Assembly: GCA_041480845.1 (NCBI GenBank)
Contig: JBGPAU010000003.1
Span: 1 to 54,758, forward strand
Source of the DNA: Patescibacteria group bacterium
GTDB taxonomy: Bacteria > Patescibacteriota > Microgenomatia > UBA8517
DNA length: 54,758 bases
Direction: 5' to 3'
Each line of letters begins with the position of its first letter. The stretch's first letter is position 1. Below the pieces are notes generated by a model, which saw nothing but the letters and a program-made list of their open reading frames with translations, made no database searches and was not told the DNA's origin. Shown in pieces: positions 1 to 54,758 of the stretch. The translations under genes were made by a program, and so were the position numbers.

Positions 1-62
1 GGTACGTTCGTCCCGCTTCTTTAATGGCGGGCCTTTAGTGTTTTGAGGCCACAAAATATCTA

Positions 63-3000
63 ATGACATCTAAGAAAATATCCCGCAGAAATTTTGGGAA
101 GGAAGAAAAGAATCTACCCGAAATTAATCTTAGCCAAGTTCAAAAAGAAAGCTGGCAGTGGTTCTTGGGAGAAGGAATCAAGGAAGAGTTAATAGCGATT
201 TCCCCGATAGAAGACTTCACCGGTAAAAATTGGCAGTTAAGTTTGGGAGACCACTCCTTGGGAGAACCGACCGTTTCTCCAAAAACCGCTCAGAAAAAAG
301 GAATTACTTATGCTTCCCCCGTCAAAATCCGCGCAACACTTGTAAACAAAAGAACAGGAAAGGAAGTTACACAGGATGTATTCCTCGGGGATGTGCCGCA
401 GATGACAAGCTCGGGAACATTTATCATTAACGGAATAGAAAGGGCCGTTATTAATCAAATTGTCCGTTCGCCGGGAGCTTATTTCTCGGGAGAGCTTGAC
501 CCTTCAAGCGGACGTGTCCTTTATAAAGCAGAAATTCGCCCCTTACATGGAAGCTGGCTTGAATTTGAAACCACAAGGGCTGACATAATCTACGCAAGAA
601 TTGACAGACGCAGAAAAGTGCTGGCAACGGTTTTTCTGAGAGCTTTGGGACTTGCATCCGATCAGGAGATAGTCAATGCGTTCGCCGAAATAGATAAAAA
701 TGCCGACCATAAGTATATTGCGGCAACGTTGAGCAAGGATTCTACAAAAAGTCAGGAAGAGGCGTTGATTGAAATTTATAGGAAAATGAGGCCGGGGGAA
801 CCTGCCGTGCTTGATAACGCCGAGGCTCTTTTTGCAAGTTTGTTTACAGACGGCAGAAGGTATGATCTGGGCCGGGTAGGCAGATTCAAGATAAATAAGC
901 GCTTGGGGGTAAATCTTCCCAACGAAAAAAGCACCTGGGTACTGACAAGACAGGATGCGGTTGCAGCCGTAACCTATCTTATCGGTTTGCAAAACGGGGT
1001 AGGAAAACTTGACGATATTGACCACTTAAGTAACCGCAGGTTGAGAAGAGTCGGCGAGCTTGTTGCCGTAAATGCTTTCAGGGTGGGACTACTTCGGCTT
1101 GAAAGAAGCGTTAAAGAAAAGATGAGCCTAATCTCCCCCGATGATAAACCTCTTCCGGCCACTCTTATTAACGCACGTCCCTTAATTGCTTCCTTGAATG
1201 AATTTTTCAGAAGCAATCAGCTTTCGACAATCCTGGATGACACAAATCCTTTAAGCGAGGTGGATAACCTTAGGCGTATTTCCGTGCTTGGAACGGGCGG
1301 GATAAATAGAGAAAGAGCCAGCTTCTCCATCCGTGACGTTAATGCTTCACAATATGGAAGAATTGACCCTGTCAGAAGTCCGGAAGGACCAAATATAGGT
1401 CTTGTTACTTACTTGGCGCTGTATGCCAAGGTTGATGAATTCGGATTTATAGAAGCTCCTTACAGGAAAGTGGAAAAAGTCGGGAAGAAGGTAAGAGTTA
1501 CGGATGAAGTGGTTTATCTGACCGCGGACGATGAGGAAGATCATTATATTACCCATTCCGGGGTCGGAACGGATGCTGAAGGCTACATTACGGACAAGCG
1601 TGTGCCCTTGAGATATCGTGGTAAATTTATCGAAGGCGCTGCAAATTTGGTTGAGTATATTGATGTGACGCCGAGAGAAGTAGTCGGTGCCTCCGCATCT
1701 TTAATTCCCTTCCTGGCAAATGACGAAGGCAACAGGGCCCTAATGGGAAGCAACATGCAATGTCAGGCTGTCCCCCTTGTTAATCCGGAGTCTCCCGTAG
1801 TCGGGACGGGAATGGAGGGAGTAATTTCTGAAGGAATGCAAAGAGTAATCCGTGCAAGGCACGCCGGGGTTGTTGAGTATGTTGACGGCGAAAAAGTTGT
1901 GGTCAAACTTGATAAAAAGGCAGAAGAAGAGAATGTAAAAACCATTGATGTTGAAATTACCGAAGGGGGCAAAAAGGAGGTCTATTATTTGACCAAATTT
2001 AAGCGTACTGCCCATTCAACTTGCTATAATCAGATGGCCAGAGTTACCCCCGGACAAAAAGTTAAAATGGGGGACCTTTTGGTTGACGGTCCGGCAAGCG
2101 AGGATGGGGAGCTCGGACTGGGACGCAATTTGACGATTGCCTATACAAGCTTCGGAGGCTACGGATTTGAAGATGCAATTCTTATATCCGAAAGACTGGT
2201 AAAAGAAGACCTTTTGACATCAATTCACATCGAGGAGTATGAAGCAGAGGTGGTGGATACCAAGCTTGGCCCGGAGGAAATAACCAACGACATTCCCAAC
2301 GTTTCCGAGGCGGAGCTGGCTAACCTTGCCGGCGACGGGATTGTTATGATTGGGGCAGAAGTTGGACCGAATGACATATTGGTAGGTAAGATTGCTCCAA
2401 AAGGTGAAACCGAACTTACCTCTGAGGAAAGACTTTTAAGGGCTATTTTTGGTGAGAAAGCACGCGAAGTCAGGGACACTTCCCTTCGGATTCCCCATGG
2501 TGAACGCGGGATTGTGGTAGACGTTCAGATCTTGGATAGAGATAAGGGGGACGAGCTTGGCCCGGGAGTAATAATGAAAGTTATCGTGCGCGTTGCCCAG
2601 ATTAGAAAAATTACCGTTGGGGATAAAGTTGCGGGACGCCACGGAAATAAAGGTGTGGTGGCCAAGATTTTGCCGGTTTCGGATATGCCTTACATGGCGG
2701 ACGGAACCTCTGTAGATATTCTCATTTCCCCCCTTTCCGTCATTTCGCGTATGAATCTTGGGCAACTTATGGAGGCACATCTCGGGTGGGCTCTTAAGAC
2801 TAAAAATGAAAAAGGGTCTTTACCTGTTTTTGACAAAATCGGAGCCGATATTATTGCCAAAGAGCTTGCTGAGGCAGGCCTTCCGGTTACGGGTAAGACA
2901 AGGCTTTTTGACGGTAGGACTGGAGAGGCCTTTAAAGAAGACACCGTGGTTGGGATTAGCTACATAATGAAGCTGATCCACATGGTTGAGGATAAAACCC

Positions 3001-3431
3001 ATGCAAGAAGCACCGGTCCGTACTCTTTGGTTACACAACAGCCGTTGGGTGGAAAAGCCCAAATGGGAGGCCAGAGACTCGGGGAAATGGAAGTTTGGGC
3101 GCTTGAATCTCACAGGGCGGCTCATACCTTGCAGGAAATGCTTACGATTAAAAGCGATGACGTACTGGGCCGTGCTAAGGCGTTTGAAGCGATTGTCAAA
3201 GGCGTTGAAATTCCGGAGGCCACAATTCCTGAAAGCTTTAAAGTCCTTGTCCGTGAACTCAACTCACTTGGCTTAGCTGTGGAACCAAAGGGCGCGGTTG
3301 TTGCCAAAGTCGACGAAGGGGCAGTGGCAGAAGGATTGGATCTTGCCAAAGCAGCCGGAGCCGAAATAGTTGCAACCGAAGAACTAACATCAGACAAGGG
3401 ACCTATGGAAATAGAGGAGGTAGTAGCTTAA
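63..3431 (+). CDS. rpoB: DNA-directed RNA polymerase subunit beta
   Basis: 1122 aa; FIINGIER, PEGPNIGL, GDKVAGRHGNKG and GGQRLGEMEVWAL motifs. Confidence 0.99.
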   Translation: MTSKKISRRNFGKEEKNLPEINLSQVQKESWQWFLGEGIKEELIAISPIEDFTGKNWQLSLGDHSLGEPTVSPKTAQKKGITYASPVKIRATLVNKRTGKEVTQDVFLGDVPQMTSSGTFIINGIERAVINQIVRSPGAYFSGELDPSSGRVLYKAEIRPLHGSWLEFETTRADIIYARIDRRRKVLATVFLRALGLASDQEIVNAFAEIDKNADHKYIAATLSKDSTKSQEEALIEIYRKMRPGEPAVLDNAEALFASLFTDGRRYDLGRVGRFKINKRLGVNLPNEKSTWVLTRQDAVAAVTYLIGLQNGVGKLDDIDHLSNRRLRRVGELVAVNAFRVGLLRLERSVKEKMSLISPDDKPLPATLINARPLIASLNEFFRSNQLSTILDDTNPLSEVDNLRRISVLGTGGINRERASFSIRDVNASQYGRIDPVRSPEGPNIGLVTYLALYAKVDEFGFIEAPYRKVEKVGKKVRVTDEVVYLTADDEEDHYITHSGVGTDAEGYITDKRVPLRYRGKFIEGAANLVEYIDVTPREVVGASASLIPFLANDEGNRALMGSNMQCQAVPLVNPESPVVGTGMEGVISEGMQRVIRARHAGVVEYVDGEKVVVKLDKKAEEENVKTIDVEITEGGKKEVYYLTKFKRTAHSTCYNQMARVTPGQKVKMGDLLVDGPASEDGELGLGRNLTIAYTSFGGYGFEDAILISERLVKEDLLTSIHIEEYEAEVVDTKLGPEEITNDIPNVSEAELANLAGDGIVMIGAEVGPNDILVGKIAPKGETELTSEERLLRAIFGEKAREVRDTSLRIPHGERGIVVDVQILDRDKGDELGPGVIMKVIVRVAQIRKITVGDKVAGRHGNKGVVAKILPVSDMPYMADGTSVDILISPLSVISRMNLGQLMEAHLGWALKTKNEKGSLPVFDKIGADIIAKELAEAGLPVTGKTRLFDGRTGEAFKEDTVVGISYIMKLIHMVEDKTHARSTGPYSLVTQQPLGGKAQMGGQRLGEMEVWALESHRAAHTLQEMLTIKSDDVLGRAKAFEAIVKGVEIPEATIPESFKVLVRELNSLGLAVEPKGAVVAKVDEGAVAEGLDLAKAAGAEIVATEELTSDKGPMEIEEVVA

Positions 3432-3438
3432 TAAGACT

Positions 3439-6400
3439 ATGGAACAACTTGCAGATCTGAAAAACTTGGCCGATTTTAAGAGTTTATTGGTCAAATTTGC
3501 CTCGCCGGAGGAAATTAGAGCCTGGAGCCGTGGCGAAATTACCAAACCGGAAACCATTAATTACAGGACTCTTAAACCCGAAAAAGACGGTCTATTTGAT
3601 GAAAGAATCTTCGGTCCTACCAAAGATTGGGAGTGTTACTGCGGAAAATATAAGAGAATAAGATACAAAGGGGTGATCTGTGATAAATGCGGAGTTGAAG
3701 TTACTCAATCAAGAGTCAGGCGCGAGAGAATGGGTCATATCACTCTGGCGACTCCCACAGCCCACGTTTGGTTTTTCAAAGGCGCGCCTTCAAAAATCTC
3801 CCTTCTTCTCGGAGTGGCTCCGAGGGGGATCGAGCAAGTTATTTACTTCGCAAGATATCTGGTTACCGAGGTTGATGAAGAAAAGAAAAAAGACGCCCTC
3901 AAAAATATTCTAAAAGCCAAAGACGAAAGGCTGAATGGGGTCGCGGAAAATTTTAAATCACGCCACGATGCTCTTAAAATTGAGGAAAAGGAAGCAAAAG
4001 AAAAAATCGCGGCTAAGATTAAAAATCGGGAGCAGGCTTCTTTAGCCACGGCCGAGATCGAATTAAACTTGAGAAAGAAAGAGGCAGCGGTTAACGAGGA
4101 AGAAAAAGCCACCATGAACAAAACCGGTGAACTTTTCGATAATCTTGCGGCCGTTGCAAAAGGCTTGCGTGCCCTAAGCATTTTAAGTGAGGAAGAATTT
4201 GACGAGCTTTACGAACACGAAGCTACGGAGTTCTTTACGGCGAAAATGGGAGCCGACGCGATTCTTAATGCGATCGAAAAAATTAATTTGGAAGACGTCT
4301 CGAAGACGTTGAGAGAAGAAATTGGCACAATTAAAGGCGGAAGCAGCAAGTATGTAAAACTTGTTAAAAGACTAAAGCTTATTGACGGACTTAGGCGGGC
4401 CAAGGTTAACCCTTCCTGGATGATTCTAAGGGTACTGCCCGTTCTTCCTCCGGACTTAAGACCCATGGTGCAACTTTCCGGCGGTCGTTTTGCCACGAGC
4501 GACTTAAATGATCTATATAGGCGTGTTATCAACAGAAATAACCGTTTAAAGCACTTGATTTCACTTGGAGCTCCGGAAATAATCTTGCGAAACGAAAAAA
4601 GAATGCTTCAGGAAGCAGTTGATTCTTTGATTGATGCAAGCCAAAGGAAGGCAACCAGAAAAAGCCGCGGCAGGCAGCCACTAAGATCTCTAAGCGATAT
4701 GCTTCGCGGTAAGCAAGGAAGATTCAGGCAGAACTTATTGGGTAAAAGAGTCGATTATTCGGGAAGAAGCGTTGTCATAGTAGGTCCCGAGCTTAAACTC
4801 ACACAGTGCGGGCTTCCCAAAGATATGGCTTTGGAAATGTTCAAGCCTTTTGTACTTCGCGAGATGATCGCAAGGGGAATTGCCCCCAACGTCAAAAGTG
4901 CCAAAAACATGCTCGATAGGCGTCCCCCTGAAGTTTTTGACATTCTCGAAGAAATTACCAAGGACCACCCGGTTCTACTTAACCGTGCCCCTACTTTACA
5001 TAAACTTTCGATTCAGTCATTTTATCCGGTACTTATAGAAGGAAGCGCCATCAGGCTTCATCCCGCGGTTTGTTCCGGATTTAACGCCGATTTTGACGGC
5101 GATCAAATGGCGGTCCATGTTCCTCTTTCGACAAAAGCGGTTGAAGAGGCAAAAACCTTGATGCTTCCGACAAACAATTTACTTAAACCCAGCGATGGCG
5201 GACCTGCGGCCACCCCGTCCAGTAAGGAAATTGCACTCGGTGCATATTACCTGACCAGCGAAGATACGAGACTTCCTGCCTATCCGACAATTTTTGCGGA
5301 CAAGGATGAAGCAATTTATGTCTACCAATCAGATCATCTTGAGATCAGACAGAAAATAGCGGTAAAGATCGGCAAGGGGATAGTCGAAACTACTGTGGGC
5401 AGACTTCTTTTCAATGAAGTCTTACCGGAAAATTTTGATTTTATCAATGAGGCAGTGACCTCTTCGGTTATCAAATCTCTGTTTGTTAAAGCCTATGCGA
5501 CGGTTTCAAGAGAACGCGTGGTGCAACTTGTCGATGATATTAAAGATCTCGGATTTTTTGGCGGAACCATGTCCGGAATCTCATTCGGTATTTTTGATGC
5601 CAAACTTTACCCCGGAAAAGCCAAAGTGCTCGAAGAAGCCGACGATCGGGTTTCCGAAATAGAGGACAATTTCAACCAGGGTCTTATTACGGCTGAAGAA
5701 AAAAGGCGCCTTACTCAGGAAGTTTGGATTGAAGTCTCGGAAGATTTGGCCGATAAAACCTGGAACGAGATGGAAGCAACAAACCCGATCCGTGTAGTAA
5801 TTGATGCCAAAGTGGGTCGTGCTTCAAGGGATCAGGTTAAGCAGCTCGCTGCAATCCGCGGACTCGTTGTTGACCCTCTTGGAAAAATTGTTGAACTTCC
5901 TATTAAGAGTAACTTTAGGGAAGGCCTTTCCGTATTTGAATACGTTACTTCCTCCCGCGGTTCCAGAAAAGGTCTAACCGACACTGCTATTAAAACCGCA
6001 GACGCGGGGTATCTTACAAGAAGGCTGGTAGACGTTGCTCATGATGTTATCGTAAGATTGGAAGATTGCGGAACGAAAGAAGGTTATGAAATTAAGAAAG
6101 AATCCCGTCCTCATGTTTTTGCCCAAAGAATTTTCGGCAGATTTGCCGCCAAAGATGTTATTGCTCCTAAAGGAAAGACTGTACTGGCCGCGGCAGGAGA
6201 AATTATCGATGAAGCCACAGCCAAGAAAATTGATGAAGCAGGAATTATTTCGGTTATAGTCAGGTCTCCTTTAACCTGTGAGGCCAGATACGGAATGTGC
6301 GTAAAGTGCTACGGTTGGGATCTTGGAACCAAGAGTACGGTAGAAGTCGGAATGCCGGTTGGAGTCGTTGCGGCTCAGTCAATCGGAGAGCCCGGAACCC

Positions 6401-7158
6401 AACTTACTCTGCGTACAAAGCACGCCGCAGGTGTTGTCGGAGTCGATGTTACTCAAGGGTTACCCAGAGTTGAGGAATTGGTTGAAGCCAGGCTTCCTAA
6501 AGTTGTCTCGGCCTTAAGCGAAATTACAGGTAAGGCCCACATTTTGGAAACCGATGAAGGTTGGAAAGTTACAATCACCTCTAAAGGTACTCCCAAAGAA
6601 GAGAAAGAATATATTATTGCCAAAACTCTTGAACTTGCAGTTGAAGACGGAGCTATAGTTGAGGCCGGAGAAGCTCTTGCCAAGGGGGCCCTCGATATTA
6701 AAGATATCCTTTCGATTAAGGGCTTAAGAGCCGCGCAGGAATATCTTGTCAGTGAAATCCAAAAAGTTTATGAATCTCAAGGGATTCCGATCAACGACAG
6801 GCATTTTGAGGTTATTGCCAGGAAGATGAGCGACGAAGTCAGAATGGTTACAACTGGAGATACTCCATTCCTTCCGGGGGAGCTCGCCAGTCGTGCCAGT
6901 TTTGAGGAAGAAAATGATAAAGTTTTGGCCGCCGGGGGGGAACCGGCAAGCGCCCAGCAAGTGGTTTTGGGAATTACGAGGAGAGCACTTTATACGGACA
7001 GCTGGCTTTCTGCAGCCTCATTTGAGCAGACAACAGATGTTCTTACTGAAGCTTCACTCTTGGGCCGTGAAGACAAACTTGTCGGCCTCAAGGAAAACGT
7101 TATAATTGGGAGGCTTATTCCGGTTACCGCGGAAAGAGCGGCGATGAATCAAGGTTAA
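3439..7158 (+). CDS. rpoC: DNA-directed RNA polymerase subunit beta prime
   Basis: 1239 aa; N-terminal Zn finger (CYCGKYK...CDKCG), catalytic [20 protein letters not shown]. Confidence 0.99.
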
Positions 7159-7159
7159 C

Positions 7160-7588
7160 ATGCCAACAATTAATCAACTGACAAGAAAAGGCAGGAAAAA
7201 GATTGTCAAAAAGACAAAAACCACGGCTCTTAAGAGATGGTTTAATGCCAAGGACAGAAAGTTTTCGATAAGTCACGCTACTTTTAAGCGGGGGGTTGTA
7301 CTGGCTGTTAGAACCATGACGCCCAAAAAACCTAACTCGGCCCTTCGTAAAGTTGCCAGAGTACGCCTTTCAAATAAGCAGGAAATCACGGCTTATATTC
7401 CGGGTGAAGGACATGAATTGGCGGAACATTCAATCGTATTGGTCCGCGGCGGTCGTGTCAAAGATCTTCCGGGAGTTAAATATCACATAGTTAGAGGTAA
7501 ATATGACACGACCGGAGTAGCAGGCAGGCAAACGGGGAGAAGCAGATACGGAGCCAAGAAAGGACAGGCAGGAGCTAAGGCAGCTTAA
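7160..7588 (+). CDS. rpsL: 30S ribosomal protein S12
   Basis: MPTINQL start, [20 protein letters not shown]. Confidence 0.99.
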
Positions 7589-7594
7589 TCAAAA

Positions 7595-8074
7595 ATGGCA
7601 AGAAAAGGAACAGTCAGACCAAAAATTTTAGAGCCGGATCCCGTTTATGGGAACCGCTTGGTAACAAAACTTATCAATAGGAGTATGCGTGACGGTAAAA
7701 AATCTGTGGCCAGAACTGAAATTTATGAAGCTTTTGAAATAATCAAAGAAAAGTCAGAAGGGGATCCTTTGAAAGTTTTTAATCAGGCTTTGGGAAATAT
7801 CAAACCGACCATGGAAGTCAGAGCCCGGAGAATCGGAGGAGCAGCCTATCAGGTTCCGGCTCCCGTAAGAGGTACCAGAAGTGAATCCTTGGCGATAAGA
7901 TGGCTAATAGCGGCTGCAAATGCCAGATCGAATTCCGATTTTCATACCTACGGCAAGAAACTTGCCGCTGAAATAACAGATGCAGCCAAAGGCGAAGGCG
8001 CGGCTGTAAAGAAAAGAACAGACATGGAAAGAGTTGCCGAAGCCAACAAAGCCTTTGCCCACTTCAGGTGGTAA
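7595..8074 (+). CDS. rpsG: 30S ribosomal protein S7
   Basis: RRIGGAAYQVP, AEANKAFAHFRW. Confidence 0.99.
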   Translation: MARKGTVRPKILEPDPVYGNRLVTKLINRSMRDGKKSVARTEIYEAFEIIKEKSEGDPLKVFNQALGNIKPTMEVRARRIGGAAYQVPAPVRGTRSESLAIRWLIAAANARSNSDFHTYGKKLAAEITDAAKGEGAAVKKRTDMERVAEANKAFAHFRW

Positions 8075-8076
8075 GC

Positions 8077-8478
8077 CTAGTGTTTAAGAAGAAAATCTAA
8101 ACCTCCCTGGATATTTTCCACCCACTCGTCTGAAACATCTCCTTCAATTTCGAAACTCTCCTTAAATCTTCCGTCTCGTGTTCCTAGACTTCCGGGGTTT
8201 TTGACCCTAAATTCGGCGTTTTTTTCCAATATGCTATATGGGTTTAGTGGTCCATGGATAGTATCCCACGACCTTATATCTATGCCGCTTAGACTATCAT
8301 CATCCCAATGGCTTTGAATTTCGACCAGTGTGCTATCTATTAGAACTAGTCGCCGGTCGTATGTTGTATGGTCAGCTGACTTTTCTAATAAATGACATGC
8401 TGTTTCCCAAAGAAGTCCAAGCTTCTCTTGTTCAATAGTTGGAGTTAGAGTTTCTGTGGGCTTAGTTTCGGCTGACAT
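8077..8478 (-). CDS. Orphan hypothetical protein (about 133 aa) between rpsG and fusA
   Basis: Open frame filling the rpsG-fusA gap; ATG at 8478 lies 7 nt after a TTGACA-17-TCTAAT promoter. Confidence 0.75.
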   Translation of the reverse strand: MSAETKPTETLTPTIEQEKLGLLWETACHLLEKSADHTTYDRRLVLIDSTLVEIQSHWDDDSLSGIDIRSWDTIHGPLNPYSILEKNAEFRVKNPGSLGTRDGRFKESFEIEGDVSDEWVENIQGGLDFLLKH

Positions 8479-8485
8479 TTTGCCA

Positions 8486-8514
8486 ATTAGACATCTAAAA
8501 TTCTCTTTTGTCAA
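8486..8514 (-). promoter_or_regulatory. Sigma70-type promoter of the orphan gene (leaderless)
   Basis: TTGACA (8514-8509), 17 nt, TCTAAT (8491-8486). Confidence 0.55.
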
Positions 8515-8535
8515 GACATCTCAATCAAGTACGCA

Positions 8536-8564
8536 TTGAATTACTACCGGCTTGCTGGTAGAAT
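8536..8564 (+). promoter_or_regulatory. Putative fusA promoter
   Basis: TTGAAT-17-TAGAAT; a second TAGAAT at 8600-8605 lies 5 nt before the ATG. Confidence 0.5.
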
Positions 8565-8610
8565 TACACTTGCTTCCGAAAGGAAGTTTTTATTTGTTAT
8601 AGAATAAGAT

Positions 8611-10782
8611 ATGGCAGAAGTAGCAAAGAAAAAGGCAGCGATAGTAATGACGGCGACAAAGGACCGTAATGTCTCCTATGAAAAGATCCGAAATATAGGT
8701 ATTATTGCCCATATCGATGCCGGGAAAACCACGACTACCGAGAGGATTCTTTTCGAAACCGGCAGGACTTACAAAATCGGTTCGGTTGATGAAGGAACTA
8801 CTGTTACCGACTGGATGGCCCAGGAGCGCGAGCGCGGGATTACAATTGTTTCCGCTGCAATCACAACCTTCTGGGATCTGAAGAAAAGTAGTTCAGTCGA
8901 GGCAGGACACTACAGAATTAATATCATTGATACACCCGGTCATATTGATTTTACAGCCGAAGTTGAACGTTCTTTGAGGGTCCTGGACGGGGCTCTCATG
9001 GTTTTTGATGGCCGTACCGGAGTTGAATCCCAATCGGAAACCGTTTGGAGACAGGCCGATAGATATAATGTCCCCCGAATCTGCGTTTTAAATAAATTAA
9101 ACCTAATCGGTGCCGATTTTGAGGGTTCAATAAAATCAATCCGTGAAAGACTGGGTGCAAACGCGGCTCCAATAATAGTTCCTATCGGCCAGGAACATGA
9201 ACATAGAGGTGTGGTCGATTTAATTAAAATGAGGGCTTTCACTTATAAAGCAGTTGAGGATCACGAATTAACCGAGGGAGAAATTCCGGCGGAGGTTGCC
9301 GAAAGCGTCAAAAAATATAGAAGAGAACTTCTGGAAAGAGCCGCCGAGTTTGACGACGAAGCCCTGAATATGTTCCTTGAGGGCAAAGATCTTGACGAAA
9401 TAACTCTTAAAAGAGCGATACGCAAAGGGGTTATTTCAGGAAAGTTTTTCCCGATTTTTGGCGGGGACAACAGAACCGCCGAAAGCCAATTACTCTTGGA
9501 TGGAGTTGTAGAGTTTTTGCCATCCCCCCTGGATCTTCCTCCTGTTGAAGGAATTGATCCTAAAACCGGTGAAAAAGCTACCCGCGAGAGGAAAAATGAG
9601 GCTCCGTTTTCCGGTCTTGCCTTTAAAGTCATGACGGATTCCCATGTGGGCCGGCTTGTTTATGTCAGAATTTATTCCGGAACTCTTTCCGCGGGGCAAC
9701 AGGTTTATAACTCCTCGGAGCGAAAACCGGAAAGAATCGGAAAGCTGGTACTTCTCCACGCGGACCAGCGGGAACTTATCGAAACCGCTTATGCCGGAGA
9801 AATCGTGGCTGTTGTCGGAATAAAAGATACAACCACAGGCAATACATTATGTGATTTGGGTCATCCTATTGTTCTTGAATCCATTAATTTCCCCGAGCCT
9901 GTTATTTCACTGGCAATCGAACCCGCCACAAAAAGCGACCAGGAAAAAATGGGCTTGGCTTTAAGTAAGCTTTCCGACGAAGACCCGACCTTCAGAATCA
10001 AAAGCAATCCCGAAACGGGACAAACCATCATTTCCGGAATGGGTGAACTTCAGCTTGAAGTTCTGGTAGATCGGATGAAGAGGGAATTTAACGTTTTGGC
10101 CACAACCGGCGCACCCCAGGTTGCTTATAAAGAAACCGTTAAGAAAATCGGCGAAGGCGAAGGCAAATATATCCGCCAAACCGGAGGCCGCGGGCAGTAT
10201 GGTCATTGTCTTATTCGTCTTGAACCCATGGGTAGGGGTGAAGGTTTTGAATTTAAGAGTGAAATTAAGGGTGGCGCAATTCCCAATGAATATATTTCCC
10301 CAATTGAAAAAGGTATCAAAGAAAAAATGGAGAATGGAGTTATGGCTGGTTTTCCCATGGTTGATATGAAAGCTGTCGTTTTTGACGGAAGTTTCCATGA
10401 AGTCGACTCTTCGGAAATTGCCTTTAAGATTGCCGGCTCCATGGCACTGGAGGATGCATTTAAAAAATCTGATCCGATTCTTTTGGAGCCTATTATGAAA
10501 GTCGAAGTTTCCACTCCCGATGAATTTATGGGAGATGTTATTGGCGACCTTTCTTCAAAACGCGCCCAAGTTTCCGGAACCGAAAAAAGAGGGCTTATGA
10601 CCATAATCAATGCACAGGCACCTTTGGCCGAACTTTCGGGTTACGCAACCATACTTAGGTCACTAACCCAAGGTAGGGCCAGTTACTATATGGAGCCAAG
10701 TCACTACGAAGAAGTACCAAGAAATATTTCTGAAGCAATCGTGGCTAAAGCCGGTAAAGTTACAATGGCGCGGGGCAATTAA
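8611..10782 (+). CDS. fusA: Elongation factor G
   Basis: RNIGIIAHIDAGKTTTTERIL, DTPGHIDF, GGRGQYGH; str-operon position. Confidence 0.99.
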   Translation: MAEVAKKKAAIVMTATKDRNVSYEKIRNIGIIAHIDAGKTTTTERILFETGRTYKIGSVDEGTTVTDWMAQERERGITIVSAAITTFWDLKKSSSVEAGHYRINIIDTPGHIDFTAEVERSLRVLDGALMVFDGRTGVESQSETVWRQADRYNVPRICVLNKLNLIGADFEGSIKSIRERLGANAAPIIVPIGQEHEHRGVVDLIKMRAFTYKAVEDHELTEGEIPAEVAESVKKYRRELLERAAEFDDEALNMFLEGKDLDEITLKRAIRKGVISGKFFPIFGGDNRTAESQLLLDGVVEFLPSPLDLPPVEGIDPKTGEKATRERKNEAPFSGLAFKVMTDSHVGRLVYVRIYSGTLSAGQQVYNSSERKPERIGKLVLLHADQRELIETAYAGEIVAVVGIKDTTTGNTLCDLGHPIVLESINFPEPVISLAIEPATKSDQEKMGLALSKLSDEDPTFRIKSNPETGQTIISGMGELQLEVLVDRMKREFNVLATTGAPQVAYKETVKKIGEGEGKYIRQTGGRGQYGHCLIRLEPMGRGEGFEFKSEIKGGAIPNEYISPIEKGIKEKMENGVMAGFPMVDMKAVVFDGSFHEVDSSEIAFKIAGSMALEDAFKKSDPILLEPIMKVEVSTPDEFMGDVIGDLSSKRAQVSGTEKRGLMTIINAQAPLAELSGYATILRSLTQGRASYYMEPSHYEEVPRNISEAIVAKAGKVTMARGN

Positions 10783-10785
10783 CCC

Positions 10786-10815
10786 TTGACTTGCCTAGCT
10801 AGCCTCGATTATAAT
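10786..10815 (+). promoter_or_regulatory. tuf promoter
   Basis: TTGACT-18-TATAAT, 10 nt before the ATG. Confidence 0.6.
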
Positions 10816-10825
10816 TAGCACTTGT

Positions 10826-12019
10826 ATGGCAGGAGAAGCTAAGAAAAAATACGAAAGAACAAAGCCGCATGTAAATATCGGCACTATCGGTCATGTAGAC
10901 CACGGTAAAACCACCCTCACTTCGGCCATCACCATGGTTTTGGCCAAAAAAGGTTTGGCCGTAGCCAAGAAATATGAAGATATAGATAGCGCCCCGGAAG
11001 AAAGAGAACGCGGAGTCACAATCAATCTTTCCCACCAGGAATACGAAACAGAAAAACGCCACTATGCCCACATTGATGCTCCGGGCCACGCAGATTACAT
11101 CAAAAACATGATCACAGGCGCAGCTCAGATGGACGGCGCTATTTTGGTTGTTTCCGCTGCCGACGGGCCCATGCCTCAAACCAGAGAGCACGTTATTTTG
11201 GCCAAGCAGGTTAACGTTCCGGCAATTGTAGTTTTTCTCAACAAGGTCGACATGGTTGACGACAAAGAGCTAATCGATTTGGTTGAAGCTGACGTGCGGG
11301 AGCTTCTTAAGAAATACGGTTATCCGGGAGATGAAGTGCCGGTCATTAGGGGAAGCGCCTTGAAGGCTGTTGAGGGAGATGCCGAGGCAGAAAAGCAGAT
11401 ACAGGCCTTAATGGACGCGGTTGACAAATACATCCCGGATCCCGTGCGTGAAATCGACAAACCTTTCCTGATGGCAATAGAGGACGTCTTTACTATTCAA
11501 GGCCGCGGCACGGTCGTTACAGGCCGTGTGGATCGAGGTAAGATCAAGGTTAACGAAGAAGTAGAAATTGTAGGACTTAAGGCTACCCAAAAGACGGTTG
11601 TTACCGGACTTGAGATGTTTAGAAAAACTCTGGATGAGGCCATGGCCGGAGATAATATCGGAGTACTTCTTAGGGGAATTGAAAAAGACCAGGTTGAGCG
11701 CGGGCAAGTTCTGGCCAAACCCGGTTCCTTAACTCCTCATACTGAATTTGAGGCAGAAGTTTATATCTTGAGCAAAGAGGAAGGCGGACGCCATACACCG
11801 TTCTTCACAGGCTACAAGCCGCAATTCTATATTAAGACAGCTGATATTACCGGTGAGGCTACTTTACCCACCGGAATTGAAATGGTTATGCCCGGCGATA
11901 ACGCCAAGATGAAGATCAAGCTTATTTCTCCGGTAGCCATGGAGGAAGGATTCAGGTTCGCAATCCGTGAAGGCGGACATACAGTAGGCGACGGTGTAAT
12001 AACCAAGATAATCGCTTAA
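10826..12019 (+). CDS. tuf: Elongation factor Tu
   Basis: [28 protein letters not shown]. Confidence 0.99.
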
Positions 12020-12036
12020 AGCACATTAAACCCTAG

Positions 12037-12345
12037 ATGGCAAGCTCAAGACTTAGAGTAAAACTCAAAAGTTACGATCATCGAGTCTTAGACGAGGCGG
12101 CAGCAAAGATAATAGATACCGCTTTAGCTACTGGTGCGAAAATAATCGGTCCCATACCTCTCCCCACCGCCAGGACCATGATGGCCATCAAGGAATCTCC
12201 ATTTACAGATAAAGATGCACAAGAACACTACGAAATTTTGGTGCACAAAAGATTGATTGATATAATCGATCCCTCCCCCCGAACCGTTGATTCCCTCGGC
12301 AATCTTGATTTGCCGGCAGGAGTTTCTATTGAGATCAAGATGTAA
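12037..12345 (+). CDS. rpsJ: 30S ribosomal protein S10
   Basis: RVKLKSYD, GPIPLPT, HKRLIDI, LPAGVSIEIK. Confidence 0.98.
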   Translation: MASSRLRVKLKSYDHRVLDEAAAKIIDTALATGAKIIGPIPLPTARTMMAIKESPFTDKDAQEHYEILVHKRLIDIIDPSPRTVDSLGNLDLPAGVSIEIKM

Positions 12346-13219
12346 ATTTAGCTCCTCTAGTATTTTCCTTGCACCAAAGGGGACTATCCACAACAATTGA
12401 AGCTCTCCAAAAATAGTTATAAATATAGGTGGGCAAAAAGGGTTCAAAATACTTCAGATATGGCCTTAACAACCTGGCCAAATTCCAGACAAACTCCGGA
12501 ACTTTAATTTGATTGTAATTTTTTCCTTTCCCGGTTCTAATTTTTTCAAAAATTTCTGCCAGGGTTAAATTTTGGGCAGCAATTGAAATTATTTTTGGTT
12601 TTTGGGGAGCGGATGAAGAAGTTTTTACAATGAATTTAGCCGCATCCTCGACGTTTATTAAAGCCACTTTTCCGGGCCAATTTAGCCTCGAAAATAGCGA
12701 ATTTGCATCGACTAATTTTCTTAAGAAATTTAAGAAACTGTTTTTCCTTGGATTATCTCCCCAGACGGTCGGCAGTCTTATAATCGTCAATCTAAGTTTT
12801 TGCCTTTTGACTGCCGTGAGAAGAATTTTTTCGGCCCTAAGTTTTGTTTTTCCGTATTCATTATTTACCGCCGGTTTTGTCTTTTGATCTATAGGTTTTT
12901 GACAATCGCGTCTATCCGAAAAGATTGCCTGAGAACTTGTAAAAACAAAATGTGTTTTAGGGCCGATATCTTTAAGATTTTTAATTAAATTTTTGGTTCC
13001 GATATCATTACACCTCTGATCATTTTTTGAAGTATCTGTTGCTGCCGCCAAATGGATAATAAGCCTGGGATTACCCGGAATTTTGTCGAGATTTTTTCCT
13101 GTCACCAAATCGAATTTCCCCTCATTTAAATAAAATATTTCCTCGTTTCTATATTTTTTCTTGATTTGTGGGACAAGGTGACTCCCAATAAACCCGTCAC
13201 TGCCTGTCATTATTATCAT
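12335..13219 (-). CDS. NAD-dependent epimerase/dehydratase (extended SDR)
   Basis: N-terminal TGSDGFIG Rossmann motif, IIHLAA, catalytic YGKTK (YxxxK). Confidence 0.9.
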   Translation of the reverse strand: MIIMTGSDGFIGSHLVPQIKKKYRNEEIFYLNEGKFDLVTGKNLDKIPGNPRLIIHLAAATDTSKNDQRCNDIGTKNLIKNLKDIGPKTHFVFTSSQAIFSDRRDCQKPIDQKTKPAVNNEYGKTKLRAEKILLTAVKRQKLRLTIIRLPTVWGDNPRKNSFLNFLRKLVDANSLFSRLNWPGKVALINVEDAAKFIVKTSSSAPQKPKIISIAAQNLTLAEIFEKIRTGKGKNYNQIKVPEFVWNLARLLRPYLKYFEPFLPTYIYNYFWRASIVVDSPLWCKENTRGAKFTS

Positions 13220-13241
13220 CAGGCTATATAATACCCCTAGA

Positions 13242-14219
13242 ATGTGGAAACATAAATGGCTATTGATTACATTAGTTTTGGCCGTATTCCTGGCCTTTTT
13301 CAGATTTAATCACGGGGTAGTACAGCAAGATAATTACATTGGCTATGCCCAATCACTTCCGTCATCGGTTAATAAAATTTCTTTTTTTGATTCGCGCCTT
13401 TTTCCGGGACTGCCGATTTTGATTTCTTTGACCGCCTCCGTTGTAAGAAATTATTACCTTGCGGGTTATTTAATTACTCTTCTTTCTTTTGCAGGTTCCT
13501 ATTTTTTGCTTTACAAAATTACAAACACGGGCTTGAGCATTTTACCTCTCATTTTTCCGCCGATACTTTTTAATTTGGCCTCTATTATCGATACAGAATT
13601 CCCCTTTATTTTCCTGATAATTTTGGGGTACTTTTTTATCAAAAAGGAAAAGTTTGCCTGGGCATTTTTGGCTTTCGGACTTTCGGTTTGGTTCAGGCTT
13701 GCCGGAATAGCGGTAGTGTTTGGCATTTTTATATATTTTCTGATAATGAAAGACCTGAAAAGGTTTATTACCTACATACCATATTTTTTGGTTCCGGTAG
13801 TAATTTTACTTATTTACAATGTTCATTTCTTCGGCGCCAATAACCCCTTTTATCAGCTCACAACTTACGAATCCCTTCACCCGAGGAGAATCAGTATTGG
13901 CGTGGTTCAACTTGGAGAAGACCTGGTCCGGGCCTATCGGTGGGGTTGGTATAGAATCCTCCTCTCAGGATTGGCGTATGTACTTCTTTTTGCTGTTTTG
14001 TGGCTAAAATCGATAAAAATCAGAAGCATTGAGTTTTGGATGATTACCGGAATTTACGTCTTTACTTTGACAGTTAACCTTGTGCCATTTCTAGAAAACC
14101 TCGGCCGTTATCTATGTCCCACAATACCGATTTTCTGGACAATGTTTTATTCCAAGTTCAAAAGTTCAAAAATTTTGTATTTAATGCTGCCTTTATCCGT
14201 CTTTGTAGTCTTGATTTGA
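13242..14219 (+). CDS. Polytopic membrane protein, probable GT-C-fold glycosyltransferase
   Basis: Many hydrophobic segments, acidic first loop (QDNY...DSRLFPGLP), TEFPF, late GRY motif; glycosylation neighbours. Confidence 0.6.
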   Translation: MWKHKWLLITLVLAVFLAFFRFNHGVVQQDNYIGYAQSLPSSVNKISFFDSRLFPGLPILISLTASVVRNYYLAGYLITLLSFAGSYFLLYKITNTGLSILPLIFPPILFNLASIIDTEFPFIFLIILGYFFIKKEKFAWAFLAFGLSVWFRLAGIAVVFGIFIYFLIMKDLKRFITYIPYFLVPVVILLIYNVHFFGANNPFYQLTTYESLHPRRISIGVVQLGEDLVRAYRWGWYRILLSGLAYVLLFAVLWLKSIKIRSIEFWMITGIYVFTLTVNLVPFLENLGRYLCPTIPIFWTMFYSKFKSSKILYLMLPLSVFVVLI

Positions 14220-15340
14220 CGAGTGACAAGGTAATAAAAGTTGATTCCCCATAGAATCACTGCTCCATAAAACTGATTTGACAGAATAATTTTCGGATAT
14301 ATGTAATCATATTTAATATTCCAACTCACAAAAATATAGGAAAGTATGAGAAGTCCCAATAGTACGGCATTTTTAGATTTAAGTATGTAGGAAAAAAGAA
14401 CGACAAAAGGAAACATTAACCAAACAAAATGGTGTTGCCAGCTTGTTATGTCGAATAGCAATAGAGTAATTATAAAAAATGAAAGCCCCAGGTTAATCTC
14501 TTTCTTTTTGAACGCCAGGTAGGCAGCAATGGGTACAAGTATCACGGTAACAGCCCTGCTTAAAATGACTCTTACATTAATGTCTGTACTGAGCCTTGAG
14601 ATAAAGCCCAGTGCTCCCTGGTTTTGATAAACATACAAATATGGAGCCGTGAAGCTGGTCATCGGAAGGATTGCCGATTGATACCAGGTAGTCCATATTT
14701 GAGGCGGCCAGAAAATAAGGGAGGCGGCGGTTAGGACTGCTACCATTAGCGTACTTATAAAAACTACCTTCCATGATTTTTTAAGTGCGAACAGTAACAG
14801 GAAAAATGCAAAAATAGGCTTGATAGCGATTGCCGCCCCTATAGATAATCCTGCGACTAGGGAGTTTTTTACCGGCTTGGTCTCCAAGTAAACAGCAAGA
14901 AGCAGCAGAAAAAGCACTATCATGTTAACCTGCCCCATTCCTAAAGAAAATCTTATGGGGAAAGAGGCGAATGAAAGACCTATAAACAAAAGGAAATAAT
15001 ACCAAGGAACTTTTTTCAAGACAATTTTTAATGAAAGGAAAACCGAACCGATAATCGAGGCAAATGAAATGTAGGTAAAGAGAACAAGTGCCATTTGATG
15101 AGAAAGGAAAGCAAAAGGTAGGAAAAAAATTTCGGTGATAGGCGGGTAGGCATTTTGATAGCCTAAGTTTGGATCAAGATATGGCTCTCTGGCAGCGATT
15201 AGATCCTTTGCTGATATCCAAACCTGAGTGAAATCGGGACCAAGTGAGGAATAAATCCAGGGAAGGTTGATCGCGGTGATCCTAATAAAACTGACAAGAA
15301 AAAAGACTACTGCAACGATTTTAATCCAGGACTTTTTCAC
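14147..15340 (-). CDS. GT87/DUF2029-like membrane glycosyltransferase
   Basis: DF...W first loop, YPP, GQVN, IKP and WQHH motifs typical of GT87. Confidence 0.8.
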   Translation of the reverse strand: MKKSWIKIVAVVFFLVSFIRITAINLPWIYSSLGPDFTQVWISAKDLIAAREPYLDPNLGYQNAYPPITEIFFLPFAFLSHQMALVLFTYISFASIIGSVFLSLKIVLKKVPWYYFLLFIGLSFASFPIRFSLGMGQVNMIVLFLLLLAVYLETKPVKNSLVAGLSIGAAIAIKPIFAFFLLLFALKKSWKVVFISTLMVAVLTAASLIFWPPQIWTTWYQSAILPMTSFTAPYLYVYQNQGALGFISRLSTDINVRVILSRAVTVILVPIAAYLAFKKKEINLGLSFFIITLLLFDITSWQHHFVWLMFPFVVLFSYILKSKNAVLLGLLILSYIFVSWNIKYDYIYPKIILSNQFYGAVILWGINFYYLVTRQIKTTKTDKGSIKYKIFELLNLE

Positions 15341-15377
15341 TTCGGTATTCTAACACATGGTCGATAGTTACACATGT

Positions 15378-15406
15378 TTGCGAAAAATAATAGCTTCTGT
15401 TATAAT
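15378..15406 (+). promoter_or_regulatory. Promoter of the rplC-led ribosomal operon
   Basis: TTGCGA-17-TATAAT with TG extension. Confidence 0.65.
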
Positions 15407-15412
15407 TCCCCT

Positions 15413-15550
15413 CGTAACATGCTGAAAGTGGTTATGATAGCCAACCACGATAAATAGTCTTCGGTAGATGCCTCAGGGCGCCTCTCGAAGGCGCTTTATT
15501 TGTTTAATGTCCTTCGACTCACAGGAGCTCGCTCAGGATCCAAAACAAAT
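15413..15550 (+). promoter_or_regulatory. Structured 5' leader of rplC (candidate r-leader)
   Basis: Hairpins gtggtt/aaccac and gataaata-gtcttcg/cgaaggc-tatttgtt with G-U pairs on +. Confidence 0.45.
15509..15539 (-). repeat. Family A palindromic repeat, long variant
   Basis: Reverse complement atcctgagcgagctcctgtgagtcgaaggac matches the CCTGAGCG...GTCGAAGG core. Confidence 0.75.
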
Positions 15551-16345
15551 ATGATTAATACAATATTAGGTTCAAAAGGTGTCAGTTCGCAGACCTTCAT
15601 AGAAGGTTTTAGGATTCCCGTTACAAAAGTAATGGCGGGACCTTGTGTCGTGACACAAATTAAGAAAATGGAGCCGGACGGCTATTGGGCAGTCCAGCTC
15701 GGTTTTTCCTCAAAACGCGCCAAAAATACTTCGAAACCGCTTCAAGGACACCTCAAGAAATCTAAAAACGAAGAACTAAAAACTAATAACTTTCCACGCT
15801 ATATAAGAGAAGTCAGAGTAGATAAAGAGCCGGAAGTTAAGATCGGAGATGAAATAAAAGTCTCCGATATTTTTAAGCCCGGGGATGTTATTGCTGTAAC
15901 CGGAGTCTCGAAAGGCAAGGGTTTTGCCGGAGTAGTTAAAAGGCACCATTTTCATGGAGGACCGAGAACCCACGGACAATCTGATCGTGAGAGAGCTCCC
16001 GGATCAATCGGACAAACCACGACTCCGGGACGTGTTTATAAGGGTAAAAGAATGGCCGGAAGAATGGGTGGCGAGCAAGTTACGGTTAAAAATTTACATA
16101 TAATTTCGGTTAATGCCGAAAGCGGAGAAATTGAAATTTCAGGTCAAGTCCCGGGCAACCCCGGGTCTTTAGTTTCTATTAGGAAAATTAAATCGGGGAG
16201 CCTTAAAGAGCTTGAACATGAGGTAGTTGCGCAGGTAGTCGAGGGTGAGGCTCCAGCCGAACCCGCCTCCGCTGAAGCTACGGCGGGCAAGCCCGCTGAA
16301 GCGCCAAAAGCAGAAGCACCGAAGGTGGAGACGGTTAAAAAATAA
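15551..16345 (+). CDS. rplC: 50S ribosomal protein L3 with Ala/Pro/Glu-rich C-terminal tail
   Basis: SKGKGFAGVVKRH, PGRVYKGKRMAGRMG; start ATG 15551. Confidence 0.98.
   Translation: MINTILGSKGVSSQTFIEGFRIPVTKVMAGPCVVTQIKKMEPDGYWAVQLGFSSKRAKNTSKPLQGHLKKSKNEELKTNNFPRYIREVRVDKEPEVKIGDEIKVSDIFKPGDVIAVTGVSKGKGFAGVVKRHHFHGGPRTHGQSDRERAPGSIGQTTTPGRVYKGKRMAGRMGGEQVTVKNLHIISVNAESGEIEISGQVPGNPGSLVSIRKIKSGSLKELEHEVVAQVVEGEAPAEPASAEATAGKPAEAPKAEAPKVETVKK
16262..16290 (+). repeat. Family C palindrome translated in the uL3 tail (PASAEATAGK)
   Basis: cccgcc-tccgctgaagctac-ggcggg hairpin; single copy in this window. Confidence 0.55.
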
Positions 16346-16350
16346 AAAAT

Positions 16351-16974
16351 ATGATCAAAGTACAGAAATTTACATCTATAGGAACAAAAACAGGGGAAGA
16401 ATCTCTTCCCAAAGAGTTTGACCAAAAAGTCAACATGGCCCTTTTGGCTCAGGCGGTACATGTTTTTGAAGAAAGGGCTCATGTGGGCTTAAGAAAGACC
16501 AAAACCAGAGCCGAGGTTAATAGGACAACCAAAAAAATTTATAAACAAAAAGGAACAGGCGGAGCCCGTCACGGAAGTAGGCGTGCCAATGTATTCGTTG
16601 GCGGGGGAGTTGCGCTTGGACCAAGGCCGGTCAGAAGGATATTAAACCTATCGGGTAAAATGAAGGCCCGCGCCAGACTTTTAGCTTATTCTCTAAAAGC
16701 CGGTGACGGACAATTGATAATGGTTTCGGGTCTTTCTAAAATTGAAAAAACCAAATCGGCTTCGGAGCTGATCACGGCTCTGATAAAGGCAACCGGTGCG
16801 AAAAGATTTACTTTAGTTCTTTCCGAAGGGGCAAAGACGGCTGTAAAATTTTTCAGAAATCTTTCCGCGGCAAATGCAATTTTTTGGAAAGACGCAAATG
16901 CATACGATATTTTTGACGGCGGAATGATAGTTCTCGATTCAGAAATTTTTCCCAAAAAGACTAAAACAAAATGA
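16351..16974 (+). CDS. rplD: 50S ribosomal protein L4
   Basis: KQKGTGGARHGS, GGGVALGP. Confidence 0.98.
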   Translation: MIKVQKFTSIGTKTGEESLPKEFDQKVNMALLAQAVHVFEERAHVGLRKTKTRAEVNRTTKKIYKQKGTGGARHGSRRANVFVGGGVALGPRPVRRILNLSGKMKARARLLAYSLKAGDGQLIMVSGLSKIEKTKSASELITALIKATGAKRFTLVLSEGAKTAVKFFRNLSAANAIFWKDANAYDIFDGGMIVLDSEIFPKKTKTK

Positions 16975-17246
16975 TTACACCTATATTTACAGAAAAAAGT
17001 CTGAAAGCAGCCAAATTCGGCAACTACACGTTCCGAGTCGAGCCTAGAATGGATAAAAAGAGGATCGCGGCGGAAATTGCCAAAATCTTTGGCGTTACGG
17101 TGGTTCGGGTAAGAACAATAAAGACAGGTGGAGAAAAAGGCAGAAATGCCAGAGGTAAGAATTTCTCGGTAAAAGCCGGTAAAAAAGCGATAGTGACACT
17201 TAAAGAAGGAGACAAAATGGATATTTTCGAGGAGGGTAAAAAGTGA
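16971..17246 (+). CDS. rplW: 50S ribosomal protein L23
   Basis: PIFTEKS, KKAIVTL; position. Confidence 0.97.
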   Translation: MITPIFTEKSLKAAKFGNYTFRVEPRMDKKRIAAEIAKIFGVTVVRVRTIKTGGEKGRNARGKNFSVKAGKKAIVTLKEGDKMDIFEEGKK

Positions 17247-17995
17247 AAAAACTAAAAAGCATACTACCAAAACAGTCCGGCAGAGCGGGCGGTCGCGTTA
17301 CCGTCAGACATCAGGGGGGTCGTGAGAAAAGATATTTGCGCCGGGTTGATGCTAAAAGAAGCAAAAAGGATATTTGGGGAAGGGTCCTCGCAATTGAATA
17401 CGATCCCAATAGAAATGCCGAGCTGGCTTTGATATTATACGAGGATGGCGAAAGGCGCTACATCATTGCGCCGTTTGGACTTAAAGTCGGAGCCAAAGTT
17501 ATAGCTTCGGAGGTTGCTCCGGTTGAAGCCGGGAATGCGATTCCACTTAAAGCTATTCCCGTGGGAACTGCGATTCATAATATTGAGATAGCTAAGGGTA
17601 AAGGCGGCCAAATGGTTAAAGGAGCCGGAAGCGCGGCTACCGTTTTTGGTAAGGAAGACGCCTGGGTTTTGGTTAAACTTCCGTCGGGAGAAATCAGAAG
17701 ATTTGATCCGGAGTGTCTTGCCGAAATCGGACAAGTCGGGAATATTGATGCCAAGCATGAAGTAATACACAAGGCCGGGCGCACCCGGCACATGGGTATT
17801 AGGCCGAGTGTTAGGGGAGTTGCCATGAACCCGCATTCTCATCCGCACGGAGGCGGAGAAGGCAGAAGCGGAGTCGGAATGAAATATCCGAAGACGGTCT
17901 ACGGGAAGCGTGCGGTAGGCAAGACCCGAAACAAGAAGAAATATTCCAACCGTCTGATAATTCAAAGAAGAGGAGGCAAGGCGATCCTAGGATAA
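17243..17995 (+). CDS. rplB: 50S ribosomal protein L2 (N-terminally shortened)
   Basis: [24 protein letters not shown]. Confidence 0.98.
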
Positions 17996-17996
17996 T

Positions 17997-18278
17997 ATGT
18001 CAAGAAGTTCTAAAAAGGGCCCCTATGTGGATCCGATACTAGTTAAAAAAATCGAGAAAGGAATGGGACTTAAAGAAAGTCCGATTAAGACGTGGTCGAG
18101 GAGATGTCAGCTTCCGCCGGAGTTTGTCGGTAAATATTTTCAAGTTCACAACGGACATGTATTTATCGACGTTTTTGTAACCGAAGATATGGTGGGTCAT
18201 TCCTTAGGTGAATTCGCCCCAACCAGGACATTTAGAGGACACGGAGAAATAGTCAAGAGGACACTAGAAAAGACATAA
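17997..18278 (+). CDS. rpsS: 30S ribosomal protein S19
   Basis: [24 protein letters not shown]. Confidence 0.98.
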
Positions 18279-18284
18279 CGACTT

Positions 18285-18758
18285 ATGGAAAAACAATTTA
18301 AGGCAACACAAAAATATCTTTTGATGAGTCCGAGAAAAATCAGGCTTGTTGTGGGGGTTATTAAAAAGATGAAACCGGCAGAAGCTGTCGAAAAATTGCC
18401 TTTTGTTCAAAAAAGAGCAGGCATGGAGCTTGCCAAAGTTATAAAAAGCGCCATAACTTCGGCAAAAAATGCTGGAGTGAGCGAAACGGACTTGGTTTTT
18501 AAAGAAATACAAATTGGTGAAGGGCCTCGTCTTAAAAGAGGAAGAGCAGCCAGCCGTGGAATGTGGCACCCTTTCAAAAAAAGAATGGCTCACATAAGAG
18601 TCATATTGATGACAAATGCTAAATCAGAAACTCTAAATTCTAAAAAGTTAGAAAAATCAAAAATTGAAAGTTCAAAACCGGAAACAAATATTAAGCAAAG
18701 CTTGGCCAGTCAGAGCCCTGGTAAGAAAGAGGAAAAAGGAAAGGAGGCTAAGTCCTAA
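18285..18758 (+). CDS. rplV: 50S ribosomal protein L22 with repeat-derived C-terminal extension
   Basis: SPRKIRLV, GEGPRLKR, AHIRVIL, then about 47 extra residues. Confidence 0.97.
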   Translation: MEKQFKATQKYLLMSPRKIRLVVGVIKKMKPAEAVEKLPFVQKRAGMELAKVIKSAITSAKNAGVSETDLVFKEIQIGEGPRLKRGRAASRGMWHPFKKRMAHIRVILMTNAKSETLNSKKLEKSKIESSKPETNIKQSLASQSPGKKEEKGKEAKS

Positions 18759-18789
18759 ATTAGAGTTTAGAAATTAGGATTTAGAATTT
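18614..18789. repeat. Heptamer-array inverted repeat spanning the rplV 3' end
   Basis: Left arm aaatgctaaatcagaaactctaaattctaa; right arm reverse-complements to aaattctaaatcctaatttctaaactctaa. Confidence 0.7.
18692..18725 (+). repeat. Family B repeat, copy 1 (in frame in rplV, KQSLASQSPG)
   Basis: taagcaaagcttggccagtcagagccctggta; 30/32 identical to the copy at 34203. Confidence 0.85.
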
Positions 18790-18796
18790 GAATAAA

Positions 18797-19447
18797 GTGG
18801 GACAAAAAGTTAATCCGACCGGCATAAGAACAGGCTTTTTCCTACCTTGGAAGTCAAGGTGGTTTGGAGACTCGGGAAGCTTTAAAGATTTTTTGATTGA
18901 GGATATAAGAATTAGAAAAGGCTTGGTCAAAAAACTGAAACTTGCGGGTATAACCGGAGTCGAAATAGAGCGGCTTCCAAAAAGCATGGTGGTAATAATT
19001 ACGGTAAGCCGGCCCGGAGTTGTCATCGGACGTGGCGGGACCGGAATTGAAGATGTCAAAAAGTATATTTTGGGAATAATGAGCGAGGTCAGGGGTAAAG
19101 TCATCAAGGATCTTAAAATCGACATCAGAATTAATGAGGTAAAAAATCCGGAACTATCGGCATACCTTGTTGCGGAAAGAATTGCGGGGGAGATGGAAAG
19201 AAGAATTCCCCATAGGCGTGCAACCCAGAAAGCCATGGAAAGAGTCATGGCTTCGGGGGCACTGGGCGTAAAAGTGGTTATCGGGGGCCGTATTAACGGA
19301 GCGGAAATTTCAAGGGTCGAAAAGTTTCACCAGGGTTCAGTTCCGACACAAACCCTAAGAGAAATTGTCGATTATGCCCAAGTTCCGGCGCTTTTGCAAA
19401 GGGGCTATGTCGGAGTCAAAGTCTGGATTCATAAAAAACAAGAGTAA
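18797..19447 (+). CDS. rpsC: 30S ribosomal protein S3
   Basis: GTG start giving MGQKVNP, RPGVVIGRGG, GVKVWI. Confidence 0.98.
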   Translation: MGQKVNPTGIRTGFFLPWKSRWFGDSGSFKDFLIEDIRIRKGLVKKLKLAGITGVEIERLPKSMVVIITVSRPGVVIGRGGTGIEDVKKYILGIMSEVRGKVIKDLKIDIRINEVKNPELSAYLVAERIAGEMERRIPHRRATQKAMERVMASGALGVKVVIGGRINGAEISRVEKFHQGSVPTQTLREIVDYAQVPALLQRGYVGVKVWIHKKQE

Positions 19448-19448
19448 T

Positions 19449-19859
19449 ATGTTACAACCAAAAAGAAGAAAATACATAAAAGAATTTAGAGGCAGACGCC
19501 ATGGAGTTGCAACCCGCGGAAGTGTGATTTCTTTTGGGGATATTGCTATGAAAGCTCAGGAAGTGGCCTGGGTAACTTCCGCTCAGATAGAGTCGGCAAG
19601 ACGTACCATTACCCACGGCCTTAAAAAAGGCGGAAGAGTCTGGGTGAGAGTCTTTCCGGATAAACCGATTACGGCCAGGCCCGCGGGAAAAAGAATGGGC
19701 GGAGGCAAGGGAGATATTTCGACATATGTTGCGGTAGTTCGGCCCGGAATGATTCTTTTTGAAGTTGCAGGGGCAGACCCGGCAATAGTTAAAGAAGCTT
19801 TCAGGAAAGCTTCGGCAAAATTGCCGATTGATATAAAAATAGTGAGCAGGGAGGAATAA
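19449..19859 (+). CDS. rplP: 50S ribosomal protein L16
   Basis: MLQPKRRKY, RVFPDKP, RMGGGKG. Confidence 0.98.
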   Translation: MLQPKRRKYIKEFRGRRHGVATRGSVISFGDIAMKAQEVAWVTSAQIESARRTITHGLKKGGRVWVRVFPDKPITARPAGKRMGGGKGDISTYVAVVRPGMILFEVAGADPAIVKEAFRKASAKLPIDIKIVSREE

Positions 19860-19860
19860 T

Positions 19861-20112
19861 ATGAAAAGAAAAGATTACACAGATTTAAAAGGGAAGACGG
19901 TAGCGGAGTTGATCAAATTGGCTTCGGTCAAAAGGACAGATGCCATCAAGAAAAAGATGCAAAGTCTGGCCGGGAAAGAGAAAAACCTGAAAGCATACAG
20001 GAATTTACGAGTGGAAATTGCTAAAATACTAACCTTGGTTCGGGAAAAAGAGATTCTAGAGGAAATGCAATCAAAGGAAGTTAAAAACCAAGACGGAAAG
20101 GAGAAAGCTTAA
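19861..20112 (+). CDS. rpmC: 50S ribosomal protein L29 (divergent)
   Basis: Position between rplP and rpsQ; RVEIAKILTLVREK. Confidence 0.85.
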   Translation: MKRKDYTDLKGKTVAELIKLASVKRTDAIKKKMQSLAGKEKNLKAYRNLRVEIAKILTLVREKEILEEMQSKEVKNQDGKEKA

Positions 20113-20162
20113 GTACTGTAGTCAAAGGACTATTGTGGTGAGTGAGTCACACAAATCGAACC

Positions 20163-20408
20163 ATGAAAATATTTACAGGAAAAGTAGTTGCAACAAAAAC
20201 AGCCAAGACGGCCACTGTTGCGGTGGAAAGAATGACAATACACCCCCTTTACAAAAAAAGGCTGAAAAGAATAAGAAAATATCAGGTCCACGACGAAATG
20301 GGGGTAAAAGTCGGGGATAACGTTAAGTTTTCCGACAGCCGCCCTTATTCCAAAACAAAAAAGTGGAGAATCACGGAAGTGGTGAAAGAGAAAGGTAAGG
20401 CTAAATAA
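20163..20408 (+). CDS. rpsQ: 30S ribosomal protein S17
   Basis: GKVVATKTAKT, HPLYKK, RPYSKTKKW. Confidence 0.97.
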   Translation: MKIFTGKVVATKTAKTATVAVERMTIHPLYKKRLKRIRKYQVHDEMGVKVGDNVKFSDSRPYSKTKKWRITEVVKEKGKAK

Positions 20409-20409
20409 A

Positions 20410-20775
20410 ATGTTACAGCTAAGAACAATGATGGTACCGGCGGATAACAGTGGGGCCAAGAGAATTATGATAATTGGCGTTCCCGGAAGAGTCGGCAGAT
20501 TTGCGACTTTGGGAGATGTCGTTTTGGGGGTCGTAAAAGGCGCGGACCCGGCAGGCATTGTCGCGGATCACGAAAAAGTAAGAGTTCTTATTGTTCGGAC
20601 ACGTAAAGAGGTCGGAAGGAAAGACGGAAGCTACGTCAGGTTTGACGATAACGCGGGAGTGGTTATTGATAAACAGGGCTTGCCCAGAGGAACCAGAATA
20701 TTAGGCCCGATTGCCAGAGAAATTAAAGAAGCAGGTTACAACAAGATTGCATCATTAGCAAGGGAGGTCGTCTAA
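20410..20775 (+). CDS. rplN: 50S ribosomal protein L14
   Basis: ADNSGAK, RFDDNA, GTRILGPIARE. Confidence 0.98.
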   Translation: MLQLRTMMVPADNSGAKRIMIIGVPGRVGRFATLGDVVLGVVKGADPAGIVADHEKVRVLIVRTRKEVGRKDGSYVRFDDNAGVVIDKQGLPRGTRILGPIAREIKEAGYNKIASLAREVV

Positions 20776-20776
20776 C

Positions 20777-21091
20777 ATGGTCAAATTTAAAGTTGGAGAT
20801 ACAGTTAAAATAACAGCAGGAAAGGATAAAGGACGAGAAGGCAAAATCGAAAAAATCTTCCCTGAGGAGGAAAAAGCCATAATTCCCGAGGTGAATATTT
20901 ATAAAAAACACGTCAAGGGTTTCGGCGATGTTAAAGGCGGAGTCTATCCAATTCCGCGTCCCATGGGTTTTGGTAAAATTGCCCTAATTTGCCCGAAGTG
21001 CAAAAAAATAACCAGAGTCGGTTTTAGATTTGCCGGAGATGAAAAGGTCAGAATATGCAAAAAATGCAAAAAGGAGATTGATAAGAAATGA
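20777..21091 (+). CDS. rplX: 50S ribosomal protein L24
   Basis: KOW motif GDTVKITAGKDKG; C-terminal CPKC/CKKC. Confidence 0.97.
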   Translation: MVKFKVGDTVKITAGKDKGREGKIEKIFPEEEKAIIPEVNIYKKHVKGFGDVKGGVYPIPRPMGFGKIALICPKCKKITRVGFRFAGDEKVRICKKCKKEIDKK

Positions 21092-21633
21092 TTACCAGAT
21101 TACAGGAAAAATTTGAAAAAGAAGTAAAAGTAACTCTTGCAAAAGAGTTTGGAATAAAAAATAGCCACGCAATTCCCAGCGTATCCAAGGTTGTTATCAA
21201 TATGGGCATCGGGGCTGCAGCCAAAAATCAACAGCAAATGGATAATCTAAAAAGGGACATTGCGGCAATCACCGGACAGTTTCCCTCAATCCGAAATGCC
21301 AAGGTTTCAATTGCGAGTTTTAATCTCAGAGCCGGAATGCCGGTGGGGTTAAGTGTTACCCTAAGGGGCGAGCGCATGTATTCGTTCTTGGACAGACTTT
21401 TTTCTATTGCCCTCCCGAGGCTTCGTGATTTCAGGGGGGTATCTTTGAAATCCTTTGATAAAATGGGCAATTATACTTTAGGATTTGAAGAGCACACAGT
21501 TTTTCCGGAAGTAGATCCGGCTAAAGCCGCCAGCCCCCACGGGCTCGAAATAACAATTGTTACAACTGCGGGAACTCCCGAAAAATCAAAAAGACTATTG
21601 GAACTAATGGGTTGCCCTTTCGTAAAAGAATAA
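21088..21633 (+). CDS. rplE: 50S ribosomal protein L5
   Basis: [27 protein letters not shown]. Confidence 0.98.
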
Positions 21634-21637
21634 ATAT

Positions 21638-21823
21638 ATGTCAACGACTGCAAAAGAAGTAAGAGAGACAAAGAAATTAAAATTCAAAATCAGGTATCAC
21701 AACAGATGTAAAATCTGCGGTAGGTCGCGTGGATATCTTCGCAGATTTGGCCTTTGCAGACTCTGTTTTAGGGAATATGCACTAAAGGGAGAAATCCCCG
21801 GGGTTAGAAAGGCATCCTGGTAA
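21638..21823 (+). CDS. rpsN: 30S ribosomal protein S14, Zn-binding short type
   Basis: RCKICGR...GLCRLCFRE...PGVRKASW. Confidence 0.98.
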
Positions 21824-21824
21824 T

Positions 21825-22217
21825 ATGACAAATACATTTTCAAATTATTCTGTGGGAGATTTCTTAATAAGAATAAAAAATACGGCCATGGCCAAAAATA
21901 AATCTTTGGAATATAAAGCCGAAAAACAGATTGTTGCTGTTGCCGAAGCACTTAAAAAATTGGGATTTTTGGACTCGGTCAAGAAAGAAAAAGACATGTT
22001 AAACGTTTCTTTGGCTTTCAAGAATAAGAAGCCGGTCATAATGAACCTAAGGCTAATATCTAAGCCGGGCCTAAGAATTTATATGGGGGCTGACGAAATT
22101 GATAAGAAAAAAGGTCCGTCAACTTACTTAATCACCTCGCCCAAAGGAATAATTTCTTCCAAAGACGCAGTAAAGGGAAGAATCGGCGGAGAAGTCATAG
22201 CCGAAATATGGTCGTAG
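21825..22217 (+). CDS. rpsH: 30S ribosomal protein S8
   Basis: DFLIRIKN, SKPGLRIY, IGGEVI. Confidence 0.97.
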   Translation: MTNTFSNYSVGDFLIRIKNTAMAKNKSLEYKAEKQIVAVAEALKKLGFLDSVKKEKDMLNVSLAFKNKKPVIMNLRLISKPGLRIYMGADEIDKKKGPSTYLITSPKGIISSKDAVKGRIGGEVIAEIWS

Positions 22218-22240
22218 ATCCTGAGCGAAGTCGAAGGATC
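22217..22240 (+). repeat. Family A palindromic repeat
   Basis: gatcctgagcgaagtcgaaggatc between rpsH and rplF. Confidence 0.85.
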
Positions 22241-22248
22241 ATAATTAT

Positions 22249-22806
22249 ATGAGTAAAATAGGTAAACAACCGGTAATAATTCCAGCAGGAGTTACAGTAG
22301 AAGTTAATGGCCACACGGTAAAAATTACAGGGCCTAAAGGAACTTTGGAAAAACATTTTCCTCCGGAAATTAACGTTGACGTTTCCGACGGAAAAGTACT
22401 CGTAACCGCCAAGGGAAGCGGAAAGTATATTATGTCTTTACACGGGACGACCAGAGCTTTAATCAATAATGACGTTAAGGGAGTCAGTGAGGGTTGGAGC
22501 AAAAAACTCGAGCTCGTCGGAACAGGATTTAAAGCAGAAGTGATGGGTAAAACCTTATCTCTAACGGTAGGGTATAATCACCCCGTTAAAGTCGAAGCCC
22601 CGGAAGGGATCACGTTTAAAGTTGAAAAGACATTTGTTACGGTTGAAGGAACCAATAGGGAAGTAGTGGGACAGGTTGCCGCAGATATACGCGGAGTAAG
22701 ACCCCCCGAGCCTTACAAAGGCAAAGGAATAAAATACGTAGACGAAGTTATAAGAAGAAAAGCAGGCAAAGCAGCCGCCGCAAAAGCCGGCCCCGCAGCC
22801 GTCTAA
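22249..22806 (+). CDS. rplF: 50S ribosomal protein L6
   Basis: [27 protein letters not shown]. Confidence 0.98.
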
Positions 22807-22810
22807 AAGT

Positions 22811-23170
22811 ATGAGAAGCAAAGAGATAAAAGCAAAAAGATACGATCAAAGAAAAAGGAGAGTCAGAGCCAAAATTATTGGAAGTGCAAAACGACCGAGA
22901 CTTTCGGTTTTCCGTTCCAATACCCATATTTATGGGCAAATTATTAATGACGAAAAAGGACAGACTTTGGTTGCATTTTCTGATATCAAAGTTAAAAAAG
23001 AAGCTAAGATGACCAAGACTCAAATAGCAGGAACAGTCGGAGAGGGAATTGCCAAAAAGGCGCTGGCCAAAAAGATCAAAACTGTAGTTTTTGACAGAAA
23101 CGGATTTATGTATCACGGCAGAGTCAAAGCCCTCGCCGAGGGTGCAAGAAAAGGAGGACTGGTTTTTTAA
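22811..23170 (+). CDS. rplR: 50S ribosomal protein L18
   Basis: [28 protein letters not shown]. Confidence 0.98.
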
Positions 23171-23183
23171 GCCAAGTATAAAT

Positions 23184-23675
23184 ATGGGGTTTAGCAGAAA
23201 CAGAAATACAAATTATGAAGGTCCGCCCAAGGAATTTGAAGAAACCGTGGTTCAAATTAATAGAATTTCCAAAAAGACTAAGGGTGGAAATCAAATCAGG
23301 TTTTCGGCTCTTGTGGTTGTGGGAGACCGGAAAGGGAAGGTCGGAGTTGGCTTGGCCAAAGCAACGGATGTGCGAAACGCCATCAGAAAATCTGTTGAGG
23401 CTGCTAAAAGAAAAATGATTGTGGTCCCATTAGCGGGTACAACTGTCCCCTACTCCGTCAACGAAAAATTTTCGGCGGCAAAAATTTTACTTAAGCCGGC
23501 CCCTCCCGGAAGCGGAATTATTGCCGGAGGACCGATGAGAGTTGTACTCGAAGCCGCAGGAATTAGAGACGCAGTCGGAAAAATCTTGGGGACTAAGAAT
23601 AAAATCTCCAATGTTTATGCAACCTTGAAAGCTCTTGAAACAATTTCGGGAATAGTTGAGGCAAGAAGGAAATAA
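23184..23675 (+). CDS. rpsE: 30S ribosomal protein S5
   Basis: RISKKTKGG, FSALVVVGD, PAPPGSGIIAGG. Confidence 0.98.
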   Translation: MGFSRNRNTNYEGPPKEFEETVVQINRISKKTKGGNQIRFSALVVVGDRKGKVGVGLAKATDVRNAIRKSVEAAKRKMIVVPLAGTTVPYSVNEKFSAAKILLKPAPPGSGIIAGGPMRVVLEAAGIRDAVGKILGTKNKISNVYATLKALETISGIVEARRK

Positions 23676-23676
23676 A

Positions 23677-24096
23677 ATGACAAAATTATCTAAAGTTGTA
23701 GCCAAATCAAAAAAGAGATTGGGAAGAGGAATGGGAAGCGGCAAAGGAAGCCACACCTCCAGCCGTGGCCAAAAAGGTCAAAAAAGTAGAGGTTCAGTAA
23801 ACGTTCTTTTTGAAGGAATGAAGATGAAAAAGTCCCTTCTCAAAAGACTCCCCAAAATGCGCGGAAAAGGAAAATTCCATGTCAACACAAAACCGATTGC
23901 CATAAAATACGCGCGACTCGAAGCCTTGCCGGCGGGAAGCGTTATCACGGTAGAGCTTTTGGTTAAACACGGAATTTTGAAGGCAAGATTGGCCAAGATT
24001 CACGGAGTCAAAATTATCGGAATTGGGGATAACAAAAAGAAGTTTAAATTCTCAGTTTCTACTTCCAAGAAATCAGTAGTTAAGACTTCAAAATAA
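23677..24096 (+). CDS. rplO: 50S ribosomal protein L15
   Basis: KRLGRGMGSGKG, RGQKGQKSR, FEG. Confidence 0.95.
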   Translation: MTKLSKVVAKSKKRLGRGMGSGKGSHTSSRGQKGQKSRGSVNVLFEGMKMKKSLLKRLPKMRGKGKFHVNTKPIAIKYARLEALPAGSVITVELLVKHGILKARLAKIHGVKIIGIGDNKKKFKFSVSTSKKSVVKTSK

Positions 24097-24111
24097 ATTT
24101 TCAGAAACTTC

Positions 24112-24140
24112 CTCTTCGACCCACTTCGTTCGCTCAGTGA
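24112..24140 (-). repeat. Family A repeat variant
   Basis: Reverse complement cactgagcgaacgaagtgggtcgaagag. Confidence 0.65.
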
Positions 24141-24200
24141 TGTAGCCTGCTAGCTAACCCTGTTTTTAGGATCAGGTTTGGGATATAATTGACCAATATT

Positions 24201-25484
24201 ATGCTTAGGTCTGTTGGCCAGTTTTTTTCAAAAATAGTTAAAACTCCTTCGATCAGGAAGAAGCTCTTAATTACCGGTGTAGTGCTTATTGTTTTCAGAC
24301 TGGCGGGGCATATTCCTGCCTCCGGTATAGATAAAACTACCCTTGCCGCACTTTTTGCCGGAAGTCCGCTTCTTTCGCTACTGGATGTTTTTTCCGGCGG
24401 AACTTTGGCCAACTTTTCGATTCTGGCCCTGGGCTTAAATCCCTACATCAATGCCTCGATTATTTTTCAGCTTTTGGGCTACGTAGTTCCTGCGATTGAA
24501 GAACTCCAAAAAGAAGGGGAATTCGGGCAGGAAAAAATTAATCAATATACACGGCTTCTCACGGTTCCCCTTGCGGCTCTTCAGGCTTTTGGAATGTACG
24601 CACTTCTAAGGGGGCAAAAAGTTATAACCACATTGGATCCGCTCCACCTTCTGGCGCTTGTTATCACCATGACGGCAGGTACCATTTTTGCCGTTTGGCT
24701 GGGGGAGCTCATCAGCGAATACGGCTTTAAAGACGGGGTATCCCTCCTGATTTTTACAGGAATTGTGGCGCGTCTTCCAGTAACTTTGGGACAATCCGCC
24801 AGCATTTTCCAATCCCAGGATATCTTGAAGATAATTTTATTTATAGTAATTTCCGTAATCATAGTTGGCCTTGTTATTTTTGTCAGTGAGGCAGCCCGTC
24901 AAATTCCAATCCACTACGCAAAAAGACGTACCGAGAGCGGTCTTGGAGCCTCCTCCTATCTGCCTCTGAGGTTAAATCAGGCCGGGGTAATTCCTATCAT
25001 TTTTGCCGTATCTTTAGTCCTTATGCCATCCATGCTCGGACAGTTTTTGGCAAATGTCCCGAATACGGGTTTAGCTAATTTTGCGAGGTCGATTAGTACC
25101 GCCTTTAATCCTCAATCGGCAGTCTATAATATTGTTTATTTCCTGCTGGTTTTCGGATTTACTTATTTTTACACCGCGGTTGTATTTAATCCGGAAAAAG
25201 TTGCCGAAAATTTGCAAAAGGGCGGAGGGTTTATACCGGGTATCAGGCCCGGCAAAGAAACCGAGAAATATCTGGGGCATGTTCTTTCCCGTTTGACGGT
25301 GGTGGGCGGGGCCTTCTTGGGAGCCATTGCGGTCCTCCCTTCCCTTTTCAGAAATTCCCTTGGAGCCACAAATCTTGCAATCGGGGGCACAAGCGTTTTA
25401 ATCCTTGTATCGGTTGCGCTCCAGCTTATCCGTGAAATGGAAGGCGAACTTGTGATGGAAAAGTACGAAGGATTTACGAGATGA
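24201..25484 (+). CDS. secY: Preprotein translocase subunit SecY
   Basis: SILALGLNPYINASII, AGVIPIIFA, FIPGIRPG, GGTSVLI. Confidence 0.98.
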   Translation: MLRSVGQFFSKIVKTPSIRKKLLITGVVLIVFRLAGHIPASGIDKTTLAALFAGSPLLSLLDVFSGGTLANFSILALGLNPYINASIIFQLLGYVVPAIEELQKEGEFGQEKINQYTRLLTVPLAALQAFGMYALLRGQKVITTLDPLHLLALVITMTAGTIFAVWLGELISEYGFKDGVSLLIFTGIVARLPVTLGQSASIFQSQDILKIILFIVISVIIVGLVIFVSEAARQIPIHYAKRRTESGLGASSYLPLRLNQAGVIPIIFAVSLVLMPSMLGQFLANVPNTGLANFARSISTAFNPQSAVYNIVYFLLVFGFTYFYTAVVFNPEKVAENLQKGGGFIPGIRPGKETEKYLGHVLSRLTVVGGAFLGAIAVLPSLFRNSLGATNLAIGGTSVLILVSVALQLIREMEGELVMEKYEGFTR

Positions 25485-26113
25485 ATATACTTATAATCGG
25501 TCCGCAGGGTTCGGGCAAAGGAACACAGGCGAGAATTCTAGTTGAGAAGTTTAACCTTTATTATTTTGAGTCGGGTGCATATTTGAGGAAAATGGCCGAG
25601 ACTCACCCGGAGCTTAAAAAATTGTTGGATGAAGGGAAACTTGTTCCCGACAAAGAGTTTACTTCCTATTTGGCTGCGTATTTGGACGACCAAAACCTAT
25701 ATGACAACATTCTTTTCGACGGTTTTCCAAGAACTGTTTCCCAATACGAATTTTTTAAGAAATGGCTAACGGATAAAAAAGTAAGTTTGGATTTGACGAT
25801 ATTTTTACAAATAAGCCAAGAGGAAACCGTAAGACGCCTGACGGCCAGAAGGCAAGATCCGGCTTCCGGCAAGATTTACAACCTTATTACCGAGCCTCCT
25901 CCTCCCGATGTCGATACCGGTAAACTTATTCAGAGAGACGACGATAAACCCGAAGCGATCGAAAAAAGACTTGAACTATTTAGGCAGCTGACAGAACCCT
26001 TGATTGCCCGGCTCAAGGAAGAATCGGAGGTTATCGAGGTTGACGGGGAACGTCCTGTCAAAGTAATTGCAGATGATCTTATTGGGGCGATTGAGGAAAG
26101 GATGAATAAATGA
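25481..26113 (+). CDS. adk: Adenylate kinase
   Basis: GPQGSGKGTQ, DGFPRT, QRDDD. Confidence 0.96.
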   Translation: MNILIIGPQGSGKGTQARILVEKFNLYYFESGAYLRKMAETHPELKKLLDEGKLVPDKEFTSYLAAYLDDQNLYDNILFDGFPRTVSQYEFFKKWLTDKKVSLDLTIFLQISQEETVRRLTARRQDPASGKIYNLITEPPPPDVDTGKLIQRDDDKPEAIEKRLELFRQLTEPLIARLKEESEVIEVDGERPVKVIADDLIGAIEERMNK

Positions 26114-26859
26114 TTCCTGTCAAGAGCGACTCCGAGATTCAAATCATGGCTGAGGGGGGTAAAAAACTTGCTCGAGTAAAGAATGCCCTCGGCGACGCGG
26201 TCAAAGCGGGTGTCAGAGCATCAGGTATCGAGGAGTTGGCTGCGAAGTTGATAAAGGAGGAAGGAGCAGAAGCTTCTTTTAAAAAAGTTCCCGGCTACCA
26301 CTGGGCGACCTGCGTCAATGTGAATGAAGGACTGGTTCATGGGATTCCCATTTCAAGTGTAATTTTCAAGAAGGGCGATATTGTCAGCATTGACGTCGGG
26401 ATTTTGTTCAAAGGGTTCCATACAGACACCTCAATTTCGGTTGGAATCGATTTAAGCCCCGAAAACCGGAAATTCCTGAATACCGGCCGCGAGGCCTTGG
26501 CTAAGGCCCTAAGGGCGGTTAAGGAGGGCAACTATATTTACGATGTTTCCAAAGCCATAGAAGATACGGTTGAAGCGGCGGGCTATTCGGCCATAAAAGC
26601 TCTTGTCGGGCACGGAGTTGGCAGGGAGCTTCATGAGGATCCCCAAATCCCCTGTTTTGTGCTTGGAGCCAGAGAGCAAAGTGCCGAGATCGAAAAAGGT
26701 ATGGTTTTGGCAGTTGAGGTCATGTATGCCATGGGGAGCGATAAAGTCGAACTTTTGGAAGACGGGTGGACAATAGCCATGAGGGATGGTAAAATATCAG
26801 GACTTTTTGAGGATACTATCGCGGTAACTAAGTTAGGACCCAAGGTGTTAACGAGATGA
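26110..26859 (+). CDS. map: Methionine aminopeptidase type I
   Basis: [13 protein letters not shown]...[15 protein letters not shown]. Confidence 0.96.
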
Positions 26860-27071
26860 AAACCAAGAACGTAGTTATAGTTGAGGGAAACGTGTCCGCC
26901 GCCCTTCCCAACACAATGTTCAGGGTGACTCTGAGCGATGGGAGGCTGATTTTGGCCACATTAACCGGAAAAATGCGTAGAAATTACGTCAGGATTTTTC
27001 CGGGAGATAAGGTCAAGGTTGAAATGACGCCTTACGACGAGGCAAGGGGAAGAATAGTATATAAATTCTAA
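26856..27071 (+). CDS. infA: Translation initiation factor IF-1
   Basis: [21 protein letters not shown]...GRI. Confidence 0.98.
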
Positions 27072-27184
27072 TGAAAGTACAAAGTTCAATCAGTTTAAGA
27101 TGCAAGGACTGTAAGATTGTTAAACGCAAGGGCGTTTTATACGTCATTTGTAAAAACCCCAGGCACAAACAGAGACAAGGATGA
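27071..27184 (+). CDS. rpmJ: 50S ribosomal protein L36 (not in the ORF track)
   Basis: Manual translation [37 protein letters not shown]. Confidence 0.97.
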
Positions 27185-27185
27185 T

Positions 27186-27599
27186 ATGGCACGTATAGCC
27201 GGAATAGACTTACAAGATAGCTGGAAAGTAGATTTCGCCTTAACTAAAATAAAAGGTTTGGGCTGGCCGTTGTCCAAAAAAATCATGAAGGATGCCGGAA
27301 TTGATACCAAAAAGAGAATTTCCGACCTAACAAGTGATGAAGTAAGTAAAATCTCGGCTGAACTTGAAAAATATCAAATTGAAGGGGACTTGATGAGAGA
27401 TGTAAGAGCAAATATTCAAAGACTGGTAGTAATCGGATCGTATAGAGGCTCCAGACATACAAAAGGGCTACCAGTCAGAGGGCAAAGGACGAGGACTAAT
27501 GCCCGTACGAAACGCGGAAAACGTAAGACCGTGGGAGCGTTTAAGAAAGAAATGCTTTCCAGGCTGACCACCGGAAAGGAAGAGGAGGCAAAGAAGTAA
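27186..27599 (+). CDS. rpsM: 30S ribosomal protein S13
   Basis: MARIAGID, GLPVRGQRTRTNARTKRG. Confidence 0.98.
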   Translation: MARIAGIDLQDSWKVDFALTKIKGLGWPLSKKIMKDAGIDTKKRISDLTSDEVSKISAELEKYQIEGDLMRDVRANIQRLVVIGSYRGSRHTKGLPVRGQRTRTNARTKRGKRKTVGAFKKEMLSRLTTGKEEEAKK

Positions 27600-27600
27600 T

Positions 27601-27981
27601 ATGGCAACCAAGGCTAAGAATATAAAAAAGGAAGTTGGTTTGGGCAAAATTTACATTTCCGCATCTTTTAATAACACGCTTGTAACCCTTACAAATGCCG
27701 TGGGTGAGACTTTAGCTTGGGGTTCATCCGGTGCGTCGGGTTTTAAAGGCACAAGACGCGCTACTCCTTACGCGGCAACAACTGCAGTTGAAACGGTTCT
27801 AAATAAGGCTAAAAATGATTTTGGTGTAACGGAGGTTGAAATTTATGTCAAAGGCCCCGGAGCCGGACGCGATGCAGCACTTCGTGCGGTCAGGGCCGCC
27901 GGAGTTAAAATTGCTCTTATTGCCGACATTACACCTGTTCCACATAACGGACCGAGGCCGAAAAAGAAAAGGAGAGTCTAA
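27601..27981 (+). CDS. rpsK: 30S ribosomal protein S11
   Basis: ASFNNT, TPYAA, DITPVPHNG. Confidence 0.98.
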   Translation: MATKAKNIKKEVGLGKIYISASFNNTLVTLTNAVGETLAWGSSGASGFKGTRRATPYAATTAVETVLNKAKNDFGVTEVEIYVKGPGAGRDAALRAVRAAGVKIALIADITPVPHNGPRPKKKRRV

Positions 27982-27983
27982 GG

Positions 27984-28583
27984 ATGGCAAAATACGTAGG
28001 ACCAAAAGACAGGCTTAGCAGGCGCGAAAACTTCGACATTTTTGGTGCCGGAGCGAAGCTGACAAGGCTTAATGTGCCGCCCGGAGTTCATGGACCAAAG
28101 GGGCTAAGGGGTTCTTCCCAATACGGCAGGCAGCTTAGGGAGAAGCAAAAAGTCAAAAGGCTTTACGGTATTTTAGAAAAGCAGTTTAGGAGATATGTTG
28201 AAGAGGCTTTTAGAGCCAAGGGGAATACGGGAGAAGCCATACTAATTAGCCTTGAAAAGCGTCTGGATAATGTAATATTCAGGCTTGGATTTGCTCCGAG
28301 TAGGCCCGCCGCCAGACAGTTGGTTTCCCACGGACACGCCATGGTAAACGGCAAAAAAGTTAATATTCCTTCCTATAAATTGGTTGTCGGGGACACGGTT
28401 TCGATTGATTCTAAGGCCGGCGCCATACCCGAAATCAAACAAGCGATTGAAAATAAGGATATAAAGCTCCCTGGCTGGTTGGAGAAAAAGGCCCTGGTAG
28501 GCAAGGTTTCTGCCAACCCCAAGCGTGAAGATATAACTGAGCCTATAAGCGAAATGGACATCGTAGAGTTTTACTCACGATAG
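27984..28583 (+). CDS. rpsD: 30S ribosomal protein S4
   Basis: YGRQLREKQK, LEKRLDNVIFR, ARQLVSHGH, IVEFYSR. Confidence 0.98.
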   Translation: MAKYVGPKDRLSRRENFDIFGAGAKLTRLNVPPGVHGPKGLRGSSQYGRQLREKQKVKRLYGILEKQFRRYVEEAFRAKGNTGEAILISLEKRLDNVIFRLGFAPSRPAARQLVSHGHAMVNGKKVNIPSYKLVVGDTVSIDSKAGAIPEIKQAIENKDIKLPGWLEKKALVGKVSANPKREDITEPISEMDIVEFYSR

Positions 28584-28589
28584 GGGTTC

Positions 28590-28615
28590 GCTTGGCCAGA
28601 CAAAGCCCTGGTAAG
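28590..28615 (+). repeat. Family B repeat, copy 2
   Basis: gcttggccagacaaagccctggtaag, similar to copies at 18692 and 34203. Confidence 0.8.
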
Positions 28616-28649
28616 TGAGCAGGATATAGTTGAGTTTTACTCCAGATAG
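28611..28649 (+). other. Recoded second copy of the rpsD 3' end (VSEQDIVEFYSR*)
   Basis: 29/39 nt identical to 28545-28583, same reading frame, 10 of 12 residues identical. Confidence 0.9.
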
Positions 28650-28679
28650 GCAGCAGCCTAGATGGAGGTTTGGAGCCAT

Positions 28680-28760
28680 AAGGCGGAGAACACTGACACC
28701 TTGTTGAGAAAGTTCCTCGTGGGTACTTTCTCAAGCAATGCTTGATTCCCAATTAGCCTT
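28680..28760. ncRNA. Candidate structured RNA (long imperfect hairpin)
   Basis: Perfect 10-bp core ttgagaaagt/actttctcaa, extendable to aaggc/gcctt. Confidence 0.35.
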
Positions 28761-28770
28761 GGGTTATAAT
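28742..28770 (+). promoter_or_regulatory. Internal rpoA promoter
   Basis: TTGATT-17-TATAAT, followed by leader hairpin agtcttaa-ag-ttaagact (28778-28795). Confidence 0.65.
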
Positions 28771-28811
28771 ACACCCTAGTCTTAAAGTTAAGACTGTATT
28801 TTGAAAGAAAA

Positions 28812-29729
28812 ATGAACGAACCAATGTTTGAGATCAAAGAAGAAAAGAAAGAGGCCGGTTACGGCAGATTTGCCATAACACCCCTTGAACAGGGGTACGG
28901 TCTTACGATCGGTAATGCCATAAGGCGTGTCCTTTTATCTTCTCTATACGGAGTAGCAGTCACCTCAGTTAAAATCGCAGGAGTAAAGCACCAGTTTTCT
29001 TCTCTTACCGGCATGAAGGAAGACATAGTTGAATTTGTTCTTAACCTCAAGAAAGTCAGATTTTCCGGAAAAGCCGAAAAACCCGTTAAAGCTACTTTAG
29101 AAGTAACAAAATCCGGCGAATTTACGGCTGCCGAAATTAAAGTCGGAGGCGGAATCAAAATTGCCAATCCCGATTTAATTTTGGGCACTCTGAATAAGGG
29201 TTCAAAGCTCTCCGCGGATATTATGATTGAAAGCGGAGTCGGTTATTCTCCCGCGGAAGACAGGCCCGGAGAAACAATCGGTCTTATTCCGGTTGATGCT
29301 TCTTTCTCTCCGGTTAAAAGAGTCAGCTACAAAATTGAGGAAACCCGTGTCGGTCGACTTACAAATTATGACAAATTGCTCTTGGAAATTTGGACGGACG
29401 GAACGGTTGATGCCAAAGAAGCATTAACGGAATCCGCAAAGATTCTAATGTCTTATTTTGGCCAGGTGGTTAACCCCAAGAAAGTTGTAAAACCGGTAGA
29501 AGCACCCAAGGATGAACTAGGACTTATAGGAAAGCTTTCGGTGGAAGAAATAGGCCTTCCCACAAGAGTTGCCAATGCCCTAATTAAAGCCGGTTTTGAA
29601 TCGGTTGAACAGCTTGCGTACGCAAAGAAGGAAGATTTGGTTAAGGTAAGAAATTTGGGAGAAAAGTCCCTCAAGATTATAGCTGCTGCGCTCGGAACAA
29701 AGGGAGTCGAGTTCCTCGCCATCAAGTAA
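28812..29729 (+). CDS. rpoA: DNA-directed RNA polymerase subunit alpha
   Basis: PLEQGYGLTIGNAIRRVLLS, DASFSPV, RNLGEKS. Confidence 0.98.
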   Translation: MNEPMFEIKEEKKEAGYGRFAITPLEQGYGLTIGNAIRRVLLSSLYGVAVTSVKIAGVKHQFSSLTGMKEDIVEFVLNLKKVRFSGKAEKPVKATLEVTKSGEFTAAEIKVGGGIKIANPDLILGTLNKGSKLSADIMIESGVGYSPAEDRPGETIGLIPVDASFSPVKRVSYKIEETRVGRLTNYDKLLLEIWTDGTVDAKEALTESAKILMSYFGQVVNPKKVVKPVEAPKDELGLIGKLSVEEIGLPTRVANALIKAGFESVEQLAYAKKEDLVKVRNLGEKSLKIIAAALGTKGVEFLAIK

Positions 29730-29733
29730 AACT

Positions 29734-30174
29734 ATGAATAAGAGAGTGTTTGGAAGAAAACTTTCCAGATCACGTCCGGCCAGGGAAGCTTTATTTGCTT
29801 CTTTAGCCCAAAGCCTGATTATTAATGGAAAAATTGTAACCACCCGCGCAAAAGCCAAGGCGGTTGCCGGTAGTGTGGAAAAGATGGTTACACTGGCCAA
29901 GAAAGGAAATATCGCGGCAAGGAGAAAAGTAATGAGTAAATTGGACAATAAAAGAGAAGCCGCTGATGTTTTATTCCAGAAAGTTGTCAAAGCTTTTCCG
30001 GCCAAAAACTCAGGTTTTACCAGAATAATTTCTCTTCCTAGACGTGTCGGGGACAATGCCCAAATGGTCAGAATGGAATGGACGGAAAAAATAGAATATG
30101 AGACCAAAAAGAAGGAAGAAAAGAAAGGTGATAAGGTCAAAGGCAAAAAAGCTGAAGAAAAACCCAAAAAATGA
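29734..30174 (+). CDS. rplQ: 50S ribosomal protein L17 with Lys-rich tail
   Basis: GRKLSR, IVTTRAKAK, SGFTRI, RVGDNA. Confidence 0.97.
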   Translation: MNKRVFGRKLSRSRPAREALFASLAQSLIINGKIVTTRAKAKAVAGSVEKMVTLAKKGNIAARRKVMSKLDNKREAADVLFQKVVKAFPAKNSGFTRIISLPRRVGDNAQMVRMEWTEKIEYETKKKEEKKGDKVKGKKAEEKPKK

Positions 30175-30614
30175 AGACATTTTCACCCACACCAAAAGAT
30201 GTAAAAAGAGAATGGCATTTGATTGACGCCAAAGACGAAATATTGGGCAGGCTTTCTACCAAAATCGCGGGACTACTTATGGGTAAAGGCAAAGCAACTT
30301 TTAGCCATCACATGGATATGGGAGACTATGTGGTTGTAATTAATGCTGAAAAAATCATGGTTACCGGAAGAAAAGCTTCCCAAAAAGTTTACATAACCCA
30401 TTCGGGATACCCGGGGGGATTTAAATCAAAAAAATACAGTATGATGATGGAACAGCATCCGGAGCGCATTATTGAACACGCGGTGGCCGGAATGCTTCCT
30501 ATCAACCGATTAAGAGATCCCAGAATGTTAAGATTAAAAGTAGTAGCTGGGGATAAAAATCCTTATACTGATAAATTCGAAGCAAGAAATCCGAAATCCG
30601 AAAGTAAAGTTTAG
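30171..30614 (+). CDS. rplM: 50S ribosomal protein L13
   Basis: WHLIDA, LGRLS, GDYVVVINAEKI, HSGYPGG. Confidence 0.98.
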   Translation: MKTFSPTPKDVKREWHLIDAKDEILGRLSTKIAGLLMGKGKATFSHHMDMGDYVVVINAEKIMVTGRKASQKVYITHSGYPGGFKSKKYSMMMEQHPERIIEHAVAGMLPINRLRDPRMLRLKVVAGDKNPYTDKFEARNPKSESKV

Positions 30615-30672
30615 GATTTTGAATTTGGAATTTTGATATTGTTTCGAATTTCGATATTCGTATTTAGAATTT
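30573..30672. repeat. Heptamer-array inverted repeat spanning the rplM stop
   Basis: aaattcgaagcaagaaatccgaaatccgaaa versus tttcgaatttcgatattcgtatttagaattt. Confidence 0.75.
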
Positions 30673-30678
30673 AAAGAC

Positions 30679-31089
30679 ATGGCTAGAATAAAGAAAATTG
30701 ACTATACATACGGAGTAGGTCGAAGGAAAGAAAGCTCTGCGAGAGTAAGGCTTTATCGTGGCAAAGGGGAAAATACGGTAAACGGAATGCCAACAGAAAA
30801 GTATTTTCCGGGTGAAATAGCAATAAAGGCATTGGCTAAACCGATGGGTGCAACGGAAACCAGCGATAAATATTATTTTTCGGCCAAGGTCGCAGGCGGA
30901 GGGAAAGAAGCACAACTCGGCGCAGTTATTTTGGGTCTTGCTCGGAGTTTAGTTAAAGTATCTTCCGAGAAGAACAGAACCCCTCTCAAAAAGCTTGGTC
31001 TTCTCACCCGCGATTCCAGAATCAGACAAAGAAGAATGGTGGGAATGGGTGGTAAGTCCCGTCGTAAGAAACAATCTCCAAAGAGGTAA
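30679..31089 (+). CDS. rpsI: 30S ribosomal protein S9
   Basis: GVGRRKESSARV, LLTRDSR, C-terminal SPKR. Confidence 0.98.
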   Translation: MARIKKIDYTYGVGRRKESSARVRLYRGKGENTVNGMPTEKYFPGEIAIKALAKPMGATETSDKYYFSAKVAGGGKEAQLGAVILGLARSLVKVSSEKNRTPLKKLGLLTRDSRIRQRRMVGMGGKSRRKKQSPKR

Positions 31090-31113
31090 TCTCCTGTGGT
31101 AAAATACCGATTA

Positions 31114-31184
31114 CGGGGTGTAGTTCACCGGTAGAATGGGCGCATGGGGTGCGTCCGAAGGCGGTTCAATTCCGCCCACCCCGA
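31114..31184 (+). tRNA. tRNA-Pro (anticodon GGG); CCA not encoded
   Basis: Acceptor stem cggggtg/caccccg plus A73, anticodon loop atggggt, T-loop ttcaatt; followed by CCG; TG-G-TAAAAT promoter at 31097-31105. Confidence 0.95.
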
Positions 31185-31232
31185 CCGAATTTGCTTCTTG
31201 CATTTTATTTAGTGGGATAGTAAAAAGACGAA

Positions 31233-32318
31233 ATGGCAAAAATAAAAAAACCCGAAACGGAAGCTCCTGTAAAACAGGAAGGTGGATCCGCAAAACTTCA
31301 GGCAATTCGATTGGCGATGGATCAGATCGAAAAACAATACGGCAAAGGAAGCATTATGCGACTTGGCGGAAACGATGGGGAAAGATATAAAATTGACGTT
31401 ATTTCCACGGGCTCCATAGCGGTCGATTTAGCTCTTGGAGTTGGAGGACTCCCCAGAGGCCGTATCACAGAAATCTTCGGTCCTGAGGCATCTGGTAAGA
31501 CCACGCTGGCCTTGGCGGTCATCGCCGAAGCTCAGAAGAAAGGCGGACAGTGTGCCTTTGTTGACGCGGAGCATGCCTTGGATCCCCAGCGCGCTGAAAT
31601 ACTCGGAGTTGACCTTGATAACCTTCTTATGTCCCAACCCGATACCGGCGAACAGGCCTTGGAAATTACGGAAACCCTAATCCGTTCCGGCGCAATTGAT
31701 GTTGTCGTTGTCGATTCGGTTGCGGCATTAGTACCACGGGCGGAACTTGAAGGGGAAATGGGGGATGCGGTTATGGGAATGCAGGCCCGACTCATGTCCC
31801 AAGCTCTTAGAAAATTAACAGGAGCTATTTCAAAATCAAAGACGGTTCTGATTTTTACGAATCAGCTTAGGCTAAAAATCGGAGTCATGTTCGGTAATCC
31901 CGAAACAACTCCCGGCGGACTTGCACTTAAATTTTATTCCTCTGTAAGAATTGATTTGAGGAGAATTGAAGTTCTTAAAGACGGCGAGAAAGTAATCGGT
32001 TCCCGTCACAGAGCCCGTATTGTTAAAAATAAAGTGGCTCCTCCCCTAAGAGTTGCGGAATTTGACATTATGGAAACCGAAGGAATAAGCAGATTCGGCG
32101 GACTGCTTGACGTCGGACTTGAACTTGGCCTGATCAGCAAAAGCGGATCGTTTTTTAATTACGAGGGCAAACCCATTGCCCAAGGCAAAGAAGCCGCAAA
32201 ACTTTATTTCAAAGATCATCCCAAGATTGCAGACGAAGTAGATAAAAAAATCCGCGAAATGGTTGCCTCCGGTAAAAAACTTCCTAAAGAAATTGGAGAA
32301 GAGGAAAAAGAAGAGTAA
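31233..32318 (+). CDS. recA: Recombinase RecA
   Basis: [30 protein letters not shown]; no intein. Confidence 0.99.
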
Positions 32319-32327
32319 CCTTAGTTT

Positions 32328-32939
32328 GTGCCAATAATTACTTCAATCAAGCAGCAGAAAAACAAAAACAGGGTCAATGTTTATTTGGATGATAAATTTG
32401 GTTTTGGAATTGACCTCGATAACTTCGTTTTACTCCACCTCAAAGTTGATCAGGAACTGACAGAAGAAGGTATCGTCGAAATTGTCAAAAAAGCCGAGTT
32501 TCAAAAATCTTTTGATAAACTTTTAAGATTTGCGATGGTCAGACCCCGGTCGGAAAAGGAGGTAACCGATTATTTCCGCCGCAAAAAAGTTCACGAAAGC
32601 ATGCACGAAAAATTAGTCGGGAAATTGAAGCATTTGGAACTATTGGATGACGCCAAATTTGCCAAATGGTGGATAGATCAGCGGGCAAATTTTAAGCCCA
32701 AGCCAAAAAGAATTCTAATTCAGGAGTTAAGAATAAAAGGAATCGGTAAAGAAATAATCGACGAAGTCTTGGGCGAGGAAGTTGTTGATGAGGAGAAAAT
32801 GGCGAGGGAACTTTTAGAAAAAAAGGCCTACAAATGGAAAGGTCTTGAACCCAGAATCGCCCGTCAAAAAATGTCCCAGTATCTGGCGGGGAAGGGCTTC
32901 TCCTGGGATGTGGTTGAAAAAGTGACCCCAAAAAGGTAG
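32328..32939 (+). CDS. recX: Regulatory protein RecX
   Basis: Downstream of recA; RPRSEKE, LDDAKFAKWW, YLAGKGF. Confidence 0.92.
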   Translation: MPIITSIKQQKNKNRVNVYLDDKFGFGIDLDNFVLLHLKVDQELTEEGIVEIVKKAEFQKSFDKLLRFAMVRPRSEKEVTDYFRRKKVHESMHEKLVGKLKHLELLDDAKFAKWWIDQRANFKPKPKRILIQELRIKGIGKEIIDEVLGEEVVDEEKMARELLEKKAYKWKGLEPRIARQKMSQYLAGKGFSWDVVEKVTPKR

Positions 32940-32942
32940 AAT
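32914..32942 (+). promoter_or_regulatory. rny promoter
   Basis: TTGAAA-17-TAGAAT. Confidence 0.6.
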
Positions 32943-32947
32943 ACCCC

Positions 32948-33038
32948 TTAGAGTCAAAGATATGGATAAGAAGACACAATATTTAACTTCTTCGTTCCAA
33001 ACCAGCCTCATTTAAGGCGGATCTTCTTTGGCTCCTAA
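32948..33038 (+). promoter_or_regulatory. Three-way-junction RNA in the rny 5' UTR
   Basis: 13-bp closing stem ttagagtcaaaga/tctttggctcctaa enclosing two hairpins; begins at the predicted TSS. Confidence 0.5.
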
Positions 33039-33041
33039 ATT

Positions 33042-34205
33042 ATGACAAATAGAGACGAATATATCGAAAAGTTGAGTAAGGTTTCCAAAATGACTCCTGA
33101 TGAGGCTAAAAAGTCTCTTTTGGATGAGGTCCAGGCCGATCTGACAGGTGAAATAGCCAAGAAGATCAGAGCCGCGGAGGAAAAAATCAAAGAGGAAGCA
33201 AACGAAAAAGCTCAAGAAATTCTTCTTGATGCCATGAAACACGGAGCCACGGGCTACGTTGCCGAATATACGGTTTCTTCGGTAACCGTGCCCAATGAGG
33301 ACGTTAAAGGCAGAATAATCGGTGCCGGAGGCCGAAACATCAGAACCTTCGAAAAAGAGGCAGGAGTTGAAATCGAAATCGACGAAACCAATGAAATCAG
33401 ACTTTCTTCTTTTGATGCAATCAGGCGCGAAATTGCCAAAAGGGCTTTGGAAATTCTAATCAGAGACGCCAGGATCCAACCATCAAGAATTGAGGAGGTT
33501 ATAAGGCAGGTTAAAGCCGGAATGGAGGATGTTTTACTTGATGAAGGCAAAAAAATAACACATGAATGCGGTGTTTATAATCTTCCTGTGGAACTGATGA
33601 GAATGATCGGGCGCTACAGATTTAGAACTTCATACGGACAAAATCTTGGAATCCATACAATTGAGGAAACAAAAATGGGAGTGGCGGTTGCCGGGGAAAT
33701 CGGCGCCAATGTTGATGTGGTCCGGCTTGGATGTTTACTTCATGACATCGGCAAAATTGTAACAGATGAAGAAGGAAATCATGTGGAGTTGGGAGTAAAT
33801 CTTCTTAAAAAGTACGGGATGCCCAAGGAAGTTATTGCTTGTGTTGCGGAACATCACGAGGACAGATCTTTTTCTTCAAACGAATCTGTAGTTGTTTGGA
33901 TCGCAGATGCCATATCCGGCAGCCGTCCCGGAGCCAGATATGAACCCCATGAAGGTTATGTCAAAAGGATGACCAAGATTGAGGAAATTGCCAAGGGATT
34001 TCCCGGAGTTGATATGGTTTATGCATTTCAGGCGTGGCGCGATGTCCGTGTAATAGTTAACCCCGATGAAGTTGATGATGATAAACTGACAGTACTTGCC
34101 CATGATATTGCCAAAAAACTTGAGAAAGAAGCAGAATATGCAGGTCAAATCAAAGTTTCCGTTATCCGTGAAGTCAGGGCTACGGAAACTACTTCCGCCA
34201 AATAA
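33042..34205 (+). CDS. rny: Ribonuclease Y lacking the N-terminal membrane anchor
   Basis: KH domain KGRIIGAGGRNIR, RTSYGQN, HD motif LLHDIGK, SRPGAR. Confidence 0.95.
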   Translation: MTNRDEYIEKLSKVSKMTPDEAKKSLLDEVQADLTGEIAKKIRAAEEKIKEEANEKAQEILLDAMKHGATGYVAEYTVSSVTVPNEDVKGRIIGAGGRNIRTFEKEAGVEIEIDETNEIRLSSFDAIRREIAKRALEILIRDARIQPSRIEEVIRQVKAGMEDVLLDEGKKITHECGVYNLPVELMRMIGRYRFRTSYGQNLGIHTIEETKMGVAVAGEIGANVDVVRLGCLLHDIGKIVTDEEGNHVELGVNLLKKYGMPKEVIACVAEHHEDRSFSSNESVVVWIADAISGSRPGARYEPHEGYVKRMTKIEEIAKGFPGVDMVYAFQAWRDVRVIVNPDEVDDDKLTVLAHDIAKKLEKEAEYAGQIKVSVIREVRATETTSAK

Positions 34206-35085
34206 GCAAAGCTTGGCCAGTCAAGGCCCTGGTAGTTTTCTCTTTTTAAGCTTCATTGCCCTCTTCATTTTTGTGGCAATTTTTGCTTATTTAAATAGGT
34301 CGGTTTTTCAATCGTCAACGAAAAAATCATTTCCGGATAAATTCGGGCAACTGCTTAATATTCCGACTCCGACCCCAACCCCAACACCTAAGCCATTAAC
34401 CTTTGCTGAGATGAATACTCTTTACGGTCCTTGTGTCCGCCTCCCGGTACTTATGTATCATCACATCCAGACCCAAGACGCCGCGAAAGCGAATAGGGAA
34501 ACAGGTCTAACTACTTACACTGATTTTTTCCAAAAACAAATGCAGTACCTTAAGGACAAAGGCTATAACGTTGCCGGCATGAATGATCTCGTCAATTTCT
34601 TTGATAACGGAACGCCGATTACACCCAAAAGCGTTCTTATAACTTTTGATGATGCCTATGAGGATTTTAATACGGACGCCTTTCCCATTCTCCAAAACTT
34701 GGGTTATAAAGCAACAGTATTTGTGCCGACAGGGCTTGTGGATAATCCGGGATACCTTACATGGAACCAAATTATTTCGATGAACGGATCGATTTTATTT
34801 GCCAACCATACCTGGTCCCATAAAAATGTGGGAGTTTCGACGAGCATCATGCAATATGAAGTTTCTACAGCAGATACCCAACTGTCTGACCGAAATTTAA
34901 ATTCACCGAAGATCTTTTCTTATCCCTATGGGCTTGACACCGGGCAGGCGGAGAAGTATCTGATTTCTTTGGATTATAAAGCTGCCTTTACCACAAATCC
35001 AGGGGGCATTCTTTGCGAAAAACAAAGATTTGCCCTCCCCAGAATTAGAATCGGCAGCACTTCTTTGTCCTCTTACGGGTTTTGA
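34138..35085 (+). CDS. Membrane-anchored polysaccharide deacetylase (CE4/NodB); start uncertain
   Basis: TM helix, PTPTPTPTP linker, PVLMYHHI, ITFDDAYED, NHTWSH, YPYG. Confidence 0.85.
   Translation: MQVKSKFPLSVKSGLRKLLPPNKQSLASQGPGSFLFLSFIALFIFVAIFAYLNRSVFQSSTKKSFPDKFGQLLNIPTPTPTPTPKPLTFAEMNTLYGPCVRLPVLMYHHIQTQDAAKANRETGLTTYTDFFQKQMQYLKDKGYNVAGMNDLVNFFDNGTPITPKSVLITFDDAYEDFNTDAFPILQNLGYKATVFVPTGLVDNPGYLTWNQIISMNGSILFANHTWSHKNVGVSTSIMQYEVSTADTQLSDRNLNSPKIFSYPYGLDTGQAEKYLISLDYKAAFTTNPGGILCEKQRFALPRIRIGSTSLSSYGF
34203..34234 (+). repeat. Family B repeat, copy 3
   Basis: taagcaaagcttggccagtcaaggccctggta starting at the rny stop codon. Confidence 0.85.
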
Positions 35086-35107
35086 TTTTTGAAAAAGTGG
35101 CGATAAC

Positions 35108-35136
35108 TTGACATTTTTCTAACATTCATTTATGCT
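35108..35136 (+). promoter_or_regulatory. HU promoter
   Basis: TTGACA-17-TATGCT. Confidence 0.6.
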
Positions 35137-35146
35137 TCTTCGCAGA

Positions 35147-35422
35147 ATGACAAAAACTGATTTGATAGATCAGGTTTCAAGGAAAGCCCATTTAACCAAA
35201 AAGGCCGCGGAAGAAGCGGTTGAAGTTTTCCTAGACGAAGTCGGGCGCGTTCTCGCCAAAGGAGAAAAAGTAGTTCTTTCGGGATTTGGGACCTTTCGAG
35301 TAATTACGATGAAAGGAAAAACGGTTAAAATCCCCAAAACCGAAAAAATGGTTACCATTAAATCCCACAGATCCCCGCGTTTTACCCCGGGAAAAAAGCT
35401 CAAAAGACAAGTTTCGAGATAA
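35147..35422 (+). CDS. hup: HU-family DNA-binding protein
   Basis: MTKTDLI, GFGTF, PRFTPGKKLK. Confidence 0.93.
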   Translation: MTKTDLIDQVSRKAHLTKKAAEEAVEVFLDEVGRVLAKGEKVVLSGFGTFRVITMKGKTVKIPKTEKMVTIKSHRSPRFTPGKKLKRQVSR

Positions 35423-35448
35423 CCGCCGGCTAATGCTATACTTCAGTT

Positions 35449-36435
35449 ATGAACAAGGCCATTATTGTGGATGGTTTAGTTAAAAACTTTGAAATAACCG
35501 AAAAAGAACCGGGACTAACAGGCGCTTTTAAATCTCTCTTTTCTCCGAAAAAAAAGGAAATTCATGCCCTACGGGGAATTTCGTTTACAATCCAGCCGGG
35601 AGAACTTGTCGGATTCATTGGTCCGAATGGTGCAGGGAAAACCACAACTCTCAAAACTTTATCTGGTTTACTTTATCCCACATCGGGTTTCGTTGAAGTT
35701 TTAGAATATGATCCCTGGGAAAGAAAACCGGAATTTTTAAAACAAATTTCTCTGGTCATGGGACAAAAAAATCAACTTTGGTGGGATCTTCCCGCGATTG
35801 AAACTTTTGAACTGAATAGGGCGATATATGAAATCCCCACGCGTACCTATCAGGAAAACCTTAAAGAGCTTGTGGAACTACTTGAGATTGAAAAACTTTT
35901 AGAAACCCCGGTACGCAAACTTTCTCTGGGACAGAGGATGCGGATGGAATTAACCGCCGCACTTCTTCATAAACCCAAGGTACTATTTTTGGACGAACCG
36001 ACAATTGGGTTGGACCTGATTGCCCAGCAAAAAATGCGGGACTTTATTTATGATTACAACCGCAGGTATGGAGCAACAATTCTTCTTACCTCCCACAATA
36101 TGGACGATCTGACCGACCTGGCAAGACGGGTGATTGTTATTAATCAGGGAGCAATTCTATTTGACGGGGCACTGGAAGATCTGGTCACAAAGTATGCCAA
36201 AGAAAAGATTATTAAAGCGACTCTTTCCAAGGAGGATGGGATTGCGGATATTGAAAAAATCGGCAAAGTTAAGAAGCTTGTTTTTCCTCAGGTAATTTTA
36301 TCGGTTCCCCGTGCGGCAACTGCTGTTGCCGCTTCGGAACTTCTTCAAAACTTTCCTGTTGCGGACCTGACAATAGAAGAAATCCCCATTGAAGACGTAA
36401 TCCGTAAAGCATTTAAAAGCGGTCTTAAAAAATGA
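35449..36435 (+). CDS. ABC-2 type exporter ATP-binding protein
   Basis: GPNGAGKTT, LSLGQRMR, FLDEPTIGLD, H-loop TSH. Confidence 0.95.
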   Translation: MNKAIIVDGLVKNFEITEKEPGLTGAFKSLFSPKKKEIHALRGISFTIQPGELVGFIGPNGAGKTTTLKTLSGLLYPTSGFVEVLEYDPWERKPEFLKQISLVMGQKNQLWWDLPAIETFELNRAIYEIPTRTYQENLKELVELLEIEKLLETPVRKLSLGQRMRMELTAALLHKPKVLFLDEPTIGLDLIAQQKMRDFIYDYNRRYGATILLTSHNMDDLTDLARRVIVINQGAILFDGALEDLVTKYAKEKIIKATLSKEDGIADIEKIGKVKKLVFPQVILSVPRAATAVAASELLQNFPVADLTIEEIPIEDVIRKAFKSGLKK

Positions 36436-37235
36436 ATAAGTATTGGAGTATCTTTCGAATCTCTTTTCAGCAAGAGTTTGCCTACCGTCTGAATTTTATT
36501 TTGTGGAGAGTCCGGAATGTCTTTCAGATTCTATTAACCTATTTTCTTTGGAGTACGGTATTTACCAACCCCCAAACTCAGATTTTTGGCTATGACAGGG
36601 CAAAAATTCTTACCTACGTCTTTGGGATAATGATAGTAAGGGCTCTTGTTTTTTCTGCCCGGGCTATGGATGTTTCGTTTGATATTGCGCGGGGAGACCT
36701 GTCCAATTATCTTCTTAAACCCTTAAGTTATTTTAAATATTGGTTTACGAGAGATGTCTCCAGTAAAGCCCTAAACTTGATGTTTGCGGCTGTTGAATTT
36801 CTGGTTCTTTTTGCGATTTTAAAGCCTCCATTTTTCTTTCAGGGAAACTTGGTTGCCTTAATTGCGTTTACGGTAAGTATCGTCCTGGCAATTCTGATTT
36901 TTTTCTTCGTTCTTTTTCTAATCAGTTCCATTCCTTTTTGGGCGCCCGAAATCGGATGGGGTTCCCATTTCTTAATTACTGTAGTAATCATCGAAGCTCT
37001 TTCGGGGGCGCTTTTCCCGATCAATATTTTACCGCGCGCATTTCAATCGTTAGTCATGGCAACCCCTTTTCCGTATCTGATTTATTTTCCGGTCGAGGTT
37101 TATTTGGGAAATATACAAGGGAGCGCGCTTATCGGAGGACTCATGGTTGCTGCCGCGTGGGCCGGAGTTTTGTGGCTTAGCTTAAACTTTGTTTGGCAAA
37201 AGGGGCTTAAGGTGTATCAAGCATTAGGACGGTGA
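36432..37235 (+). CDS. ABC-2 family permease (DUF990-like)
   Basis: Six hydrophobic segments, GDLSNYLLKP, SGALFP. Confidence 0.85.
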   Translation: MNKYWSIFRISFQQEFAYRLNFILWRVRNVFQILLTYFLWSTVFTNPQTQIFGYDRAKILTYVFGIMIVRALVFSARAMDVSFDIARGDLSNYLLKPLSYFKYWFTRDVSSKALNLMFAAVEFLVLFAILKPPFFFQGNLVALIAFTVSIVLAILIFFFVLFLISSIPFWAPEIGWGSHFLITVVIIEALSGALFPINILPRAFQSLVMATPFPYLIYFPVEVYLGNIQGSALIGGLMVAAAWAGVLWLSLNFVWQKGLKVYQALGR

Positions 37236-37254
37236 ATTTGGGTTTTTCAAATTC

Positions 37255-37276
37255 ATCCTGAGCGCAGTCGAAGGAT
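37255..37276 (+). repeat. Family A palindromic repeat
   Basis: atcctgagcgcagtcgaaggat between the two permeases. Confidence 0.85.
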
Positions 37277-37284
37277 AAACTTTT

Positions 37285-38076
37285 ATGGCAAAAAAACTCA
37301 AAAAATATTTAAAAATCTGGTGGATGATGAGCCGGAATTCTTTTTCCATGATTATTGATCAAAAACTTGCCCTATCGGTATTTTTGATAGGGAAAGTTTT
37401 AAGGTTTATCTTCTTTTTTGGATTCCTTTATTTTTTACTGCTTGGAACAAAAACACTGGCCGGCTATTCGGGCAACCAAGTCATATTTTTCTTTCTGACC
37501 TTTAACATCATTGATGTAATATCACAGTTTTTATTCAGAGAGGTTTACAATTTCAGACCGATGATTATAAACGGGGATTTTGACCTGGTTCTTGTCAAAC
37601 CCTTAAATGCTCTTTTCAGGGTTTTAATGGGAGGGGCGGATATTATCGATTTGGTTACAATCCCACCCCTGATTTTTGCGACTATTTATGTAGGCTCTCT
37701 TCTTCACCCCTCCGTGCTATATACCATGTACTATGTACTGCTCCTCTTGAATGGTTTTCTTATCGCCACTGCGTTCCATATAATTATTCTTTCTTTTTCT
37801 ATGGTTACTCTTGAGGTGGATCATGCAATTATGATTTATAGAGATTTAACAAGCTTGGGCCGGCTTCCTATCGATATTTATAAACAGCCTTTGCAGGCAT
37901 TTTTAACCTATCTGGTGCCCGTGGGAATAATGATTACTCTTCCGGCAAAAGCAATGATGGGACTCATTGCACCTGCTGGAATATTGATGGCGCTTTCTGT
38001 TGGAATTGTTGCTTTGTTTATCGCTTTTAGATTTTGGAACTATGCCCTGACTAAATACAGCAGTGCCAGCAGTTAA
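37285..38076 (+). CDS. ABC-2 family permease (DUF990-like)
   Basis: GDFDLVLVKP, PIDIY, C-terminal YSSASS. Confidence 0.85.
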   Translation: MAKKLKKYLKIWWMMSRNSFSMIIDQKLALSVFLIGKVLRFIFFFGFLYFLLLGTKTLAGYSGNQVIFFFLTFNIIDVISQFLFREVYNFRPMIINGDFDLVLVKPLNALFRVLMGGADIIDLVTIPPLIFATIYVGSLLHPSVLYTMYYVLLLLNGFLIATAFHIIILSFSMVTLEVDHAIMIYRDLTSLGRLPIDIYKQPLQAFLTYLVPVGIMITLPAKAMMGLIAPAGILMALSVGIVALFIAFRFWNYALTKYSSASS

Positions 38077-38080
38077 AAAG

Positions 38081-39067
38081 ATGAACAAACTACTCGTTAT
38101 TTGCGGACCGACATCAACCGGTAAAACTACTTTGGCAGTTGCTCTTGCCAAAAAATTTAACGGGGAACTTATTTCTGCCGACTCGCGCCAGGTTTATAAG
38201 GGTATGGATATCGGAACGGGAAAGGATCTTCCAAAGGGTGCAAAAATAAAATTGCCGTGGTTTCAAAAATACGGCTACTATGAAATTAATGGCGTAAAAA
38301 TTTGGGGATACGATCTAGCCGATCCCCGTCATGAATTTAATGTTGGCCAATATATTAAATTTGCCGAACGGATAATTACAGATATCCGTAAAAGAGGAAA
38401 ATCTCCGATTTTGGTTGGGGGAACAGGTCTTTATATGAAAGGGGTAATTGATGGTATTCCTACAGCCTCAATTCCTAAAAATAATTTATTGAGAAAAACC
38501 CTTGAAAGAAGTACCCCGGAGGAACTTTTCGAGAAACTTGCTCAAATGGATTCCCTGAAAGCCGGGCAAATGAACGCATCCGACAAAAGAAATCCCCGGC
38601 GTCTGATCCGCGCAATCGAGGTAGCTATGTGGAAGATTAATAATATTAAAAAAGAGAAAGAAATGGAGGCAAAGAAAAAGGACCTTGAAGTTTTAATGAT
38701 CGGGTTAACCGCTCCGGAAAAGTTTATCTCCAGGAGGGTGGAGAAACGAGTTGCCCGGAGGGTGAAAGCGGGGATTAAAAAAGAAGTTCAAATCTTACTG
38801 AAAAAACATGTCACCTGGAAAATGCCCTCAATGTCTTCCATGGGTTATAGGCAATGGAAGGACTATTTTGACAATAAAAAGACCGAAGCGGAAGTTGTTA
38901 AGGTTTGGGAGGGTGAGGAAAAGAAGTATGTAAGGCGTCAAATGGTCTGGTTTAAGAAGGATAAAAGAATTCACTGGTTTGATATTACTGCCCCGGGTTA
39001 CCCCGAAAATGTGGAAAAATCGGTCGAAAAATGGTATTCTACGGGTAGCAATGTTGAAAAAAGTTGA
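38081..39067 (+). CDS. miaA: tRNA dimethylallyltransferase
   Basis: GPTSTGKT, SADSRQVYKGMDIGTGK, VGGTGLY, RRQMVWF. Confidence 0.97.
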   Translation: MNKLLVICGPTSTGKTTLAVALAKKFNGELISADSRQVYKGMDIGTGKDLPKGAKIKLPWFQKYGYYEINGVKIWGYDLADPRHEFNVGQYIKFAERIITDIRKRGKSPILVGGTGLYMKGVIDGIPTASIPKNNLLRKTLERSTPEELFEKLAQMDSLKAGQMNASDKRNPRRLIRAIEVAMWKINNIKKEKEMEAKKKDLEVLMIGLTAPEKFISRRVEKRVARRVKAGIKKEVQILLKKHVTWKMPSMSSMGYRQWKDYFDNKKTEAEVVKVWEGEEKKYVRRQMVWFKKDKRIHWFDITAPGYPENVEKSVEKWYSTGSNVEKS

Positions 39068-40028
39068 AATATCACATAGAACCATAATATTTGCGGTCTT
39101 TTTCCTTTTGGGACTTTGGTTTTTGTATTTCGTCCGCGATATCATTTTGCAGCTTTTTGTGGCCCTTCTCCTGATGACAATTCTCGAACCGATTGTGACC
39201 CTTCTAACCAGAATTAAAATCCCCAGAGCCATATCGGTTCTTATTACTTACATATTGGTGCTTGGGGTCATGGGTGGAATGGTCGCCCTTATTGCTCCGA
39301 CACTGGCGCAGCAGACAACAAATTTTGTAACCACTCTACCTTCTTACATGAACAATATAGGGGTTAATTCTGCCATTAGTGGAGATCTGGGCAAAGGACT
39401 TTTGTCTCAGCTTGGGGGAATTCCTGGAGAGATATTAAACTTTACGGTTTCGGTATTTTCCAACATTGTAGCTGTCGTAACTGTTTTGGTTTTTACTTTT
39501 TATATGCTTTTGACTCACGACAAACTTCATGACCAGGCGGGATTATTATTCGGGGAAAACAAAAAACTGCAAATAGGCAGGCTTATTAAGGCATGGGAGA
39601 ATAAACTCGGCAAGTGGGCCAGGGGACAACTTCTCCTGATGTTTGCTGTCGGACTTGGAACTTATATAGGACTTTTTCTGATCGGGATTCCCTTTGCCCT
39701 TCCTCTTGCGATCTTGGCGGGACTTTTGGAAATAATTCCGATATTAGGACCGATTGTTGCGGCGATTCCTGCGATTCTGATCGGATTTGGTATGTCACCC
39801 ATAATCGGACTCGGGGCGACCGCAGTTGAATTTTTGGTGCACCAACTTGAGGGTTACGTACTGGTGCCCAAAATTATGGAAAAATCGGTTGGGGTTTCTC
39901 CCCTTGTTGTTTTAATTTCTATCGCCATTGGAGCCAAGCTTTTAGGCATAATGGGTGTGATTATCTCGGTTCCCTTTGTAATAACTCTTCAGGTACTGAT
40001 TAAAGAGTACCTCATAGCCAAGGAATAA
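39051..40028 (+). CDS. AI-2E family transporter
   Basis: Polytopic; WARGQL, IPILGP, QLEGYVLVPKIM, G..GVIISVP. Confidence 0.9.
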   Translation: MLKKVEISHRTIIFAVFFLLGLWFLYFVRDIILQLFVALLLMTILEPIVTLLTRIKIPRAISVLITYILVLGVMGGMVALIAPTLAQQTTNFVTTLPSYMNNIGVNSAISGDLGKGLLSQLGGIPGEILNFTVSVFSNIVAVVTVLVFTFYMLLTHDKLHDQAGLLFGENKKLQIGRLIKAWENKLGKWARGQLLLMFAVGLGTYIGLFLIGIPFALPLAILAGLLEIIPILGPIVAAIPAILIGFGMSPIIGLGATAVEFLVHQLEGYVLVPKIMEKSVGVSPLVVLISIAIGAKLLGIMGVIISVPFVITLQVLIKEYLIAKE

Positions 40029-40060
40029 ATTTTTTCCTACAGTATGGTATAATGACCTCA

Positions 40061-40420
40061 CTCTGGAGAAAGGATGATCGCGCTCGCTTCGGCGAGTGAG
40101 GAAAGTCCAGGCAGCAGAAAGCAGGGTGCCGAGCGCAAGCTCGGGACAGGTTCAGGGTAACCTGAGCTTGGCCAGTACAGAGCCACAGAAACTATGTCGG
40201 TTCTTTTACCCTAAAGGTAGAAGAAAACGAGTGAAAAGGGGCAATCCTCCCCGCTGCAACCTCCGAACGGAACGTCAATAGACGCTTTCTCGACGATTCG
40301 AGGAATCGAGTCACGTTCCAAGGTCAGAGGGCAGGTTTGCATAAAGCAAACCGACGGCGTGTAAATGTCGTTAGACAGATGATCGTCTAGAAACAGAACC
40401 TGGCTTACTCTTTTCCAGAG
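40061..40420 (+). ncRNA. rnpB: RNase P RNA
   Basis: P1 ctctggagaa/ttttccagag, GAGGAAAGTCC, gccacagaaa, AACAGAACCTGGCTTA; TG-G-TATAAT promoter at 40045-40053. Confidence 0.96.
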
Positions 40421-40423
40421 TAC

Positions 40424-40451
40424 AAAAAGTCCCGCACAAGCGGGATTTTTT
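40424..40451 (+). terminator. Intrinsic terminator of rnpB
   Basis: agtcccgc-acaa-gcgggatt followed by a T-run. Confidence 0.75.
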
Positions 40452-40476
40452 GTTTCTAGAATAGCAAAGAGCAAGG

Positions 40477-40497
40477 TTCCCGAGTGAAACGAGGGGT
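40477..40497 (+). repeat. Family A-like variant
   Basis: ttcccgagtgaaacgaggggt resembles CC(T/C)GAG..(GT)CGA(A/G)GG. Confidence 0.45.
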
Positions 40498-40529
40498 TCT
40501 TACTAATCTTCAGAGTATTTGGACAAACC

Positions 40530-40549
40530 CCACCGCAAGGTGGTTTTTT
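40530..40549. terminator. Hairpin terminator between rnpB and the convergent orphan
   Basis: ccacc-gcaa-ggtgg followed by tttttt. Confidence 0.5.
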
Positions 40550-40565
40550 GATGGTTAAATATTAT

Positions 40566-40760
40566 CTATTTTTGTGAAGTCGTTTCGGCAACAACCCAGG
40601 TGGTGCCGGGGGTTAAATTAATACTTTTTCCGTAAGGACTATCTGCAGATACTGTAGCATAGGTAATACCGGCGTCTTTAAGATCTTTTACAAAATCCTC
40701 AAGTCTGTCGTTCGGTATGGCGGCGGAAATAAATGAACTGTGATCTTTCAAAACTTCCAT
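40566..40760 (-). CDS. Orphan small protein (64 aa)
   Basis: ATG 6 nt after a TTGACA-17-TAAAAT promoter (40795-40767). Confidence 0.7.
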   Translation of the reverse strand: MEVLKDHSSFISAAIPNDRLEDFVKDLKDAGITYATVSADSPYGKSINLTPGTTWVVAETTSQK

Positions 40761-40848
40761 GGGGGTATTTTATATTCAGGAATAGCTGATGTCAATTCTT
40801 CTTATTCTTTATATCATTATTTCGAAACATTATGATATTCTGAAATAT

Positions 40849-42378
40849 ATGCTTGCCAAGATTACTTCGGGAGCGGTAGTCGGACTGAAAGCAACCCTAA
40901 TTGATGTCGAAGTTGATATTGCCAGTCAAGGACTTCCCTCATTTACAATTGTTGGACTGCCCGATAAAGCAGTTGAGGAATCCAAAGAAAGAGTTAGATC
41001 AGCAATCAAAAATTCGGGCGCGGATTTTCCTATAAGTAGAATCACGGTTAACCTTGCTCCTGCTGATCTGCCCAAAATGGGGCCTGCATATGATCTGCCT
41101 ATGGCGCTTGGAATTTTAATTGCTTCGGGGCAAATTGCGCCGGATGTATCCTCTTCGCTATTTTTCGGCGAGCTTTCACTAGACGGAACCCTGCGGCATA
41201 CAAATGGAATTCTTTCGATGACCTACCTTGCCAAAGAAAAGAAATTCAGGCGGATTTTCATTCCAAAAATTAACGAAAAAGAAGCGGCGGTAGTTTCCGG
41301 AGTCGACGTTTATTCTATAGAATCCCTGCTTTCTCTTGTCAGATTTTTTGCCAAATCTATAGAAATTGCACCCGCGCCCAAAATTAATCTAAAAAGTCTG
41401 CTTGTTAAAAGCGATGCGGAATTTGATTTCTCGGAAGTTATCGGTCAGGAACAGGCAAAAAGGGCTCTCGAAATTGCTGCCGCGGGAAGCCACAATATTT
41501 TTCTTCGTGGGACTCCCGGTTCGGGTAAAACAATGCTGGCTCGGGCAATGCCGGGAATTTTACCGACTCTTACAGAGGATGAAGCACTTGAGGTTACCAA
41601 AATTTATTCGATTACGGGGAATTTGCCCGAAGGAGAAGCAATTGTAACCCAAAGACCATTCAGAAGTCCGCACCACACAACCAGTAGAATCGGCTTAATC
41701 GGAGGAGGGGGAAGTCCTATGCCCGGGGAAATTTCCTTAGCTCACCGCGGAGTTTTATTTTTGGATGAATTTCCGGAATTCCCCAGACATGTTTTGGAAT
41801 CGCTCCGTCAGCCCATGGAAGACGGGGTTGTCACAATTTCCCGGGCCAAAGGTTCGGTCACATACCCCGCCCAGTTTTTATTGGTTGCAGCCAGTAATCC
41901 CTGCCCATGCGGGTACTTTGGGGACACAAAGCGTCCCTGCACCTGTCTGCCCGGGCTAATAACCCGATATCAAAAAAGGATTTCGGGTCCGATTCTGGAC
42001 AGGATTGATATTCATATTGATGTTCCCTCTGTGGAAACTCAAAAGTTGGTTAACGATAATAAGGAAGAAAGAGAAACCTCCAAAGTAATACAAAAAAGGG
42101 TTCAGAAAGCCCGTGAATTTCAATTAAAAAGATTTAAAGGAACGCGTATTAAGTCAAATTCGGAAATGTCCACCCGCGATATTAAAAAATACTGCGGAAT
42201 CAATGAAGACTCCCGAGCAATTATGACCAGCGCGCTTTCCACCATGAATCTTTCCGCCAGAGGTTATTTTAAAGTGATTAAAATTGCCCGTACTATTGCA
42301 GATTTAGCGGGAGAAACAAAAATCTCTTCAATCCATATCGCAGAGGCATTACAATACCGACCAAAACTCGATAATTAA
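40849..42378 (+). CDS. yifB: YifB/ComM Mg-chelatase-like AAA+ ATPase
   Basis: IVGLPDKAVEESKERVRSA, GTPGSGKT, SLAHRGVLFLDE, NPCPCG, ISGPILDRID. Confidence 0.95.
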   Translation: MLAKITSGAVVGLKATLIDVEVDIASQGLPSFTIVGLPDKAVEESKERVRSAIKNSGADFPISRITVNLAPADLPKMGPAYDLPMALGILIASGQIAPDVSSSLFFGELSLDGTLRHTNGILSMTYLAKEKKFRRIFIPKINEKEAAVVSGVDVYSIESLLSLVRFFAKSIEIAPAPKINLKSLLVKSDAEFDFSEVIGQEQAKRALEIAAAGSHNIFLRGTPGSGKTMLARAMPGILPTLTEDEALEVTKIYSITGNLPEGEAIVTQRPFRSPHHTTSRIGLIGGGGSPMPGEISLAHRGVLFLDEFPEFPRHVLESLRQPMEDGVVTISRAKGSVTYPAQFLLVAASNPCPCGYFGDTKRPCTCLPGLITRYQKRISGPILDRIDIHIDVPSVETQKLVNDNKEERETSKVIQKRVQKAREFQLKRFKGTRIKSNSEMSTRDIKKYCGINEDSRAIMTSALSTMNLSARGYFKVIKIARTIADLAGETKISSIHIAEALQYRPKLDN

Positions 42379-42387
42379 ATAAATTTA

Positions 42388-42407
42388 TCCTGAGCAACGT
42401 CGAGGGA
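42388..42407 (+). repeat. Family A repeat variant
   Basis: tcctgagcaacgtcgaggga. Confidence 0.7.
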
Positions 42408-42451
42408 CTTCAGTATCGGCCAAAATCTGACGATTAGTGTATGATAATCCC

Positions 42452-42904
42452 ATGAGACTTGTTGTACAAAGAGTTGAAAAAGCGAAGGTCCAACGGCTGT
42501 CTCAGGATAAATCGTGGGAAACTGTCGGGGAAATTGGCAAAGGACTTTTTGTTTTGGTTGGAATGAAAAAAGAGGATTCCGAGAAAGATGTTGAGATACT
42601 TGCCCAAAAGCTGTCCAAGCTTCGTGTAATGAGTGATAAGACCGGCAAAATGAATTTGTCAGTTAATGAGGTCGGAGGCAGCATTCTGGTCGTTTCCCAG
42701 TTCACACTTCATGCGGATACATCCGGAGGCAATAGACCCAGTTTTATAAATGCTGAGGAACCAAAGCGGGCAAAAGAACTTTATGAATTTTTCGTCAAGA
42801 AGCTGAAAGAAAATGGTATTAAAGTCGAAACCGGAAGTTTTGGTGATTATATGAAAATTGAAACAGTACTCGACGGCCCGGTCACGATTATTTATTCCGA
42901 ATAA
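42452..42904 (+). CDS. dtd: D-aminoacyl-tRNA deacylase
   Basis: MRLVVQRV, VSQFTL, GNRPSF, DGPVTI. Confidence 0.96.
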   Translation: MRLVVQRVEKAKVQRLSQDKSWETVGEIGKGLFVLVGMKKEDSEKDVEILAQKLSKLRVMSDKTGKMNLSVNEVGGSILVVSQFTLHADTSGGNRPSFINAEEPKRAKELYEFFVKKLKENGIKVETGSFGDYMKIETVLDGPVTIIYSE

Positions 42905-42910
42905 TATGGC

Positions 42911-43513
42911 CTAGATTAGTTTTTCTTCCTTTAAAAACTCCTCCAACTTTTTCTTTGAGGTAAACCGGCGGCCGATTGAAACAAACAATCGGTTCATATC
43001 CGGCCAATATTTTTTGGGCAAGATTTTAATTAATTCTTTTTCAGTTTGTTCCGGAGCTTTTGTATTAACCCAGCCGAGGAGATTGCTGATTCTATGAACG
43101 TGAGTATCCACTGCAATTGCAGGAATACCAAAAGCTCGGTTAAGAACCAGGTTTGCGGTTTTCCTGCCAACTCCGGGCAAACTGACAAGGTCGGACCTTG
43201 TCATAGGCACTTTCCCATCATATTTTGCAAGGACAGTCCTTGCAAGATCATGCAAATGTTTGGCTTTGGTTTTGTAGAATCCAACCGGATAAATTGTCTT
43301 CTCAAGTATCGGGGTCGCGAGTCGACTTAGTATCTTTATGTTTGGAGCAATAGCGAACAAACGCTTTGATGCCTGAAGTGTTACTTCGTCCTTGGTTCTA
43401 GCCGAAAGGAGCGTCGAAACTAGGGTTTTATAGGGATCGGATCCGAAAATCTCAAGAGGAATCGGAACGTAGTGTTTTTTGAATACTTTGAATACCTTGG
43501 AGTAATTTTTCAT
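42911..43513 (-). CDS. nth: Endonuclease III-like HhH-GPD glycosylase without Fe-S motif
   Basis: LLSARTKD, LPGVGRKTANLVL, AVDTHVHR; no C-terminal Cys cluster. Confidence 0.9.
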   Translation of the reverse strand: MKNYSKVFKVFKKHYVPIPLEIFGSDPYKTLVSTLLSARTKDEVTLQASKRLFAIAPNIKILSRLATPILEKTIYPVGFYKTKAKHLHDLARTVLAKYDGKVPMTRSDLVSLPGVGRKTANLVLNRAFGIPAIAVDTHVHRISNLLGWVNTKAPEQTEKELIKILPKKYWPDMNRLFVSIGRRFTSKKKLEEFLKEEKLI

Positions 43514-43528
43514 CTTTCTCGGGGAACA

Positions 43529-43561
43529 CAAAAGGGCCCGCCTCAGGCGGAGACCCCTTTG
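43529..43561 (-). terminator. Intrinsic terminator after the small Zn-ribbon gene
   Basis: Minus strand aaaggggtctccgcc-tga-ggcgggcccttttgtgtt. Confidence 0.55.
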
Positions 43562-43584
43562 TTTAAGTGAACAAAATCAAAAGC

Positions 43585-43725
43585 TTATTTTGTGCCTCCG
43601 ATTTTGAACATTGTTGTGCCACAAACTTCACAAATAGCCTTTGTAGCTTTCTTACCATTCTTCATGGTAACTTCTTGTGCACTCTTTCCCTCTCTCTTAG
43701 CGCGGCACTTTACACAATACATCAT
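43585..43725 (-). CDS. 46-aa zinc-ribbon protein, DUF5679-like (not in the ORF track)
   Basis: MMYCVKCRAKREGKSAQEVTMKNGKKATKAICEVCGTTMFKIGGTK; SD GGAGGTGA 6 nt upstream. Confidence 0.88.
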   Translation of the reverse strand: MMYCVKCRAKREGKSAQEVTMKNGKKATKAICEVCGTTMFKIGGTK

Positions 43726-43744
43726 TAATATTCACCTCCAGTCC

Positions 43745-44032
43745 TTAGGACAGAACAAATTTTCTCCAGGCTAAGTATACCACCAGCTCCAGGATTAGGA
43801 TGAAGCCAATCAGGATCAGGCTCCTAATAATGCTTTTTTTGGTACCCACGGCTGGTGCACCTTGTGCCATAGATACGGCCTTTTCCCCGTGCCTGGTCGT
43901 GGCTGGGACAGCAATTTTACCCGAATTCGATTCCCTCTTGACACGTGCCTGAGATTGGTCTTTTGGTTGCCAAGAAACCAAAAAGCCGTAATGCGGATTT
44001 TCCTTATTTTTGCGTGTTCTCTGTATTGCCAT
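43745..44032 (-). CDS. Hypothetical protein with C-terminal TM helix
   Basis: 95 aa; AAGGAGGT upstream; hydrophobic C-terminus. Confidence 0.7.
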   Translation of the reverse strand: MAIQRTRKNKENPHYGFLVSWQPKDQSQARVKRESNSGKIAVPATTRHGEKAVSMAQGAPAVGTKKSIIRSLILIGFILILELVVYLAWRKFVLS

Positions 44033-44099
44033 AGCCCAAATCTACCTCCTTGACTTAGCCTTTTCAAGATGTAAAAATGACGGAGCCTGCCAAAACCGG

Positions 44100-44558
44100 A
44101 TGCAAAATTTAGCATATTTTATTTTAATATTCTTCGGTGTTTGGCTTTTAACGCTAAGTTTTTTTCTGTACCGCTACATTGCCCTTTTTAATAAGCTCAC
44201 CAAGGGAGTGGAAGTAACCGATCTTAAAAAAGTTTTGGAAAAGATATTGACGAGGGGCGAGGCTAATACCGATGAGATAAAAATCTTAGGGAAAAGAGCC
44301 GACATCATTGAGGAAGACGGAAAGTTCCACATTCAAAAAATTGGTCTTATTCGGTTTAATCCGTTTAAAGAGCTTGGAGGGGATCACAGCTTTAGCATGG
44401 CGATTCTTGACTCGCACGACTCGGGAATTATTATCACGAGTTTACATACGAGAGATAGAACCAGAGTTTATATGAAGGACGTTAAAAAAGGGAAGAGCGG
44501 ATTTGAACTTTCGTCGGAAGAAAAGAAAGCGCTTACCAATGCTCAAAGAAATAGATAA
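44100..44558 (+). CDS. DUF4446-like membrane-anchored protein
   Basis: N-terminal TM, QKIGLIRFNPF..GGDHSFS, LSSEEKKAL. Confidence 0.8.
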   Translation: MQNLAYFILIFFGVWLLTLSFFLYRYIALFNKLTKGVEVTDLKKVLEKILTRGEANTDEIKILGKRADIIEEDGKFHIQKIGLIRFNPFKELGGDHSFSMAILDSHDSGIIITSLHTRDRTRVYMKDVKKGKSGFELSSEEKKALTNAQRNR

Positions 44559-44577
44559 TGGTACAATGAAATATTGT

Positions 44578-45816
44578 ATGAAAAAATTTAATTTTAAGGG
44601 GCTACTCGGAAGCAAAAAATTTGTAATAATTGCGAGTTTCGTCGGACTTTTTTTAATTTCTGTAGGGCTTTCAATGATTGTCTTTTATTTTGTCAATCCC
44701 AAAGGAGCTTCGGGAATAATTTCCAAAGTTAACCAAAAGACAAAAATAAATTTGAATCTTCCCAAAACCGAAGAATGTCCGATTAATGGCGCGAAATTTA
44801 CCAAAGTGGAAAGTGATACTTGGAACACACGCCGCCCTATCGCCATGATGATCGAAAATCACGTTGAAGCAAGACCGGAATCGGGGCTTTCCAGAGCGGA
44901 TGTTATATATGAAGCCGTAGCCGAAGGTGGAATAACAAGGTTTGTGGGGGTATTTTACTGTGGTGCGGCGGCGGAGGACGTCCAGGCAGCCCCCCTAAGA
45001 AGCGCCAGGGTTTATTTTATAAATCTTGCGGCAGGATATGGCAAGGATCCGATCTATCTTCATCAGGGCGAGGCAAATAACATTTGCAGCGATTGTCCGG
45101 GCGGAGTCAAACCCAGGGCTCAAATTGACCCAACGGTTAATGCATTGCCTCTTTTTGAAAAATTGGGTTGGCAGGGGGGACCAATGGGAAATAATTTTGA
45201 CGGAGGATATAATATCGGTTTTCCAATTGTGGTTCGTGATCAGTATCGTTTAGGAAGCACTCCCTCAGCTTGGGAGCATGCGGTTGTAGCTGATCTTGAT
45301 TTGGTTTGGGCGGAAGCAGCAAAACGCAATTTTGGTTACAAGGACGTAAGTGGTGTGCCTTGGACTCAAGGGTTTAGGAAATGGTTATTCCAGGATGGCA
45401 AAGCGACAACTTCTCCGGTTGCCTCGGATATTAAATTCAATTTTTGGGAAAGCATGCCGGGTTATGATGTTGAGTGGAAGTATGATTCCACCACAAATTC
45501 ATACAGCAGATTCAGTAACGGTGTTGCTCATACAGATTGGGAGTTTGAAAAACCCCAGCTTTCTGCCAAAAACGTAGTCATCATGTTTGCGGTGGAAAAG
45601 GGCCCCTTGGATACAGAACATCACATGTTTTACCAAGTGACAGGAACAGGTAAAACGCTGGTTTTTCAAAACGGCCAGGCAATTGCCGGAACGTGGCAAA
45701 AGGCTTCGGCGCTTGACAGGGAAGTTTTTTATGATACAAATGGGGTAGAGATACAGATGGTTCGTGGTGTTACTTGGGTTGAGGTGGTCCCTGCTCAAAA
45801 TAAAGTTACTTATTAA
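44578..45816 (+). CDS. DUF3048-like membrane-anchored extracytoplasmic protein
   Basis: TM helix, RPIAMMIENH..ARPESGL..AD..YE...EGGITR, RSAR. Confidence 0.85.
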   Translation: MKKFNFKGLLGSKKFVIIASFVGLFLISVGLSMIVFYFVNPKGASGIISKVNQKTKINLNLPKTEECPINGAKFTKVESDTWNTRRPIAMMIENHVEARPESGLSRADVIYEAVAEGGITRFVGVFYCGAAAEDVQAAPLRSARVYFINLAAGYGKDPIYLHQGEANNICSDCPGGVKPRAQIDPTVNALPLFEKLGWQGGPMGNNFDGGYNIGFPIVVRDQYRLGSTPSAWEHAVVADLDLVWAEAAKRNFGYKDVSGVPWTQGFRKWLFQDGKATTSPVASDIKFNFWESMPGYDVEWKYDSTTNSYSRFSNGVAHTDWEFEKPQLSAKNVVIMFAVEKGPLDTEHHMFYQVTGTGKTLVFQNGQAIAGTWQKASALDREVFYDTNGVEIQMVRGVTWVEVVPAQNKVTY

Positions 45817-45832
45817 ACTGCTCCAAAAATAG

Positions 45833-46417
45833 ATGGCCAATTTGGGTGACATTATTACTTCCAAAGTCAGAATTAAAATCTTGGAGCTTTTTTTCTCCAA
45901 CCTGAAGGAGATTTATCATGTCAGAGGGATTGTAAGAGAGATTGGTGAAGAAATTAATGCGGTAAGAAGAGAACTTGCCAAACTTGAAAGCGACGGAGTT
46001 TTAAGAAAAGAGCCCAGAGGAAACCGGATTTATTATTCGGTGAGGCCCGAGTATTCGCTTTTCGGGGACCTGATTTCGATTGTTGCCAAAACCAAAGGTT
46101 TGGGGGCTTCCATTATCGAAAACCGCAATAAGATCGGAAAAGTTTCGTTTGTTATGTTTTCCGGAAAACTTGTGCAGGGTAAAGACCGCAAAAGCGAGGA
46201 TGACGTTGATATTTTGGTGGTCGGGGAAGTGGTTTTGCCGGAGTTGGCATCAATAATAAGAACCGAAGAGAGTAAGCGCGGACGGGAAATTAATTATACG
46301 GTTATGGGCAGAGACGAATTTGATTTTAGAAAGAAAAGAAGAGACCCGTTCTTACTGGGAATTTTATCTGGCAGCAGGTTTATGATTATCGGAAACGAAG
46401 AAGATCTGGTAAATTAA
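45833..46417 (+). CDS. wHTH plus minimal nucleotidyltransferase-like domain regulator
   Basis: N-terminal wHTH (VRRELAKLE..G.L...GNRIYY), C-terminal DVDILVVG and GREINY. Confidence 0.75.
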   Translation: MANLGDIITSKVRIKILELFFSNLKEIYHVRGIVREIGEEINAVRRELAKLESDGVLRKEPRGNRIYYSVRPEYSLFGDLISIVAKTKGLGASIIENRNKIGKVSFVMFSGKLVQGKDRKSEDDVDILVVGEVVLPELASIIRTEESKRGREINYTVMGRDEFDFRKKRRDPFLLGILSGSRFMIIGNEEDLVN

Positions 46418-46463
46418 TTTCCAAAATCTGCTTCAATTGTGGTATGCTTCAAAGGTAAATTCT

Positions 46464-47795
46464 ATGTTTTCCTCTCCTGTCAAAAAATTTGTACTGATTG
46501 TTTTTTTGGTACTTGTGGCAACATACATCAGCCTTCCCTCCAAATTTTCATTGTTTGGAAAAAGTATTACCCGGCCGGATTTGAACATCAAGATCGGCAA
46601 CTTCACTCTGCATCGTAATTTTGATCTGCACCTGGGGCTTGATCTTGCCGGTGGAAGTAGACTTGTATTTGAAGCGGATATGAACAGAGTTCCTGCTGAA
46701 AGGAAGTCTGAAGCCTTGCAGGGTGTGAGAGATATAATCGAAAGACGCGTAAACCTTTTTGGTATTTCGGAACCGACAGTACAAGTTTCTACATTTGAAA
46801 ACAAAAGTAGAATAATAGTTGAACTACCGGGAATAAGCGATACAAAACAAGCCGTTAATCTTATCGGGCAAACTGCACAGCTTATTTTTGAAGAAATTAA
46901 AGAGGTGCCGGGGGTTAAGGGCGCTACACCCTCAGCAACGCTTGTACCGACAAATTTAACGGGTGCAGATTTACAGACCGCAAAGGTAGTTTTTGATAGT
47001 CAAAACGGCAAGCCCGCCATTTCGCTTCAATTTACCAAGGACGGGGGAGATAAATTCGCCGAAATTACGGGAAGAAATATCGGAAAGCAATTGCCGATAG
47101 TCCTTGATAACCAGCCAATTTCCGCTCCGGTAGTTGAAGGCCAGATAACCGGTGGAAATGCGCAAATTACCGGGAGTTTTTCCATTGACGAGGCAAAACA
47201 GCTTGCAATTCAGCTTAATGCAGGGGCTCTTCCCGTTCCTGTTAGTCTTGTTCAGGAAACCACAATTGGAGCAACACTCGGAGCCATATCCGTCAGGCAA
47301 AGTATTTTGGCGGGGGCTGTGGGGGTGGCAATGGTAGGGCTATTCATGATTCTTGCCTACGGAAAATTGGGAATAGTAGCAGACGCGGGCCTTTTTGTCT
47401 TTACTGTTTTAACCTTGGCACTTTATAAGTTGATACCGGTTACGTTAACTCTTCCCGGAATAGCAGGGTTTATGTTATCGGTCGGAATGGCAGTTGACAG
47501 CAATATATTAATTTTTGAAAGATTTAAAGAAGAAAAAGACAAAAGATCGGTAGCAAATGCTCTTGAAATATCTTTTGGACGGGCCTGGGATTCAATAAGA
47601 GATGCTAACGTGGCCACAATTATTACCTCGCTTGTACTTATTAATCCGCTTGACTGGTCTTTCCTGCAATCTTCCGGTCCCGTCAGGGGTTTTGCCATCA
47701 CACTTCTACTGGGTATATTAATCAGTCTTTTTACGGGAATTTTTGTAAGCAGGAATTTACTTAGAGTTTTTGTGAGAGGAGGCAAAGATGATTAA
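46464..47795 (+). CDS. secD: Protein translocase subunit SecD
   Basis: LGLDLAGG, LNAGALPVP, GMAVDSNILIFER. Confidence 0.97.
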   Translation: MFSSPVKKFVLIVFLVLVATYISLPSKFSLFGKSITRPDLNIKIGNFTLHRNFDLHLGLDLAGGSRLVFEADMNRVPAERKSEALQGVRDIIERRVNLFGISEPTVQVSTFENKSRIIVELPGISDTKQAVNLIGQTAQLIFEEIKEVPGVKGATPSATLVPTNLTGADLQTAKVVFDSQNGKPAISLQFTKDGGDKFAEITGRNIGKQLPIVLDNQPISAPVVEGQITGGNAQITGSFSIDEAKQLAIQLNAGALPVPVSLVQETTIGATLGAISVRQSILAGAVGVAMVGLFMILAYGKLGIVADAGLFVFTVLTLALYKLIPVTLTLPGIAGFMLSVGMAVDSNILIFERFKEEKDKRSVANALEISFGRAWDSIRDANVATIITSLVLINPLDWSFLQSSGPVRGFAITLLLGILISLFTGIFVSRNLLRVFVRGGKDD

Positions 47796-48597
47796 TTGGA
47801 TGAAATACCGGCTTTTATATCTGGCAATCTCGCTTTTGGTAATCGGGGCGGGGACTTTTTCTGCCGTTAAATGGGGTTTTAAAGTGGGAATAGATTTTAT
47901 CGGTGGAAGCGTTTTGGAATACAGACTTCCGGACGGACAGACGAAGGTAATAAAAAACGGGCCGTTGGATCAAACAAAAAAAGATAAAATTAAAAGCGAT
48001 TTGGAAAAAAGCGTGGGCGGTCCGGTGGCTGAAATCAGATTTGAAAATGTCGGGCCGACAATTGGTCCGGAGCTGGTTAAAAAAACTTTCTATGCGCTTC
48101 TTATATCGTCCTTGGCAATTCTTCTTTGGGTTGCCTACCAATTCAAGAATATAAAATTTGGAATTTCGGCTACACTGGCCACAATTCATGACAGTCTTGT
48201 CCTTTTGGGCTCGTTTTCACTTTTGGGTCGTTTTTTTGGAGCCGAAATAGATTTTCTGTTCGTTACAGCAATGCTTACAATTCTTTCCTTTTCCGTCCAT
48301 GATACAATCGTCGTTTTTGACCGTATTAGGGAAAGCTGGAAGAAAGGGGAATCGGACAGTGATCTATATTCCCTTGCAAATCGTGCGTTAAGCCAAACGA
48401 TGACCAGGTCATTAAATAATTCTTTTACAATAATCTTTATGCTTTTTGCACTGATTCTTATGGGTGGCGAAACCGTTAAATGGTTTTCTGTAGCACTTTT
48501 AATCGGGACTATTTCGGGTACATATTCTTCACCTTTTGTAGCGGTATCGATATTGGTTACTTGGGATGAACTTCAGAAAAAATTTAAAAAAAGCTAG
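47788..48597 (+). CDS. secF: Protein translocase subunit SecF
   Basis: GIDFIGG, SVHDTIVVFDRIRE, GTYSS. Confidence 0.97.
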   Translation: MINWMKYRLLYLAISLLVIGAGTFSAVKWGFKVGIDFIGGSVLEYRLPDGQTKVIKNGPLDQTKKDKIKSDLEKSVGGPVAEIRFENVGPTIGPELVKKTFYALLISSLAILLWVAYQFKNIKFGISATLATIHDSLVLLGSFSLLGRFFGAEIDFLFVTAMLTILSFSVHDTIVVFDRIRESWKKGESDSDLYSLANRALSQTMTRSLNNSFTIIFMLFALILMGGETVKWFSVALLIGTISGTYSSPFVAVSILVTWDELQKKFKKS

Positions 48598-49928
48598 GGT
48601 CGAAGTGCTTTTAGAAGGGCTGCTTTTTCGTTTTCAATTTTCTTTTCAACAACTTTATCGAATAGGTCATTTAAAATTTTTCCAATCGCAGGTCCTGAGC
48701 GAAGTCGAAGGACTTTCATTACATCGTTGCCGTTAATTTTCAGGTCGCGGACAGTAAAGGGTTGTTTTTGAACCTCAATCAATCTTTTCTTAAACTCTTC
48801 GAGGCGCCAAGAAGTTTCGCGTGCACCACCGCCGAGTCGGTCCGCAACTCTGAGGCTCAACATATCCTCTACGTTTTCCAAACCGGTGTTCCGTAAAAAC
48901 CTTCTTAGTGCTGAATCGGTCTGTCTTTCATCAACCGTAAATTGGTGCCATCTAACAAGCGCAATAAATTTATCCTTTTCTTTATTGGAAAACCTTAGCC
49001 GTTCGGCAATATTCTCGGCAATTTTTGTTGAAACCATTTCGTGGTTATAAAAAGTTATTACTCCGCTTTCCAGTTTTTTATATGTAAGGGGTTTGCCTAT
49101 ATCATGAATTAAGGTGGCAAATCCTGTAACGGGATCCGGGCTCTTGCAATTTTTCAGAGACATTAAAAGGTGATTCCCCACATCATAAATATGGTGTCTG
49201 CCCGGGGATTTTTGCTCTACACCGAAACACTTTTCCATTTCGGGCAACACTTCCTGCATTAGCCCCGAGTTTCTGAAAAGAACAATGCCGTCATAAGGAC
49301 TTGCCGAGGCAAGTATCTTAAAAAGTTCTTCTTTGACTCTTTCTTTGGCGATTTTATTTATAAGGGTCGCATTTTTTTTAATTGCTTCAAAAGTTTTGTC
49401 CTCGATTAAAAATCCAAGTTCTGCACCGATTCTTACTGCCCGCATCATTCTTAACGCATCCTCGCCGAATCGGGCGTCCGGATCGCCAACCGCGCGGATC
49501 AACTTGTTCTTGATATCCTCCTGCCCTTTATAAAAATCGATAACTTTAAAGTCCTTTTCAAGAGCTAAAGAATTGATTGTAAAATCTCGCCGGGATAGAT
49601 CTTCTTTCAAACTTTTTCCCCAGGTAATCTTTTCCGGATGGCGGAAATCGGAATATCCTTCTTCCTTTCTGAAAGTAGTAATTTCGTGGGGCCGCGTCGC
49701 ATCATCCGGGTTATCTGTAAAAACAGTCCCGAACTGATTATTATAAAGTCCTCCCGGAATAATCTTTAGAATCTCTTTGGGAGTTGCGTTGGTCGTAAAA
49801 TCCCAATCGTTTGTGAGCCTGCCCATTATGATATCCCGCACTGCCCCGCCGACAATATAAATTTCATATCCTGCTTTATCGAATTTATTTAGGATATCTT
49901 GTACTGATTTGGGCAATTGGACTTCCAT
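48594..49928 (-). CDS. cca: Class II tRNA nucleotidyltransferase with HD domain (CCA- or A-adding)
   Basis: VGGAVRD...DWD, RRDFTIN, EDALRMMRAVR, HDIGKP. Confidence 0.9.
   Translation of the reverse strand: MEVQLPKSVQDILNKFDKAGYEIYIVGGAVRDIIMGRLTNDWDFTTNATPKEILKIIPGGLYNNQFGTVFTDNPDDATRPHEITTFRKEEGYSDFRHPEKITWGKSLKEDLSRRDFTINSLALEKDFKVIDFYKGQEDIKNKLIRAVGDPDARFGEDALRMMRAVRIGAELGFLIEDKTFEAIKKNATLINKIAKERVKEELFKILASASPYDGIVLFRNSGLMQEVLPEMEKCFGVEQKSPGRHHIYDVGNHLLMSLKNCKSPDPVTGFATLIHDIGKPLTYKKLESGVITFYNHEMVSTKIAENIAERLRFSNKEKDKFIALVRWHQFTVDERQTDSALRRFLRNTGLENVEDMLSLRVADRLGGGARETSWRLEEFKKRLIEVQKQPFTVRDLKINGNDVMKVLRLRSGPAIGKILNDLFDKVVEKKIENEKAALLKALRP
48692..48713 (+). repeat. Family A repeat inside cca (reads VLRLRSG on the coding strand)
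   Basis: gtcctgagcgaagtcgaaggac; 20-nt core identical to the 22217 copy. Confidence 0.85.
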
Positions 49929-49954
49929 GTGCTTATAAGATAAATTATACCAGT

Positions 49955-51601
49955 ATGAGATGGGAAGTTTTACACAAATCACCAATTACTAGTCACCAAT
50001 CACTGATTGACGTACTTCTAAAAAATAGGGGAATTAAAAATAAGAAAGAGTTCTTTAACCCCACCGATCCGATGAAAATTTCCCTCAAGTCATTGGAGAT
50101 CAAAAAAACCGAAGTCAAAATAGCCATAGATAGAATCAAAAAAGCCAAAAAATCAGGCGAGCACGTAATTATTTATGGAGATTATGATGCGGACGGAATT
50201 ACTGGAACGGCGGTGATGTGGGAAACTTTGCATGATCTTGGCATTTTTGTTTTACCTCATATTCCCGAACGATTTTCTGAAGGATACGGATTGAATTTGG
50301 AAAGTGTTAAGAAATTAAAAAAAGAAGATCCCGAACTCAGACTTATTATTACCGTTGATCACGGAATTGTTGCCGGGAAAAAAGTTGATGAAGTTAAAAA
50401 GCTTGGTATAGATATGATTATTACCGATCACCACCAAGCCGGCAAAAAGATGCCCAAACCTTTGGCTTTGATTTATACGACTAAAATTGGCGGCTCAGCT
50501 CTTGCATGGTTCTTCGGGCGGGAAGTTGTTCGAAGTTTCAAGATTCCAGATTCCAAATTCAAGATTCAAGATCGTCTGGAACTTGCTGCTATAGGGACAA
50601 TTGCGGATCAACTTCCTCTAATCGGACCAAACAGGTCGGTTGTAAAATACGGTCTAACGATTTTGAATCATACAAAAAGACCCGGTCTTTTGGCCCTTTT
50701 TGAGGAAGCGGGCATAAATGAAATTGGCCCTTACGAAGTGGGATTTTTGATAGCCCCCAGAATTAATTCAATGGGTCGTCTTAAACACGGACTTGAATCT
50801 CTGAGACTTCTTTGCACGCGAGACAAAGTAAAAGCTCTCCAAATTGCAGGAAACGTTGGCCGTACCAATCGTGAACGCCAGAAAATAGTCGATGAAGTTG
50901 TGGCGCATGCCAGAAATTCCTACAAAAGTATAGAAAAACAATATGTAATAGTTTTGGCTCATGAATCTTATCACGAAGGTGTAATCGGCCTTGCCGCCGC
51001 AAAGTTGGTTGAGGAATTTTATCGTCCTGCAATTGTGCTTTCTAAAAGCGGGAATATTGCCAAAGCTTCGGCACGCTCAATCTCGGGATTTAATATCATC
51101 GAGGCGATAAGGAGGTTGGAAAAACTTTATATTGAAGGCGGGGGACATCCGATGGCTGCCGGATTTTCAATAGAAACCAAAAATATCGGCATCTTTACAA
51201 AAGAAATAAATAAAATTGCCGGAAGACTTATTACAAAGGACATATTAGAGAGAAAAGTAAAAATTGACCTGGAACTTAATTTCAAAGAAATTAATGCTGA
51301 GCTTGTCGAACGCATAAAAGAATTTGAACCGACAGGATTGGGCAATCCTTCGCCTACATTTTTTGGCGAGAAAGTTGAAATATTAGACGCAAAAACGGTT
51401 GGCAGGGACGCAAAACACCTTAAACTAAAATTAAGGCAAGATGGACAAATATTTGACTCAATATTTTTTGGTGGGGGAGAAATATACTCAAAACTTACCC
51501 CCGGCGCAGATATAGATATTGCTTATCAAGTTGAAGAAAATTTATGGAACGGGTATAAAAGCATACAGTTGAAGGTAAAAGATATCAAAACTGCTGATTA
51601 A
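49955..51601 (+). CDS. recJ: Single-stranded DNA exonuclease RecJ
   Basis: YGDYDADG, ITVDHG, TDHH, GGGHPMAAG. Confidence 0.97.
   Translation: MRWEVLHKSPITSHQSLIDVLLKNRGIKNKKEFFNPTDPMKISLKSLEIKKTEVKIAIDRIKKAKKSGEHVIIYGDYDADGITGTAVMWETLHDLGIFVLPHIPERFSEGYGLNLESVKKLKKEDPELRLIITVDHGIVAGKKVDEVKKLGIDMIITDHHQAGKKMPKPLALIYTTKIGGSALAWFFGREVVRSFKIPDSKFKIQDRLELAAIGTIADQLPLIGPNRSVVKYGLTILNHTKRPGLLALFEEAGINEIGPYEVGFLIAPRINSMGRLKHGLESLRLLCTRDKVKALQIAGNVGRTNRERQKIVDEVVAHARNSYKSIEKQYVIVLAHESYHEGVIGLAAAKLVEEFYRPAIVLSKSGNIAKASARSISGFNIIEAIRRLEKLYIEGGGHPMAAGFSIETKNIGIFTKEINKIAGRLITKDILERKVKIDLELNFKEINAELVERIKEFEPTGLGNPSPTFFGEKVEILDAKTVGRDAKHLKLKLRQDGQIFDSIFFGGGEIYSKLTPGADIDIAYQVEENLWNGYKSIQLKVKDIKTAD
50537..50571 (+). 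repeat. Five heptamer units inside recJ (FKIPDSKFKIQD)
   Basis: ttcaaga ttccaga ttccaaa ttcaaga ttcaaga. Confidence 0.8.
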
Positions 51602-51819
51602 GTTGCCTCTGGTTCGTTTTGATCCGGACCGGGTCCGTATTTCCTAGTCGGGAGTAAATTATGGACAGTCAAATCTTCGGGATTATATGTCTCACCCGGA
51701 ATGATATCTCTATGAGGACCGAAGGCCACCTCACTTTCTGATATTTGTCCATGAACATTGTTTTTATTTTGTCTGTTGTCCGTCGTGGCTTTACGTCCTC
51801 TTTCCATATATGAGTGCAT
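51598..51819 (-). CDS. Orphan small protein (start 51819 or 51807)
   Basis: Fills the recJ-aspS gap; TTGACA-18-CAGAAT upstream. Confidence 0.5.
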   Translation of the reverse strand: MHSYMERGRKATTDNRQNKNNVHGQISESEVAFGPHRDIIPGETYNPEDLTVHNLLPTRKYGPGPDQNEPEAT

Positions 51820-51842
51820 ATTCTGTCAAAAATAGCCTCTCC

Positions 51843-51871
51843 TTGTCAAGTTGGCGTTAAGAACCTAGAAT
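51843..51871 (+). promoter_or_regulatory. aspS promoter (leaderless), overlapping the divergent -35
   Basis: TTGTCA-17-TAGAAT; GTG 7 nt later. Confidence 0.6.
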
Positions 51872-51878
51872 ATGTCTA

Positions 51879-53213
51879 GTGGAAAGAACATTAATTGCGG
51901 ACGCGGTTAAAAAAGTCGGAGAGAAAATAAAAATTGATGGGTTTGTACATGTTATTCGGGCTCACGGGAAAATAGCCTTTGCGGACATAGTTGATAGAAG
52001 CGGAGTTATGCAGGTTGTTGGGGGTTCAGAAATTGCCGATTTGAGGCCTCAATATGCGGTTGAAATTGAGGGAGTTATCAATAAAAGACCTCCACAGATG
52101 GTCAATGACAAAATCGAAACTGGAGCCGTCGAACTTTCTTCCGAAAAAGTTAAAGTGTTGGCAGAGGCAGAGAAAATGCCTTTTGATATGGGAGCTATGG
52201 AGCTTAATTTGGAACTTCCCACACTTCTTGATTATCGGACCCTGGCTTTGAGACACTCCAAAATTAAAGAAATTTTTGAAGTTCAGGCGGTGATTGTAGA
52301 GGGTTTCAGAAAATCTGCGGAAGAACTTGGGTGCACCGAAATTTTTGTTCCTACCATTTCTGCCTCGGCTACGGAGGGTGGAGCGGAAGTTTTTGAGGTG
52401 GATTACTATGGTCACAAGGCGTTCATGACACAAAGTCCCCAGCTTTATAAGCAAATGCTGGTTCCGGTCTTTGAAAGGGTGTTTACAATTGCCAAGGCTT
52501 ATCGTGCTGAGCCGTCAGTTACTACACGCCACCTGTCCGAATCAACGCAAATGGATTGCGAACTCGGCTTTATTGATTTTAACGGACTGATGGACGCTCT
52601 GGAATTTGTTGCCGTCAATATTTTGAAATATGCGGAAGAAAAACAGGGGGATATTCTTGAGAGTTACGGTATTCCAAAGTTAAAACTGCCGGTAAAAGTT
52701 CCCAGGCTGACCATGAGAGAGGCCCAGAAGATTATTTTAAAGCGTACCGGGGTTGATCATACAAACGAAAAAGATTTAGATCCCGAAGATGAAAAAGAAA
52801 TTTGCAAGTGGGCTCTTGAAGAAAAGGATTCGGACTTGGTTACAATTACTCACTATCCAACCGGCAAAAGAGCATTTTACACAATGCCCGATCCGGAAAA
52901 TCCCGAGTTTTCCCTGAGCTACGACCTTCTTTTTAGAGGGCTTGAAATTCTAAGCGGAAGCCAGAGAATCAGCGATTATGATAAATTAGCCGAGACGATA
53001 AAGAAACACGGAATGGATCCGAAAAATTTTGAAATGTATCTGTCGGCATTTAAATACGGAATGCCCCCGGAAGGCGGTTTTTCCTTCGGACTCGAGAGAA
53101 TCACAATGAAGCTTCTGAATCTTTCAAATATCCGCGAAGCCTCACTTTTTCCAAGAGATATGGAGCGTGTTGACTATCGATTCTCGCAAACCAAAAAAGA
53201 ATCTTCGAAATGA
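51879..53213 (+). CDS. aspS: Aspartyl-tRNA synthetase, short archaeal-type (probably non-discriminating)
   Basis: 444 aa; TEGGAEVF, QSPQLYKQ, YRAEPS..RHL.E, GLER; no GAD insertion. Confidence 0.9.
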   Translation: MERTLIADAVKKVGEKIKIDGFVHVIRAHGKIAFADIVDRSGVMQVVGGSEIADLRPQYAVEIEGVINKRPPQMVNDKIETGAVELSSEKVKVLAEAEKMPFDMGAMELNLELPTLLDYRTLALRHSKIKEIFEVQAVIVEGFRKSAEELGCTEIFVPTISASATEGGAEVFEVDYYGHKAFMTQSPQLYKQMLVPVFERVFTIAKAYRAEPSVTTRHLSESTQMDCELGFIDFNGLMDALEFVAVNILKYAEEKQGDILESYGIPKLKLPVKVPRLTMREAQKIILKRTGVDHTNEKDLDPEDEKEICKWALEEKDSDLVTITHYPTGKRAFYTMPDPENPEFSLSYDLLFRGLEILSGSQRISDYDKLAETIKKHGMDPKNFEMYLSAFKYGMPPEGGFSFGLERITMKLLNLSNIREASLFPRDMERVDYRFSQTKKESSK

Positions 53214-54136
53214 AGTTTTTCAATAAAAAAAATCATTTTCTGTATTTGATTATTTTGACGTTTGTTTTTGTCTCCACAAGTGCTCTGGCAATTTCAGGTA
53301 ATATCCCGCCGGTCCGACAGTTCATTAAGCCAATTATTCAACCGCCGAAAAATTTTCCCCCAAATCCGGTTTTGGCAGCAAGCAGTTCCTTTCCCATTAT
53401 TTCGGCTCAGGGAACCCTTGCAGTTGATTTGGATTCGGGGATAAGCCTTTATGAAAAAAATCCCGACACAAAACTTCTTCCGGCATCAACTACCAAAATA
53501 GTAACCGCACTTGTGGCTCTTGATTCGTATCCTCTGGATCAAATTGTCACAATAGGCAAAATAAATGTTGTCGGCCAGAAAATGGGCCTTTTCCAAGGGG
53601 AAAAGATATCAGTTGAAAATTTACTTTATGGTCTTCTGGTTTTTTCCGCGAATGATGCAGCGGAAGCGCTGGCAGATAGTTTTCCGGGGGGTACTGACGC
53701 ATTTATTGCCGCAATGAACGCAAAAGCAAAAGACCTTTCGATGGTAAACTCTGTGTTTCAAAATCCGGCCGGAATAGATGGTGTAAGCCAGATAACTACG
53801 GCAAAAGATCTGGTTCGAGTTTCCGAAGTCGCAATGAGAAACCCGACTTTCTCCAAAATAGTCGGTACGAGATCGATTAGTTTTAGCGATGTATCGGGAA
53901 AGATAAAATACAATCTTAAAAATATTAACCAGCTTTTGGGCGCGGTTCCCGGTGTTTTGGGAGTTAAAACGGGTTGGACGGAAAATGCCAGGGAAAATCT
54001 TGTAACTTATATAGAACGCGGCGGGCATAAAGTGATGATTGCTGTTTTAGGCAGCCAGGACAGGTTTGGAGAAACCAAAGAGCTTATTGATTGGATATTT
54101 GCGAATTACAAATGGGAAGAAGTAAGGCTTCCTTGA
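53210..54136 (+). CDS. Serine D-Ala-D-Ala carboxypeptidase (S11)
   Basis: PASTTK (SxxK), SAN (SxN), KTG motifs; N-terminal hydrophobic segment. Confidence 0.93.
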   Translation: MKFFNKKNHFLYLIILTFVFVSTSALAISGNIPPVRQFIKPIIQPPKNFPPNPVLAASSSFPIISAQGTLAVDLDSGISLYEKNPDTKLLPASTTKIVTALVALDSYPLDQIVTIGKINVVGQKMGLFQGEKISVENLLYGLLVFSANDAAEALADSFPGGTDAFIAAMNAKAKDLSMVNSVFQNPAGIDGVSQITTAKDLVRVSEVAMRNPTFSKIVGTRSISFSDVSGKIKYNLKNINQLLGAVPGVLGVKTGWTENARENLVTYIERGGHKVMIAVLGSQDRFGETKELIDWIFANYKWEEVRLP

Positions 54137-54138
54137 AA

Positions 54139-54758
54139 TTACTGTCCGTAGTATGCCGAAGTGACTGCCGGAAGGTATGCGGTAAATCCGTTATCTCCCT
54201 CAAAAACATAAACCGGTTGATAAAATTCGGTAACAGATCCCGGATCGAAATAGGCAAGATATACCCTCCTTATTTTTAGGCTGTCTCCATCTTTATTAAC
54301 TCCCAATGCGGCAAGATACGCCTGTCCGTTTTGAAGCTCAGTAAAAGCCTCCGCCGGGGTTTTAATCGGATACGTTGAAAATTGGGTTTCATCAACCGGA
54401 TAGTAGTGATTTTCGGCGGCGACTATTTCCTGGTCACGATTTACCGAACCGCTTATTATTGCCCAGACATTTGCCTGATCGGGAATTCCGGTAACGCCCG
54501 GTAAATTATCGTAGTTTTTTCTGAAAAGATTGACTTTCACCACGTCAGATTCGGAAAGCGAAAGTGCGCTAATAAGTTGTCCGTTTGTTAGCTTCAGATA
54601 TTTACTGGTGGCGGGTCCTGTCAAATCTGCCGGAAGAATACCTGCACTTGAAAGAATCGACCGGAATTCGGATGCGGCGACTTCGGCAATCGGGGGCTTA
54701 GCACTCAGGGGACTTTTGTCCTGCGCAAGGTTGTAGCTGATTGAAAACGTTCCGGTGA
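54139..54758 (-). CDS. Hypothetical protein, 5' end outside the window
   Basis: Frame stays open from 54139 to the window edge; C-terminal YQPVYVFEG..YLPAV. Confidence 0.75.
   Translation of the reverse strand, partial: TGTFSISYNLAQDKSPLSAKPPIAEVAASEFRSILSSAGILPADLTGPATSKYLKLTNGQLISALSLSESDVVKVNLFRKNYDNLPGVTGIPDQANVWAIISGSVNRDQEIVAAENHYYPVDETQFSTYPIKTPAEAFTELQNGQAYLAALGVNKDGDSLKIRRVYLAYFDPGSVTEFYQPVYVFEGDNGFTAYLPAVTSAYYGQ

Follow-up and report, generated by a model that had tools for sequence, protein, structure and literature searches.

The rpsD gene of this member of the Patescibacteria, which encodes ribosomal protein uS4, is followed beyond its stop codon by a second version of its own 3′ end, which lies in the same reading frame and is separated from the first by little more than a short hairpin repeat. 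The feature is real and looks unusual; its core is most likely an ordinary one, a recombination scar. In the explanation that we consider the best and rate as probable, recombination at a mini-element fused two rpsD alleles that had already diverged, and one of the two 3′ ends was left orphaned and untranslated. Judging from the sequences, the divergence between these alleles would be roughly at the level of species. Read in this way, the locus preserves a dated-looking trace of DNA exchanged between diverged lineages at a housekeeping gene of uncultured, small-genome Patescibacteria, an exchange thereby linked to a tiny in-frame hairpin repeat.

The rpsD locus and its two 3′ ends

The window, i.e., the whole stretch of DNA that was analyzed (54,758 nt), includes the following features at and around the end of rpsD:

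27984..28583, + strand: rpsD (ribosomal protein uS4), 199 aa; from the open reading frame (ORF) list, with Pfam domains PF00163 and PF01479
28545..28583, + strand: copy 1, the working rpsD end, ISEMDIVEFYSR-TAG; the nearest natural end is that of G002 (32/39 nt), also of the SEM type
28581-28583, + strand: rpsD stop codon TAG
28584..28589, + strand: filler GGGTTC, 6 nt, from the copy 1 stop to the repeat core; unlike the usual 5′ part of the repeat
28590..28615, + strand: mini-element of the ~30-nt hairpin type, 5′-truncated; its 3′ TAAG overlaps the start of copy 2
28611..28649, + strand: copy 2, VSEQDIVEFYSR-TAG, that is, (V)SEQDIVEFYSR-TAG, putatively the orphan 3′ terminus of another rpsD allele; in the rpsD frame, past the stop
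28650..28739, + strand: spacer 3′ of copy 2; homologous to the rpsD-rpoA spacer of G098, absent in G001 and G002
28740..28744, + strand: GCTTG, a direct repeat of 28590-28594; candidate junction, read off the sequence
28742..28770, + strand: promoter-like site of rpoA, TTGATT-17-TATAAT; promoter scan, 10/12 matches
28812..29729, + strand: rpoA; from the ORF list

The identity of rpsD as the uS4 gene fits both its domains (Ribosomal_S4, PF00163, 5.2e-22; S4, PF01479, 1.1e-18) and its position in the cluster rpsM-rpsK-rpsD-rpoA-rplQ, in which the neighboring ORFs for S13, S11, rpoA, and L17 were named by eye from their translations; the gene that we take to be rpoA was assigned from N-terminal similarity and operon order. 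The S4 protein is 87 to 90% identical to those of the two other genomes of the same genus, G001 and G002. A repeat search returned one 39-nt direct repeat (28546-28584 and 28612-28650, spacing 66) that is 77% identical overall and whose longest identical run, of ~13 nt, lies inside a conserved coding stretch. Only 27 nt (28584-28610), mostly repeat, separate the two copies, and these contain no ORF on the + strand and no integrase gene, nuclease gene, or cargo; a 69-aa reverse-strand ORF at the locus has no Pfam match. Past their stops, the two copies continue into unrelated sequences. With the first TAG read as X, the frame continues without a stop up to the second TAG and yields a 22-residue tail, X-GFAWPDKALVSEQDIVEFYSR. 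The earlier note's description of an in-frame, synonymously recoded second S4 end thus holds for the coordinates, for ISEMDIVEFYSR and VSEQDIVEFYSR, for the spacing of 66 nt, and for the absence of an intervening stop. The exception is the GTA (V) codon that opens copy 2: it is part of the repeat and not of S4, so the S4-derived part begins at about position 28612.

Several minor features were noted around the two ends. An inverted repeat (28512-28528 and 28575-28591, 82% complementary) is near the chance level, with ~0.2 such repeats expected by our own estimate, and is unstable in the centroid fold. Another hairpin (28704-28716 and 28722-28734) lies within the spacer behind copy 2 and shows, by eye, compensatory changes in two G098 copies. 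The element sequence AAAGCCCTGGTA resembles AAGGCCCTGGTA inside rpsD (28488-28499), a match taken as chance because there are seven such short families in 600 nt. A search of the whole window against Rfam at the gathering thresholds gave 0 matches.

Copies 1 and 2 differ at 10 of the 39 nt, and a codon-by-codon count gives the same figures as before, seven synonymous and two nonsynonymous (I/V and M/Q) codon differences. With the junction codon set aside, the remaining 36 nt contain nine nucleotide differences, which change a single residue. When nine random substitutions were placed on these 36 nt in 200,000 trials, at most one residue was changed in 0 of the 200,000 trials under a uniform model (P < 5e-6) and in 4e-5 of the trials under a 2:1 transition bias. 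Nucleotide divergence that leaves the residues nearly unchanged to such a degree (P < 1e-4) indicates that the copies diverged as coding sequences. Together with the likeness of both copies to the ends of related genes, these trials bear out the earlier view that the two ends diverged under selection as S4 and not by decay.

The origin of each copy was sought in a comparison of 30 rpsD loci, those of 29 relatives and the one described here. The variable site near the S4 C terminus is occupied by Q in 26 of the 30 loci, by M in 2, and by S in 2. Copy 2 carries the family consensus, Q, and M is found elsewhere in G002 only; a search for SEM-type rpsD ends in genome contigs of species representatives gave 3 matches, with G002 the sole relative among them. 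Copy 2 matches the working ends of G001, G025, and G009 at 34 of 39 nt, compared with 29 of 39 for copy 1, the nearest end to which is that of G002 (32/39), whose rpsD is free of the element. Since the nearest relative of copy 1 is the end of an element-free gene, the “recoding” amounts to ordinary divergence between natural alleles.

A duplicated rpsD end or a conserved extension is present in 0 of the 29 relatives' loci, and no second adjacent rpsD end was seen among the listed blastn matches from the other 124 genomes of the family. In G001 and G002, which have no duplicate, rpoA starts 50 and 77 nt, respectively, past the rpsD stop. In the MAFFT alignment, the real rpsD ends of relatives align with copy 2, not with copy 1. 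Homology extends further downstream: G098, which belongs to another genus, has a blastn match to 28614-28736 of the window (71% over 123 nt, E value of 1.7e-10) that is contiguous with its real rpsD end, and the rpsD spacer of G111 is partly homologous (85%) to the DNA behind copy 2. Given that the DNA past copy 2 resembles the natural rpsD spacer of G098, copy 2 lies in a native rpsD 3′ context, one that continues into the conserved promoter of rpoA, the region of which is 94 to 100% conserved in G001 and G002.

When a tree is built from S4 residues 1 to 180, the M/Q state is patchy on it and requires 5 changes; a single origin of M was recovered in 0% of bootstrap trees and gave a borderline P value of 0.046 in the AU test of a group that had been defined in knowledge of the tree. 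These figures are a weak hint that rpsD 3′ ends may be exchanged among close lineages. In this region, the three genomes of the genus are about 75 to 90% identical pairwise (~80%), and sliding-window identity to G001 and G002 across 26100-30600 showed no breakpoint, so that no imported tract could be delimited. Of the metagenome contigs, 80 rpsD loci were kept, the best of them 72% identical to the S4 described here, and none represents a pre-event allele. Nearer relatives appear as proteins: P0003 is 97.7% identical to this S4 over the first 175 residues, and other S4s, of both the SEM and the SEQ type, are 87 to 93% identical.

The hairpin mini-element and the proposed recombination

The core of the mini-element (28590-28615) occurs in five copies in this 718-kb genome, four of them elsewhere with no more than 3 mismatches, in agreement with the earlier assignment of most of the 27-nt spacer to a repeat family (“family B”). 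With a degenerate pattern allowing up to 2 mismatches, 50 matches were found across the order, in 18 of 139 genomes and 12 of 91 genera, all in one family, against 0 with the reversed control. The exact pattern retrieved 18 stretches from a collection of species representatives, mostly from metagenome-assembled genomes titled Woesebacteria, Microgenomates, or Patescibacteria (five are titled “uncultured Gammaproteobacteria” and one only “bacterium”), and was not found in that collection beyond such genomes. On the evidence of these searches, the mini-element is restricted to one family of Woesebacteria. Viral contigs gave 0 matches and thus no sign of phage carriage. No published description of the repeat was found in the literature searched.

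In 42 aligned copies, the conserved unit consists of an 8-nt word starting with TAAG, the core, and TAAG again, and the period in tandem arrays is 30 nt. The predicted hairpin, which in the fold begins 7 nt past the rpsD TAG, is paired in 88.7% of the alignment cells; 2 of the 8 pairs have compensatory changes (4 cells), a modest covariation signal reached in 3 of 500 shuffles, but the changed copies are tandem neighbors. The element is open in two frames, reading KQSLASQSPGK or AWP.KALV, while the third frame starts and ends with TAA and can supply a TAA stop. Inserts in frame appear as 10- or 20-residue gaps against the orthologs from this genome in a glycosyltransferase (G020 and G031) and a MurG-like protein (G002); in RecR of G098, the gaps around the element sum to 11 residues. 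The AWP.KALV reading occurs in that RecR and also in GrpE of G097. In the tail of L22, the element site is filled in this genome and in G002 and is empty in G001. Copies are flanked by a (T/A)AAG repeat and sit at (T/A)AAG in other genes. The mini-element is a non-coding repeat of ~30 nt with a predicted hairpin and not an integrative element; it is dispersed in many copies through the lineage, keeps the reading frame of the many protein genes that contain it, and has empty orthologous sites.

In these respects it behaves like the Rickettsia palindromic elements (RPEs). RPEs are roughly 100 to 150 nt long; the mini-element is about a fifth of that size, comes from a different phylum, and has no apparent sequence relation to them; the likeness is one of behavior only. 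The (T/A)AAG flanks, the TAA stop in the third frame, and the repeated orphan gene ends alongside are further differences, and we know of no report of orphaned gene ends beside RPEs. For R. felis, 728 RPEs are reported, 85 of them within ORFs and 3 in RNA genes (PMC1166351). Like RPEs, which are palindromic, the mini-element is a short dispersed repeat that occurs in coding and non-coding DNA, is tolerated in frame inside proteins, and is also present in or beside RNA genes, here those of tRNAs.

The two junctions of the element at rpsD are of different kinds. On the 3′ side, the TAAG of the element adjoins copy 2 precisely at the TAAG of the rpsD Ile-Ser codons of this genus, a coincidence that gives this junction the look of a regular element insertion, with an rpsD allele as the target and AWP.KALV as the reading. 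On the 5′ side, the conserved word is replaced by GGGTTC straight after the copy 1 stop (1 of 8 positions matches), and this is the only one of the 42 copies to lack it; the left joint therefore appears to be secondary and illegitimate. Searches for an intermediate gave no matches: the degenerate element-rpsD junction pattern was found 0 times in genome contigs, and no element-interrupted rpsD was present among the listed blastn matches from the other 124 family genomes. A search with the read-through C terminus against 5.8 billion proteins gave 354 scored proteins and no element-interrupted S4; in the best 120 of the 354, at most 52% of the read-through C-terminus part of the query was covered. 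Five longer proteins were inspected, of which four have extra N-terminal residues and one (P0116) has two extra C-terminal residues, KW; none of the five has the insert or the 22-residue tail.

The following sequence of events could account for this layout. The element would first have inserted in frame into an SEQ-type rpsD allele, at the Ile-Ser TAAG before the last ten residues. DNA from a related lineage could then have placed an uninterrupted SEM-type end, with its stop codon, upstream of the element, by way of one homologous crossover and one illegitimate crossover, the latter either inside the element or at its 5′ edge. An illegitimate crossover there would explain the loss of the 5′ word and the filler of just 6 nt in its place. 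The product would be a normal S4 gene, behind which come the filler, the truncated element, and then the former gene end with its former spacer. We infer the order of these events, the recombination route, and the lack of function of copy 2 from the product. The in-frame, stop-free layout is, on this account, a coincidence, and copy 2 would be intact because the event was recent, not because the copy is translated.

A suitable route would be homology-facilitated illegitimate recombination (HFIR) following DNA uptake. In HFIR, incoming linear DNA recombines homologously at one end and illegitimately at the other, such that foreign DNA is added next to a conserved anchor (PMC3240628). At this locus, the anchor might be rpsD or else the very conserved stretch that comprises the promoter and leader of rpoA, and the short repeats TAAG and GCTTG are found at the candidate joints. 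Demonstrations of HFIR concern naturally competent laboratory species and E. coli conjugation, not Patescibacteria, and the mechanism is suggested here by its product only.

As to the direction of the transfer, i.e., whether copy 2 is resident or imported, the evidence points both ways. An imported copy 2 is favored by the lack of 28650-28739 in both congeners, by the GCTTG pair that brackets a 150-nt block (28595-28744), the deletion of which would leave a stop-to-promoter layout like that of G001, and by the loop variant of the element, which equals that of the G098 copies and differs from that of the other four copies in this genome. A resident copy 2 is favored by its canonical junction with the element and its native downstream context, as well as by the nearest S4 relatives, which are mostly of the Q type on the tree of the first 180 residues.

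Alternative origins of the second end

The most serious alternative, possible but in our judgment unlikely, is a mobile cassette that is directed at the rpsD 3′ end and brings along a diverged surrogate end; it would be the mini-element itself or a parent element that bears a nuclease, and what we see would be a decayed or minimal form. Such an insertion would leave S4 intact and displace the resident end, and the element does sit exactly at the junction. Moreover, orphan gene ends recur next to the element at enolase and tRNA genes. The 5′ end of the enolase gene in G002 consists of orphan first codons, the normal 5′ end of the element, 19 nt of filler, and the intact gene; in G072 and G097, intact tRNA genes are closely preceded by tRNA 5′ fragments that end in GGTA and run into the element. 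That orphan ends accompany the element time and again suggests a process driven by the element and not an accident. The genome under study also has three small GIY-YIG ORFs, two of which adjoin tRNA genes, but the 5′ motif of the element is absent from the loci of all three. Against a cassette, only 27 nt, with no ORF, separate the copies, and the 69-aa ORF on the reverse strand has no Pfam match. The duplicated parts at the enolase and tRNA-Thr genes are nearly or fully identical, in contrast to the diverged parts at rpsD, and diverged “immunity” recoding is therefore not general. Copy 1 belongs to a natural allele type that it has in common with the element-free rpsD of G002, and the element was found at rpsD in no other genome among the listed blastn matches from the family or in the search with the junction pattern.

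A broader version of this idea would make the element the visible part of a so far undescribed homing-like system that, in Woesebacteria, replaces the ends of essential genes (tRNAs, enolase, and rpsD) with foreign copies, a proposal we regard as speculative and as a somewhat longer shot. If it were true, rpsD would be the first snapshot in which the donor end is distinguishable from the recipient end, and the process would move DNA between species and spread the SEM/SEQ polymorphism of S4 along with it.

The suggestion in the earlier note that the locus is the scar of an integrating element thus survives in part: there is an element at the junction, and the ends derive from diverged alleles, but no cargo, integrase, or nuclease gene lies between the copies. 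Where an integrative element uses the 3′ end of a tRNA or protein gene as its target, partial gene duplicates are left at attL and attR. As at rpsD, these consist of a working and a displaced end in direct orientation, which may differ owing to the incoming DNA; the rpsD scar, in contrast, comes with no integrase, cargo, or identical core and has only 27 nt between its copies. Polymorphic toxin and effector loci provide another parallel, in that a new end displaces the old one, whose relic stays downstream (PMC5361080). Those loci are under diversifying selection and have immunity genes, whereas rpsD has a housekeeping role and the two protein ends encoded here are almost the same.

Tandem duplication in place, with later divergence of the copies, is disfavored and seems improbable, whether it came about by slippage or because the element generated a long target-site duplication. 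It would accord with the near-identical direct repeats that flank the element at enolase (~20 nt) and tRNA-Thr (22 nt). At rpsD, however, an orphan made in this way should decay at all codon positions, and yet the 9 differences changed one residue and the stop was kept; copy 2 is nearer to the working ends of other species than to copy 1; and the DNA past the two stops is unrelated. What is new in the rpsD scar, on the recombination reading, is a protein-coding gene whose two ends derive from different lineages. Because these ends differ, at least some of the “duplicated gene ends” beside such repeats would arise through recombination with a foreign allele and not through target-site duplication, which offers a clue to the origin of the duplicated gene ends that flank the small hairpin repeats of this family.

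Readthrough of the UAG codon, proposed earlier as the second explanation, would produce S4 with a 22-residue tail that repeats its C terminus and affects decoding accuracy. We consider this very improbable, even though the frame is preserved over 21 codons without a stop, as in programmed readthrough extensions, which have an in-frame open stretch past the stop, and even though copy 2 is undecayed. The genome also encodes a tRNA with the anticodon UUA (C1:26186-26262), an anticodon that in principle allows decoding of UAA and, through wobble, also of UAG; among its 44 tRNAs, this is the only one with UUA, and none has CUA. The layout is unique to this organism among the loci inspected: those of the 29 relatives have neither the duplicate nor a conserved extension (0/29). 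TAG is an ordinary stop here, used by 61 of 381 long ORFs (TAA by 220 and TGA by 100), and in 25% of the long ORFs that end in TAG, the next 22 or more codons contain no stop. Compared with programmed readthrough, rpsD has no conservation in relatives and no recognized stimulatory signal, no Rfam family matched in the window, and its tail is fully accounted for by element-encoded residues (AWP.KALV) plus the orphan end. Basal readthrough would give traces of tailed S4, and there is no reason to think that these matter. The same comparative evidence leaves the proposed fidelity feedback loop via S4 readthrough unsupported, and the locus should therefore not be treated as a recoding signal. Relics of this kind carry a risk for annotation, as they may be wrongly taken for a split gene or for an extension made by readthrough.

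That the two-copy layout is an assembly chimera of two strains can be practically dismissed: the genome is metagenome derived and contigs of other species (<90% identity) occur in the same runs, but contigs from other studies reproduce the layout without a single difference. Logan contigs of four runs were aligned to 27984-29200. A 521-nt contig from run X4 (28261-28781) and a 273-nt contig from run X5 (28408-28680), which represent other samples and studies, both span the two copies entirely with 0 differences; a 467-nt contig from run X3 (28560-29026) includes the last 24 nt of copy 1, the spacer, and copy 2, again with 0 differences. No contig that skips the 66 nt was present among those of the four runs, in which rare variants are invisible, and with this limit removal of the 66 nt at the RNA or DNA level was rejected as a candidate, as no such joint occurs in any contig. 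The 24 runs listed with the locus include no RNA run. The fourth run, X1, which possibly corresponds to the source sample, has a 9705-nt contig covering all of 27984-29200 with 0 differences. With contigs from four runs in agreement and three of them spanning both copies, the layout is no assembly artifact, and the duplicate end is a real structure.

Possible exchange of rpsD ends, and orphan gene ends beside the element

The residue that distinguishes the two rpsD 3' ends is itself variable among S4 proteins: residue 191 is Gln in 94 and Met in 16 of the 120 listed proteins (P0002 to P0121, the best 120 of 354 scored). The two types are patchily distributed among close relatives, and the Met-type proteins fall into five separate groups in a tree built from the first 180 residues. 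Because the change from CAG to ATG takes two base substitutions, the exchange of rpsD 3' ends appears, from these sequences, to be the likelier cause of this pattern. A second, shorter type of rpsD-end repetition is found in a different genus, where locus L037 (genome G144) carries, immediately 3' of rpsD, three tandem 22-nt units, each consisting of the last two rpsD codons, the stop codon, and a word resembling the 5' half of the element.

Orphan gene ends joined to the ~30-nt element are also found at enolase and tRNA genes in related genomes:

L152 (G002:C1, ~410935): orphan enolase start joined to the element
L154 (G097:C6), L055 and L052 (G072), L056 (G097): element-bearing tRNA 5' fragments

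At L152, the orphan enolase start is ~20 nt long and carries one mismatch or indel; joined to it is the element, and a 19-nt filler and the intact enolase gene come next, a layout that is the mirror image of that at rpsD. In the tRNA fragments, the element sits at or within the D-loop, after GGTA, and intact tRNA-Pro, tRNA-Thr, and tRNA-Lys genes lie just downstream; in L154, the fragment and the intact tRNA-Pro are not identical in sequence.

Element copies within and next to coding sequences

Further copies of the element in the source genome are as follows:

Window 18692-18725: element copy
Window 34203-34236: element copy
Contig C7, 27608-27633: element copy
Contig C2, 28051-28076: element copy

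In ribosomal protein L22, one copy lies in the C-terminal tail and is translated as KQSLASQSPGK; this copy is also present in G002 and absent from G001, both of the same genus as the source genome. The gene ending at 34205 has a copy immediately 3' of its stop codon that is also open in frame inside a TTG-started ORF (34096-35085). Since this copy precedes the hydrophobic stretch of the ORF, the true start may lie downstream of the element. In the glycosyltransferase genes of two genera (L155 in G020 and L157 in G031), an extra 8- to 12-bp inverted repeat surrounds the element; by eye, this repeat varies from one genus to the other through paired changes, so the hairpin reaches into the coding sequence.

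Hairpins between rpsD and rpoA

Window 28704-28734: spacer hairpin of the form TTGnnAAAGT...ACTTTnnCAA
Window 28778-28795: rpoA leader hairpin with an 8-bp stem, just 3' of the -10 box

The spacer hairpin, found once in the window and twice in the G098 spacer (L033), shows paired changes at the variable stem positions (by eye) and is not followed by a T-run. By eye, the alignment shows the stem of the leader hairpin preserved by paired changes in G098 and G020; this hairpin may be a conserved structure that serves in regulating or processing the rpoA mRNA.

A tRNA(UUA) and small GIY-YIG ORFs

ARAGORN reports a "stop" tRNA with the anticodon UUA in the source genome (C1, 26186-26262), which also encodes three small free-standing GIY-YIG ORFs:

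Contig C1, 53751-53963: GIY-YIG ORF
Contig C30, 3764-3979: GIY-YIG ORF
Contig C17, 1140-1358: GIY-YIG ORF

Two of the three adjoin tRNA genes, and one has a TAA inside.
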